From Diplonema japonicum (Eukaryota; Protista; Euglenozoa: Diplonemea), in contig OZ025653.1 of NCBI GenBank assembly GCA_964019335.1, positions 682,001 to 746,000 of the forward strand: a DNA stretch of 64,000 bases, read 5' to 3'. A program made the position numbers and the translations under genes. Shown in pieces: positions 1-64,000 of this stretch. Below the pieces are notes generated by a model. The model was not told the DNA's origin and made no database searches. It was given only the letters and a program-made list of their open reading frames with translations. The stretch's first letter is position 1; each line of letters begins with the position of its first letter.

Positions 1-262
1 TTTTTTTTTTTTTCCGTTCATTCTTTTTTTTTTTTTTTTTTGTTCATTCCTCTTTGGAGGAAAGAAAGAGGGAAACATGGCCACAACATTAGCATAGACG
101 CAAGAAGCCATTGTGCTGTGCACGCCTGCAGCAATGCTACAGACAGCTCCGCTGGTTTCGAAGTGCCTAGCAGTAACACACGGACACGGGCAAGCGGAAG
201 TGGGGACGTGGCTAGTTGCAAGGAAAAGGGTTTGAAAAGAATACAAGAGGGGGAAAGGAAAG

Positions 263-3145
263 TTAGATCTTAGGGTCGAAGAAGGCCATGTCTTTAACGG
301 GCGACCTCTTCACAACCTTTGCTGGAATGCCTGCCACTGTGCAGTATGGGTCAACAGCCTTGTTCACGACAGCGGAGGCGGCCACGACACACCCGTTCCC
401 AATCTTGATGTTGCCCAACACCTGGCAGTGCGCCCCGAGGATTACTTCGTCTCCGATTTTGGGATGCCTATCGCCGCCTACCTTCCCAGTGGCACCCAAT
501 GTAATGTCATGCAAGAATTGCACGTTCCGCCCTACCACAGCCGTGCTGCCAATGACCAGCCCTGTCCCGTGGTCCACGGTGATGCCTTTCCCTATCGTTG
601 CCTGCGGGTGGATGTCAACAGCGTAGGCGGCAGAACAGCATGACTGGAACAGCAGTGCCAGCCACTCGTTCCCCTCCTTCCACAACGCGTTGGCTATCCT
701 GTGACAGGTGGTGGCGTGGTGCCCTTTGTAGAACAGAAACTGTGTGACGTATTTGAAGTCCGAAGCAGCAAGTGCTGCATCTATGACACTGTAGCGGTAG
801 CAGTCGACGGCTATCTCCTCCAGCACTACGGGGTTGCGCTGCAGGCATTGAGCTGCGAGTCTCGTTAAGTCCACACCCTTCACATTGCTGAGTGCAGGGC
901 CTAGTGAGTCCGCCACAGCGAAGGCCATGTTCGGCTGGTGGAGGATTCTGCTGTTAAAAAACCCTTGCAGCTCAGGCGACTGGCGTGCTGCCAACTGCGC
1001 CTCCTGCAACAGTGACTTCCACACGATGTCCGCGGTGGGGTCCAGCGATTCATCGTGAGCACCGATGTGGGTCACGGGCAGATTCTTGCAGTCCTCTTGT
1101 AAATGGCCAAACACATCCTCCGACAGGTACCTGTCACCGTAGTCGGTGACCAATGTGACGATTAGCTTGTTGCCGTTCTCAGGTCGCCTTGCTAATATCT
1201 TGGCACCCGCCACCAGTGCACCTGCAGATACACCTGCAAAGATACCCTCCTCGGCAGGGAGCCTGAGGGTCATCTCGTTGGCCTCCGCTTGTGTGACGGT
1301 GATGATCTCGTTGATGAAGGACTCGTCGATCCAAGACGATGCCTCGTGCGTGTCGATCATCTTCCCGTCGCGGAAGACGGGGTTCGCAGCAGACTGCACA
1401 GCGACAACCTTACAAGCACCGTTGCTCTTTTCCTTGAAGTACCTTCCGAGGCCTGCAAGCGTGGCACCGCTTTCAATGGGCACCACCACGTAGTCCGCCA
1501 TCCCGCGTGTCATCTCTGTGATCTCAGGGCCGGTGGTTTCATAGTGCACGTGGCATGCCGACTGGTTCTCCAGCTGGTTGAGGAACAGCGCCTTGCGTCC
1601 CGGGGTAGCGTTGATCTGCTGTGCTTGGTGCATGGCAAGGTAGCTGGCACCTGTCTTGCCTCTGGAGGCAGGGGTGAGGTGCAGTTCTGCGCCGTACGCC
1701 CTGATGCAGACACGCTTCTCGATGGACTCTGTCTCAGGCATGAAGAGGATAAGCTTGTACCCCTTCGACGCGCAGATCATGGCAAGCGACGTCCCTATGT
1801 TCCCTGTGGTCGCCTCCACGATGGTGACGCTGCGGTCCAGCAACCCTGCATGCTCCGCATCGCTGAGCATCGCTAGGGCTGCACGGTCGGAGCTGGACTT
1901 CCCTGGGTTTTCGCACTCCATCTTCAGGGCAATCCGCGCAGGTTGCCCCCTAGAGATCTTGTTAAGGTAGATCATGGGTGTCTTGCCAATGCAGGAACGA
2001 AGAGTTTTGTTCTCAAGCCCCGAAAGATAAGCGCCGTGGATAGGGATCCTTGTGGGCGCTGGTATGTCGAAGTCACTTGGCAAGTCCGAGTTAGGGATGA
2101 CAGGCATGTTTTCGGAGTTCTTTTTCAATTCGGAGTAAAGGGCAGTGCTGAGGTACCTCTCGCCTTGCGAGGGAATGACGGCCACGATCTGCTTATCCTT
2201 GTAGGCGGGTTGCGAGGCGAGCGCGATCGCTGCATGCACTATGGCTCCTGCGGAGACACCGCAGAGAAGGCCTTCTTCACATGCGAGGCGGCGGGCCATC
2301 TCGAGCGCCTGTTTGGAATTGACCATCATGACTCTGTCAAGGTTGTTGACGTTGAGGACCTCCGGAACAAAGCCTGCCCCGATGCCTTGGATGGAGTGCG
2401 GCTCGGGTTTGTAGTTCTGACCGTTCTTGTGCTTGGTGAGGGCGGGGCTTTCTGATGGTTCGACACCGACGATCTCGACCTTAGTTTTTGTGGTTTTGAA
2501 GTAGGAGGCAACGCCGTTGGTGGTGCCGCCAGTGCCCACGCCCATTACAAAGACATCGATGTCGCCATTGGTCTGGCGGTGGATCTCAGGGCCGGTGGTC
2601 AGTTCATGAATCGCAGAGTTGGCAGGGGACGCGAACTGCTGTGTGAGATACGCTGTGTGGCCTGTCTTGGAAGTTGATTTGTTGATGTCTGCAACGATTT
2701 CCTCTGCCTTCGCTTTGGCACCTTGGATGCCCTTGTCACTCGGTGTCAGCACCACCTGAGCTCCGAAGATAACCAAGTTAAGCCGTCTTTCCAGCGACAT
2801 CGTCTCAGGCATTGTGAGGATAACCCGGTAGCCCCTTGCTGCCCCAAGCATGGCCAGTGCGATCCCTGTGTTCCCACTTGTTGCCTCCACCAATGTGCTG
2901 TGCCCAGGTCGAATTGCTCCTTTTGTCTCCGCCTCTCGTATCAACGCAAGGCCGAGTCTGTCCTTCACTGATTTGCCTGGGTTCATGTATTCCAGCTTCA
3001 CCGTGACTTTGCCCAATAAACCTTTCCCCACGTTATCTAGCTTCACCATCGGGGTGTTGCCTATCATCGATACGATGTCTCTTCCGATCCCTTCATTCAC
3101 TGTGCCCTTAAGGTGGGTCTGTAGGACCTCAATCCTTTTGGACAT
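263..3145 (-). CDS. cysK-cysK-cysE: Tri-domain fusion: cysteine synthase (CysK/OAS-TL) + degenerate CysK-like domain + serine O-acetyltransferase (CysE/SAT), N-terminal PTS2; 960 aa
   Basis: Domain 1 has IGNTPMVKL, KLEYMNPGKSVKDR (PLP Lys), EATSGNTG, QQF, GVGTGGT, PHSIQGIGAG and GERYLST. Domain 2 repeats the fold with NPGKSSSDR. Domain 3 has FYKGHHA, VDIHPQATIGKGITVDHGTGLVIG, TLGATGK-GDRHPKIG and VAGIPAKVV. Start is set at MSKRIEV (ATG 3145) after an A-run; the ORF track's longer N-terminus is homopolymer-derived. Confidence 0.95.
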   Translation of the reverse strand: MSKRIEVLQTHLKGTVNEGIGRDIVSMIGNTPMVKLDNVGKGLLGKVTVKLEYMNPGKSVKDRLGLALIREAETKGAIRPGHSTLVEATSGNTGIALAMLGAARGYRVILTMPETMSLERRLNLVIFGAQVVLTPSDKGIQGAKAKAEEIVADINKSTSKTGHTAYLTQQFASPANSAIHELTTGPEIHRQTNGDIDVFVMGVGTGGTTNGVASYFKTTKTKVEIVGVEPSESPALTKHKNGQNYKPEPHSIQGIGAGFVPEVLNVNNLDRVMMVNSKQALEMARRLACEEGLLCGVSAGAIVHAAIALASQPAYKDKQIVAVIPSQGERYLSTALYSELKKNSENMPVIPNSDLPSDFDIPAPTRIPIHGAYLSGLENKTLRSCIGKTPMIYLNKISRGQPARIALKMECENPGKSSSDRAALAMLSDAEHAGLLDRSVTIVEATTGNIGTSLAMICASKGYKLILFMPETESIEKRVCIRAYGAELHLTPASRGKTGASYLAMHQAQQINATPGRKALFLNQLENQSACHVHYETTGPEITEMTRGMADYVVVPIESGATLAGLGRYFKEKSNGACKVVAVQSAANPVFRDGKMIDTHEASSWIDESFINEIITVTQAEANEMTLRLPAEEGIFAGVSAGALVAGAKILARRPENGNKLIVTLVTDYGDRYLSEDVFGHLQEDCKNLPVTHIGAHDESLDPTADIVWKSLLQEAQLAARQSPELQGFFNSRILHQPNMAFAVADSLGPALSNVKGVDLTRLAAQCLQRNPVVLEEIAVDCYRYSVIDAALAASDFKYVTQFLFYKGHHATTCHRIANALWKEGNEWLALLFQSCCSAAYAVDIHPQATIGKGITVDHGTGLVIGSTAVVGRNVQFLHDITLGATGKVGGDRHPKIGDEVILGAHCQVLGNIKIGNGCVVAASAVVNKAVDPYCTVAGIPAKVVKRSPVKDMAFFDPKI

Positions 3146-3506
3146 TTTGGTTTTTTTTTTTTTTTTTTTTTTTTTTTCTTTTTTTTTCCCCTCTTTTCGT
3201 TGTCCGCTGTTATGTATGTATGTGAGGAGCAGGAGGTGAATTAGATATAGAGCGGGGAGGCAAAACAAAAAAGGTAGCATTTCCTAGGGGTTCGTCTTTC
3301 TTTTTTTTTATTATTCCTTCTTTTTTTTTTATTGCCACGTTTTATTCCCTTCCCGGTTGGTTTTTCCGGGAAAAGGGGGCAAAAAAAAAGGGGGGAGTTT
3401 TGCCGTTTTCTTTTTTTTTAAATAAAAACCAGTTCAGAGTGCGGTGTGGACAAAAAAAAGGGGGGGGGGATGTAACAACGCAAAAAAAAAGAAAAACACA
3501 ATGAAC

Positions 3507-4647
3507 TCACAGCTTCGAGGCGGCACGCGGGATGCCAGCGAATTGGAGCGCCACCTCCGTGTTTATGAGGATTTGCTCATCTGTTTTCTTTTACCCCCCC
3601 CCCCTCTTTTTCCCATAAAAACATACCAAACACCGACGCCTTGCTTGATCCAGCGTTCCCTTGCAGATATCGTGCGTAAACACCGTGCGAAATGGCAGCA
3701 TTTCTCCAGGAGTTCAGAACTTCGAAGAAAGTCCAGTCTTCACGGGATAGAGGCGGCCTTTGGACATGGCGAGTGTAAAGATCCAAGAGGTGTTGCTTAG
3801 ATGGCGTGCCATGCGGGGGGTTGCCTCGCAGGCCCCTCTCCGGGTTTTTAGCAAACGGGATTTCCATGGCAGAGGTGCACCACGTGAGGTCCACCGCAGG
3901 GTGGCCGAGGGTGCAGATCTCCCAATCAAGCACAGCGACTACCTTTGGCAGTGTAGGGTGGATGATGAGGTTGCCGATTCTGAAGTCGCCGTGAACGATG
4001 GACGTTGGCTCGGCAGTGGTCGGGGTGTGTGTTTGCAGCCATTTTGTTAAGTTCACCATATCATTCGGATTGTACCGCGCACCCATGCCTTTCTGTACTA
4101 TGGCGTCACCCATTGTCACCTGCCTGGACCAGGTCTTGATTTGTCTTTCAGCATGTCCACCAATTTTGGACAATCCTGACAATCCAACTTTTCGGAAATC
4201 AATTTTATGTAGTTCTGCCAGGACGCGAATGGTATCATCCCACAAGGCAGACCGTTCATCCGGTGTGAACCCTGGAAGCTGCTCGCTCGTTAAGATCCTC
4301 CCTTCCACGTAGTCCATTACGTAAAATGTTTGCCCGCACACGCTGTGGTCCTCACACAAGAAATGCACCCTTGGAACGGGTACTTTACTCTCCTTCAGAG
4401 CTTCCATGACCTTGTACTCCCTCTCGACCTGGTGTGCGGAAGGAAGGAGTTTGCCGGGGGGCTTCTTCCTCAAGACGTACTTCCTCTCGTCCCCTTCAAA
4501 CACGAACAGATATGTTGGGTTGCTCATCCCGTTGTTGAATTGTCGCACGCTCGCCTTCCCGGACGGGAACCCCTGTATTTTTTCCCGCATCACGCGTACC
4601 ACTGCATCGGTGTCTATGGGCTGCCGTACTGCAATGGTGCCAGACAT
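3507..4647 (-). CDS. Aminoglycoside-phosphotransferase-fold kinase (ACAD10/11 N-terminal-like, stand-alone) with C-terminal PTS1 SKL; 1 intron
   Basis: Motifs QFNNGMSNPTY, YVLRKKPPGKLLPSAHQVEREY, FYVMDYVEGR, IVHGDFRIGN and VLDWE. GT-AG intron 3581-3626 (46 nt) gives a last exon DEQILINTEVALQFAGIPRAASKL*. Confidence 0.88.
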
Positions 4648-4933
4648 TTCTTTTTTTTTTTTTCCTCCGCCTTTTTTATGATTTTTTTTTTCTTGTCCAA
4701 TATGAAAAAGAATAGCAGGTAAATGAGCATGGGAAAGACATTGATAGAAACACAACTCAAAAAAGGAATTTCTTTTTTTTTTTCTTTCCTTCTTTTTTGG
4801 CTCGAAACAATTTCCTCCTCAACCCCCCTTAACAACCCTTGGATGGACTCCTCAACTCTTCACCTTATCGTTATGGTACACAAACGTAAGAAAAAAAAAT
4901 AGAAAAATAAACAAAACGGAACAAAAAAAAAAG

Positions 4934-5362
4934 CTAGCTCAATTCAACATCTGTCGATATTTGTATCGAAGGGGAGGCAAGATGGTCTTGATTTTCTAAG
5001 GGATCAGGAGGGCCCGTGGGGGTGGCAGGGAGAGGTGCGTACTGCATGCGAGCTGGTTGGTAAAGCGCTGTAACCCGCCGACCCTGTCGGTACGAGAACC
5101 ACAACCAAAGGAAGAGAACGGAAGATAAACCGATGGCAGCGAGGCTGAAGATGAGGGTGTAGCATTTGCGGACATCGCTACTGCACCAGCACTGTGCTTC
5201 GTAGCAGCCCTGTCCTTCACAATATTCCCCCCAACCGTCACCCCTTAGCAGTTTTGAGTAGCAAATATAACTCTCATGCAGATCCCCAAAAGGCCTGTCG
5301 CAACTCAACGTTTCATTTCCCTGAAACACAGTGGACGTGCATTTTAACTGGGTAGCATTCAT
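4934..5362 (-). CDS. Small Cys-rich single-pass membrane protein, hypothetical
   Basis: Cys-rich N-terminal half, hydrophobic segment LIFSLAAIGLSSVLFLWLWF, Pro-rich tail; mixed-composition island between homopolymer-rich spacers. Confidence 0.6.
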   Translation of the reverse strand: MNATQLKCTSTVFQGNETLSCDRPFGDLHESYICYSKLLRGDGWGEYCEGQGCYEAQCWCSSDVRKCYTLIFSLAAIGLSSVLFLWLWFSYRQGRRVTALYQPARMQYAPLPATPTGPPDPLENQDHLASPSIQISTDVELS

Positions 5363-5463
5363 TGACAATCACCCCTATTATTATTATTATTTTTTTTTTT
5401 TTGTCGGGCACCCTCTCCTTTAAGTAGCATGAATGGGGAAGGAAACCATAAGGGAAAAAAAAG

Positions 5464-5496
<33 letters not shown>

Positions 5497-5627
5497 ACAC
5501 ATATAAATAACATAGATGGTTAATTTTTTTAAGGAAAAGAAAGAAAAGGAATACGATGGAAGAAGGGAACAAGGATAGAAATCCTTTTTTTTTCTTTTTA
5601 AAAAAAGAAAAAGACTTTTTTGTTAAT

Positions 5628-7257
5628 TCAGGTCCCCAACGTCTGTGCCACGGCGTCTATTGTGCTGTCTAGGACCTCCAGCCCGCTGTTGCGCACGATG
5701 ACGACTCTGTTGGTGGGGTCTAGGCCGAGGTACCACAGTGCTTGGTTTCCGTGCTTTGCCATCGTTTTGTTCGAGTGGTGTATCTTAAGTGCCCGTATGA
5801 GGGGGATGACGCAGGCCCGCAGCGCTGGGTGCAGAGCAAAGTCTTTGTGCGCGACTACCGCCGACAACAGCAGAACAGAGTTCTCCACCAAATACTCGTT
5901 GTGGCTGCATTGTGTCAGGGCACCGCATGCTCTTTCCACACCACCCAGCTGCACAATGGTCTTCACGTGCTCATCGTCTTTCGTGTTCTTCGCCACGTTC
6001 ATCAGCACACCAAGGGTGAACTTGATGATCACCTCGCTGGCAGGGTACAGCTGCATTGCCTTCAGCACGGCAGGGATGCCCTTCTCACACAAGTGCGATG
6101 TCACATGTTCCGCTGTGTTTGTGAGGTAGGTGTTGTGTTGTGTATTCTTCCGCATACGCAGTGAGGACAGGTTGTACAGCAGCACGCACCCGTACTCCAC
6201 AACCTCCTCGTTCTTGCAGAAGTTCTCCATGCCTTGGATGATGATGGGGATTCCACCATTCGCAACTATTTCCTTGCGTCGGCTGTCTGTGGGTTTGTGT
6301 ACAAAGGGGTACAAGAGAATACACACCGTCGCCAAACGAGAGGTTCCATAGAGTGCGCAGTGCTGAACTCACGACCCCCTCGTCGATGCGGAACCGACAG
6401 AAGTTCTCCAGGATGATCTTCGGCCCGTTGTTGTCCATGATCTGCTGCAGCTTCGTCTCGTTTCCGGAGTACCTGCACAGTTCACTCATGGCCTTTTGGA
6501 TGACCTCGGTGTGCTGGAAGTTCTGCATAATCCGCAGGGAGCGGATGATGTCCCCCTCCTGGTGCCATGTGGACCAGATTTCCTGCGAGGAGCACGTGGT
6601 TTCAAAGAACGACATCTTACCATTAGCAAAGAGGTGCTTCACGATCTCCTTGATGCACACGGCGTGCGAGGAGATGCCGTTGGGGCCGTTAAGCTGCGAT
6701 TGGAGGCCGACAAGGACACCTTTGGAGTTGAACACAGGACACCCTGCCGAGTTGTAGTTCGAGTTTGTCTTGAAGCCCAGCAACGACGTCTCCGAGACGG
6801 AGAGGATCTCCTCGAAACGCTTAACCTCTGAATGGTCAACATTACTATGCTCATCAATTGTGTCAGTATCAGCAGTCGTCGTAATGGACAAGGGGTGCTG
6901 CACGATAAGGCACACATCACCTTCCTCTACTGTTGCCCAATCAGAGCTAACAATGGGCAGCTTCACAGGTGTCACCTGGTGTATCTTCTTCATATCACAC
7001 GCTACAAGGGCATATGACAGGTGTTCTGGGTACGCGGAGCAGAAGAACGTGCTGAACGGCTTCAGATCGACCACTACAGGTGCTTGCTTTCCGGACTCAT
7101 GAAACACTGCTTTCATCTTTGCTGCCTCCGGTTTGCTTCTTACTACATCGAGCCCTGTCAGGAGCAACCCTGGTGCTACTAGGAACGCTGATCCTCTCCC
7201 GGGGATCCTGCAGATTGCGGGGATGTTCCCCCTGTTTTCTGCGATCACATCTTTCAT
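5628..7257 (-). CDS. Degenerate trypsin-like domain + armadillo repeats; 2 introns
   Basis: GRGSAFLVAPGLLLT, IVQHP and SAGCPVFN..G.LVGL are trypsin-2-like; ARM repeats (ALRTLWNLS, GGIPIII..M, LLYNLS). Intron 6287-6326 (40 nt) joins ORFs 6085..7257 and 5628..6335; probable in-frame intron at 6113-6157 (45 nt). Confidence 0.75.
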
Positions 7258-7602
7258 TCGACTGTGGTTCCTTGCCTTTTTCTTTTTTTTTTCTTTTGTT
7301 TTTGTTTTGTGATGTTAAGAGAGAAAAAAAAAGAGGGGGGCAAAAACACAACTGAACGAAGGACGGAAACTTTTCTTTTTCTTTTTTTTCTTTTGGCAGT
7401 AATTAATTACTAATTGAAAGATAGTTCGGTGTGCACAGAATCCTGAAGCAGAGGGAAAAAAAGAGGGAAGGGGGGAGGGTAAAAGTACTTTTTCTTTTTT
7501 TTTTTGTATTTTCTGCCGCCAAATTATTCACTAACAACAAAGCAAGCATTGGAAGGTTTGTTGGCTAAGTGGGCTGAAAAATTGAAGGGGGCCTTCGCAA
7601 CG

Positions 7603-7636
<34 letters not shown>

Positions 7637-7973
7637 TATCCCTCCCAGAATTTTTGCTGGGGTTCTCACCCCGAAGCAATGCAAACCTGAATTGTACTTA
7701 TCGTAAATGTCGGTCCCCAAAAAAAAAAACTCCATATATCTCAAGGCTAGCTCGCTAAACGGGAGTTGGAACGCACCCTCGGCGTTGGAGTAGATAGGTA
7801 ATCCTGCATTCCAAAGCGTTGGTTGCCAGCTGCTTCGGGCTCTGGTTTCAATCTATCCGCAGAGCGACCGAAGCAATTATGTTCAAATGCCTGGAAACAA
7901 GAAAGAGGAAAGATAAAAAAGGGGGGGGGGGGCAGTCGGGTCTATAGACAGGGCAGCGATCAGTCATCCGAGA

Positions 7974-9602
7974 TCACATCGTGGCACAGTCAGAATTGTT
8001 TTTCGGGTTTTTCGGGTTCGCCGGGGTGACTTTCCGTTTCTTAACGGTCCCTTCAGGGAGCATTGTGAAAAACATGTGCACAGGCTGACAGAATTACATT
8101 TTGTATTAACATTTGCATACCTGCTGCCGACGGGCCACAATAAGATGGCGCACATCATCAAGAGTACCGACCTTTGTCACACGGGTGTCATCGAAGTACA
8201 GCCAACTGTGGCAATCGTGGAGACAGTAACACGTGTAATGGCGTCCATAAAAGATAATAATGGAAGACAACGAATAGCTCACTACCTTGCCTGTTTCAGT
8301 TGCGAGCATTTTTGGCGTAGGCACGTAACCGGGTATGAGATACACATCAGAAAGATTCAGTGTGTCTGGTATATTTGATACAAATTTCTTCAGATCAGAC
8401 TGCGGGAGGTACTCATCGGCACTGTTCCTATCCCACGCAATGCCCAACGAATAATGTTGAGGAGCCCCCAACAGGAACGGGTGTAACGGTGCTGCCTTAC
8501 CACACCCTTCACACGCCCTTGGCTTGCCCTTCAGGTGCCACCTCATACACGACTCCAGCGACCGACACTTACTATGATTATGCTGCGGGCATTTTATAAA
8601 CAAAGCGGAAGGGAAGTATTGCACAGTTGCGGTGTAGATGATGGGCTCGTAGATCTTGGAGCAGGTTTCCGTGAAGCACTCGTGCTTCTCCATTATGTTG
8701 AGGGAGAATGTTTTGTGGACGAAACAAGGGGGCGAGCAGTAGTCCATCTTATCATTGGCGGTAAGATGCAGACGGAAGAGAATAGCCTCGAGACACTCAC
8801 ACACATCCTCCATGTCACCCATTTGGAATCGTCCTTCGGAGTTGAATGTATTGTGCAGCACCTGACGAATGAGGTGAGGGGGAAGCTGTTTGTGTTGAGA
8901 GAATCTGTACTGTGTGAACAAATTGTGTATGGCGCAGTACAAACACGTATCGGGAGCGAGCTGGTCGGTGCAGGTGTGCAGCTCATGGTCGTCGAGGAAG
9001 CTTTCCCTAAAATACCGAAGGTGCCACAGTGTTTGTAAAATGACGTTGAGGAAGCAATTGTTATGCCCAACAGGGTTTTCAAGGCCTTTCTCGCCCCTGA
9101 GAGCCTCTCGTTGCATTCTGGGTGTATGCATGTGCGCGTCAATACGCTTCCTGTCGGTGTGCTGGTTCGTCGATCTTCGTACCATTTGAAGCATCATTTG
9201 CTGTTCCGCGAGATCAGACGGCGGCATGTTTTCAACATCAAAGTTCTCAGGTTGCATTTCCACCTTCTCCACCGATTCTATGGGGTTTCGAGGCCGCCCT
9301 CTCATATCAGTACTTTCAACTGGTATTTCCTGCTCCTCACAATATTCCTCCCTGGGTTCTCGTGCGGGGGTAACGGGGCTTGATAGAAACCGAGTAGGGC
9401 TGCCTACATAGGACTCCCATCCTGGGGTGCTGAATGCCAACCCGCTAGCTGGGCTTCCTTTTGCTTGCATGGCTTCTAACCATTCTTGAACCGCATCTTT
9501 ATTCCGCCCGAAAACGAGATTCGATTTGCCTCTTATATCAGACCGATTACTGCCTTCGGGAGAGACAGAGTTTACTATGATCTGCCGCTTTGGGGTTTCC
9601 AT
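7974..9602 (-). CDS. Ubiquitin C-terminal hydrolase, USP53/54-like (C19), C-terminal CaaX; 1 intron
   Basis: Cys box KGLENPVGHNNCFLNVILQTLWHL, FQMGDMED, His box FYGRHY and WLYFDD. Intron 8085-8120 (36 nt) gives QQPVHMFF...KKRK...SDCATM*. Confidence 0.88.
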
Positions 9603-9628
9603 CTCATCCTGCGGGGTGGTTTTGTTAT

Positions 9629-9828
9629 GGGGAAAGGGAAAGGGAAAGGGAAAGGGAAAGGGAAAGGGAAGGGGAAGGGGAAGGGGAAGGGGAAGGGGAA
9701 GGGGAAGGGGAAGGGGAAGGGAAAGGGAAAGGGAAAGGGAAAGGGAAAGGAAAAGGAAAAGGGAAAGGGAAAGGGAAAGGGAAAGGGAAAGGGAAAGGGA
9801 AAGGGAAAGGGAAAGGGAAAGGGAAAGG
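9629..9828. repeat. 200-bp homopurine hexamer microsatellite (GGGAAA)n/(GGGGAA)n
   Basis: Directly visible; blocks of GGGAAA and GGGGAA with a few GGAAAA units. Confidence 0.98.
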
Positions 9829-10735
9829 CAGTGAAAGCATCTTTTTAACGCTCCTCCCGATAGGGGGGAGCAAGACAGAAAAAGAGAGGAAGGGTGGATG
9901 GAGGATTTGTTCTTTTTCCTTCTTGCTTTCTTTCTCCCGCCTTCTTTTTTACATTTCTTTCTTGGTTCAAAGAAAGAATATTTTTCCGACAGCAAAAGAA
10001 GAAAGGGGGAGAAAAAAAAAAGAAGAAGAAAAAAGAGATTAAAAAAAAGAGATTAAACTCGATAAAATTTAAGTGTGCATGGGGGTGCTCACTGTTGATT
10101 AAAAAAGAAAAGTGGGTCACCCTCGCTAAGCAAAGCGGCTACAAATGAGAAAGAGAAGAAAAAAAGGGGGATGGGGAAGCGAAGTCGGAAACCGAATTAA
10201 AAGAAAAGGCAAAAGACCTTTCTTTTTGTTTCCTCAATCATTGATCCTCTAGTCCCTCTTTCTTCCCCTCTTCTCTGTTGGGGAAAAAACAAAGAAAGAA
10301 AAACGCCCCCACTCGAAAAAAGCAAATCGAGCGGAGAGAGAACACAGAGAGAGGAAAAGGAGGCTACTGAACTAATTAGTAACCTTTTCAAGAATTTTAT
10401 TATTTCACTTATATCCGAGATACTGTTTTTTTTCGAAAATTTGCCGCGAATTCTTTCGGCGAAATTAACGGACGGAGAGAGGATAACGGACAAGCCCGGA
10501 AAATAAACAATAGATTGAAAAGGAACTTTTTTTTCTCCTTCTTAATTAATTTTCCTTCTGCTGCTTTTCTTTTCTGCTCGCCGTGTAACCACAACGCATA
10601 GGGAGAAACTATAAAAAAGAAGGAAAAAAAAGGGGGGGGAGTAATAACCCCCGATTTTCTTGTCCCCTCTTATTTCTTCAGTGCTTCAGTGCTCATTCTT
10701 GGAGGAGGCAGGCATGAGAGCAAGGGGGTGCGGGC

Positions 10736-12051
10736 AAAAAAAAAAAAAAAAAAAAAAAAAAAGGGTGTCTTTGAAGGGAACCTGCAGTATGTGACAGGAT
10801 CGCCTAACGACAATCAACTCATCTAGTGTTTGATCCCTTCTGTCATGGTAGTGCCTTAGGCCCGTCGTAGTATCTCATCAGCAGCTTGGGCGTGAAACCA
10901 ACTAGCGAGTTGTTGAGGATGCAATGCGTTCGCATTTGTTCCTCTAGGATCGAGTGGGTGACCTTCGGGGACGCGAAGATCGGACGAGTGGAGTAACCAG
11001 TGACGGCATGGCTGTGGAGCCCTAGGGTGCGTAGTGATTGTACTGACTTCATAGTTTCTAAGACGCTGAGAATCCTGCCGAGCTTTCTCGCCCAGCACGC
11101 TACGTCTTCCCCACCCATGTGGAGCCTTTCCGTTGCAATGAGGTCGACTGCTAGTTCCGCCTTAGAAACTTGCCCGCCTTCCTCGCCCCATTTTAGGGCA
11201 TTCAGCCAGTTGAGGACAAATGGGATTAGGCCTGGGAAGTATTTCTTCTGCAGCCCATGTTCGTGGTACCAGGGGAGAGGCTTCGGGGTTAAGAGGTTCC
11301 CCGGTCGGAATGGTCTATTCCAGAAATGCTGTTTCGTGTACCTGACCTGCTTGTCGGCGTGTAGGTTCTCGAGCTTGCCTGCCACTTCTGCTAGCATCAG
11401 GTGGAGCTCCTTGACTCTCGATAGGCTGATGTCCAAGTCCGAGGTAATGATGCCGTGTACGCGGGTGCAGATTGGCCAGTTGATGTGTTCTTGCACTAGC
11501 CATTCGCGGTCGGCGTTGGCCGTTCTAAAACCGGCGTGTGCCGGGCAGTGCCAAATTGTATGCTGCAGGAGGTTGCTGGTCCCGCCCCTAATGTCGAAGG
11601 GTGCGTCACACCCAAGGCATTTCGTTCGCGTGCCATCCATGTCGCCGTAGGCTCTAGGGTGCAGTGGAAGGATGGCGCCTGTAACGGCCGCCACCTCGTT
11701 GTGTAGGACGTTCGTCTTCATCTCGTCCACTCCTGTCTCGATTCCTTTGAAAGTGTTCCGCTCTTCGGCGAGCTCGCCCCGCAGTTTTTCTTTCAACCGC
11801 GCTCTGACCTCGTGTTTCAGGTACTCTTTAATAAAGTCCTTCCATCTCGTCCCGATGTCCCGTAGCCATATTTCCGCATTACCAAATGGCCCCTTCGAAA
11901 GCGACGGCTTCCATCTCGCTCCTTTGCGTACTTGTAAGTTTCCCAGCCCGACACGAATAGGGACTTGTTCGACTGTCGTGTGCACAGGCGACCTAGGGTC
12001 GAAATGGCTTTATAGACCACCGAAGAGTAAGGGTCTAGGGTGTGTCCTTTC
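10736..12051 (-). mobile_element. 5'-truncated, frameshifted non-LTR retrotransposon, family A (3' part of ORF + 3'UTR + T27 tail)
   Basis: Zn-knuckle-like CLGC...QHTIWHC, WPIC, LNWLNALKW and VSKAELAVDL are collinear with ORF 47115..48719. KGHTLDPYSSVVY lies in a different frame (11817..12092), implying a frameshift near 11900. Confidence 0.75.
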
Positions 12052-12362
12052 AAAAAAAAAAAAAAAAAAAAAAAACTCAAAGTGCAGGACAAACCCCCTC
12101 ATGGAGGGCCGCCCTTGGGTGGGTTGGGGGGGGGGGGGGGGGGCTATCTATTTATACTCCCCTTCTGGAGCATTGCTTTCGTTCCAATCGAGGCCCTGAG
12201 CGTCTTGCGGAGTCGTGTGATGCGGTCTCGCTTGTAAGCGGCTTTCAGTTCCATCAGCTTGTCGTGCGTGGAGTGGGAAGATGGGCCTCCTGGCGAAACC
12301 CATAGCCGTCTTCCCACCTATTGCGATGAGGGACTTCACTCTCTTCTGTTCATCCGCTGGGA
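12052..12362 (-). mobile_element. Retrotransposon family B, copy 1 (short 3' fragment)
   Basis: Near-identical to 13412-13694 and 47057-47338, starting at the same A-run + CTCAAAGTGCAGGAC boundary. Confidence 0.88.
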
Positions 12363-12552
12363 GAAAAAAAAAAAAAGCAGTCAGTGGCACAAAGTATTTT
12401 TCACGAGTGTTGTGGTGCCGTCCCCTTCCGCTGAACGAATACAGAAAAACCTGTGATTTAGTAGTGATAGCAAATGAACGACACCCTTTTTCTTTTTTTT
12501 TTTTTTATCGCAGAAGTCCAAGAGGGAGTAAATTCCATTTTTCGCATAAAAT

Positions 12553-13235
12553 AATAGCTATTTACTGCCAACAAGTAATGACTTTACCGTTACCTCGAGG
12601 TCGGTAAAGCATTACTTGGCGGTAGGTAAGTGGTTTTATTTCACGACACTCTGAAATTACTTCACCACGAGGGGCACAAAGGGGTGACAAGGGCTACAAC
12701 AAGAGAGGGGTTACAAAGGTTACAATACAAGTTGTTTTTCCTCCTTTTGTTGACTTAGAGCTGCCGCTGTTGCTGGCATTGCCACTGTCACCATCTCTAA
12801 TCAGGCCTTCCCATACCTGGCGTGGCCGCTGGCTCCTTTTTTTCTGCTGCTTCGGTATTTTGAAGTCTTTTGGGGAGCTTGGGTAAGCTGACTAAGTTAC
12901 CCTTACCCACAGAACAGTTACCCACAGAAACTGGGAACAAGGCCTAGCCAAAAGTGGGCAATTGGAAGGAAAAAGTAGTCCAACTTGGAACTGAGCCGAG
13001 GCAAAAGTTGGCCAATTGAGCTGAACCTGGGGGGAAATAGCAAACTGAGAGGAAAAAGTAGCCCCACTGGGAACCGAACCGAGGTAAAAATTGGCCTACT
13101 GAGGCATATTATTTACCGGAAACCCCCTATTACTTCACGGAAAACAGGCCATTATTTCACCGTGAAGTAATGAGATTTAGCGTGAAGTAATGGGCCCCCC
13201 AGTGCGTGAAGTAATTTCTGAAGAGTGAAATAAAA
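12553..13235 (-). mobile_element. Non-coding dispersed element with asymmetric inverted repeats and terminal hairpin (Helentron/HINE-like), copy 1
   Basis: Reverse-complement match to 49157-49792; inverted repeat pair 12634-12665 / 13206-13235; about 60-bp palindrome centred on CTCGAG near 12563-12625. Confidence 0.8.
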
Positions 13236-13395
13236 GAGATAAAGGAGGCGAGCGTTTGAGGGGGGGGGGGGGGGGGGGGGAGAAGAAAAAAGGAATAAGA
13301 ATAAAATGGATCGGCTTTCTCCCCTCCCTTTTTTCTTCTTCTTCTTCTACCCAAGGCAAATTTCATTCATTCTGTTCTTCACTGCCACAGCCGGG

Positions 13396-13878
13396 AAAAA
13401 AAAAAAAAAAACTCAAAGTGCAGGACAAACCCCCTCATGGAGGGCCGCCCTTGGGTGGGTTGGGGGGGGGCTATCTATTTATACTCCCCTTCTGGAGCAT
13501 TGCTTTCGTTCCAATCGAGGCCCTGAGCGTCTTGCGGAGTCGTGTGATGCGGTCTCGCTTGTAAGCGGCTTTCAGTTCCATCAGCTTGTCGTGCGTGGAG
13601 TGGGTGGCGAAGATGGGCCTCCTGGCGAAACCCATAGCCGTCTTCCCACCTATTGCGATGAGGGACTTCACTCTCTTCCGTTCATCCGCTGGGAATTCTT
13701 CCGTGCCCTGCATGCCGCGTTCAGCTTTCTTATCAGTGCTTTGATCTTGCGAGCCTTATCTTCCAGCAGACCTCCCAATAACTTGCCTGTCGTCCATTCG
13801 AAGTCGATGGCCAATTCCACCGCTGACACTTCAGAGCTGGTGTCCTCCTTCACCCATCGTAGCTGTGACAACCACTGC
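13396..13878 (-). mobile_element. Retrotransposon family B, copy 2 (5'-truncated) with candidate TSD GCCGGG
   Basis: Matches 47057-47532; GCCGGG at 13390-13395 and 13877-13882 flanks A16 + element. Confidence 0.88.
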
Positions 13879-14197
13879 CGGGTTTGCTTTTTTTTCTTTA
13901 TCAGGCCTTTGCAAGCGAACGAATTGAGGGGAGAGGAGAGGGGGGGGGGGGGGGGGGGGGAGAGTTTTTTGTTGATAAAAGTGGCCCTGCTGCCCCATTT
14001 AGTTGTTTGGGAGCGAGATCTTCGGGGAGGGGGTTTCCCCCCCCCCCTTTTTTTTCATTCTTTTTTGTTTTTAATTCTCGCGTTTACGCAAACAAAAAAG
14101 GGACAGGAGGGATTTGGAGAGGAATAGATAAAATAGGTGTTTTTTTTTTTTCTTCTTTTTTCTTCTTTCTTTTTCTTCTTCTTTTTTTTTCGTCCCC

Positions 14198-14902
14198 TCA
14201 AATAAAATCAGGGACTTCGTCATCAAGAAGTGGTGGAGGTGCGTCTATAAAGGCAAAACAAGTTCCCATCACAGGGCGCCAATCCTTCCACTTCCCCTCC
14301 GTGTACAGGTGGGCCATACCCTTTTCGTACCACTCAGGATCCACTCCGTCACGGACCGTCTTAAGAGACCCGGGCCGGTCGGAGAACTCTCCTGAAATAA
14401 CTATATCGATAGGGGTTGCCATATTAATGATGTCAACAGCAACAGCACTACACTGCAGAAAGGGAAGCGCAGCGGCAGCCGAAGCGATATCAGAGAATTC
14501 CAACTGTATGTCATAGACCCCACAATGGCGTGACTTTTGTACTCTGACCTTTCTCAGGTACTCTATGTCGACACCCAGCCTGTCCAAGACCATCACCGCA
14601 AAGGGTTTCTTCAGGTTCCTCACGCCCTTCGGTTCATTCAACACATACACTGCAATGTGCAGCCTGTCCCTAGGCACCGCTGTTGGAATCGTCACGCTGG
14701 ATGAGCTTTTTGCTGAAAACCCGGACCCTTTCAAGATTTTGTTCATTTCCTGGACTGAGAAGGAGCTCTCCACCACAAGGAAGCCCTGCCCCACATGCCG
14801 TGCCTTCACATTGCATGCACCTCCTTTTTTCACCAACGACAGGACATGACCGTTGGCTGGTCGCTTACAGTAGATCAACACTGTGTGCGAAGGTGCATCC
14901 AT
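14198..14902 (-). CDS. Hypothetical protein, 234 aa
   Basis: ATG-started ORF of globular composition on the coding strand; no motif recognised. Confidence 0.6.
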   Translation of the reverse strand: MDAPSHTVLIYCKRPANGHVLSLVKKGGACNVKARHVGQGFLVVESSFSVQEMNKILKGSGFSAKSSSSVTIPTAVPRDRLHIAVYVLNEPKGVRNLKKPFAVMVLDRLGVDIEYLRKVRVQKSRHCGVYDIQLEFSDIASAAAALPFLQCSAVAVDIINMATPIDIVISGEFSDRPGSLKTVRDGVDPEWYEKGMAHLYTEGKWKDWRPVMGTCFAFIDAPPPLLDDEVPDFI

Positions 14903-15048
14903 ATTGTTAGAATTTAAAGGGAGGCGTGTCCCTCCCCTTTTTTTTTTTTAAATATTTACCGGCGGGGGGAAAACAATATTTCAAAAAAAAAAAAAAAAAA
15001 AAAAAAAAAAGAATATCGTGTGGCTCGAATAGAAATTTGAGCAAGGGG

Positions 15049-15325
15049 AAAAAAAAGAATATATGGGTTAAAGGAGGCCGTTGGCGGCGCCCTGCACAAG
15101 ACCGTCTACTTGATTACAGGGGGCGCACCGCGGCTAGCTTCTTCTGCGTTCCGCATCGTGTGCGTGCGGTGTACAGCTCAACCCTAGCCGGGGCGTCCCT
15201 GGTAACCAAGTCTTCTGCGTTCGTGCAGTTTGCTGCCTGTTCGTCACCCTGAGCATCTGCATTACGTTCTTCCACTCGGGCGCTACCGATGACCGACGAG
15301 GAGGTCAACAGCGAACAACACATCT
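15049..15325 (-). mobile_element. Dispersed repeat family C, copy 1 (probable retroelement 3' end)
   Basis: 15057-15141 is similar to 32057-32153, both starting A-run + GAATATATG; a minus-strand frame ends inside it (QKKLAAVRPL*). Right boundary approximate. Confidence 0.6.
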
Positions 15326-15436
15326 AATGTACTTCTTATATTTTCATGTTATCCCCACCACCTGAAAGAAAAAGTTATTATATGGCTTACGTTGGGATTT
15401 TCTTTTTTTTTTTTCTCGTTCTTTTTTTCTTTTGTT

Positions 15437-16087
15437 TCAAGCAACACAACAGCAGGAGGCGTTTTGTTCAGCCGAACTCGAGCGGTCGGGGTTCTCTTTG
15501 TTTTCTTTTTGGGGTACATTCACCTCTTTCTTCTTCTTCTTCTTCTTCTTTTTTCTTTTTTTTCTCTTCTTCCTTTTCCCTTTCTCAACACCGTCGCTTT
15601 CCTGATCAGAACACTCAACCACCATAGGAGCCACGCTTGAGAAGCCCACTTTCTGCTTGGGCAGGCTTGGAGCAGCTGCTTTGATGTTCTTCAGTTTTTC
15701 ATAATCGCCAACATAAAAGGCAGGTGCTTGCTTTACTGCGTTGCCACTAGGGTGATGCCACAGCGTGAACCTTTCGGTGGCTATCTGGCCTTCTTCGAGC
15801 TGTTTCTCAAGGATACGCCTGCCGCCAGGGTGCTTGGCCTCCTTGCGCATGAAGCTGCCGAGGTCAAACACCATCCCCCCGATCACGACCCAGTCCTTAT
15901 TCACAGCCAAGGTCTCCTTAGGGACGATGCGGCGTGCCTTCCCAGAGCTGTTCACTGCATCTTCCAATAGCTTCAGAACCTCTGCCTCCTTTGTGTTCCC
16001 TATTGGTTGCCGGTTGTCGTCTTCTACGTTCTTCTCTTCATCTTCTTCGAAAAGCTGGGTGTCTGTTGAATCACGGCGGCCTGTCAT
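15437..16087 (-). CDS. Cytochrome b5-like heme/steroid-binding domain protein, C-terminal CCCVA
   Basis: WVVIGGMVFDL, HPGG, ATERF..H and FYVGD motifs. The Lys-run segment may be an in-frame intron. Confidence 0.8.
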   Translation of the reverse strand: MTGRRDSTDTQLFEEDEEKNVEDDNRQPIGNTKEAEVLKLLEDAVNSSGKARRIVPKETLAVNKDWVVIGGMVFDLGSFMRKEAKHPGGRRILEKQLEEGQIATERFTLWHHPSGNAVKQAPAFYVGDYEKLKNIKAAAPSLPKQKVGFSSVAPMVVECSDQESDGVEKGKRKKRKKRKKKKKKKKKEVNVPQKENKENPDRSSSAEQNASCCCVA

Positions 16088-16174
16088 TTCCTGCTCGCAT
16101 AGTGGTGTCCCTCCCCTCCCCCTTCACTGGGGTTGGCGGGGAAGTTTTTTTATTTTTATTTTTTTTTTTTTCTT

Positions 16175-17299
16175 CTAAAAACTTTTTATGTTTCTCCCCA
16201 CTAGTCTGTCGACATCAGCCAAACCTGTCACATCATGCTGCTCCAGCCAAGACGCCACTGCTAGCCGTAGGTGGTTCCCGTGCTCAATGGAGGTTTTCCC
16301 CCATTCTGGAATACTCCACGGGACGTTGGATCTGCTCACCGAAGGTGGCTGCAACCCAAGCCGGATCCCCATGGGTTTACGGTGTGCAAAGGGTTTGACC
16401 AGTTCCGGTGTGGCCCCCGCGGCTAGGCGTGGGCGCTTGACTCGTTCATGCAGCCACTCATTGACGCCAGATTGGTACGGGTGCATCTCAACAGGGCGGA
16501 ACTGTTTCTTACAGATTCTCTCAATACTGACAATGGTACCGGGCACGGAGTATGTGAAGGTGCCCTCGTGGCACGGGAGTGCAATGGTCACGAAAGGGGA
16601 AGGAAGACACCCAGACACAGTGCAGCATGAAATGCAAGGGTGGTCCTCACAGAACGTTACCCTGAGTGTGTCCGGAAGGGACATCGAAGGTGGCTCCCCA
16701 ACCCACACCACACCAGGTACTTCGATTCTCAAAACCCCTGCATCGTAGCCTGGTAACGGGACGGCCTTGATGATGTATGAAGCAGCAGGGGGCAGCCTTG
16801 GCTTGATGGGTGCTTGTGACGATGGTTGCACGGGTTTCTCCATGAATGTGGGTATAAGGGGGTGTGCTTTTCTCTTTGCTTTCTTTAAAGGAACGGAAAC
16901 CTTTGGGGTGGCAGCCTCTTCTTTTTGCTCCTCTGGCTTCCCGTATGTTTGTACCAGTTTTTTTTTTCGTTTCTCCCACGTCTCGTTGTCCTTCGCCATG
17001 GCGTCTATCTCTTTCAGGAACGCTTTGTAGGCTAGTTGTTCCCATCCCTGCTGTCCCCTGCCAGCTCCTTTGCAAAAGATTCCTTGTCTCAGACGCCGTT
17101 GGATTTCCTCCCCCACGCCCTCCACGCCCTCAATGCTGTCCAAGAATACTCTGTCCAGAAGCCAGTGTTCGATATTTTCGATGCGCTCATGCTCTCCCAA
17201 TAGATCGTTTACGTCACATTTTGCCAGATGCTGATTGCATTTTTCGACGCTGCTACAAGACTTGCTGCACAGGGGGCATCGTAGGGTCCCTTCTTTCAT
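16175..17299 (-). CDS. Hypothetical protein with N-terminal C2HC zinc finger
   Basis: CPLC-x12-HLAKC; the rest is unrecognised and the 3' end may be spliced. Confidence 0.6.
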   Translation of the reverse strand: MKEGTLRCPLCSKSCSSVEKCNQHLAKCDVNDLLGEHERIENIEHWLLDRVFLDSIEGVEGVGEEIQRRLRQGIFCKGAGRGQQGWEQLAYKAFLKEIDAMAKDNETWEKRKKKLVQTYGKPEEQKEEAATPKVSVPLKKAKRKAHPLIPTFMEKPVQPSSQAPIKPRLPPAASYIIKAVPLPGYDAGVLRIEVPGVVWVGEPPSMSLPDTLRVTFCEDHPCISCCTVSGCLPSPFVTIALPCHEGTFTYSVPGTIVSIERICKKQFRPVEMHPYQSGVNEWLHERVKRPRLAAGATPELVKPFAHRKPMGIRLGLQPPSVSRSNVPWSIPEWGKTSIEHGNHLRLAVASWLEQHDVTGLADVDRLVGRNIKSF

Positions 17300-17563
17300 T
17301 TGGGAGGGTAAAAAAAAAACCCCCCCTTTTGCAGTGGATCAAATTCACGACGTGACAGATCGTACATTCAAAAAGAAATCCATAAAACATCTAGTAAAAA
17401 CGAGGGGGAGGGAGGGGGGGAACCCAGTTGAAAAAAAAAGGCCGAATCTAGATCAAGAAAAAAAAAAGAAAAAAAAAAGAAAGATCACTATGATGGAGGG
17501 GAGAGAGTGCTAGCAAACAACCCACCATAAGAAGAAGCAAAAAAGAAAGACCAATCCCTCTTT

Positions 17564-18979
17564 TCACTTCCCATCCATGAATTCGCCAATTGGCTTATCA
17601 TACGCCATGTATTTTGTCTTCTTAGCCCAATACGTATCACCGTGGCCTGCTGCCACTCGTATCTTGTAAGCCACCTGGTAGTGGTGCTGTGCCGTGTATG
17701 CTTCGCCTCTGCCGTGGTGGATCTGGGCAAGGAACTCGTTGTATTGAGCAAGCACAGGGTCGATCTTCGTAAAGATACGCTCGGCACACTTGAGGAGGGC
17801 CTCAGCCATGTTGGCGGCGAATTCGCCATCTTTGTTTACCCAGGCCTTCTGCGACCACTGGTCGAGCTTCCTGAAGCACAGGTAGTGCGTGTAGTGCATG
17901 ACATCGTCCCCCATTAACTGCGAGAGGCCTTTCCATTTGTCAGCTTTCACCACACGTAGTTTCTTTTCCGCTTCAAGGCAGTCTTGTATCCTTTCTGTTT
18001 CGAGCATCACGCCGCATTGCATGCACCGCCAGTCCTCCTCCCGCAGTCCCTCCCCGATGGGCGAGATCACCCCAACGTTCTTGTCGCACAACCAGCACTT
18101 GAACCCTCTCGCTGTGTCAAACTCATTGCACGCCGAGCAGTTACACACGAAGCCGTATCGTTCTTTCAACACCGCCTTCCTCTCCGCAGTGGGTTGGTAC
18201 CCCGAGATGTACGAGATCGATATCCGGTCGCCTGCTTGGATGTGGTGCAGAGCTCTGTACTGAACACGCGACGCCCATGCGTCATCAGGGTGGTCGAGGA
18301 ACAGGAACGTGCAGTTCGGCTTGCAGTGATGCTCTGCAAGACGGGCAAAGGGGTACACAGCAGTGTGCCCTTTACCAACATTGCACGTGATGGAGTTTGT
18401 GTCATGCGCCCTGATAATCTGCACGATGTCCTTTATGCTAAGGATGTCTTCGTACGAGGAAGGAATGCAGTCGTGGATGGCAGACGCTACCAGCGTGGTG
18501 TTCGCCAGGTCTTCCTTGTTGAGAGGTGTCACCTTCCAGTTCAGAATGTCCCATAAAAGCGATCCTGATTCACGGGTTTCTGTTTTTGCGGCTTGCAAAA
18601 AGCGTGCGATGAGCTGCCCGTACCCTTGCTCGATGGCTTTTTCGCCGTACTGAGCTTTCATCTTCACTAAGAGGCCGTGGATAGGTGTGTGGAGATACAA
18701 GTCAAGATCCCAAGGAACCTGCAGCAAAGCAGTGTCCTCTAGCACGCAGTCTCCAGGCTCGAAGTCCTGCTGTGCCACTAAATATTTACCCATCTCGTCA
18801 TCCTCGCCCACCCAGCATTTTGCCTTCTCTGTTTTGTCATCCGTGTACTCTGCGCTGAGCCACCCAGGAGGCGCTATCGGGTACATCGGTGGGATGGACT
18901 CCGTGTCGATGGTCCCTTCGTTCGTGGGCAACACCTTCGGCTTCGCCAACTGCTCCGAGAATGACAACTCCTCCGACAT
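17564..18979 (-). CDS. SET-domain lysine methyltransferase, SMYD-like
   Basis: MGKYLVAQQDFEPGD, RLAEHHCKPNC, GDRISISY, post-SET YGFVCNCSAC, TPR-like tail. Confidence 0.85.
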   Translation of the reverse strand: MSEELSFSEQLAKPKVLPTNEGTIDTESIPPMYPIAPPGWLSAEYTDDKTEKAKCWVGEDDEMGKYLVAQQDFEPGDCVLEDTALLQVPWDLDLYLHTPIHGLLVKMKAQYGEKAIEQGYGQLIARFLQAAKTETRESGSLLWDILNWKVTPLNKEDLANTTLVASAIHDCIPSSYEDILSIKDIVQIIRAHDTNSITCNVGKGHTAVYPFARLAEHHCKPNCTFLFLDHPDDAWASRVQYRALHHIQAGDRISISYISGYQPTAERKAVLKERYGFVCNCSACNEFDTARGFKCWLCDKNVGVISPIGEGLREEDWRCMQCGVMLETERIQDCLEAEKKLRVVKADKWKGLSQLMGDDVMHYTHYLCFRKLDQWSQKAWVNKDGEFAANMAEALLKCAERIFTKIDPVLAQYNEFLAQIHHGRGEAYTAQHHYQVAYKIRVAAGHGDTYWAKKTKYMAYDKPIGEFMDGK

Positions 18980-19037
18980 CTTGGCGGCCTGTGTGACAAA
19001 GGTAACAACAGAAAAGAGAAAGTTTGCAAACACTTAA

Positions 19038-19472
19038 CTATGACTTAAAGAAACCCCCACGCAACACTGCCTCGAGCCCGTGTGCACCCGCGAACCCTTC
19101 ATACCACTTCCGCTCCCTGCTGACTTTGTGCATTCTATGTAAATACAATGCGTAGCCCCCTTGAGGGCGGGACGTGTTGACATGTTCCGTACTCTGCAGC
19201 TCACGGTTGTGAAGACACAGTTTGTCGTGTGACCGGGAGCCGAGGAGGGGCATTAGGTGTGTAGTCTTTGTATCGCGAAGTTTCCTGGTGTTTCTGAAAG
19301 GCGCTGTAGTTTCGATAGGAATGGAAGGCGCCTGTGCTAAGATGGGGAGTGTTCTCTTCACTCTTCGTGGTTTGTTCCTGATCGGGTGGAGCAACTCTTC
19401 TGTGGTCACACCGAAGAACGCTTCAGTGTCGTGAGTTCGCTCTCTCCTGAAGCTAATAACATTTTCGCTCAT
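19038..19472 (-). CDS. Hypothetical basic protein, 144 aa
   Basis: ATG-started ORF filling the gap between two genes on the coding strand. Confidence 0.5.
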   Translation of the reverse strand: MSENVISFRRERTHDTEAFFGVTTEELLHPIRNKPRRVKRTLPILAQAPSIPIETTAPFRNTRKLRDTKTTHLMPLLGSRSHDKLCLHNRELQSTEHVNTSRPQGGYALYLHRMHKVSRERKWYEGFAGAHGLEAVLRGGFFKS

Positions 19473-19564
19473 ACCACATGACCCCTACAACGGTGACATG
19501 AAGGCAAAAGAGAGGGAAAAAAAGGGGGGGGGAATGAGAACAAGAACCTAAGACAAGTAATATG

Positions 19565-20212
19565 CTACAGAATAGTGCAACACAAGGTGTTGTCTCTAGG
19601 CTTCTGTGGTGTAAAATCATCCTCATCATCAGGATCCTCATCATCGGCAGCTTCTGTGATAGCGTGCGGCTTCGGAACCGATCGGTTGGAAAAGAAGGAG
19701 TCGACGGGGAGGAAAATGAGATCAAGTGAGCGAACAAACAACAACTGCCACCCCACAGGCACGCAGGCAAACATGATAATGTCCATAGGAAACCAGAAGG
19801 TTAAATTCCACATGTTGCAGTCCATAAAATCCGACTGGATAGTCTTCTTAACCTGTGTGTAGCCACCTGAAAGGAAGGCGTTCATCGACATATTTGCGAA
19901 GATATAAGGCATCTCACCAATCCAGTCCACCGCCGCCATCAGCACCAGTGTCCCGAATGTTCTTTTTGGGAACCAGTAATCCAGAAGCTTGAACCATGCA
20001 TGGAGCCATATGCCGGCAGGGATTGCGACTAAGGCGAACCTCCCTGTCCTTTGCCAATCATAGACTTGTTGTTCTTTTTCTGCAAACGCTCCTGTCTTCA
20101 TCTCGATTCCCTGGCACACCCCGTCACTAAGAGCCCACATCACGCTACTCACAGCCGCATCATACCCGAACCCCGTGACCCCTGCATGACCATGGGCAAC
20201 GGCACGCGGCAT
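19565..20212 (-). CDS. Mpv17/PMP22-family membrane protein, C-terminal CCTIL
   Basis: ALSDGVCQGIE, YDWQRTGRF, WLHAWFKLLD and FWFPMDIIMFACVP match the family pattern. Confidence 0.85.
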   Translation of the reverse strand: MPRAVAHGHAGVTGFGYDAAVSSVMWALSDGVCQGIEMKTGAFAEKEQQVYDWQRTGRFALVAIPAGIWLHAWFKLLDYWFPKRTFGTLVLMAAVDWIGEMPYIFANMSMNAFLSGGYTQVKKTIQSDFMDCNMWNLTFWFPMDIIMFACVPVGWQLLFVRSLDLIFLPVDSFFSNRSVPKPHAITEAADDEDPDDEDDFTPQKPRDNTLCCTIL

Positions 20213-20313
20213 TTATCTACAACAACAAGGTCATCTCCTGTGTGCGTATCATTGCTCGGCACATTTCAGGGGGGGAAGGGGATGGGGGAAGTAAGGTACA
20301 GGGCAGAAGGTTT

Positions 20314-21456
20314 CTACTTCTTCCGCTCAGGCTTTTTTTTGCAGTGCTTTGACAGCACCATGAACAATATCGTAAGAAAAAAGAACACGGCCAGCACGAT
20401 ACCCGTGAGGTTGAGCTGCCTGTCAGCAACAGGGTCGGTCAGGCGGTTCGCGTATGCAAGGGCATCGCGTAGGTCAGTTTGCGAGGTGCGGCGCTTCTTT
20501 TGTATACCAGAAAAGGGAGAATGCCCATTTCGTGCAGCTTCGCGTATCTTGTCTGCTACCTTTGCACAGGACAGCGATTGGTTCGAGCCGTGCTTTTGCG
20601 TGTACAGCTCGTTCACGATGTGGTGTTCTGGATGTTTGGGATTGAAGGCAATGACCCGCACCGCTTTGGGCCCCGTGTTGCGCAAGCGGGTCAGTGACTG
20701 CCGGTCGCCGTAATTTTTCATGTTTGGATGCAGACATCTTACTTGAAAACATTTCTGCACGTCTGTACCTCTAATAATATCAGGGGACTTTGCATCTGCT
20801 TCCCGCTCATTGAACAAACCAAGCCGCCACCCTGCTGCTGTGATAGGCACCGGGCGAGGCCGACGTGAGGGGAGCAGCGACTCGACACAGCTACTTAACG
20901 AGCTGTTCGTGCAAAATTTCATCAGTTTGCTGCGCTGAATGATGTAACCGGCGTGGAGGGGCTTCTTCCTCCGCTCCTTGCACCCAAAGTCGTACAAGTA
21001 GGCTTGCATCTCCAGCACAACGAAGTCTGAAGGATTGACACACTCTTGCATGATGCGCACTGCGTCGTTGCTTGGGATGTCGCTGGCATCCGTTAGCACC
21101 ACCAGGTCTTCATCACCACCAGGAACGTAAAAACTGGTGTTTGCCACGATCTTCCCAATCCCGTACTGCCGCAGGTCCATACCCTCGTCGCCCATCCCCG
21201 CCATGCCCTCAAGAACTCCGTCCATTTCCTTCTGTCGTGCTAGCAGCATCGTCTCGTCACCTGCCTTCACGTTCAGCACCATCCCCCATGCTTTCAGTTT
21301 CTCTTTTCTCTTCCGCCACCCCATCGAATCACACAGATAATCCCCAGTCATAGTTTCCTCTCCTGGCTCTAAGTTCGCCATAATATTAATCAATACTATG
21401 CCACCCGCCACTGCCAGCAACACTTTCCTCCTCTCCTCCCATGGTGCCAGGTACAT
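20314..21456 (-). CDS. Hypothetical membrane-anchored protein, possibly glycosyltransferase-like
   Basis: N- and C-terminal hydrophobic segments; DLVVLTDASD resembles a GT-A acidic motif (weak). Confidence 0.55.
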   Translation of the reverse strand: MYLAPWEERRKVLLAVAGGIVLINIMANLEPGEETMTGDYLCDSMGWRKRKEKLKAWGMVLNVKAGDETMLLARQKEMDGVLEGMAGMGDEGMDLRQYGIGKIVANTSFYVPGGDEDLVVLTDASDIPSNDAVRIMQECVNPSDFVVLEMQAYLYDFGCKERRKKPLHAGYIIQRSKLMKFCTNSSLSSCVESLLPSRRPRPVPITAAGWRLGLFNEREADAKSPDIIRGTDVQKCFQVRCLHPNMKNYGDRQSLTRLRNTGPKAVRVIAFNPKHPEHHIVNELYTQKHGSNQSLSCAKVADKIREAARNGHSPFSGIQKKRRTSQTDLRDALAYANRLTDPVADRQLNLTGIVLAVFFFLTILFMVLSKHCKKKPERKK

Positions 21457-21556
21457 CTCCTGAAAGTGTCTACAATATAGAAGTGGACATCAAGAAAAAA
21501 AATAACATTACATTGTTAAGGTCCTCGGTCGGCAATTGCGGGCACCGTGGAAACGG

Positions 21557-24500
21557 CTAACTCTCGCCCAGTAAATGGAACATTGTGCGGTAACTGTCCT
21601 CTTTGTCTGCGACTGCCAGGCACGGGTTTTGCCTGTAAGGCCACTGGCTGAGGACCTGCTGGGTGGCGTTGATCACAGTACGGTACCATAAGGGGTTTGC
21701 AGGACAGGTGTTTGTCCTCACGTCGCGGACGGCTTGAACAAATGCCCACGTGAAGAGGCCATAGTACTTGCCTTTGATAAATTTTTCAGCTGCCAATTCA
21801 TTATCGCGGCAGGCTTGCAACAGCCACATCCCGCTGTGCTCCGTTGTCTCATCGTAGGTGGCGCCGGCCTGGTGCAGCAGGGAAGCCAGGCCGCCTAGAT
21901 CCATGTCCCACTCCTTCATTTGCCTACTACTCACCTTTTTACACCTGCAATAACTGTGGAACGTCCCTTGTGGTGGTACCAAGCACCTGCTTTCCACCCT
22001 GTCGTCCCAGCCTTTTTTCAGACGCAACTGTTTCAATCGGTGGGCCGCACAGTGCACGGCCTTCCCGCTCACTTCGTCCTCGTGGAATATCCCCCTCTGC
22101 ACTGCTGTGTCCAGCGTGTTTGGCACGAAACAGCAGTCCAGGATGACCTGTGCTGGTGTGCGCAACGCGAATCATACCGTAATCTCTGTCCCCTTAGGCG
22201 CAGCTAGGTACAAATCTGTCCGGAGCTCAGAGAACTTGATGCAACGTTCCCTCCAATCGTAATCACTGCGGCACGTGTGTGTGAATACAGACATACGTTG
22301 GCAGCAGACAGCAGTCGTACCCATCCGCTTCTGACAGCCCATAGTTGTTCATTCTACTGCCGAGACCTGAGAAATAAAAAACAATATGATCCTTCGGCCT
22401 GCAACCATCAAGGAGCCATTTGATTCCCTTCCTGATGTTGTAGGCTGTGGGGTGCACTGTATGGTCATTTTGTTCCGACTCGTTCAGGATCCTGATGCAT
22501 TCAGGGCTTACGTGAAAGTGTTCTTGCAGGCACTCTGCCATGATTGCGGTATCATTGGCTGTGCCACGAAGAGAGTATTCACTGCTGTGGCATGCTGCAC
22601 CCACAAGCAACGCCCTCAGTCGACCGGCACGAACCAAACTTGCGGGGGGGTTGCGAGATGTCGCGCGTTCTTGAATATTTTGCTGTTTCACGTTGTTGTG
22701 TCCAGTTGCCCTCAGGATAGAGGAGTTAAGAACTAGTGACCTGTGCTTGCTGCTGTAATAGCTAACAATGTAAAGACCTTTTACTTTTGGTGGCCTCAAC
22801 AAAACAGTGCCTAGTGTGAAATCCTCCCTGCCGAGAGAATTCTCCAAGTCGGCCTCAGCGTGGATCTCGGTGCAGCCTTCGTCGAGGAGTACGAGCTTGT
22901 CAGAAGAGATAGGATACCCGCCCGTGATGTGGTAGGTGGCGATGATCATCTCTGAGAGAGGGATGGCCTTGGGTACCATGATGCTGCCCTTGAACTCTGT
23001 TCCGGGGTTCACGTGTAGGATGACGCCGTGCTTTTTTTGAGAGTGCTTATTGGCTACGGGGCCGCTCTCTGTTTGGAGCGACCTCGCACTGCTGAGGAAC
23101 CCCTCTCCGTCGTCGTCCGTAAGCTGAGACCGTGCCTTGCTCAGCTCCGACACAGCAAGCTGCTCTAAGGATTGCGCTTGTTCCACCGCAATCTCGTCGC
23201 ACTTCACCACATTGAACTCATAGCTCACAACAGCACTCCAACACCCATGCCCAGTCGGCGTAAGGTATCGTGCCTCATACACCCCCTCTGTCTCTATGGG
23301 CTGCAATTCCACCTTCCCACTAGCTACCCCGTCTACCCAGAAGGTTCGCATGGCAGGTGATTCACAAACACTATTGTAGTAGTTTGATGGCACATAGTCC
23401 CTGTCGCCGCTTTTGTAAATTGCAATGCAGTCCCTCTCGATAACAGATGGGTGGTCGAAGCCCGAGATGTTGTATAACAGGCATAAAGGCTTCATACAAG
23501 GCTGCCTCAGAGGTAGTGTCAGTGCCACTTGGAGAGACTTGACAGGGTACGTCCCATCGCAAGGGGCCTGTACCTTGAACGATTCTGTCTTTGCTACTTC
23601 ACGCTGCAGGAGCGACGACCAGTAGACAGCGATGTACTTGCCTGGGCGGTCGAACTGTACTTGGATGCAACCCTTGCTCCTTCGAGAGAACAGTACTTCC
23701 GACGCTTCGGCAAGCTCATCGTTGCCTCGTTCCACATAGCCGTCCTGCCCTGTGATGGGCATCGAGCCGTACATGTTCATACTCTCGTCGTAGATGCGGT
23801 ACCTGTCGGTGCTGAGGTGCACCAGCTCGTCGATGACCCAATGAATCTTCACTTTCTCGCCAACCGTTGAGACCAAGCTGTGCACGTCTACCATGAATGA
23901 AGCGTACTCGCCCACCACAAGCACGGACGGACCCTCTAGCACGAACTTCTGTAGTCTGTGAGAGAAATACCCCACTTCGTACCGACCTGCTTCATGCGGC
24001 ACCTCTAGTTCGGCTCGCCACTTCGCAAGGATTGCCGTGGTGACCGTGCCGATGAAGTCTGTCTGCCGTGCAGCTTCAGGGCGTCCATATGGGTAAAGAA
24101 AAATGCAGTCCAGTTCCGACAAAACAGGCAGCCCTTCTGTAACGTCCCATGCTACAGTAATGACACCACCAACCTTCACGCCCACCTGGGGTACCCCTGG
24201 AAGTTCTAGTTTCCCCGTGACCGTCTGAGCAGAAATCGACTCCTGATTGGCCTCACCACGCACCGTGAAGGTGTGGGACAATGCAACAGAGCGCAGAATA
24301 CCAGTGCGGCAAGTTTTTAAGTAACGTATCTGGTAGTTGCCTGGGGTGCTGGGTGCCACGAAGGATAGTGAAGTGCAATCGAAGTCCTCTAGTAAGTCAG
24401 GCGTGGGTGCCAAAACTGTAAAAACAGAGGCCCCGAAAGGGGAAGCATTGTGCACGTTGATCCCATGATTGTCAGGATCGGTTGCCTGGTAGAGGGCGAT

Positions 24501-24929
24501 GTAGCCTCCATAGAGGGACTTAGGGTTAAATGCTATGTCGATCCTCCCGTTGGGGGGCGTTTCTGCTTGTTTCACATCTATGTTCTGAGGGAGGCCGACT
24601 TTGGACCCTGCGACACGGAATGTCGACGAGAACACCCGTCGCTTGCTGGGGAAGTCATACAGACAGACTACGTAGCTTCCTTCTGTCGACGGGGCGACGA
24701 TAGTGCCTTCACCCATGGAGTAGCTGTCGTTGGGGGCTAGAGGACGGCAGTTCCACATCTGTTCGTATGATAAGAGAACGCCAGCAGTGTCAAAGACGCG
24801 TATTTCGTCATTCCCATTTGGCTGCCACTTTACATCAGCACCAACCAGCCACTTTACCTTCACTGGGTGCTCTGTGCTCGCGATACAAGGGTCCAGCGTC
24901 AGCTGCGTGAACACTGAATCGGTTTCCAT
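21557..24929 (-). CDS. Metacaspase-like protein (His-to-Leu) with long N-terminal beta-sandwich repeats; 2 introns; 1103 aa
   Basis: RALLVG, LRGTAND, PTAYNIRKGIKWL, FYFSGLG, DGYDCCLLPTD, ILDCC, ACRDNE and GLFT. Introns 22266-22296 (31 nt) and 22148-22177 (30 nt) join ORFs 22263..25040 and 21557..22165. Confidence 0.85.
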
Positions 24930-25008
24930 ATCATCTCCACCTGTGAACATGAACAAGAAGTACTGGAAGAGCAACTTGTACAACAACAGGCACCTCAGAA
25001 GAGGTGCT

Positions 25009-27414
25009 CTAGAAATTAGGCTTAAAGGCGGGCAGCTCAACGACGTTCATTCTGTTCACTTGGCACGAGCAACCGGAGGTGCTTTGATGGACCAAACTGC
25101 TCAATCCTTTGTATTTTGCATCCTTGAAGCAACATCTAGCCTCCGGTGTAACTTCGTATGGCGTGACGCCTGTAAGAGAGGCCCCGTCGTGGTTCTGCGA
25201 TGCTTGTATGGTCAGCACGATCTCATCTCTGTTGAGGACGTGCCCTCTCTGTTCTTTAGGATGCTGCCGCACGATCACAAAGTACCTGCAGCCCTTCTCC
25301 AGTCGTATACCATCGTTATCCGACCCTAGCACAACTTGGTGCTTGAAGCAGTACTTCTTCGAAGTGATCAACTCATCCCCCATGCTACCGCACTTGAGCA
25401 GGTCTATCTTTATCGCGACGAGGTCCTGCCTGAGGTCCGTAGGGTGCAGGCCCCTCCTGTCCCATTGCGTTGCGAAAATTTCGGCAGTGCAATTAAAAGT
25501 TGGTGTCAGCATGACATAATGCGTGGGGACGCCTTCTCTGAAGGAGAGTTTGAACCTGAAGTCCAGCCACCCCTCGTTCTTCCTGCACACGCCGCCACCG
25601 TTGAAGTAGTGTTGCACATCTGTCCACGACATCCAGAATGCGCCATCCTCACCGTCAAACAGCATTTGCGACTGTTGTGGCGACAGTCCTAGCTTTGCAA
25701 GGCACAGCTGCATGATCTCCGGGTGCATTGTCCACTCTTTGCTGTTGTCCGACCATGCTCCCGCCCACTCTTTTTGGTTTCCCCATGGGTTCCGTATCCT
25801 GACTATCTGATGTTCCACTCCCCTGCTCTTCCCTTTCACAGCATCTAGAATAGTGTACGCATGCCCTGGCACCAATCCTACCGTATCATACTTGGCTGCA
25901 AAGTCTTTTGCACCATCAGAAGCATGCCCTACCACCGTTACATCCAACCCCGGTGTGGTGACCCACAACATCCTGCCTCTCTCGTCGTGGTACAGTACTT
26001 CGTTGAACACATCTCTGTCTTTCCCCCAGTCGAAGTTCCTGCTTGGGAAACCGGTGAGGTCCGTCAGTGCCACAGCAGGGTCACCCCCGGCTATTGCCTG
26101 ATAGCTGCCATGAAGCTTGGCGTAGCACTTCTCCAGCATCGCGACCCACATTTCGTGAGGCTCCTCCTTGTTCTTCGCGAAGCAGGGTCCCGCCTTGCCT
26201 TGGATGTCAACAGGCACGAAGCTGTCAACGATGTGCCATTCCCACCACCCGTTCTTCGCCAGGTGGATTTTGAAGATTCCATGGGCACGCTCTTTATCTT
26301 TCCTCTTCATGTATTCCTCTCTGACTGCAGGATCGGGGTGATACTTGAATGTTTGACATTCGAACAATGGATACACAAGCTCCTTAGCCATCTCCGCGCA
26401 TGCCGCAATCGCTGCCATGAACCAGCAGTCGCCCAGTGACCCTTGATCGATGTCGTTGGGTTCTGCCATCCCGATTACAAGGTCAAAGTTGTAATTCGTA
26501 AATATCTCACCGTTGACCTCCGACTCCTCTGGGAGGTACTCCTGCGGCCGCATCCATCCTTTGTGGGGCAGTTTCCCTTCTTTGAACTCCTTTCTCACGA
26601 TAGCCTCTTGACAAGGCGGCCATTCTAAATCAATGTACTGCACGTTTTCAGTCATGATGCACGCCGTCACAGCAGCTTCTTTGAACTCCTTGCTCGACAG
26701 CAGCCCTGGACGGTCTGACTTTCCAGGGAGGCCAGGTCTGAGGTTCTCAGGGAGGCTGTCGTTCAGGAAAATTCGAAAGTCATCTACTTCCTTCTTGAGC
26801 TTCTGGATAGACTTCTCAACTAAGTTGCTGAGGTACCGCACGTCTTCGGTGGGTGCGTGGGACACACTGAGCTTCGTGGTTCCAAAGCTACCGACTACAA
26901 AGGGCACCGTCTCGCCGGGCATCACTTTTGTGGTGAAGCGATCCTTGCTGCAAGCAACTTCTTTACTGGCCGGCTTCAGCTTTGCATTTGGAAACGTGGC
27001 ATTCACAGTGAACGTCCTATCAGCGGTGTTGTTGTAGACTGCATGTCTCTTGCGGTCCATGGTTGACAGCAGGAACAACTGATTGTTATAAATATTCTTT
27101 GTTTTTGTGCAACTCCACGCATGGTGGGGAGTTCGCTGGACGCCGTCTGGCGTGGCACACACGCTGCTCTCGTACAACGTAAACGTGCACACACTGCACA
27201 GTCCAGAGCTGTTAATGTATATTTTGAAAAGCTCTTTGTCAGCCCACTCCGCGTACAGCTTATAGGACCCCTTGCTGGCGACATCTTCTGCGAACCACGC
27301 TGTCACACAGCCATTCTTTCCGCACCCTGCTGCGAGTTCCTCTATGTATGTCTTCGCCTTTTGGTAGCCATCAGCTGTCACTGTGCCCACAATAGTGTAC
27401 ACGGAAGGTCGCAT
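25009..27414 (-). CDS. Calpain-like cysteine peptidase (CysPc) with intact triad and euglenozoan-type N-terminal region
   Basis: DIDQGSLGDCWF, MLEKCYAKLHGSY, GHAYT and RIRNPWG. Start codon uncertain. Confidence 0.92.
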   Translation of the reverse strand: MRPSVYTIVGTVTADGYQKAKTYIEELAAGCGKNGCVTAWFAEDVASKGSYKLYAEWADKELFKIYINSSGLCSVCTFTLYESSVCATPDGVQRTPHHAWSCTKTKNIYNNQLFLLSTMDRKRHAVYNNTADRTFTVNATFPNAKLKPASKEVACSKDRFTTKVMPGETVPFVVGSFGTTKLSVSHAPTEDVRYLSNLVEKSIQKLKKEVDDFRIFLNDSLPENLRPGLPGKSDRPGLLSSKEFKEAAVTACIMTENVQYIDLEWPPCQEAIVRKEFKEGKLPHKGWMRPQEYLPEESEVNGEIFTNYNFDLVIGMAEPNDIDQGSLGDCWFMAAIAACAEMAKELVYPLFECQTFKYHPDPAVREEYMKRKDKERAHGIFKIHLAKNGWWEWHIVDSFVPVDIQGKAGPCFAKNKEEPHEMWVAMLEKCYAKLHGSYQAIAGGDPAVALTDLTGFPSRNFDWGKDRDVFNEVLYHDERGRMLWVTTPGLDVTVVGHASDGAKDFAAKYDTVGLVPGHAYTILDAVKGKSRGVEHQIVRIRNPWGNQKEWAGAWSDNSKEWTMHPEIMQLCLAKLGLSPQQSQMLFDGEDGAFWMSWTDVQHYFNGGGVCRKNEGWLDFRFKLSFREGVPTHYVMLTPTFNCTAEIFATQWDRRGLHPTDLRQDLVAIKIDLLKCGSMGDELITSKKYCFKHQVVLGSDNDGIRLEKGCRYFVIVRQHPKEQRGHVLNRDEIVLTIQASQNHDGASLTGVTPYEVTPEARCCFKDAKYKGLSSLVHQSTSGCSCQVNRMNVVELPAFKPNF

Positions 27415-27499
27415 GTGTATGCCTTGATGGATAGTGTGGAGAACGTTAGGAAAAAGAAGATAGATGCTGCGGTACCGCCACAGCATGTCTCAAGAGGTC

Positions 27500-29842
27500 T
27501 CACCTATCGTTCTGCCCGTCCTTCTGATCGTCCTGGTTGTCGGTGTCTTCCTCAGGGTGCGTGGGTGCTATGTTGTCCAACAGTTTCGTCAGCAGGAATC
27601 GTACCTCGTCGCGTTCTTCGTCTTCATTTTCCAGTGTCTTAACACAGAACGACAAGCAGCTGTATATGGTTTACATTGTGTCAGCCATGTTTACATACCT
27701 CACTACATGTTCCCTCATCCCAGGGATATCCCGCCTAAGCAGTTCTTGGATATAAGTCTGCAAAGCAAGCCCCACCACCATGCTAGGCACTGCCAGGGCC
27801 AGCGCACACAACTCTTGCAATGCGTCGGCGTGCGCGTCATCTGTTTGACCTTCAACACCAATCAAACATGTGGCAAGGAAGGAAACAAGAGACCCTTGCT
27901 CTAGCCTGCCAAGAATGCTGTCTGCGAGGCTATCAGGTGCCGCCTCAGGGAAGATGCATAGATCAATGATGTTGTCTGCAGTGAAAAGGGGTCCAGATGC
28001 TGCCGTTACCACACCGATGCACCTCACCAACAACGAACAAAGTGCAATATCATCGTCTAACTGCACAAGTAAAGGGTCAAGAACATTCGTCAACAGAGAG
28101 TCTGCATGCAAAGGTCCCAACCCTTGTGCCATCAGAACTACACTGCAGCACACTAGCAAGAGCTTATACTCTGTGTTGTCAGATCCGATTGGGAACAAAG
28201 GAGTTCGCTTCGTGTTCCACAGCAAACAATCCACGCACCAGGTACGCAGCTTTGGTTGCAGAGTAGCCGTTAACAGTAGATCAAAGGTAAGACCCAAGGG
28301 CGAGGGGCACTCAGAACGATCTGGGTTCTCATCAAGTGTATACTGCTCAAGCCATTTCACTGATTGGGGAAGGGCCGCAGTTAGCATAACAGTTGCTTCT
28401 ATACCGCATGCCGCAGCCTCTTCTGCTCCAATGTGTCCTATATCACACAGTGCCATCTCGTGCACTGCCTCTTCGAACCGCTTTAGGTCCATCTCCTTCC
28501 ACCACCGTACAGACCACAGACGGTATGCGGCTTGTCGCACATTGTCTCCGTTCCCTTTCTCCCTCTTGCCCATTGTCCAGGCCTGCAGGATGGTGTCCAC
28601 GGCGTGTGTGCCTTTCGTTTTACTGCTCGAAACACCTTCACAGAAGTCCCCTTCGCTCATATAACCACATTCAAGAATGGTCAGCAACACTGACTCGCAT
28701 ATGCGCCCACACGTGCACTCAGTCAGTAAGAAGGCCTCCGTCGCTTTGTACCTGAACTCTTTGAGGATGCCGAAGATGATGTTAACGCACGGGGTGGCGA
28801 CGGGACTGGTTTTGATGAAGTGCAGAAGGGAAGCGACGAACGGTGTGCCTTGCGAGAGGTAACAGCTGACGAGGAACCACACAAACGCCGGGCTGTTCAG
28901 CTTGTCCGGCGTCATGGTGTTGACGACGAAGGTGCTGTTCAGCTTGATATCAAAATACTCCTCCGGCGCAAGGCCGTGTCCCTCAACATGCCGCACCACA
29001 TTGAGAAGAGTCGGGCGAAGTTCCTCGAGTGAGGGCGCGACGTCGGTGTCATGTGTGAGGACCTCGAGGGCAAGGGTCGCAAGGGGCCCCTTGCAAGGCG
29101 TGAAGAGGAGGTGGACGAGATCGCCTGGTGAGGCAACGAACTTGTTTTTGATGGAATTCCATTCGGTGTCTTTGAAACGCGCGAAGTCTTCTGACGGCAG
29201 CGCTGCAAGCTCTGCAAGAACCCAAGGACAAGCAAGGATAGCCTTAAACCCTTCTGTGTCGCAGTCATACTGCAGACAGCTGCGGATGATACTAAGCGCA
29301 GAGTGCGTGCCTTCACTGTTGACCACAGCTGTAGATAAGATTCCCCTCCAAGCAGCACGAAGGTGGTTTGCCCCGAGTACACCGTATAGCTGGATGCAGG
29401 AAGGGACGGTGCGCACCTCTTGCAAGCTACGGTGCTGTAGAAGAAGATCCATGCCTCGGGGTAGAGCTCCTTGTGCTCCTTTGTCATTCAGGCAGTCGAA
29501 GGGTGATGTGTTAGGGTGGCGTGGTGGTGGGGTGTTTGCATCAAGGCAGGATAGAGCCGCCCACAACCACCACTGCTTGTCCTCCACTGTCTTAAGGTGT
29601 GCCTCGGGAGTGAAGAAACCCCTCCCAAGCACAGGAAGCCCCCCGAACGTTGCATCGAAGAGTAGCTGGTGTACCTCTTCAGGCCTAGCATCTATCTTCA
29701 CCACACTTTCATAATCACCACCCCCCAACACTACCCCCCATGTCTTTGATAATGTCTTGAATTCTGGCTTGTTCCGTAGATCCGGTAGCTGCGTAACCTT
29801 CAATAATTTTTGTTCTCCTCGCTTTCTCTTTCTTCCGGGCAT
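27500..29842 (-). CDS. Hypothetical alpha-helical protein, 767 aa; 1 intron
   Basis: Long Leu-rich ORF with N-terminal NLS-like RKRKR; intron 27660-27698 (39 nt) adds an acidic last exon. Confidence 0.7.
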
Positions 29843-30007
29843 TTTGTGGGTTTTTTCTTCTCTTTTTTTTTTTTCTCTTCCCCGCGCCCAACTTTTTTTT
29901 TTCTTTTACTTGCTTTTCATTTTCTTCTTGGGTTAACAAAAAGAAAAAAAAAGAATGAAAAAAAATATCGAAGGACAACAAAAGAACAAGGAAAACGTTT
30001 TTTTTTT

Positions 30008-30040
<33 letters not shown>

Positions 30041-30653
30041 TGGGTGGTCACAAGTTTTTTTTTTTGACGATTGAATAACAATATAAACACCACATTAAAA
30101 TAAGGGGAAGTGGAATAGGGGTGATAAGTTCCAAAAAACAAGTAGTAAAATAAATAAAAAAGAAACGATTGTGTTAAAGGTTCACCCCCTCTCCGCCCTT
30201 GCAGCTAGGAGCAGTGTACCTCCCCGAAAGAGGCCAGACTGCACGACAAGAACAAGTGAAGCGAGCAACAAGAGAGCGAGCCAGACAGGAGATGGGTTGT
30301 GGCGATTACTGTAAAATGAAAAAAAAAGAATATCAGGCTGACAAATTTCCGAGTCTTTTCGGTTTCTGTGTTTTGTAAGGCTGCACAATTTTAACTTTAC
30401 AGTATTCTTTTTCTTCTTTGATATTCTATATATTAGACTCTTTTACCAAGATTTTTCATTCCTCTTGCCTCCTTTTCCTTTTTATCGAATTATATAGTAC
30501 AATTATAGCAGAGCACAAATTTTTTTTCGCTTTTTTTTTTTTCTCGTTCTAGGCAGGGGAAAGAGAAGGACAAAAAAAAAAAATGAAAAGCCATCCCAGT
30601 TGGTGGACAAGAATACTGCCTCATTTTTTTTTTTTTTCCTCCCCCAAATAGAT

Positions 30654-31886
30654 CTACAACAAACACCTCACACCATAATAGCATAAAACAACGGCAAGCA
30701 GATACCCGTGGAAAACGAACTGATAAGCGAACGATACAAAGGGCCAAAAGACGGTGCCAGCGATCCTTGCAGCCCTCTGCTTCTTCTTGCGGGTCACCTT
30801 GAACGCTTCGGGATCCGAGTAGAACAGGTCTCTGTCACGATACATCAAAGACCGGATCCTCCTGTTTAACGGGGTGTACCCCAAAAGCGGCATCATCAAC
30901 GTCAAAAATTCGACCACTCCGGGAAGGGGTTTAGGACAACCTGGTTCGACAGGGAGCGTGGTCTCATAACGTAATTCAAACTGCTTGTAAAGAAGAGCAG
31001 TGTACCCGTAAAAAAATTGATGCGACGGAGGTGTGTTGACACCGAAGCCTTCTACGACAATACGCTGCAGTTCTAAACCCGATTTTGGTATGGACAGCAT
31101 ACGGAGGCGCGACCATTGATGCCAATCCATAAAACATTCCTTGTTGAACTCAAGGGTTTTACACACATTGTACTCATCTGTAACACCCAGAAAATACGCA
31201 ATAAGCCTCCACACCGCCACCATCTTCCTTTGTTCCTCAGCAGGTATATTTTTAATTGCGTATTGTATAATGTCGATCGACACCGCGCTGAACCCCAACA
31301 GCGTCTCTGCCAAGTCGTACTGCGATAGCATCACACCGTTTTCCTCGGATTTTACGATGCCCAGCTCCATAGACTTCGCTCTTGCATAGGCGTGCATGGC
31401 TCTGATTTGTTTTAAAGACCGCCGTCCGTCTGATTTGTGGTCTTCCAAATCAAACCGCATCCAGTCTTGAAGGTGAAACCCTGTAGCCATGTACCTCTCG
31501 TATGCAATGGCAGGCGACTTGCCGTACCCCGAAGCTAGCAGAACCTCCGAAAACCGTTCGATGCTGTAACCTAGGATCAACGAGCCAGACAGTGAGATGA
31601 AAGAAGCGCCCACGAGATCCCTCCACAAGGCCTGTCCTTCTCGTACTTCGCCCCAGTCGACCCATGCCGGGGGTTCTGTGTCCGGTAGCGTGCCTGCGTT
31701 GTGGATCGCGCAGAGCAGCGTGCTTCTTTCTATTGCGTCGTACAACGGATCACCGATGTGCACGCCCTTCGCGATGCCTTTCATGACCCCGTGGTACGGT
31801 GGTGGGTTCATGGACTCCTGCCTCCATGGTGTGTCTTCTTCCTTGATGAAGTTGATTTTATTCTTCACGTGTGTTATGGTGTCCAT
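30654..31886 (-). CDS. MpaB/Lcp-like (DUF2236) heme oxygenase-family protein
   Basis: PAWVDW..V..GQ, IRAMHAYAR, LSQYDLAETLLGFS and WRLIAYFLGV; C-terminal hydrophobic anchor. Confidence 0.8.
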   Translation of the reverse strand: MDTITHVKNKINFIKEEDTPWRQESMNPPPYHGVMKGIAKGVHIGDPLYDAIERSTLLCAIHNAGTLPDTEPPAWVDWGEVREGQALWRDLVGASFISLSGSLILGYSIERFSEVLLASGYGKSPAIAYERYMATGFHLQDWMRFDLEDHKSDGRRSLKQIRAMHAYARAKSMELGIVKSEENGVMLSQYDLAETLLGFSAVSIDIIQYAIKNIPAEEQRKMVAVWRLIAYFLGVTDEYNVCKTLEFNKECFMDWHQWSRLRMLSIPKSGLELQRIVVEGFGVNTPPSHQFFYGYTALLYKQFELRYETTLPVEPGCPKPLPGVVEFLTLMMPLLGYTPLNRRIRSLMYRDRDLFYSDPEAFKVTRKKKQRAARIAGTVFWPFVSFAYQFVFHGYLLAVVLCYYGVRCLL

Positions 31887-32051
31887 GGTTTTCTTTTTTC
31901 TTTTTTTTCTTTCTTTGGATGAATTGGTGAGAAGGACGAACAAAATAAGAAATAAGAAATAAGAAATAAGAACTAAACGGATAATGAAATAAAAAAGAAG
32001 AGATTAGGTCTTGTAAAAAACCTCGGCTTAAAAAGTTTTTTTAGAAAAAAG

Positions 32052-32153
32052 AAAAAGAATATATGAGTTAAAGGAGGCCGGTGTTGACAACGCCCTGCAC
32101 AAGAACTGTCTACTTGATTACAGGGGGGCGCACCGCGGCTGAGTTGTAGCTTC
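32052..32153 (-). repeat. Dispersed repeat family C, copy 2
   Basis: Similar to 15057-15141. Confidence 0.7.
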
Positions 32154-32225
32154 TAAAGCAGAAAAAAACAAAGAGTCTCGATCTATCTCTTGATCAAAAG
32201 GGCACAGTGTTAAAAAAGACTATTT

Positions 32226-33968
32226 TCAAGAAAGGGAGCAGCGCGACTCACCTGCCTCGTCTCTCCGTTTGTGTCCGTTCGTGTCCACACGGAGGGACAT
32301 CTGGAGGTGGATCTCACCCTCAACGTCGCTGCCCTGCAGTTTATGCCAACAGTCGGCAAGCTCATGGAAGTTGAACCTGTACTTCACGAGGGGGATTTCA
32401 ACACTGCCGATGAAGTTCTTATCGAAGCACATGAACTTCAGGCTGTCGAAGAGGGTTACGCCGAATTCAAAAGTCTCGTTCCACACAGGGCACTCTCTGT
32501 CGTAGCAACACACTGTTCTTGCTTTTTCGCACTGTTTCCCTCTGTCCATTGTCCATATGATGCAGTGGCAGGCAAATGTCTTGCCCTGTGGGCCCAGCCC
32601 ACGTCCTTTGACCACTGTTAGAGTCATAATCTGTTTTACTCGTGCAGATTCCCTGAATTGCTCCCATCCCCCCGGGACCCACATTCCAGAAGGATCCTTA
32701 AACCCATTCCGGATGAAATATGACAGTGCTCTTGTGATCGGCATGAACTCCGATGGTGAGATGCTCGCGACCCTCAGCTTGTTGATGGGCTCGACGACAG
32801 GCAGCACCGTCCACCCAGCTGACTTAGAGCTGTCTCGGTACAGTGCAGCAAACACCAGCCCAATGGTCTCACGGCTCAGCTTTGTGAGGTTTGTCCTGAC
32901 AAGTTCTCGCCTATCCTCTTGGTTGTGCGTCGTGCCCTTGCCTACCTTCTTCTTCTTAACTTCGAACAGTCTGCAGTAAGCACCTGTGACCGATGCTAGT
33001 TTTGTATTCCACTCGCCGTCGCGCTCCACAGTCGAGACCGCGAAGAACAAAGTGTCCACGTTACTGCTGATCCTTGTTATGTGGATGTCGACCTTCTCTT
33101 TGTCAGAGCTTTTGGGGTCTGCTGTGGTGACTACGTTGTCGCCCCTATGGATGCATGCCATGTCGGTGGAGACGAGCTTGTTCTTTGAGTTCACGTGGTC
33201 GACGTACTCTCCGTTTTTGTCGAAGTAGATGACGGTGCAGTCCAGGTCCTCGTCTTTTGACCACCCGACACCAAACACGAGGTGCGTCACGCCTTCGCTG
33301 ACCTGTGTGCCGGCAGTCTGCTTGTCGGTATTAATGTTCACATGAAGTGCTTTCTTGTCCCGCAGTTCTTCGGGGATCTCTAGCAAGTCACGCATTTTTT
33401 GCAACAGTTGCAGGTCTCCAACGTTGTGCCCCTGCGCAGGGAGATTCAACTCGATCAGCTCCCATTCATGCGTCTTTCGCCCTCGGGGCGAGCTTGATTC
33501 GATATGCCTCGACCTCTTCAGTTCGCATACAATGGTGGCAGTGTGGTCCTTCGACAGGCGCACTGGAATGGACGTGATCTGTTCTTCAACCGTCATGTCA
33601 GTGACTTCACATGTCACAGAGTCCACGTTCCCAAGGTTGTAGGTTTTGTTGTGGCATGTGATGACAAGCATAAGATGGTACACCTCAGCAGGCACCTTGG
33701 ACAGAAACACTTGAATTGCCTCATCGTCATCGTCACCTTCACCTGTCGTGTTGTCGCCAGTGTGGATCATCCAGTCGCCCTCTGCCGTCAGTTTATTGAA
33801 GTACACCACGGTACCGGGGTTGCCCGCCTTGTCGAACGACACGCACGACACATCCAAGTCGAAGGGCTCGTCGCCGATGAAGTCCCACCGCAGTCCGAAG
33901 TTAAGCTCCCTGTTCGAGGGGATCAAGATGGGCAGGTTGTCACGTCCCTCGATATCCTGCTGCGACAT
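32226..33968 (-). CDS. TerD-TerD-C2 domain protein with C-terminal CaaX
   Basis: GLRWD..FDLDVS, VYFNKL, HTGDNTTGEGDDDDE; second repeat GVGW..DLD, HRGDN; C2-like LTVVKGRGL...PVWNETFEF...FIG; ends CSLS*. Confidence 0.85.
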   Translation of the reverse strand: MSQQDIEGRDNLPILIPSNRELNFGLRWDFIGDEPFDLDVSCVSFDKAGNPGTVVYFNKLTAEGDWMIHTGDNTTGEGDDDDEAIQVFLSKVPAEVYHLMLVITCHNKTYNLGNVDSVTCEVTDMTVEEQITSIPVRLSKDHTATIVCELKRSRHIESSSPRGRKTHEWELIELNLPAQGHNVGDLQLLQKMRDLLEIPEELRDKKALHVNINTDKQTAGTQVSEGVTHLVFGVGWSKDEDLDCTVIYFDKNGEYVDHVNSKNKLVSTDMACIHRGDNVVTTADPKSSDKEKVDIHITRISSNVDTLFFAVSTVERDGEWNTKLASVTGAYCRLFEVKKKKVGKGTTHNQEDRRELVRTNLTKLSRETIGLVFAALYRDSSKSAGWTVLPVVEPINKLRVASISPSEFMPITRALSYFIRNGFKDPSGMWVPGGWEQFRESARVKQIMTLTVVKGRGLGPQGKTFACHCIIWTMDRGKQCEKARTVCCYDRECPVWNETFEFGVTLFDSLKFMCFDKNFIGSVEIPLVKYRFNFHELADCWHKLQGSDVEGEIHLQMSLRVDTNGHKRRDEAGESRCSLS

Positions 33969-34017
33969 ATTGCCTGCAGTGCGGTGCGCCAAGCAGTGTT
34001 AAAGGGTGCATCAAATA

Positions 34018-35166
34018 TCATAGTAACATATGGAAATACGTCTCAAGAAGTTCTGGGAATGCATGAACATCCACCTCCACAGCATGCAGCTTGTGGAGTT
34101 GTGCGTATGTAGGCAGTCTATCACGGTGCCTGTTGTTGAGCGCACGGAACTCGTGGGAGAGGAGCTCTGCTGTTTTTTGGTCGTTCCGAATGTTTTTGAG
34201 GATGAAGGTTGACGCTGGGTCCAGGTCAGTGTACGTCGGTGTCGGGGTTCTGGGGGGACATAGGGAGAGAACCAATAATGCAGCGCTGAGTGTGGCGAAC
34301 AGAGTGCCCGCCTCGTCGGCCCTGTGTCCCCGGAGGATACTTTTCAAATCGACGCTCTTCCGCCGACGGGCCAGTCTCTTCTTGCGCACAAACCGCACCG
34401 ACCCTATCGTGACTGACAAGGATGGGGTCCTTGAAGGGGGCGCGGGTTGGAGGAACTGAGCAGACTGAAAACAAGAAGGGGAACCAAGCCTGGTAGGACT
34501 GTGCTTGGGGGATGCTACAGGGGAGTTGGCGTCACTGGTTGTTTCACTTTCTGCTTCCTTGTAGATATTCGAGGCGAGGAGCTGGAGGATAGGGATGGCT
34601 TCCGTCCTGATGAACCACCCAACCCAGTCGTTCAGCGTCATCCCGCTGTCGATGGCCTCGAGCAGGGGGGCAAGCTTCCCGGGGTTGTTGCAGCATTTCA
34701 ACACACAGGTTTGCGTGACCATTTCGTGTTCGTGTATGTTTTTAAAGACAAGCTCGGATTTTTCTCGTATCATGTCCAAGGTGCTTGTGATCTCTGTATG
34801 GCTTATCTTGGTAACGGTGTGACGTTCGTGTTCAAAGTCCTGAATGAGGGCGTTGAGCACATGGTCACGGTTGCCACCTTCAAGGGTCTCCCTTGCATCT
34901 GCCCCGTCCGTATCGTCTAGTGCAGTGATGAACTGCCACTTTGCTGTCTCCGATTGGAACACAGGGTTCCTCCCTTTTGCGAAGGACCACCGCTTACATC
35001 GGCGCCGTTCCCTTTTCTCAGTTGTGTTCTCATGTGGACAGTGTGTTAGCTGTGCCGTTATTTTCCTGCCTTTCACGCTGTACATCCCTCCCTTGTACTT
35101 CATTGCGAGCAGTGGCAACGCCTTCACGATCTCAGCAGAAGGGGTCACTCGTGACGTTTCCCTCAT
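34018..35166 (-). CDS. Hypothetical protein, 382 aa
   Basis: Long ORF on the coding strand; no motif recognised. Confidence 0.6.
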   Translation of the reverse strand: MRETSRVTPSAEIVKALPLLAMKYKGGMYSVKGRKITAQLTHCPHENTTEKRERRRCKRWSFAKGRNPVFQSETAKWQFITALDDTDGADARETLEGGNRDHVLNALIQDFEHERHTVTKISHTEITSTLDMIREKSELVFKNIHEHEMVTQTCVLKCCNNPGKLAPLLEAIDSGMTLNDWVGWFIRTEAIPILQLLASNIYKEAESETTSDANSPVASPKHSPTRLGSPSCFQSAQFLQPAPPSRTPSLSVTIGSVRFVRKKRLARRRKSVDLKSILRGHRADEAGTLFATLSAALLVLSLCPPRTPTPTYTDLDPASTFILKNIRNDQKTAELLSHEFRALNNRHRDRLPTYAQLHKLHAVEVDVHAFPELLETYFHMLL

Positions 35167-35490
35167 TGCAATGTTTAGTTACATGTGGCTTGTGTAGGGT
35201 TGTAGAGGGAGGGGAAAGATGTTAAGAAAAAAAACGGTCATTAAAAAGAATACACATCAAAAAAAAAGGAGGTTGTGGTGGTGGGGAAGGGTTTTTTTTT
35301 TCTGCTTCTTCGTCTTCTTTCTCCTCTCTTTTCCAGTTGCACAACATATAAGGACAAAGCGTGTTTACGCCCCCCCCCCCCCCCCCTTCCCCTCTTGCTT
35401 TCCCCTAAACTCTTTTCCTTTCTCCCCAGAAAAAAAAATCTATCATATGGGTATATATTTTCTAAAAAAGGGGGGTGTCAAATGTAGCCT

Positions 35491-35527
<37 letters not shown>

Positions 35528-35972
35528 ATACGTATTTACACCGTTTCTGGGGTATTCTGTTCGTTGCGACATACTGGGAACCCCCCGAAAGAAAACGATG
35601 AAAATAGCTTCAAGGCACGTTGAACACACCCCCCTCCCCCCCCTTAGAAATTCCCCATTGAAGGAAGGGGGCTTGGTGGTTTCGTTTTCTTCTCGAAATG
35701 TGCTTTCAAGTTATCTAAGTAACAGGTGGTCACCTTTTTTTTGGGGGGGGGGGGAACTGAAAGAAAAAAGAAAGAAAAGGACAGAGAGAACAAAAGAAAA
35801 CAACTTAATCCCCCAAGTCATGGGGACAGGAGGGAAACGGGGGGCAAAAGAGGGTATTTTTAAATCTAGATATCAAAATGAAAAAGACGGAAAAGAAAAG
35901 AAAAAAGAAAAGAAAAAGTAATAATACCCCCCCATATCCTGTTCTGATGCTCCCTCACCTTTCCCAACATCT

Positions 35973-36188
35973 CTAGCTTTCTTCTTCGTAGTGCAGTAAT
36001 TCTAATATGTGCCGCAGGTTTCCGGATGTCTGTGTTAAGTATAAAAAAGAAAGGGGGGAAAAAAGAAAAACGAACCTGCAACCACAACTTAAATCTTTCG
36101 TTTAGCTGTCTGGCCGTCTCAGCCTTGGCGCCACCCCTCTCTGTTGCTACCTGCCGCAACACGTTGCAGGCGTTGGTGGCTACTGATA

Positions 36189-36226
<38 letters not shown>

Positions 36227-37653
36227 CTTTGTCTGTACCTTTCGCTTCAACTCTTCCATATACGGCGCTGGGATGGAACAAGGATTGTTATGTGTGTCCC
36301 CCGCATGGTTTGTGAACGGTACCGTGACCTGGATTTGTTTCATTTTGTTTTCCCTCATTTTCATTTTTTTCTCCATACCGATGTGAACAACTCAGGATGG
36401 AGAAGAGATACTTGCTCGCCGAGCTGGTCCGCTTTGCAGAGACTGACCGGTGCATCCCACAAGTTCAGCAAGGGGTTCACTCCCACCAACCGCAGGTGGT
36501 CCTCAAGCGCAGGGTAAAACGTATTGTAAGGAGCAAGTTCTGTGTGCTTGTTCCCCTGCAGTACAAGAGGAGGTGTGTTGGTGCAGCAGTACACACGGCA
36601 GTCCACGGCGCCTTGTATCTTCAACCCTCTGCAGGGTACAATCAGCCTGACCTTCTCGCATGACTCCAGCGTCACGACCCCCGACACAGGGCCCAAGATG
36701 ATGTTGGTATCGGTGCACCCAAAGATGGTCACGTTGTGCATGGGTGCCAGCAGATAGATGTTCGCATGGTGGTTGCAGTATATCTGCGTGTTCTCAACAT
36801 CCGGCCCAAGCTCAGCTCCCTTGTGCACCATTGTCTTTACGTACCCGCGCACGATGGCCGTTTTGTGCCCTGGTTCCGAGGGCCAGAAGAGAACCTTGTT
36901 GTTCCTATCTGTCCAGGGCTTGTACCCGCACTTAGTGGGCCCCATGGGGATCATGCCGTCGTTGATGTGTTGCTGGACGAGGCTGATGTCGACGAGGGCT
37001 GACTTGTCGGTCCACCAAAAAGGCATCAGGGAGCCGAAGGGGAGGTCCTTCTTTGCACTGCCTGCGGTGCTGGTGTCGATCTCCTTCAGAACGATGCCGA
37101 AGGTGTTGACCTGCGCAAAGTTCACCTTGTACTTGTTCGGGGAGAGGAGCGCGAGGAGGTGGTAGAGGTGTTGCGTGACGAAGGTGGTCATCTTCTCGTG
37201 GTCGACGGCCATTGCATGGAGCGTGGCGTCGCCGTTGGGGGAGCCTGTCTGGCAGACAACGGACTGCCAAGCAGACTGCGAAGAAGCTGAGTTGGAAGGT
37301 GTGTGATGCTGCTGGCAGAAGACGAACAGAAGGAACGGTGGGAGCGGCACCGTCCGGTCAGCAAGCCAGCCAGCATGCTGCTTATTCGCTTTCCACGCAA
37401 GTTCGTCCCTGGTATGCTCCAGCTTCTCCTCAGCCCTCATTGTGTACGTGCAGAATAGTTCAAAAATGCTTCCTGCCACGCTTTCACTCAGACCCAAGCT
37501 GCTTGCACTAATATTCACCCAATCTGTATAGCTGATGACAGCCTTGTTCTGTACCGCATTCGGCACCTTCAACAGTGTCGAAAGAGTAAACTTCGGCGGC
37601 AGAGACACCGGCAGCACATACTGCTGGAACAGCTCCACCCTCACACAATACAT
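35973..37653 (-). CDS. TBCCD1: TBCC domain-containing protein 1; 3 introns
   Basis: IYLLAPM..VTIFGC..TNIILGPV, APYNTFYPALEDHL and NLWDAP. Introns 36329-36378, 36190-36238 and 36030-36075 restore the VPF..G.T..NP...F.LWL..SG tail. Confidence 0.87.
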
Positions 37654-38239
37654 TGCCCTCCCCCCGCCCTGTTAGGTGTTGCAGCGTGGAAGCTCATAAG
37701 GAAGGGGAGGGAAAAAAAAAAAAAAAAAGACATGGGGAGATATAACCGTAAACATGGACCCGATCACGCAAACGAAAGCCTGAGTTTTTTCGAAGATTAG
37801 TGATTTTTTTTTTTATTAAAGAATCTCTTTAGTTGTAAGATTTTTTTTTTTTTTTTTGCGTCTTTAAAAAAAATACCCCAGATGAAGGGTGCAAGATGAT
37901 GGCGTTTTATTTTGTTGTACAGAATATAAAAAAATATCCACCCATCCTCTGTTTTGCTTGACGTTTTGCGTGAGCGGGCCCATTAAAAATAATAATGTAA
38001 TGGGAAAGGGGAAAAGGTAAAAAAAATAAAAATAAAAATACACCACCCACCCCCCGATACTTTTTTTTTTTATATGATACTTTTTTTTTGTTGAAATGAA
38101 ATTTCTTTTTTTTTTTTTGTTTCTGGGGAAAAAAAGAGAGAAAAAAAAAAGGCAAGATTTTGTCCAAGAAACAGGTTATTCAGTAAAAAAAAATAGGCCC
38201 CTTTGAGGACACATTCCACCGCCACTGCCAATCACCGTG

Positions 38240-39583
38240 TTAAAGGGGTTCGTCAAGGTCTTCCAAGTCATCTAAATACATGTGCGAGGTATTCGTGGGT
38301 ATTATCTCGACTTCTTCTTCGCTGTCGAGCTCGTTGAGCTCCGGGCAAGGAAAGCGGAGGATAGCGGCAACCCCATTAAGAGACGATAACTGCTCCCCAG
38401 AGACGTGCATTGATGAGAAAATATGCACTTCGCCATTCAACTCTTGAACATTTTCAACAAGCTCCACGTACTTCTTTCTTTGCGCAACAGAATTGCTCCT
38501 GAAAACCGAGTCAAGGATCATTAGTGATTCCACAGCTTGTTTTTCCACAGCAGCGAAGACAGGGAGCGGCCCGTACACCACTCTGTCCTCGTCATTCTGC
38601 ATCATCTCGAAGAATTTTTCCAAACACTTCACCTCGGCGATGCTCTTGGTGTCTGTGAGCTTTGCTGCAATCGCTTTGGATGCGATGACTTCCTTCAGGC
38701 AGTGTAGATGCCCGCTGCTGCATGGTGCTAGCAACCATTTGCTTTTGCTTTTCACGATCTCCTTCAACTCTCTTTTAACACTTTCTTCCATGCAGTACTT
38801 CATGAAATCTTGGTTTACGAAACCTGGGCTGCACACGAGCAAGCATTTCACAATACCCCAGTTCACGTGCCGGATGACGCCTTGGAAGACCGCTTCGTAG
38901 AACTTCACGATAGTCTTATCGTGCTGCGAGGCTCCGGAGCGGCGCTTTCTCGGGATCGGGACTTCTATCCGCTGCTTCAGGATGGTCATCGACGAGGTTA
39001 GCAGGCAGATGTGCGCGATGCCTTCTTGAAGAACCACTGCTGCTACGTCCGCCTTGGACGTGCTGTCACATGCCTTTTATTATTATTTTATTTAAAAAAA
39101 AAAAAAAAAAACAAATATAATTTATACACACCTCCACTAACCGTTGATACACAACAGTGTCCCAGCATTCCTTCCCAATCCCGATCTCGCCTGATAACGT
39201 AGCGCTGACAGGGGTGACCTCGATGGTGTGAAACACACCCGATTTGACATGTTCGTTCTCGCAAGCTACTTTGCCCTGTTTTTTTGTTTTTTTTTTTTTG
39301 TTTTTTTTTTTCTTTGCTTTTGTGTGCACACCGAGTATCGGATCAAAGAAGACTGTGGATCGAAGTCTATACTTGTGATTTTAACGGTCAGGTTCAGCCT
39401 GATCTTGTTTGTTAGAACGTTGCCGGTGGTTCCGACGCTCTGCAGCTTTCGCCATGTAGATGCCCTCACGGTGTCGCCGACGTACACCAGGTTGTACAGC
39501 TGCCATAGATCCTCATCGTCTTCTATCTTCACCTTGACGGTGCCCCCACCGCCCCGCTCGAACCGCTTGTCCAATAGCTTCAT
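38240..39583 (-). CDS. PELO: Pelota/Dom34 ribosome-rescue factor; 2 introns
   Basis: EDLWQLYNLV..GD.V.AST.RK, ENEHVK.G..HT, LQEGIAHICL, IPRKR, SPGF and FSSMHVSGEQL. Introns 39276-39331 and 39074-39131. Confidence 0.95.
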
Positions 39584-39652
39584 ATTGTTTTATTTTATTT
39601 TTATAAAAGTTTTATAGAAAAGTTCACAATCGCATGTGTATGTGTGTGCCCT

Positions 39653-39695
<43 letters not shown>

Positions 39696-40577
39696 TTTTT
39701 TTCTATAAAAAAAAAATTAAAAAAAGGTGTATCGATTTTAGCGGTACCATGATTTGAGTGCTCACTTCAAAAAAAAAAAGAAAAAAACATTATGCCCCTT
39801 CAGGATTAACATTAAAAAATAACATGTCAAGGTCAGGGTGTGTGTTGGGGGGGGGGAGGGGGGGGGGGGAGAAGGGGGAAGGAGGAAAAAAAGAGAATTT
39901 TTTCGTTCCTTTTTTTTTTTTTTTTTTTTCAAAGAAAAATACACGTTGCCCTACTAAAAAGCAATCTTCTTTTGTTGTCATGTCAGTATAATCCAAAAGG
40001 CTCATCGGCTTTTTACTGTGGGCGTTGCTGTTCTTTCTTTTTTCCTTTTAATATTTTTTTTCGGGCGGGAACGGGAAGAGAGGTAGTAGGGAGGTGCTTT
40101 GACAAGGAAGGGGAAAGGAGTGAAGGGGGAAAAAAGGAGGGGGTGAGGGGGAGGTGAAATAGAGGGAGGAAACATTTTTGCTTGTTTTCTTTACTTTGGA
40201 ACTCCCCTCCCCCCCCTCTTTTCTCTCCCTCCAAAAAAAAACGAGAGGACAAGGGGAAAAAAAAATCTAAGTGGTGGGGTATAGTGATTCAGAGAAGGGA
40301 GATATCTAACGAGAGCAGAAAGAGGGTAGAAATGAAATCCTCTAATTTTCCCGGTTTTCTTTTATTTTTTTTTTAATTTTTTTTTTTCTGAAGGAAAAAA
40401 AAAAGATTCTATTTAACAGATACGGGGAGGGGAAAAAGACTAAAGCGGGTTGGGGATCTAAAAGGAGAAAAAAAAAATGAGAAGGCAATTTTATGAATAT
40501 TTTTTTTTGTTTTTTTTTTGTTTTTCTATTGAAGGGTACACAACAAAATAAAAGGGACGAACAATGACAACAACAAT

Positions 40578-42802
40578 TTAAACAAGGTTGTCACGCGAGG
40601 TGACCTTGGCCTTGCAGGAGTCTTCGATATCGAGGGGACCCTGTTTTTCATTTTTTCCCCCCCCTCTTCACACACCTTTGCGTTCCCTGTGAGGTCATTG
40701 CCCACAATGACGGCCTCACCATTGTTGCACACCCAGATGCCCTCGTACTTGTTTGCCTGGATGACGTTCTTCTCAATGTTGAGGTGCCCGCCAGAGGTAA
40801 CAAGCACACCAGCGTTGTGGTTCCCTGTGATCTTGTTATCCTTCACGGTGCCCTTCCCGTTCTCGAAGCAGTAGACGCCCGTTTCCTTCCCATTCCTGAT
40901 GTTGTTGCCCTGGATGAGGGGGTTGGCATGCGTCTTGATGAGCACACCCGCCTTCACGTTCCCTGTGATCTCGTTGTCCTTCACCACACCGCCGCCCCTG
41001 TCGCACAGGAACACACCCGCCTGCTTGTTGCTGTGGATGTGGTTGTTCGTGATCACCGGTGCCCCGCCTGCCTTCACGACGATCCCGCTGCCGCCGTTGT
41101 CGTAGATCTCGTTGCCCTGAATGACACCTTTGCTGTCGTGGCAGATGAACACGCCAGTGTCACGTCCGTTGTGGATCTTGTTGTCCTTCACAGTGGGCTG
41201 TGCGCCCCTCTTCAGCAACACTGCTGCGTAAGTGTTGTTGTAGATGTCATTGTGCTCAAGGAGCCCCTTGGCACCGTCGAACACGTACACGCCTGCCTGC
41301 GCACCGTCGTGGATCTGGCAGTGGTGGATGTGCGGCTCTGCTGTCTTGTGGATGGTGATGCAGGCACCGCCGTGGCTCGACAGGTCACACTTGCGCATCT
41401 TGGCAGTACCGTTCCTGAAGTCGGCGGCCACCCATTTGCCCTCGCCGTCCGCACTCTTCCTCTGCCTGATGACAAGGTTCTCAAGTTCAGCGCTTGCAGT
41501 GATGGTGCACACCGTCTTGTCTTCCACCTCGATGACGGGCCTCTTGTCGGGGTCTGCTGCAGTAAGTGTCACTGCCTTGTTGATATTCAGCGGCTTCCTG
41601 TACGTGCCCGGCTCGATGGTGATGACGTCCCCTGTGGAGGCGGCGTCGATGGCCTGCTGGATGCACCCACCCGCGACCACCCTTCTACCCTTCTCCTCGT
41701 TGATGGGGACGAACCCCTTGTTGCGCGCAACAGGGAAGCGGGGCGCTGCAGCGGGCTGCAGAACGGGGGTCTTGGCTTTCTTAGCGCCGGTTGGCAGAGC
41801 CCTGTTGTTGGCAATGGGTTGAAGGGGGGCTCTGTCGTCCTTGTCCTTCTCGTCCTTCAGCCTCTGGAGCTCACCCTTCAAACGCTTCACTTCGTCGTCC
41901 CTGTCTGCAAGCTTCTTCACCAGCTGGTCGTGATCGCCGTCGGGCTTGAGCCCTGCAGTCACACCGCTCTTGGAGCGCACCCTCAGCCCGTTGATGCCGT
42001 ATCGCTCCTTTTCAGAGTCGGTCGCGATCTTCATGAGCACCTCCCTAGCAGACGGCCTGTTGCGGGGGTCCTTTGCCAGCAGTGCAGTGGTCACCTGGGC
42101 AATCTTGGAGGAGTAGCCCCTTGCGGTGATCTCGGACTCGACGTCAGAGAGGATGCGATCGCCCTGCAGAAGGAGGGAGTTGATGGGGCGTTCCCTCAGG
42201 GTGCACAGCTCAAGGAGCACCACGCCAAGACCCCAGAGGTCGACCTTGTTTGTGTACCTCTGACGGAGGAGGAGCTCGGGTGCGAAGTAGTAGGGCGTGC
42301 CGACGATGGTCTTCCTGCAGGCCTCCTCACAACGACGGGAGAGACCGAAGTCACCGAGCCTGACGTTGTCGTCTTTGGTGAAGAAAATGTTAGTGGGTTT
42401 GATGTCCCTGTGGATGAAGTCCTGCTCGTGGAGGTAGTGCATGGCTGCGCACATCTGGACCATCCACTTGCGGATGCGGGCCTCCTCGAAGAAGGACTTC
42501 TTCCTCTTGGCCTCTTTGATGCGGTCGGAGAAGTCACCGCACTCGCAGAGTTCCATCGAAAGGCAGATGGAGTACTGCTGGTGCCTGTCCTTGTGCACGA
42601 AGAAGTCATGAAACCCGATAATGTTCTCGTGCTTCACGTTCGTCAGAACCTTGATCTCATGGAGCGCAAAGTTCATCTCGTGGCTGTCTCTGCACAAGAT
42701 TTGCTTTAAAGCATACAACTTCCCTGACTTCTTGTTCTTCACCTTGTGAACCTTCCCCTGACCGCCAGCACCAATCTGCCAGAGCTTCTCGTAGTCCTCC
42801 AT
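40578..42802 (-). CDS. NEK-family Ser/Thr kinase fused to a right-handed beta-helix (PbH1/CASH) domain; 1 intron
   Basis: GAGGQG, YALK, HRDIKPTNIF, DFG and GTPYYFAPE; then IQQAIDAA..GD.I.I.PGTY and many I..N.I..N..AGV repeats. Intron 40641-40675 (35 nt). Confidence 0.92.
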
Positions 42803-43567
42803 TGTATTTTTTTTTTTTTTTGTTCTAAAAAGTTCTAAAAGGATGTGTGGTCTGGACTATCCAAACGAAAACCTGTAATGTTTTTTTTTTCGTGCTTCTT
42901 TTTTTTTTCGTTTACTCCACAAAACACTAATAGACAAAATAGCTGAACAAAGTGGTATAAAAAAAGGGGGGGGTAATAGACAAGAAATTCACTATGATGG
43001 GGGGAAGTGTTTGTTGCAACGACCCACCGAAGAAAGGAAAGAGGGGAAAACAAAACTTTTTTCTTCTTTCTAGAGAGGGTGTGTGGAGGAATCATGTTTT
43101 TTTTTTTTCTTTCTCCGTCTTCTATTTCCTAATTCTCTTGAAAAATAAGGGCACCCCCCCCCCCCCCCCCCCCGCACGCAACCACCATGTGAAACGCACA
43201 CCCTTGCAGGAAAATAAAAAATGGGACACGGGCTGCACCATCTCTCGGTTCCACAGTCCTCCAGGTTGTCTTCTTCAGGCAAGGGGCACCCTAGTATCCT
43301 AGCAGCTTGGCTCTTCCAATCTTTCTTTCATACTCTTTCCTTTTCTTTCCTTTTCTTTTAATATGAGACTAAGAGAGTCTAATGGATGGGGTGTAGAATA
43401 GGGGAATGGGGAGCACGGGAGGGAGTGGAACTAAAAAAAAAAAAAGAAAACGGGAAGATAAGAGTAGCATAACAGATATTTTGTGTGGCCTCTATTACAT
43501 AAAAAAAAAAGAGAAATTTAATCTAAAAAAGAAAAAAAAAAAAGAATGAGGGGGGTTAACTTTTGAA

Positions 43568-46500
43568 TCACCCATAAAAGAGATCCTCGAACTCGACGAG
43601 CTGGTAGAGCATTCTTTCCGCAACCTACATTTAGTTTCTTTTTCAAAAAAAAAGAAAAGAAAGGAAGCATACCCTTGCCTTTCCCTCCTCAATATTAAAA
43701 GAGGAGAAGACGGAAGTAGGGGCCTCCATCTCAGAGTTGTTGTCTTTCATTTGTTGGTAAATGGCGAGGAAGGTTTCTGTCCCCAACTGGGATTCAAGGG
43801 CTTCACGAAGACATTCGATCCGAGAAGAGAGCTTCACTCTCACAGAATCATCAAGGAGGGGCCCACCCCCTCCTGAAACTGGTACCGGGACTGGATCATA
43901 ATGCATCTCTCCCTCACTCGAAGGTGGTGTGTGGAATACCCCTTCGTCTTCGCTCCCAGCATATGGTACCGGCGCTGGGGCCGGTATTGGTACGGGTGCA
44001 GGCACTGGCGCCTGGTGAACAGGTTCCGGAGGCCTTGCAGGAGACTGTATTTATCGATGTTGTTTTACTTATTCCTCTGATACATACCGGGGGTACATCG
44101 CCCACCGACGGCCTCCCCGACACCACCAGCTCAAAGTCCCAGTCCTGTGGTGTTTCGTGAAATTACAGGTAAAACAGGGTATACCTGCGGTTTCCTCTGT
44201 GTTCTTCGTGCTTCGTCTTTGTGATGCTTCTTTGCGTCTTTCACCGACATCCTCGCTTCCCTGCGGTCGTCCTTGTCTTCCTCTTCAGGTTCGTGGGATG
44301 GTTCTTTCTTCGGTTTTGTGCTGTCGACGAAGATGAAGTCCCCCCCGCTGCGTGCCTTTTTGAACGCTTCCTTTGTGTTGGTGCTGAGGTCGATCTTCGA
44401 CTTGATGTTTTTCAGGCTCATGCGGTGCTTGCTCTTCTGCAGACGGATCTCTTCCTGCTCCTTGGCACGCCTCTCATCGCGCACTCCCTTCCGCTTTTCG
44501 TACTGGTCACGTCTCTCTTGGTTCACCACAGCTAGGCTGCGCTTCTGCATGCGTGCATTGGGCGCAGGACTTTGCTGCACTTCCTTCTTTGGTCTGGAGT
44601 GAGACCGAGTCCTACGAGGGGAAGGCGAAGTGGTGCGGTGTTTAGCTATTTGCGCGGAGGGGGCAGTGTGTGGAGGAGGTGTGGAGGACGGGGCTATGTG
44701 GGCACCGGGGAGGACTTGTTGTTTTTTGACATCTTTTGGGTCATTCGCACCAGCAGGCATGACGGCTAGCATGTCCGTTAACAGCTGCAGCTGAGCCTTG
44801 GCATCCTCCATCCACACACCAGTCTGTGAGTTGCCAACGGCACCCATCTTGCTTCTGCTGCGCTCTTTGAGTTTTGCTTGCCGCAGCTGTGCGAAGCTTT
44901 GTTTCTGCTCCATCTTCGAAGTTGCATCCTCTCGACGTGAGCTGGCAGGTGTGTGGAAAGGAGTGTGGCCGTACGAGGGACCAGGCGTAGCTGCTGTCGT
45001 AGCAGTGGTGTTGCTAGCGGCGCTTGCCACGCTGGTGTTGACGCTGGTGTTCGACGTGCTGGCAAAGGACGTATCATGGCATCTGCCCGTGCCTGTGGGT
45101 TCATCTAGCAGACTGAAGCGGGAATCGAAGACGGGAGGGAGAGGTGCTGGCCGCGACGGCATGTGGGATCTTTCCTTGACGACAGAGGGAGATACGGCGG
45201 GGGACTGTTCATGCTTCCTCCTTTGCAATTCATAGACCTTCAGGTCTTCATGGCTGCGGTCGAGGCGCGCCTGTTCGAGCTCCTTCTCTCTCCTCTCATT
45301 TTCATGTTGTTCTTGCCGCTCTTTTTCTTCCCTCTCCTTGCGGAGCCATTCTTGCTGTAGAACAAACTGCTGTCGTTCTCTTTCCTGCTGTTGTCTGTCG
45401 CGCTCTTGTTGCAACCTCCTCTCGTTGTCACGCAGTTCCTCCAGCTTTTCCCGTTCGTGCCTTTCCCTCTCCTGCTGTAGCTTTGTTTGCCTCTCTTTTT
45501 CCAAACGCTCTTTTTCGAGCTGTCTTAGTTTTTCTTGCTTTTCCCTCTCTTGGTGCATTCTAAGCTTTTCCTTTTCTTGTTGCAGTCTCGTGAGTCTTTC
45601 CTTTTCTTGCCGTTCAATCTCCTGCATCTTTTGCTGGTGTTTTTCTTTCTCCTCTTGAATCTTTCGCTGTTGCAACTGCCTTTCGCGCTCCTGCTTCTCC
45701 CTTTCCTTTATCTGCCGTTCCTTTTCGTACTTGATGTGCTGCCGCTGTCGCTCTTCCCATTTTGCAGCCTCCAGCTCCTGCTGTTTCTGCACTTCCAGTT
45801 TTTGTTTTTCCCGCTCTTCTCTGCGCTGCTTTTCCTCGTTTTCTTTGTCCTTGTCACTGTCACGAGAAGCCCGCAAGTTAGGGCATGGAACCGCGGCCTG
45901 CGGGGAGGAGAGAAACGAAGGGGTCTGGATGGGTGCAGTTTTCAAGGGGTGGTAATCTGTGGTGTTGGTGGTGTTGGTGTTCGTGGGTGTGCTTGGATTC
46001 AACATAGGGTTGAAGGGTCTGTGTACGACCTTGGGGATGGGTCCTACCACGGGTTGGCTGTAGGAAGTACTGTGCCGTGCCGCGTAGGCGGAGAGCTCAG
46101 ACCGCAGGACCGGAGTGAAGGAGGCGGAGTGGACTTGAATGGCATCGCACATGACAACATCACGCAAGGACGGGCGGCAGCGTGGGTCTGGCGAGAGCAT
46201 TGCATCGATGACGGCGGGCAGGCTGCCCTCGATCTGCTTGTCCTTCATCAGCTCTTTGCAGACAGTTGCGAAGGCCCATATGTCGGAGTGCTTTTGGTAT
46301 GGCAAGCCGACCTTCACTTCAGGTGCCGTGAAGAAAGGAGATACAGACGCACGCCTCTGAGCGTCGTCTTGGTTGATGAGATGCGATTTGATACCAAAGT
46401 CACCCAACTTGAGAACTTCCTTCGCGTTGATGAAGATGGTGTCGAGAGTGATGTCCCGGTGCACAATGTCTGACTTGTGCGCGTGGTCGACGGCCATGGC

Positions 46501-46860
46501 GAGCTGGGTTATCCACGAGAGCACCTTCGAGGTGTCAGCAGAGAGGAGCGATAGGCGTAAGCTGCCATTGTCCGCGTAGTCCGTTAGTACGTTCAGGTGT
46601 CCCTTCTCTTCAAACGATCCATAACAAGAGAGGATAAACGCGTGGCGGAGGGAGCTTAGCTGCCTCACCTCAGCTGCTGCGTCCTGCCGCTCACGTGAAC
46701 CCATACCCTTCACTTCCAACCTGCGTAGAGCATACAATCTTCCATCAGCCAAGCCCTCTACTAGCAAACAACAGCACCCTGTTTTATAGCTTAAGGTTTT
46801 GATCCTCTTCAAGGCGCACCCCCACCCACATGGTTCGTCACCCCCGCTTTCACCCTCCAT
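43568..46860 (-). CDS. NEK-like pseudokinase with long coiled coil and NEK1-like C-terminal helix; 3 introns
   Basis: HRDITLDTIF, LGDFG, FTAPE and SDIW; E/Q/R/K coil; RIECLREALE..LG. Introns 44145-44184, 44045-44087 and 43625-43672 join three ORFs. Confidence 0.82.
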
Positions 46861-47047
46861 CTCTCCTGAGGGGGGGGAAGTACTAATTGTAATTAAAAAA
46901 ATTGAATAAGGTGTCACTTTGTATTACTTTTTTTTGGAAAAAAAAAAAAAAAAGAAAAAAAAAAAAAAAAAAAAAGCAGTATAGCTTAAATCTTCTTTTT
47001 TTTTCTTCTGTTCGAGTGGCAAAAAGACAAGGCTGGTTGGTCTGATC

Positions 47048-48735
47048 AAAAAAAAACTCAAAGTGCAGGACAAACCCCCTCATGGAGGGCCGCCCTTGGG
47101 TGGGTTAGGGGGGGTTATCTTTTTATACTCCCCTTCTGGAGCATTGCTTTCGTTCCAATCGAGGCCTTGAGCGTCTTGCGGAGTCGTGTGATGCGGTCTC
47201 GCTTGTAAGCGGCTTTCAGTTCCATCAGCTTGTCGTGAGTGGTGTGGGTGGCGAAGATGGGCCTCCTGGCGAAACCCATAGCCGTCTTCCCACCTATTGC
47301 GATGAGGGACTTCACTCTCTTCTGGTCATCTGCTGGGAAGGGGCGTGGCTTCTTCCGTGCCCTGCATGCCGCGTTCAGCTTTCTTATCAGTGCTTTGATC
47401 TTGCGAGCCCTATCTTCCAGCAGACCCCCCAGTAACTTGCCTGTCGTCCATTCGAAGTCGATGGCCAATTCCACCGCTGACACTTCAGAGCTGGTGTCCT
47501 CCTTCACCCATCGTAGCTGTGACAACCACTGCAGCAGCGGGTTCAAGAATTCTGCGACGATTCCTCCCACTCCTTCGAGCTCCCCCGCCGTTGGCACGAG
47601 GCATCTCCTTCCCTCCACATTGCGTACCCACGGCAGCGGCTGTGTGCTGGCGTTGTCTATTTGCATGAGCTCCACATCCCGTTTCCCGACCACCACAGCC
47701 ATGTATCGCTGCAGCTTCTCCAGGTGTGCGAAGACATGCCCCCTCGGCAGTATCGCGTGCAGCTCCAGACATAGGGGCCATCCTGATCTGTTGCGCAACG
47801 GCTCCATTCCGTCTAGTGCCAGTTCCTCTTGTGCACAGGCGCACTCATACAGCTGATGGCGGAGTAAGGTCACCGTGTCCGGGTGTGGAGACTTGCACAG
47901 GTCGCATCTGAATCCTTGCGTGTGCGATACCTCCGTCGTTGGTGCCTGGCCCATGTTCTCCTCGTCGTCACCGTTGTCGTCACCTTCAGGCGCCAGTGGG
48001 ACGCTCTTTCGCTTCGCATTTGCGTGCGGGTTTAGGTAGGGAACCCCTCCTGCGATCACTCGTCTCAGGCTGTAGGACATGAGCGGGTCCTTGGCCGTCC
48101 TCCATAATCGGTTCGTCTTGGGGTCCGCCCCCGGCTCTATCCCGCTTATCGTGCTCCTCTCGACCGCCAGCGTCCTACTTCGGGCCTTCCTCACCACCTC
48201 TCTAAAGATGTGTCCGCGTTCGGCCCAAGATGTGTTGCAACCTAGTAGCTGCGCCCAACTCCATCCTATTCGGGGAAGCCACCGGCAGACCAGGTTGCCA
48301 ACCGGCCCCATCGGGATGGAACCCGCGTCATACCCCGCAGCGATCTGCATGCATCTCTGCCGTAGCCGACTGTCATCGAGTGCTCCGGATACTACCTTCA
48401 GGGAGTGGTACATTACGTAGGAAAGGGGGTCATTGGTGTGCCCCTTCAGCAGGACTGTGTTTACCGCGGTGGGCGACCGTCCACGGTGATGAGGGCCCCA
48501 CAGGTTACAAGTGATCTTCGTCGTTAGCTTCTTGAGTGCCTCATCACATGGAGGGGAGAACGGCCCACTGTATAGGCAAGATGGCAGGACCGTCGTGCTG
48601 ACCAAGTGTGCTTTGGTTTCGAAAGCAATCCTTGTGCCCCCCAGTCGGTCCAGCGAGCCAAGCGCCCCCGTGGTCGGTTTGTTCCACGTCGTTCCTGTCC
48701 TGCGTGTGTTGATCTTCACCCCCAGTCCGCAGAGG
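47048..48735 (-). mobile_element. Retrotransposon family B, copy 3 (longest; 5'-truncated at the end of the RT region, uninterrupted 534-aa ORF)
   Basis: LGVKIN and VLPSCLYS resemble RT end/thumb; CDLC...HQLYEC knuckle; same 3' end as copies 1 and 2. Confidence 0.85.
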
Positions 48736-49156
48736 AAAAAAAAAAACTAGTTTGGCACTCCATTTGTTTGTGCGCACGAGCGGAATTTTACCTAATAAAA
48801 TAGCTCATTACGCTGCCATCAACTAGTTTTTAGTCTCGACAATAATATTGTTAAAAAAAAAAAAAAAGAAAAAGAAAAAAGAAGAAAAAAAAGAATACCA
48901 TAATGCATCATATAGCCTGATTGAACGCCACTTCTAATAAATAAAAGGGGGGTCATTAAGTAATGCCACTCAAACTTTTCCACAAGGTTTACTGATTTTA
49001 AGAGGAAGGGGAAGGTCGACCCCTCGGGTAGATGGGTTGTAAATTGGTTGCACTGATGATGGTAAACATCGGTGTTTGGGCAATTTGCGAAAAAGTGTAT
49101 TGTGATTGCAATAGTTTCTAGTAACAAAAGAAAAGAGTACATTGGCACGTTATTTT

Positions 49157-49792
49157 TTTTATTTCACTCTTCAGAAATTACTTCACGCACTGGGGCCCAT
49201 TACTTCACGCTAAATCTCATTACTTCACGGTGAAATAATGGCCTTGGTAGGCCAATTTTTGCCTCGGTTCGGTTCCCAGTGGGGCTACTTTTTCCTCTCA
49301 GTTTGCTAATTTCCCCCAGGTTCAGTTCAATTGGCCAACTTTTGCCTCGGCTCAGTTCCAAGTTGGACTACCTTTTCCTCCCTTTTTGCCCACTTTTGGC
49401 TAGGCCTTGTTCCCAGTTTATGTGGGTAACTCTTCTGTGGGTAAGGTAACTTAGTCAGCTTACCCAAGCACCCCAAAAGACTTCAAATACCGAAGCAGCA
49501 GAAAAAAAGGAGCCAGCGGCCGCGCCAGGTATGGGAAGGCTTGATTAGAGATGGTGACAGTGGCAATGCCAGCGACAGCGGCAGCTCTAAGTCAACAAAA
49601 GGAGGGAAAACAACTTGTATTGTAACCTTTGTAACCCCTCTCTTGTTGTAGCCCTTGTCACCCTGTTGTGCCCCTCGTGGTGAAGTAATTTCTGAGTGTC
49701 GTGAAATAAAACCACTTACCTACCGCCAAGTAATGCTTTACCGACCTCGAGGTAACGGTAAAGTCATTACTTGTTGGCAGTAAATAGCTATT
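49157..49792 (+). mobile_element. Helentron/HINE-like non-coding element, copy 2
   Basis: Inverted copy of 12553-13235, about 47 bp shorter; IR pair 49157-49186 / 49680-49711; hairpin 49721-49782. Confidence 0.8.
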
Positions 49793-50734
49793 TTTTGTTT
49801 CTTTTATTATTCAAATGCAATATGGTTTTAAAAATGATTATAAACTTGTTTTTCTTTATTCCGAGGGATTTTCCTTCTGCAGGGATTTTCTTTTTTGCCT
49901 TTTGCTTTTTTCTCGAGTGAGAGCAGAAGTGCGACAAGTTTTACCATATTATTTTTTTTAAAAGACTATTTGTACTACATAACCCTGCCCAACATTTTCT
50001 CTTTTTTTTCTGGCGAACGGAATGAAAACCCTTTAGTTTTGAGGCGTTTCTTTTGTAATGTTACTCCACCCAGTTAGATTCAACAAGGGTTTAAATGTTC
50101 ATAACGGAGAAGAATTATGTTCAGCTTTATTTGATCCCTTGTGAAGACAGGGCTTCTTTTTTTTAGGGGGGGGAAGAGAGGAAGAGAGAGTGGAAAATAT
50201 TCTTTTTTCGAAGGTCAAGGAAAGACAGGAATTTTTCTTTTTCTTCGCTCTTTCGAGCTCACATTTCTTTTGTTTTCAAGGCTAGATACATGGAGCTATT
50301 CAGAGGAAGGTTTGTCTTTTTCGCAAGCCGGTGCGTGGCAAGGTTTTTTTTTTTTTTTTTTTTTTTTTTGCCAACATCCTTGCTAGATTTAAGAAGTAAC
50401 AATAGTGGGTTGTACTCAAAAAAAAAAGTGTTTATTTCCTTGAGGGGCGGGGGCGGGGAGGGGCTCAAAGATTCCCCCAGTGTACCCCGAAGGGAGCAGA
50501 CAGCTTTCTATTGGGTATCACACAATTTCTATCTCTTCGCGAAATCATAAAAATCGAGTCAAATCAACGCACAACACACAACACAGATAATTCGTTTAGG
50601 CTAGTATAGTCAGAAGACATATCTCAAGGGGAAAATTTTATGAAAACCCCTCTGTCCTTTCTCATAATGTGCCTGGCTGTCATTATTTGACAATTCGCGG
50701 GAGGAGTGAAAAAGAGAAATAACGCTCCTCTGTG

Positions 50735-53065
50735 TTACCTCTTCTCGTAGAGCAACTGGGCAACAGCATCACAGTCACCCTTTGTTTTCAATGCTGCTTG
50801 AAAACACTTTTTTCTACCGAATTTGTGAACAAGGCCTTTTTCTACAAGGGTTTTCATAGCCACTGCCGGCCACGTCAGGATCTGATGCTGCTCATCATAA
50901 TGAGCCTCAAGGGAGAGGTAGCGCCATGACTTGCAAGTCTTCGATGCACTATGCAGGTCTGCCTTCATCAGAAACGACAAGATCATTTTCAGCCTAGCTA
51001 CGTCGATCACCCTCAACCCAGGGGGGACCTCAGGCAGCCTCCATGTTCTCTCCACGGGGCCTGTGTACCAGTACTCCATGTCCCTGCGTACATCCCCTGC
51101 CTTCAAGTGTTTCTTCTGCAGTATTTTGTCGCCCACGTTCTGCAGCACCTTCCAGGCCACCGCCTTCTGCAACGCACTTTTGAACTTAACCTCCTTCTCG
51201 TCCCCCATCATGACCAGCCCCTCCTCCAACACCTCCATCACTGTCCCTTCATTGAAGCCTTTCATCTTTGCTGTCAAACACTTTACATTCTCTAACGGCA
51301 GTTCTTTAGCGAAGCCCTGCAGCACTCCCATCGCTGCCTCATAGTGGTCGCTCTGCCTCACCAGATCCATGTACACAGCATTGAAGGTGTCAAGGTACTG
51401 CTTGCTCTTGAAGTCCGCCACAGAGACCCCGTTCTCAGCTAGTTTGCTGCCCAGCGTATTGCTGCAGAAGTCCACCACTGTGACGTGCAAGCGACGGGTC
51501 GTGTTGTATGCTACTATCTTTGCGCAGGCCTCTTCAGTATCGGTAAGGGTACCACTGAGGACAAGGACGAGTGTGTTCAGTGGTTCTGCTGTGTCCATCA
51601 GGAAGGGGTCTAGGGCCGCTGACAGGCTACACGTCTTCCCAACGCGCTGTGTGTACTTAGACAAGATCAAGGCATCCTTCACAGCAGCAGGACGGAACAG
51701 AGGTGGGTATAACTTTTCAGAAAAGAGCTGTAATTCTCCGCCAGTCAGCGCTGCCAGCATTGTACTGTACAAAACGGCATCAGCGAATCGGGCACTAGTA
51801 CCTTCGTCGCACTGGCACAGCACCAGCGTCCCGTCTTTGAAGGGCATCGTATCGTCTAACATCTTGCTCTCCGCTATGGGCAGCAAGCAGTTCAGCATAC
51901 TGGTGGCATTCATTCTGTCGAAGGCTTGCAGCCTTTCGAGTATCTCACCGAACGTAAAGTCCGGCCAGACACCGTCGTTTTTCAGCCTCTCTTCGAGCAG
52001 CTCGTCCACGCCCGCACACCGCACGGCCGTGTACCACTTGAGGCAGTCCTCTATCTTGCTATACCTTGCGACGGTTAGCTTTGTCACAGACGGGATGCTT
52101 TGTTTGAACTTCTTCTTCAGGTACCCAATGTGAGGCTGGTGGATTATCAGAGCGTTAAAGTCGTACAGCTGTGCCTCTGTGAGCCGAAGAGCGTGTTCAA
52201 CGTTAGCAGGCCTGGCTCTCCTGGGCTCGAAGATACATGGAAGGAACTCCGGCATCTGCATGTCTGAAGGGTTAGCGTGAAGCAACTTGGCGACTAAGCG
52301 CCAGGTTAGTGGGGACTGCATGAGGAGGGCGGACTCCAGGGCGCTCTTGGGGAGGGTGGAAAACCATTTCTTGAGATGCAAACAAACACCGCCGCTCAGG
52401 GTAAGCTTTGGGATGGGGTTACGGTCTGCCAGGTTGGCCACACGGGCGAGGTCTGCCTCAAGACGCACGGCTCTCTGACACCGCTTCTTTACGAATTTCG
52501 ACTGCATTGAGTACCTGTAGGACAACGAAGACTTCTGTTTCTTAGTAAATGCTTTGCCACCAGCACCGCTAAAAACTGCTTTTCGAGCACTACCAGCGGC
52601 GGTCTGATAGGGTGTGTCTGAGCAGCGGACAGGGCTCCCTCGTGTGGGGCGTGTCACGTACTGGCTAGGGCTTGGGCTGAATTGCAGAGCAGCAGCGACA
52701 TCAGGTTTGAAGCGCTTTACCGCTTCTTTTTCTTGTTCTTTGCCATCTAGCTTTACAGCTTCTTGCTCAAGGCTGCGCTTCACAGCTGCCGTTTTCCTCT
52801 GCGAGTCCAACACGGTACAGATCTCCCTCATTTCGTGTACATCAAGACGGCCCTTCTTTACAACTTCGTCTAAGACATCCCACATCCCTTTCGCTATACA
52901 TGCGAAAACTACATTTTTCTTCACTTCCTTTTCTATCCCTCCCAGCTCAATCTGACTCAATACCCTCGAAATATACCCCTCTCTGTCCTCTTCTAATATC
53001 TTCACGTGATCTTCCGCTTGAGACGGCACCTTTCCCTCTAATATCATTTTCATGTTGCAAGTCAT
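50735..53065 (-). CDS. Hypothetical protein, 776 aa, with C-terminal F-box-like and UBA-like segments
   Basis: LKMILSFLMKADLHSASKTCKSWRYL (F-box-like); LVEKG...ALKTKGDCDAVAQLL (UBA-like). Confidence 0.7.
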   Translation of the reverse strand: MTCNMKMILEGKVPSQAEDHVKILEEDREGYISRVLSQIELGGIEKEVKKNVVFACIAKGMWDVLDEVVKKGRLDVHEMREICTVLDSQRKTAAVKRSLEQEAVKLDGKEQEKEAVKRFKPDVAAALQFSPSPSQYVTRPTRGSPVRCSDTPYQTAAGSARKAVFSGAGGKAFTKKQKSSLSYRYSMQSKFVKKRCQRAVRLEADLARVANLADRNPIPKLTLSGGVCLHLKKWFSTLPKSALESALLMQSPLTWRLVAKLLHANPSDMQMPEFLPCIFEPRRARPANVEHALRLTEAQLYDFNALIIHQPHIGYLKKKFKQSIPSVTKLTVARYSKIEDCLKWYTAVRCAGVDELLEERLKNDGVWPDFTFGEILERLQAFDRMNATSMLNCLLPIAESKMLDDTMPFKDGTLVLCQCDEGTSARFADAVLYSTMLAALTGGELQLFSEKLYPPLFRPAAVKDALILSKYTQRVGKTCSLSAALDPFLMDTAEPLNTLVLVLSGTLTDTEEACAKIVAYNTTRRLHVTVVDFCSNTLGSKLAENGVSVADFKSKQYLDTFNAVYMDLVRQSDHYEAAMGVLQGFAKELPLENVKCLTAKMKGFNEGTVMEVLEEGLVMMGDEKEVKFKSALQKAVAWKVLQNVGDKILQKKHLKAGDVRRDMEYWYTGPVERTWRLPEVPPGLRVIDVARLKMILSFLMKADLHSASKTCKSWRYLSLEAHYDEQHQILTWPAVAMKTLVEKGLVHKFGRKKCFQAALKTKGDCDAVAQLLYEKR

Positions 53066-53426
53066 TTTTTTCTCTTCTTCTTTTTTTTTTTGTTAGGTGT
53101 AGTTTTTTTTTTTTTTTTTTTTTTTTTCTTTTTTCTTTTTCGTGCAGTCCTTTTTTTTTTTTTTTTTCCCCGGAAGATGAAGCAGGGTCAACGAGGGAGG
53201 AATAATTGTGGTTTCTCTCTTTTTTTTTTTTAAAGAATACAGATATGCCATTTTGATCGAGGGTAAGGGGGGCTTTCGTGTGATGACTAAATAAAAGGGG
53301 GGGGGGGGGAGGGGGCGATAATAAAGAGGAAAAAGCATGGCCAAAATAAAAAGAAAAGAGAAAATAAAAAGAAAAAGAATTCGAAAATGTGGAAGAGGAA
53401 AAGAAAAAGAAAAAAGGAAAATGACT

Positions 53427-55354
53427 TCATCGCCTAATGGTTTTTTCTGCTTTTTTGTATTCTTCCGCTCTGCTGTAGAAAGTGTCAAGCGCATCTCGCA
53501 TCTTGGGGATGACCTTTTTGCGGCGTTTGACCTGTGTGAAGGTGTGTTAAGAGAAAAAAAAAGAAAAAAAAAACCTTCTTCTCAGACTCCTCGAAGGGAG
53601 AGCTCTTCTCGAATGCTGCGATGTCCCCCATGGTCTGCACCTCCTCACCGTCTCCTTCTCCTTCTCCGGCTTTCCGCCCGGAGGACAATTCTGCCCTTTT
53701 CCTCTTGGCCGCCTGTTTCGCTTTCCACCTTTGGTGTTCCTGCTTTTGTAAATACAGTTTTTTCTCCTTCAAATGTTTTGGTCTCCTTATTTTCACCCTT
53801 TCCTTCTCGGACGGCAGCTCGTCTGGCCGCACAATGGTGTTCTCTACATCGCTGCTGTCGATGTCGCCCTCTTCCACGCCCCCCTGCTGCTGCTTCTTCT
53901 TCTGGTGTTCTTGCTGCCTTTCATGCAACTTCTTCAACTCACGCTTCTCTTTAGCCTTTCTTGTGTCGATCTTCCCGATAGCACGAGGATTCAAGGTGAT
54001 CATCTCAGGCGGTAGCTTATCGAGAAGCATATGCACAGGACGCTCCTTGCGCTGCTGCTGCGTCTCGTAAGGGTTGGCCACGTAGTAGTCGTAGTTGGCC
54101 TCACCTGAACCAGGAACGATGATGCTGCCGAAACCAGAGACATGCGACTCCCCCAAGATATCCTCGTAAGGACAGTACCTCACACGTGAGATGGTGTCCT
54201 GTTTGTTGGCATTGCAGTGTGTGAGGTACGGTGTGCGTGGCTTGCTGCCTGTCCAGTCTTTCCACACCTCCACCTTGCTGTATGACGACACTGCCAGAAG
54301 ACCCGTCTGACTGATGTCCAGTGATTTGGGTGCCGTCTTCTGCGCAATGTTATGCAGCATTTTCCACGTCCTTGTGTCCCACACCTTGACCATGGAGTCC
54401 GCCCCCGCAGTTACCATGTACCTCCCGTCCAGCGGGAAGGCCACGTCGACCAACGGCGCCTGGTGTGCCAGGACCTTCACCAAGGGTGCCGTTGCCTTGG
54501 GCGACCACAAGGAGACAACCCCAGAGGTGTGCCCTAATGCGGACACGGCGTTGTAGGGGTTCTTTCTGAGCACGCCACAGGGTCCCATTTTGGTTCTTTG
54601 TGCGGCGATATGCTCACCAATGGAGACGTCGAAGTAGTGCAAGACACCTGTGCAGTGCTTGTGTGTTGTTGTTAAGGAGCATACCTTGCGTGCCGACACC
54701 TGTGAGGAGGAAGTGGTTGGGGAGGAAGTCGAGAGCACGGATGTTCTGGTGGTTCTTCAGGAGATGTATTTCATTCCCTTTGTTGTTGTAGATGTATACG
54801 TACTTCTTCTGCGCGGTTGCCAGCAGCTGGTCGTCGTGGAGGAAGGTCACGTCGTAGCACTTGTCGCGAAGCTGCACTTCTCCGAAAAGACGGAAGTTCT
54901 TCCAGTGGAAGGTGGAGAGGTGGCCCTTCTCACCGGCAAGCACGAGCATGTTGCCGTTGGGGGAGTACGCGTGTGTGTAGGGGCCGAGCTTGTCTAGCCT
55001 GATGTCAAAACGCTTTCTTTTAGTCTGAACGTCAACACCACCGACGATCTGCTTCTGGGAAATATCCCTCCCCTGCTCACCGTCATCGAGCTCAAGGAAC
55101 CCAGCCTCCTCTGTGTTGTGCACCATTTCAGATTTCGCAGCGCTCCTCACAGCTGCTTCCTTCATCCTCTTCGCATTCCGTAGTGTCTTCTTCAGCCTCC
55201 CCGACTGGTCGATCTCCCCCACGTATCTCGCTTGGTCCACGTTCCCATCATCTTTTTTGTACTTCTTCATCTTCATCTTCGTCTCCTTCTTCACCTCCTT
55301 TTCCCTCAATTTCACCTCATCCCGTCCCACCATCTGTCCATCTTTGCCCTCCAT
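53427..55354 (-). CDS. WDR46: WDR46/Utp7 SSU processome component; 2 introns
   Basis: EEAGFLE, KLGPY, AQKKYVYIY, LDFLP.HFLL, NPYNAV..GH, CPYEDILG, IIVPGSGEANYD and NPYET. Introns 54648-54684 and 53532-53574. Confidence 0.93.
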
Positions 55355-55760
55355 TTTGTACTACTGTGATGGTATACTGTTGCCACAAACACAAAGAGGG
55401 GGAGTAGAGTTCCTATAATTCTATCCAAACTGCCTGAGAGCCTCACCAGGTTCGTCTCCAGTTAAAAAAAAAAGGGTATCAAGAAGAGGGGGGAGGGGGG
55501 CGATACTTAGGTAAAAAAAAAAAATTACTGTACTGAATGGGGGAAGGGAGCAATGAAAAAAAAAGAGACAAACCTCCTCCCCCCCCCATTTTTTTTCTCC
55601 GTTCTTTTTTAGTTTTTTATAAAAGGAAATAAAATGCCAGGGGGAAGAGGGGGTTAGGGGAAGATAACACTTTTTTTTTTTTTCCCTTTTTCTTTTTCTT
55701 TTTTTGTTTAAGACGAGAGAAAAGGAGTTTATGTTAACAACGCTTTCTTTCTTTCTTTCT

Positions 55761-56681
55761 TTAATGCAAGTCTTTTGTCAGACTAAACCAAACCATAAGG
55801 CCTATGAAGGTAGCGAAGATGAAGAGGGCAACAGGGTCGGCACAGCGGGGCTCAATAGGTTCACCCAACTCCACTTCGAAGGTGAAGTACTCATCCTCAA
55901 GGGGGATGGTGTACTGGTCGTGGAACCGGACCGTGGCACGCCGGCCTGTGATGTCAGACCATATTTTTTGTGTGTTGAGCTTCGGTGCTATTCTGCGAAT
56001 GAGCTCAGGCATCTCAACTTGTATGTCCCATCTGTCTGGCGTGTGGTTGAAGATCGTCAGTGGCATCGTGAAACTAATGATATCTTTCTCTTCAAATTTC
56101 TGTTTTTCACATTTGCACGCCACCACGTAGAGCACCTTGACAACAATGTCCTGCCCAGGCTGCAGCTCCATCAACTCCGGTGACGTACCAAAAAAGTAGA
56201 AAAAAGGCCTGTCCGACCGTTTTTTCTTTTTCTTCACCTCCGCACCCGACCCGAACCACGACCCCAGCAAGGACTCTGTCTCTTCGTTCTTCTCTTCCTC
56301 GTCCTCCTCGTCCACCCATGGTCGTGTTACGCCATCTGGCGTTTGTTCGTACAGTGCTCCGTTCATCGCTTTTAACTCAGCAGTCGCGCCGCCTTGCTTC
56401 CACAGCACCTGCAGAGTGGTGATCTTCCCTACCTCACACATTGGGAAATAAAACTCCACCCCAGCCGTGTCGCAGCTGTACCTGAACGTAAGCTCCACCA
56501 CAGCGTTTGTGTGTCGTATTTTCACCACGGAAGTGGTGTACTTACACTGCAGCTGGTCACCGTCTAGTGTGTACATCCCCCAGTGCATCTTGCTTCGCTT
56601 CTGCACGAACCTCTTAACCCTCGTCTCCTTCGCCCTCCGCTCGCGCGCCTCAAACGCCTTCCTATACCTCGCACCCAACAT
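55761..56681 (-). CDS. Hypothetical tail-anchored protein with beta-rich (VIT-like) domain
   Basis: 306-aa ORF with C-terminal TM VALFIFATFIGLMVWF; the VIT likeness is weak. Confidence 0.65.
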   Translation of the reverse strand: MLGARYRKAFEARERRAKETRVKRFVQKRSKMHWGMYTLDGDQLQCKYTTSVVKIRHTNAVVELTFRYSCDTAGVEFYFPMCEVGKITTLQVLWKQGGATAELKAMNGALYEQTPDGVTRPWVDEEDEEEKNEETESLLGSWFGSGAEVKKKKKRSDRPFFYFFGTSPELMELQPGQDIVVKVLYVVACKCEKQKFEEKDIISFTMPLTIFNHTPDRWDIQVEMPELIRRIAPKLNTQKIWSDITGRRATVRFHDQYTIPLEDEYFTFEVELGEPIEPRCADPVALFIFATFIGLMVWFSLTKDLH

Positions 56682-56794
56682 CCTGCTGACCTGCGGTGGT
56701 GTGCTGTCGTCTTTAAACTTAGGAAAAGTGAATAAAAAGGGAAACTCAAATAACGTATTTTACGAACCAGCAGCGAACGGAAGTGGTATCGATA

Positions 56795-57541
56795 TTAGAT
56801 CAAGCCACGGACGCGGAGGAATTCGCGAGAGCGGAGATCCGCTTGTCTCACCGCTTCAGGGACGCGGACACGGGACGTCTTGCAGACGATAGCGACAGCA
56901 ACCGCCAGGGAGATGTGCGTGCCGACTGAGACGAAGACGGGGTTTTTGGAGCTTTCGGTGGTGCGGACTGCCGTGCCCCAGACACGCCCTGAATCTCCTT
57001 TGAGCGGGTAGGTGGAATAGACAGTTGGGAAGGTATTAGGTTCTGACATAATGGGCTTTATCATAGAAGATGGAAGTCCATCTTGTTCAAGGGAAAAGTA
57101 CTTCTTGGCAACACCCACCGTTGGAATCCCAATAGCGACCCCCAAGTGAGACGCCGATCCAAAGCCTCTGTTGTGGAGCACACCGTTCCCGTCTACCATG
57201 ACCACCTCGGGCACCAGGTCGGGGGCTGTCTCCCTAATATTGCTAATTAGAGATACCATGTGTGGGACTTCGCGGAACCCTAAGAACCCCGGCAGGTACG
57301 GCACGTCCAACTTTACCATCTTACTGTCCTCATATATCACATCGAGCTTTGGGTAGTTCAGCACAACAAGCGTCACGCAGGCATCTTCCTCGGACTCCTT
57401 GCTGAATGATATGTCAATGCCCCCTATCCTGCTGAGGTCGTCCCACGATCGGTGGTCTTCTTCGCTGAGTTGCTCTTTCATTTCCAGTTGCATCACGCGC
57501 CATTTCTGTTTAAGGGCGTCAAGCTCTTCGGGGTGTGTCAT
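56795..57541 (-). CDS. ENDOV: Endonuclease V
   Basis: IGGIDISF, PYLPGFLGFRE, MVDGNGVLH, GSASHLG, GVAK, PVFVSVG and RVPEAVRQAD. Confidence 0.95.
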   Translation of the reverse strand: MTHPEELDALKQKWRVMQLEMKEQLSEEDHRSWDDLSRIGGIDISFSKESEEDACVTLVVLNYPKLDVIYEDSKMVKLDVPYLPGFLGFREVPHMVSLISNIRETAPDLVPEVVMVDGNGVLHNRGFGSASHLGVAIGIPTVGVAKKYFSLEQDGLPSSMIKPIMSEPNTFPTVYSTYPLKGDSGRVWGTAVRTTESSKNPVFVSVGTHISLAVAVAIVCKTSRVRVPEAVRQADLRSREFLRVRGLI

Positions 57542-57652
57542 TCTTTTTCTTTTTCTTTCTTCTCGTTCTCTGTTATGTGTTAGCAGAGAGGGTTTATTTT
57601 GCTATTTTTAAAAAAATTCGAATAAACGTAGGACACCGTGGTAACGGGTGCT

Positions 57653-58936
57653 TTACAGGGTCGCTCCCTTGTTGACTTTCCTGCGTAGTTTTCTAGGTAA
57701 GTACTTCACTTGTATCGCTGGATTCTTGATGACGATAGGAGGCGGGATGGGGACCTTCCTGCTGGTGGAAGACTTCACGACACCTGGATACTGAGGATTA
57801 AAGAACACATGAGCGTCTGCATGGTCACCTTGGGGAGGCTCTGGAGGCGGCATCTCAACAGGGTAGAAGGCGCTCTTGTGCATTCTTCTTTGAGAGGGAA
57901 TCTGGGATGCGATCTTTTTCGGTTTAAGGGGTTCTGTGGGGGTGTCATTTTTCTGCGACTCGCTCTCCAGTCGGAGACGTGGGACCACGATGTGTATCGC
58001 GGGTGGGGGCTCTCGCTTCATGAACGTGTTCTCTCTGCGGCGAGCGCTTTTGGGGAGGTTGCGGGTGAGGTCGAGGAACAGCTTTGAGGAGCCTTTTGAG
58101 GCAGATTCTTTAAGCTGTCTTTTAAGAGATCTGCAGAAGCGCGACCGGTAGGGGTTCACTTCTATTCGCTGGGCCTCCTCATCGGAGTCAAGGTAAGAAT
58201 CAAAAATATCGGCAAAATGTTTTTGCACAGGCATGTTTCTGGCAGGGTGAGGCCCGTACACTACGGGGGGTAAGTAGCCTGTGCACTGCGGTTTCACGGG
58301 CGGCGAACGTTGTTGCCTCTCTTGTAGAATGGCACTGTTCTTTAACTTGCTGACGTTGTGGAGGAAGGCAATCCCCTTGTGGTAGGCCCTCCCAGGCTGT
58401 TGGTACTCTCTTGCCTCTTCAATCTGTGCTCTGTAGTCTTCTTGCTCCATGAGCACTTGCTCGGCTTGCTCCCAACGATACCGCAGCATAGCGTTCTTCA
58501 GCTTCCGTTGTTTTTTCGCTTCGAGTGCCCGCTTAACTTTTCCAAACTTTTCAGTTCTCTCTGCGCTAGTGTTTATCAGCAGCATCTCGCTCCCCTTGGT
58601 GCTCTGGCTGAACCCGATGTGATTTTCCACAATCGCGAAAATCGAATCAGGCGTGGGTTCATCCTGCCCCAGGACAGCCAGCACCGTTTGAAGCTCAGCT
58701 GCGTACAGGAGCAGCACTCCTTCCCGCCATGATATTATCTCCTTGCGCAGGGCTTTCTGAGAGACCAGCTTCTGTGTCTTACTTGTGATGTTTTGCTGCA
58801 ACACCTCCTTATTGTGCACGGGCATGCATCCCTCCAAGGACACAGGGTCCTCCATTATGATACCGGTCGTTGGGTCAAGGAAGTGCTCCGGCACGCCCAT
58901 CCCTTGCGACATGAGGAAGAACTGCACTACAAGCAT
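57653..58936 (-). CDS. Hypothetical protein with N-terminal U-box-like motif
   Basis: VPEHFLDPTTGIIMEDPV...ALRKEIISW; start uncertain. Confidence 0.62.
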   Translation of the reverse strand: MLVVQFFLMSQGMGVPEHFLDPTTGIIMEDPVSLEGCMPVHNKEVLQQNITSKTQKLVSQKALRKEIISWREGVLLLYAAELQTVLAVLGQDEPTPDSIFAIVENHIGFSQSTKGSEMLLINTSAERTEKFGKVKRALEAKKQRKLKNAMLRYRWEQAEQVLMEQEDYRAQIEEAREYQQPGRAYHKGIAFLHNVSKLKNSAILQERQQRSPPVKPQCTGYLPPVVYGPHPARNMPVQKHFADIFDSYLDSDEEAQRIEVNPYRSRFCRSLKRQLKESASKGSSKLFLDLTRNLPKSARRRENTFMKREPPPAIHIVVPRLRLESESQKNDTPTEPLKPKKIASQIPSQRRMHKSAFYPVEMPPPEPPQGDHADAHVFFNPQYPGVVKSSTSRKVPIPPPIVIKNPAIQVKYLPRKLRRKVNKGATL

Positions 58937-58991
58937 CTCTTTCTTCCATACCTGTTTCTTTTTCTTCGTCATTTCTTTTTTTTTCTTCTCG

Positions 58992-59034
<43 letters not shown>

Positions 59035-59702
59035 CACATTTTCTGCCCTCCTGTGTGAAATTTAATAGTTTAAAGGAACCCTATAACAACACAAAAAAAA
59101 AAAGGAAAAAACCCCTTCGAAAATAAATATAACATGCAGGGTTAAATTACAGCAGCTTCCTCCTCGTGCTCGAGGGGTCTGGACCACACGCTCGTAAGGT
59201 TTTTCTCGGCAAAAAGAAACAGAAGAGATAAAGGAGGGCAGTCTACTCGAGTGAAGACCCCAGCCAAAAGAAAAAGCACGAGAAGTGTTAGCACTCGTAG
59301 TAGACAAATACCGAAACCCCAATCGCCGGCGAGATACTGTGAGAAAAATCCTTTTTTTTTTCTTTGTAAAAAAAAGCAAGTACCCATCAACTACCGCAGT
59401 AATAAGGATAAAAAAGGGGGGAATAAAGAGACAGCAGACCCCGTAGGAGAGGCTAAAGGAAAACCTAAGAGGTCCATCTCAGACATAAATAACAAAATGT
59501 GGGCCTTCACCACGTAGGGGAGAGGAGGGATCAAATATTCGAATTGAAGGCTTTTTTTTTATTTTTATTTATTTATTTTTTTTTTTTTTTCCTTGATGGT
59601 ATCATCAAGAAGAAAATTGGAAGAAGAAGAAAAAAAAAGAAATAATAAAGGGGGCAAGCTATTGAGGGCGAATCATTTAAAAAAAAAAAAAAAAAAAAAG
59701 TC

Positions 59703-60305
59703 CTAATTGTTGTACTTTGCAAGAATCTGCGAACAATACTCAAACGTGTTGGTAATTTGGGAAAAGTGTTCCTGCCTGGCTGCGGATGCAAGCTCAAGGT
59801 CAGAGGTTAGACTGGGGCTAGGCTTGAGGATATTGCTAACGGAAGGATGAAGAAGGGAGTGGCCAGCATCACAGGGACCATGTGGGCCTACTATAGTGCG
59901 TGGGCGCAGGAGCCTTTGCAACCAGTTGGCAAGACCGACCTGTCTACGGTAAACAGCACCTTTTTGCCGTGTAAAGAAGGTGAAGTGTTTTGGTGGTGGG
60001 AACGGTGTGTTCTTTCTCAGCTCTCTCGGCATGTTTTCTTCCAGTTTCCTTGCCGTTCCATACCTCAAGGTAACCATATGCACGTTGCCGTTGACCAGCA
60101 CTTCGAAATCATAAATAGCATATCCCCTCAGCAAGCCGCGGCATATTTTTGTTCCACCACACCTAACTGAAATTGCACCCATCCATGCTTCATCTTCTTG
60201 GCTTGACGGCAGAATGGGCGCACTCGCCGACGGTACCTCGATCTCTTGGTATTCCGCACCGAAGCTCTCATTCTCGTTCTCGTCACACTGGCTGGCGACC
60301 GACAT
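59703..60305 (-). CDS. PX-domain protein
   Basis: YAIYDFEV, LRY...L, PFPPPK and RRQVGLANWLQRLL. Confidence 0.72.
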   Translation of the reverse strand: MSVASQCDENENESFGAEYQEIEVPSASAPILPSSQEDEAWMGAISVRCGGTKICRGLLRGYAIYDFEVLVNGNVHMVTLRYGTARKLEENMPRELRKNTPFPPPKHFTFFTRQKGAVYRRQVGLANWLQRLLRPRTIVGPHGPCDAGHSLLHPSVSNILKPSPSLTSDLELASAARQEHFSQITNTFEYCSQILAKYNN

Positions 60306-61226
60306 TTTTCTTTTTTTTTGTTGTTCCTTTTCCCCCACTGGAAGTGGTAACAAGATGGGGGGGGGGGAAAAAAAGAAAAAGAAGAAGAAAAAAAGGAACG
60401 ACAATGAATCTAAGAGAAAAAAAAGGGGTGGAAAAAAGGAGGGGGAGGGGGGGAGAGAACAATAAGGGAAGAAAAAAAAAAGAACGAAAAAAAAAAAAAA
60501 AAAAAAAAAAAACTGAGAGGAAATACAAACATTTTGGTAGGAGGATGGGGTGAAGCGAATGAGGAAAAGAAGAGAAGTAAAAAAAAAAAGAAAGAAAGAA
60601 AGAAAATAGGGAGGGAAATGGGGGTAATCTTGCTATAAAAAAAAAAAATGTTCTTGTTTTATTTTATTTTATTTTGCTTTTTGCTTCGTTTTTTTTTTCT
60701 TCCTCTTTTAGGTGAAAAAAGATAAGCAAGACATTAGGGTGGGAGGAATCTCTAACATAGGGAAAAGGGGGAGGGAAAAAAAACCTGTAGGCAGGAAAAG
60801 AAGGGTGGGGGGAAAGGAGAAAACCCCTCAAAGGGGCAAAGGCCGTGTATCTGGGGTGTCATCCTTCACCCCTCATAGTGCCTACTTTTTCGCCCAAATT
60901 CGATTTTTTTCAATTGTCTTTTTCAAAGACAAAGAGTAGAGAGAGGGGGGAGAAAAAGTGGGGAGAAAAGAACAAAAAGTGTACAACAACGGCTCGGGTG
61001 GGAGTGGGAATACAGAGAAAAAAATAAGAAGAAAAAAAACTACCAGCATTACATTTACAGTCGACTCACCCCCTCGCATATTCTTTTTATATATTTTTTT
61101 TTAAATTTTATGATTCCCCCAAAATTAACCATATCAACAGGTTCTAAGCATCGCCTTCTGTACACCGCAGGCTTCATTCGAAGATAAATTTACAACAAGA
61201 TATGTGGTGTGGACTGCGGGTCAGGT

Positions 61227-63529
61227 TTAGGCGAGCCTGCCTGTCTTCAGGGGCGTGTCGATGGGTGAGGCAGGGCTGGCACCGGGGTACCCAAGTCTGT
61301 TTGTGCTGTTGTATTGGTGTGAATTGCATACCGTGCAGACGGGTAGTTGCCGAACTCCTGCCTCGGTGTGGCGGTAAGAGGCGTTATGTGGGCAGCAGGC
61401 ACGGGTGCAGCAGCGGCAACACCTGCGTAGGCAGGAGCGCCCGCCGCCACCGGGTGGTACGCAGCGTTGAGGGGTGTAGGCATCTGCGCGTTCATAACAG
61501 TGTTTGCCACAGCAGCATTCGCAGCTGCGTTGGCAGCCGCCGCATTGGCCAGCGTGGCGTACTCCTTCCTGGGGGACACGTGCGTGGGGGACACCATCTC
61601 GTCCGCCGCCCTCGTTGCCTCACAGAAGTCACGGTGGTCCCCCCTCAGCTTCGCTTCCTTCTCCTCAAGCGCGTCCCTCTGTGACCTCAGCCTGATCTCC
61701 TGGTCCAGCAGCGGGGCTTCCTGTGATCGTGTTACATTACACCCCCAACATACCTGTTCTTCAACGGTCCTCCTTTTCTGGGCGAATGCGGTGTTCTCAG
61801 CCTCGAGGGCCACCACCTTGCGGTCGGCCTCTTCAGACTTGTGCTGCGCGTCCAGGCGGGACACGTGGGCAGACTCCTCGTTCTGGCGTTGGATCTGTGG
61901 CGGTGTTGGCTTTGTGCGCAGCTATACCTGCAGGGCGTGGGCCTCCTCGTCCCTCCTGGCAGTGCCACGCTGCGTCTCGAGCTGAGACTGGGTGTGAGCG
62001 GCGTCGAGCTCCTTTTCGCGCTGCTGCTTGGCAGCCACGTCCAGGTCGGCCCTGGAAAGCCTCTCACTTGCGAGGGTGGCATCACGCACAGCCTCAGTAG
62101 CCGCAAGGGCAGCAGCCTGCTCTCGGGACCTTGCGTCAGTTACTTCGGCGCTGCGCTGAGCTGTGAGCTGCCTCTGCCTCTCAACCTCCGCTTGGGCCTC
62201 AGAGAGGGTCTGGGCCGCCTGCCTTTCCCTTTCCTGGGCAGCGGCGGTTGCAGCCTGCGCGTGAGCAAGGCGTGCCTGAGCTGCCTCAGTGTCTCTAACG
62301 CAGTCAGCGTGGAGGGTGGCTGCCTGTGCTTCCCTCTCCCTCTGGGCGACGAGCTCATGCTCCCTGGCACGGCAGTCGGCAGTAGCCCTCTCGACATCGC
62401 GACGGCCTTCAAGAAGCGCCTGTTGTGTTGTGTTATGTCGTCAGTAGCATACCTGCTCAGCAGCCCGCTGGGCGTCAATAGCCTGGGCAAGAGACACCTC
62501 CTGCGCCGAAAGCCTGCTCCTCGCGGCATCAGAGTCCCTCTGTGCCTCGAGCCAGTCCACTTGAGCCTGCTGGGACCTCTCCTTGAGCTCGGCAAGCATC
62601 TCCTTCGACGCCCTGATCTCCTGCTGCCTCCTCACGTCCTCCCAGTAGGCCTTCAGCCTGAAGTAGAAAGAGTCAATGAGCGTAGGGAAGTTCTCACCGA
62701 ACCTCTGCCATTCGGGGTACGAGATGACACCGTCCCTGTCGAGGTCCGCCTTCTGGATGAGGTCGCTGATGGTGGCACCAGAGAAATCGACGTGGAGGAG
62801 GTCGAAGGCCTGCCTCAGCTCATCGGGCTCGAGGAGCTTGTTGCCGTTGGTGTCGAGACCGTCGAACACGGAGCGTGCCTTGTCCTCGTGGGTGGCTGTC
62901 TCGGAGAAGGCAGGGATGACAACCTGCGGCACTGCCGTTGCGAGCTGCTGTGCCTGCTGAGCAGCATGCCTCGCGTTGGACATGGCGACCTGCTCGGCCT
63001 GCACGGCAGCCACTTGCGATGCATGGTTGGCGACGGCGGTAGAGGCCACGTGGGTGGCTGTCTGCTGAGCAGCAAGCTGTGCTTGGACGGCGGCAGCCTC
63101 GGCCTGGCTGGTGGCCAGAGCGTGGTTGGCAGCTGCGGTGGCTTGAGCCTGGGCCTGGGCCTGGGCCTGGACGGTCGCAGCGTCAACAGCAGCCATGGCG
63201 GAAGCAGCAGCCGTGGTGGAAGCAGCAGCTGCCACAGGGGCAGCAGGGGTGGCGGAGGTCTGGAAGGCAAACACCTGGCACCTGTCGGCGAGCTGCGTGG
63301 GGGACGTGAGGTCGACCCACTGCTGCAGCCTCTCGTTGTAGAGCTGGAACCTGGAGATCAGGAAAGGGGCAGCGAGAGTTCCGACAGGACGGCGGGCCGC
63401 AGCCTCGACCCCGTAGATGCTCTCCGTTTGTCTGGTGAGCTCGGCAAGCGTGGGGGAGGTCGGGAAGGTGACCTCGAAGTTCCCCTTCGTACCATACACA
63501 TCAGCGGCAACGAGCACAGTGAATACCAT
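61227..63529 (-). CDS. BILBO1: BILBO1-like protein (N-terminal domain, EF-hands, coiled coil); 4 introns
   Basis: VAADVYGTKGNFEVTFP..PTLAELTR...WVDL...QL...CQVFAFQ matches the BILBO1 N-terminal domain as I recall it; EF-hands DTNGNKLLEPDE and DLDRDGVISYPE. Introns 62420-62452, 61895-61927, 61721-61753 (33 nt each) and 61297-61331 (35 nt). Confidence 0.85.
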
Positions 63530-64000
63530 TTTTTTTTTCTTCCTCTTTTTTCTGATAAGTGATTTTAGTCACCTGTGAGGGAATGAGAACGGGCACAAGA
63601 AGAACAGCATGACGAGTGGATAAGGGGAGTAGGGGGTAGGGGGTAGGAAAGATGTTTTTTTTTTTCTCATTTCTTCTTTCTGGAAAGGAGGGCTCTCAGA
63701 TGCTCCATTCTTTTTTTTTTTATTCTCTTCTTTTCTCGCATCATACACGATTCGTCGGCAAGGTGATTACCACAAAAGCCGTGAAAAAAAAAGGAGGGGG
63801 TAAGAAAAAAAACAATGGTGCCTCTGAACAAACCCAATAGTAGTGTCCCCCCTTTTCTCTCTCTTGGCTGCAATTTTTTTTAAACGGAACAAACCGAAAG
63901 GCTCTGTGAGCCAGGTGTTCCCAGAATGGAGAAGCATCCAAAAAAAAAAAGGAGGGGAAAGACAGAAAGGGGGTTTAAGGGGTTACGACATGCACTCTTA

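What the first reader, a model, noticed from the sequence alone, without database searches (positions are those of the whole stretch)
263..3145. Single-chain cysteine synthase complex: CysK(active)-CysK(dead)-CysE
Seen: one intronless ORF encodes both steps of de novo cysteine synthesis plus a second, degenerate CysK copy. Known: CysE (trimer/hexamer) and CysK (obligate dimer) are normally separate proteins. They associate reversibly, the CysE C-terminal Ile plugging and inhibiting the CysK active site until O-acetylserine displaces it. Inference: tandem CysK domains would form an intramolecular pseudo-dimer with one active site, so the oligomer is a permanent complex whose regulation cannot rely on dissociation. 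I recall two-domain SAT/OAS-TL fusions in some protists but not this three-domain form; novelty is unverified.
Basis: partly seen in the sequence, partly recalled or inferred. Interest (0 to 1): 0.9.

Follow-up and report, generated by a model that had tools for sequence, protein, structure and literature searches.

The report
Fused cysteine-synthesis enzyme of diplonemids
One uninterrupted gene of a diplonemid protist joins a working cysteine synthase, a catalytically dead copy of it and the genome's only serine acetyltransferase into one protein; this layout is conserved across diplonemids, probably sent to the peroxisome-like glycosome, and described in no paper I could find.

Summary
Window 263-3145 (minus strand) is one 960-aa ORF with the domain order CysK, CysK-like, SATase_N/hexapeptide SAT.

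- **Domain 1** has every CysK catalytic motif and passes the NCBIfam cysK cut-off.
- **Domain 2** has lost the PLP lysine (Ser419), the PLP-phosphate loop and the IQGIGAGF loop. It is still far better conserved than the linkers.
- **The SAT domain** keeps its catalytic residues and a C-terminal ...FDPKI tail. It is the only SAT in this 62.5-Mb genome.

Seven diplonemid species carry the same three-domain protein. In Hemistasiidae both CysK domains are intact; in Diplonemidae domain 2 is dead, apparently from a single event. A scan of 1.84 billion representative proteins found the architecture nowhere else, and no searched paper describes it.

AlphaFold2 models domains 1-2 as one rigid body (pTM 0.92). 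I could not inspect the geometry.

The N-terminus (MSKRIEVLQTHL) closely matches the PTS2 of this organism's own aldolases, which suggests glycosomal import.

The pseudo-dimer, the tail gating and the localisation are inferences. I class it as a new variant of a known kind. Earlier scan notes cover this same stretch only, not other DNA.

The parts
263..3145 (-). Complete CDS of 960 aa plus stop (263-265) for the CysK / pseudo-CysK / SAT fusion protein
   Evidence: ORF list. Collinear full-length alignment to 6 diplonemid orthologs. Single contigs with 0 differences in three runs.
3110..3136 (-). PTS2-like nonapeptide RIEVLQTHL (aa 4-12), a candidate glycosomal import signal
   Evidence: Fits the PTS2 regexes quoted in PMC10874023 and PMC9512073. 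Conserved in 4 of 7 orthologs. The same genome's two aldolases start MSGRIEVMKSHL and MSARLEVMKSHL.
2102..3088 (-). Domain 1 (aa 20-348): catalytically intact O-acetylserine sulfhydrylase (CysK/OASTL). The Schiff-base Lys61 is at 2963-2965.
   Evidence: cysK HMM gives 383.7 bits against a cut-off of 350.95. About 51% identical to Arabidopsis OASTL 1z7w, aligned through K46. All motifs intact. Foldseek TM 0.90-0.97 to solved CysKs.
2015..2101 (-). Linker between domains 1 and 2 (aa 349-377): poorly conserved in sequence but modelled as ordered
   Evidence: 8-32% identity between species in aa 341-377 (54% within Flectonema pair, 47% between hemistasiids). pLDDT 79-96.
1076..2014 (-). Domain 2 (aa 378-690): CysK-derived pseudoenzyme. 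Ser419 (1889-1891) replaces the PLP lysine; the phosphate loop and the IQGIGAGF loop are lost.
   Evidence: cysK HMM gives 260 bits, below the cut-off. Motif table. Of 74 columns invariant in the live domains, 17 are lost in all dead copies and 32 are kept. 35-51% identical between species (79% within Flectonema pair), against 8-32% for the linkers in the same comparisons.
1025..1075 (-). Flexible tether between domain 2 and the SAT domain (aa 691-707)
   Evidence: pLDDT below 50 at residues 696-700. 6-38% identity between species (92% within Flectonema pair).
296..1024 (-). Domain 3 (aa 708-950): full-length bacterial-type serine O-acetyltransferase (SATase_N plus left-handed beta-helix)
   Evidence: Pfam. 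Aligns to E. coli CysE 1t3d at E 7e-52 with VDIHP, DHxTG and GDRHPK conserved. It is the only SATase_N/cysE hit in the genome.
266..295 (-). C-terminal tail KDMAFFDPKI ending in Ile960: the candidate plug for a CysK pocket. It also fits the loose PTS1 regex.
   Evidence: 6 of 7 orthologs end [FY]DxxI, against 28 of 120 nearest free SATs ending in Ile. pLDDT below 50 in the monomer model.
3146..3197 (-). A-rich tract directly upstream of the ATG: 5' leader, not coding
   Evidence: Sequence. Orthologs start at the ATG. The reads tool masked this tract as a repeat.

Best explanation
This is a real, conserved diplonemid gene for a three-domain cysteine-synthesis protein.

Shown from sequence:
- The SAT domain has the residues needed to make O-acetylserine from serine and acetyl-CoA. 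It is the only SAT in the genome.
- Domain 1 is a complete PLP-dependent O-acetylserine sulfhydrylase, able to add sulfide to make cysteine.
- Domain 2 is a CysK copy that lost its PLP-binding lysine and phosphate loop. It stays under selection and has its own newly fixed residues.

Shown from the comparison of species:
- The two CysK domains arose by duplication within the diplonemid lineage.
- The fusion to SAT predates the split of Hemistasiidae (both CysK domains live) from Diplonemidae (domain 2 dead, one clade).

Inferred:
- Domains 1 and 2 pack as a fixed intramolecular pair that stands in for the obligate CysK homodimer.
- The SAT domains trimerise or hexamerise on a flexible tether, giving a permanent complex with one live CysK site per SAT chain.
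- The conserved C-terminal Ile tail still gates a CysK-type pocket reversibly. I favour the live domain 1 pocket (my odds about 45%) over the dead domain 2 pocket (about 20%).
- An N-terminal PTS2 sends the protein to glycosomes (about 60%).
For: - Architecture and motifs.
- Domain 1 is above the cysK equivalog cut-off and domain 2 is below it.
- It is the sole SAT. The genome also holds a NIR_SIR-domain (sulfite/nitrite reductase-type) gene and ATP sulfurylase genes.
- There are seven full-length orthologs; the six from other species come from two genome records and four transcriptomes flagged as complete ORFs.
- All diplonemid CysK domains form one clade (100/96). The dead domain 2 copies form one clade (100/100) on a long stem of 0.78.
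- The SAT domains are monophyletic and lie apart from the prokaryote-type fusions.
- Domain 2 is 35-51% identical between species (79% within Flectonema pair), against 8-32% for the D1-D2 linker in the same comparisons.
- All five dead copies share derived residues: G202P, S326D and E329D.
- AlphaFold2 gives pTM 0.82 for the full length and 0.92 for residues 1-700, with an ordered linker.
- The tail is conserved.
- The PTS2 closely matches this genome's aldolase PTS2.
- One contig spans the ORF in three runs. Run X7 also carries a spliced contig of the neighbouring gene, so it behaves as RNA.
- 8 of 9 listed strain differences in the SAT region are synonymous.
Against: - No enzyme activity, oligomer state, PLP stoichiometry or localisation has been measured.
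- The tail is not docked anywhere in the monomer model (pLDDT below 50).
- The SAT domain falls below the NCBIfam equivalog cut-offs (177 against 210.65; 204 against 397).
- The PTS2 motif is absent from the Flectonema and Lacrimia orthologs.
- The runs are contigs of unrecorded library type, so transcript ends and RNA status for this gene are indirect.
- No kinetoplastid or euglenid CysK was in the tree, so the duplication is not dated more precisely.
Confidence: 0.72

Rival explanations
1. Decoy dock. The dead domain 2 keeps a remnant carboxylate-binding pocket and acts as the built-in receptor for the SAT C-terminal tail. The live domain 1 is then never inhibited, and the tail/domain 2 contact serves only to stabilise or regulate SAT.
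For: Gln524 is invariant and the Asn loop is partly kept (xxG[ND]x) in all dead copies. The NPxK..DR flanks of the lost lysine are also invariant. Newly fixed residues indicate a new selected role. The tail is conserved.
Against: The third Asn-loop Thr is replaced by bulky Ile, Leu or Phe, and the PLP that lines the pocket in solved CysK-peptide complexes should be missing. AlphaFold2 does not dock the tail. Hemistasiid orthologs keep the same tail with two live domains, so the tail does not need a dead pocket.
Confidence: 0.2
2. The polyprotein is cleaved after translation or import into separate CysK-CysK and SAT proteins, which then behave as an ordinary dissociable complex.
For: The tether between domain 2 and SAT is disordered and poorly conserved. 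Two-domain CysK-CysK proteins without SAT exist in Hemistasia and Artemidia.
Against: No cleavage motif is known here. The fusion has been kept intact in seven species since the Hemistasiidae/Diplonemidae split. No stand-alone diplonemid SAT appeared in the 5.8-billion-protein search.
Confidence: 0.06
3. Domain 1 mainly carries out another beta-replacement reaction (cyanoalanine, S-sulfocysteine or similar), so the fusion is not chiefly a cysteine synthase.
For: CysK-family members switch substrates with few changes. Foldseek hits include beta-cyanoalanine synthase and S-methylcysteine synthase at similar TM-scores.
Against: Domain 1 passes the cysK equivalog cut-off. Being fused to the enzyme that makes O-acetylserine, the substrate of cysteine synthesis, argues for that reaction. 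The best sequence matches are bona fide OASTLs.
Confidence: 0.07
4. The gene is an assembly or gene-model artefact that joins neighbouring genes.
For: None found.
Against: The reading frame is continuous. Contigs in three independent runs are identical. The same architecture occurs in six other species, four of them from de novo transcriptomes.
Confidence: 0.01

Closest known systems
Bacterial and plant cysteine synthase complex (CysE/SAT hexamer plus CysK/OASTL dimers, non-covalent)
   Same: It has the same two enzyme families and the same two reactions. The SAT tail ends in Ile, as in the tail that plugs the CysK active site. The SAT is full-length with the SATase_N domain that builds the hexamer.
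   Different: Here the partners are covalently joined, at a fixed ratio of two CysK-type domains (one live) per SAT chain. In the classical complex, two dimers bind one hexamer reversibly.
Diplonema (Paradiplonema) papillatum KAJ9440351.1, annotated 'Cysteine synthase 3' (P0002)
   Same: It is the ortholog: 58-60% identical over the full length, with the same three domains, a dead domain 2 (Lys to Ala), the -DPKI tail and a PTS2-like RLNVLLSHL.
   Different: It comes from a different species and a much larger genome. Its database name hides both the SAT domain and the pseudo-domain, and I found no paper that discusses it.
Hemistasiid three-domain orthologs (Artemidia motanka P0003, Namystynia karyoxenos P0004)
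   Same: Same domain order, same tail, same PTS2-like N-terminus.
   Different: Both CysK domains keep the lysine, TSGNT, G[ST]GGT and IQGxGAGF motifs. This is the likely ancestral, doubly active state.
Prokaryote-type two-domain CysK-SAT and SAT-CysK fusions from metagenomes and MAGs (for example P0027, P0030, P0031)
   Same: CysK and a hexapeptide SAT sit in one chain, and some end in Ile.
   Different: They have one CysK domain only, and short SATs lacking most of SATase_N. Both their CysK and SAT parts fall outside the diplonemid clades, so these are independent fusions.
Tandem CysK-CysK proteins of chytrid fungi, the nematode Aphelenchoides, and Hemistasia/Artemidia (P0023, P0026, P0017, P0008, P0009)
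   Same: An obligate homodimer has been turned into a single chain with two CysK domains.
   Different: They carry no SAT. Each lineage duplicated on its own.

Membership tests
CysK / O-acetylserine sulfhydrylase (NCBIfam TIGR01139), domain 1 | Score above the curated equivalog cut-off | tested here: met
   383.7 bits against a cut-off of 350.95 for C6:684135-685070.
CysK / O-acetylserine sulfhydrylase, domain 1 | PLP Schiff-base lysine, Asn loop TSGNT, substrate Gln, PLP-phosphate loop GTGGT | tested here: met
   K61, TSGNT 89-93, Q170 and GTGGT 204-208 are present. K61 aligns with K46 of Arabidopsis OASTL 1z7w.
CysK / O-acetylserine sulfhydrylase, domain 2 | Score above the curated equivalog cut-off | tested here: not met
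   260.2 bits against a cut-off of 350.95.
CysK / O-acetylserine sulfhydrylase, domain 2 | PLP Schiff-base lysine and PLP-phosphate loop | tested here: not met
   Ser419 replaces the lysine, ESGAT replaces GTGGT, and the IQGIGAGF loop is gone. The fold is retained (pLDDT above 90). It is a member by descent but not by function.
Serine O-acetyltransferase CysE (SATase_N plus hexapeptide left-handed beta-helix) | SATase_N and Hexapep domains above the Pfam cut-offs | tested here: met
   PF06426 at 44.8 bits (cut-off 21); PF00132 at 40.6 bits (cut-off 27).
Serine O-acetyltransferase CysE | Catalytic Asp/His and substrate Arg-His motifs (E. coli D143, H158, R192-H193; numbering from my own knowledge) | tested here: met
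   VDIHP, VDHGTG and GDRHPK align column for column with E. coli CysE 1t3d.
Serine O-acetyltransferase CysE | NCBIfam equivalog cut-off (TIGR01172, PRK11132) | tested here: not met
   177.1 against 210.65 and 204 against 397. This is a divergent eukaryotic domain, so I file it as SAT on domain and residue evidence, not as an equivalog.
Cysteine synthase complex | SAT C-terminus ends in Ile, which inserts into the CysK active site | tested here: inconclusive
   A terminal Ile is present and conserved in 6 of 7 orthologs. Insertion is not shown, and the tail is undocked in the monomer model.
Cysteine synthase complex | Reversible association controlled by O-acetylserine and sulfide | not testable with these tools
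   Needs biochemistry.
PTS2-targeted glycosomal/peroxisomal proteins | N-terminal [RK][LVI]x5[HQ][ILA(F)] within about 20 residues of Met1 | tested here: met
   RIEVLQTHL lies at aa 4-12. The regexes are those quoted in PMC10874023 and PMC9512073. It closely matches this genome's aldolase N-termini.
PTS2-targeted glycosomal/peroxisomal proteins | Motif conserved in orthologs, and localisation shown | tested here: inconclusive
   The motif is present in 4 of 7 orthologs. The held supplement text of the P. papillatum subcellular proteome had no hit for the protein's name.

The most novel reading that the evidence does not exclude
Diplonemids make cysteine inside glycosomes with a covalently locked cysteine synthase complex. 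In it, a dead CysK domain has become the built-in partner, and possibly the receptor for the SAT tail, of a live one. Control would then come from an intramolecular plug rather than from assembly and disassembly. The Hemistasiidae-to-Diplonemidae series would record the step from enzyme to pseudoenzyme.
Probability: 0.15. Interest if true: 0.8.

Novelty: new variant of a known kind. Interest (0 to 1): 0.6.

Why it matters
The cysteine synthase complex is a textbook case of metabolic control through reversible protein association. It is also a drug and herbicide target.

A natural single-chain version fixes the ratio of the partners and removes chain dissociation as a control step. It therefore offers a direct test of what the SAT tail/CysK contact does. 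It may also be a stable particle for structural work on a complex that has been hard to resolve.

The live/live form in hemistasiids and the live/dead form in diplonemids give a dated natural experiment in how one half of a homodimer becomes a pseudoenzyme.

If the PTS2 is functional, cysteine synthesis joins the pathways moved into euglenozoan glycosomes.

Diplonemids are among the most abundant marine heterotrophs, so their sulfur assimilation has ecological weight.

Tried and rejected
- **Longer ORF to 3280.** Rejected: it reads through a poly(A) tract.
- **Assembly chimera.** Rejected.
- **Inheritance from a prokaryote-type CysK-SAT fusion.** Rejected by both trees.
- **Patatin hit at aa 635-674.** It scores below the Pfam cut-off, so I ignored it.
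- **Transcript ends, spliced leader and poly(A) site.** These could not be read. All runs are Logan contigs, and the flanking A-tracts were masked.
- **RNA status of the runs.** It is only indirect. Runs X7 and X1 carry a spliced contig of the neighbouring gene. X3 and X5 carry the unspliced form and may be DNA.
- **Foldseek against the PDB.** It returned only single-domain CysK chains and cannot test the two-domain geometry. Model coordinates and PAE were not available.
- **Literature.** Seven searches and nine papers or supplements turned up no description of the fusion. Butenko et al. 2020 (PMC7052976) list SAT and CS as separate enzymes. The held supplement text of the P. papillatum subcellular proteome (PMC12697944) had no hit for the protein name.
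Not confirmed. The two-domain fusions I found group with bacterial sequences.
Full report
**What is there.** The minus strand carries one ORF from 263 to 3280. The first 45 codons read through a long A-tract, and every ortholog starts at the later Met. The CDS is therefore 263-3145, or 960 aa. Pfam finds PALP at 27-325, a second PALP at about 380-670, SATase_N at 708-812 and Hexapep at 894-929. NCBIfam names cysK and serine O-acetyltransferase. The two PALP domains are 34% identical to each other.

**The three domains.**
- Domain 1 aligns over its full length with Arabidopsis OASTL 1z7w at about 51% identity. Lys61 sits on the Schiff-base Lys46, and the TSGNT, Gln and GTGGT motifs are intact. 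On its own it scores 383.7 bits against the cysK equivalog model, whose cut-off is 350.95.
- Domain 2 scores 260 bits, below that cut-off. It has Ser419 in place of the lysine, ESGAT in place of GTGGT, TTGNI in place of TSGNT, and no IQGIGAGF loop.
- Domain 3 aligns with E. coli CysE 1t3d at E 7e-52 from the SATase_N helices to the end of the beta-helix. VDIHP, DHxTG and GDRHPK are conserved. It ends ...AFFDPKI.

**Is it real and expressed?** Contigs from three public runs in three studies each cover 54/59-3139 with no differences. The ends of those contigs fall in masked A-tracts. Runs X7 and X1 also contain a contig that skips a 46-nt GT..AG intron in the neighbouring gene, so they behave as RNA. 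X3 and X5 may be DNA. Better evidence for a single transcript comes from other species. De novo transcriptomes of Artemidia motanka, Namystynia karyoxenos, Flectonema neradi and Lacrimia lanifica each hold a complete ORF of 974-1015 aa with the same architecture. So do the D. papillatum genome (KAJ9440351.1, 'Cysteine synthase 3') and an ENA genome contig. In a related strain (run X1), 8 of the 9 listed differences in the SAT region are synonymous.

**Place in this genome.** The assembly is 62.5 Mb. SATase_N and cysE models hit only this gene, so it is the sole SAT. At least three stand-alone CysK genes exist as well (C74, C10, C53). A NIR_SIR-domain (sulfite/nitrite reductase-type) gene and ATP sulfurylase genes are present, so sulfide from sulfate assimilation is plausible.

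**Evolution.**
- In a careful IQ-TREE run of 56 CysK domains, all diplonemid domains plus two stand-alone paralogs of this genome form one clade (100/96). The two domains therefore come from a duplication inside this lineage, not from two unrelated CysKs.
- Domain 2 of Artemidia and Namystynia keeps every catalytic motif.
- The five dead domain 2 copies form one clade (100/100) on a stem of 0.78, against 0.29 for the matching domain 1 stem. They carry different residues at the lysine position (S, A, T, T, L). This fits one loss followed by drift at that site.
- Of 74 columns invariant in the 13 live domains, the dead copies lose 17 in all five. These include the Lys, two Asn-loop residues, the phosphate-loop glycines and the IQGIGAGF loop. 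They keep 32, including Gln524 and the NPxK..DR flanks. They also share new residues (G202P, S326D, E329D).
- Domain 2 is 35-51% identical between species (79% within Flectonema pair). In the same comparisons domain 1 is 52-66%, domain 3 is 59-70% and the linkers are 6-38%. Domain 2 is thus a selected pseudoenzyme, not debris.
- The SAT domains are monophyletic, sit among long bacterial-type CysEs, and show roughly the same species order as domain 1. The nearest free SATs are bacterial at 42-46% identity. No free diplonemid SAT turned up.

**Distribution.** HMMER against 1.84 billion representative proteins found full three-domain matches only in the diplonemid clusters. The one other long candidate, P0360, is a tandem SAT. 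Two-domain CysK-SAT or SAT-CysK fusions do occur in metagenomes and MAGs, but both of their parts fall outside the diplonemid clades. Tandem CysK-CysK chains have arisen independently in chytrids, a nematode and hemistasiids.

**Structure.** AlphaFold2 gives mean pLDDT 92.2 and pTM 0.82 for the full chain, and pTM 0.92 for residues 1-700. The linker between domains 1 and 2 is ordered. The tether from domain 2 to SAT (696-700) and the last ten residues fall below pLDDT 50. A pTM of 0.92 for two lobes of about 320 residues implies a confidently fixed pair. Foldseek returned only single-domain CysK chains.

**The tail.** Six of seven orthologs end [FY]DxxI and one ends in Leu. Only 28 of the 120 nearest free SATs end in Ile, and some of these share an FDPG[IL] ending. 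The tail is therefore under selection. From established knowledge of the cysteine synthase complex, its expected role is insertion into a CysK pocket. The monomer model does not show which pocket.

**Targeting.** Residues 4-12, RIEVLQTHL, fit the PTS2 patterns used for euglenozoans. The orthologs show RLNVLLSHL, RVEVLKSQL and RVGVIGSHF; the motif is absent from Flectonema and Lacrimia. This genome's two class-I aldolases start MSGRIEVMKSHL and MSARLEVMKSHL. Aldolase is a PTS2-bearing glycosomal enzyme in D. papillatum according to PMC12697944 and PMC9512073. The stand-alone CysKs have no such motif. The C-terminal -PKI also fits the loose PTS1 pattern. I put glycosomal import at about 60%.

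**Literature.** No searched paper describes the fusion. Butenko et al. 2020 score SAT and CS separately.

**Verdict.** The architecture-level reading is right, but the mechanism is still inferred. It is a lineage-wide, undescribed variant of the cysteine synthase system.

Noticed in passing
window 3581-3626 (minus strand), inside the APH-family gene at 3577-4647: This is a 46-nt GT..AG mini-intron. Contigs in runs X7 and X1 skip it, while X3 and X5 keep it. The gene has a Pfam APH phosphotransferase domain.
   Followed up: partly
window 3146-3197, 4648-4680 and 1-45: Long A-tracts on the coding strand sit directly upstream of start codons and downstream of the gene. They make ORF finders add spurious poly-Lys N-termini, and assembly contigs break there.
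   Followed up: partly
window 266-274 (C-terminal -PKI): The last three residues fit the loose PTS1 pattern [SAGCNP][RHKSNQ][LIVFAMY]. So do D. papillatum (-PKI) and Lacrimia (-PQI), but not Flectonema, Artemidia or Namystynia. The tail might serve two purposes.
   Followed up: partly
G000 C10:105083-106087 (L012) and C10:94562-95542 (L013): Two class-I aldolase genes lie about 10 kb apart, both with PTS2 N-termini. The L012 match contains one in-frame TAA.
   Followed up: partly
G000 C53:378071-379041 and C53:323115-324084 (L005, L006): Two identical CysK copies about 55 kb apart, each split into pieces as if by introns. This looks like a segmental duplication.
   Followed up: no
P0008 (Hemistasia phaeocysticola) and P0009 (Artemidia motanka): These are two-domain CysK-CysK proteins with both lysines and no SAT or PTS2. 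Butenko et al. 2020, Table S10, list no SAT for Hemistasia.
   Followed up: partly
P0023, P0026, P0011 (chytrids), P0017 (Aphelenchoides), P0016: Tandem CysK chains, double or in P0011 triple, have arisen independently in other eukaryotes. Some plant examples are probably merged gene models.
   Followed up: partly
P0360 (944 aa, metagenomic): A protein with three SATase_N stretches and a hexapeptide region, that is, tandem SAT units.
   Followed up: no
P0241-P0247 (free bacterial-type SATs): Their C-termini read ...ATFDPGL or ...AFDPGI, much like the diplonemid ...FDPKI tail. This hints that the tail type came in with the SAT.
   Followed up: no
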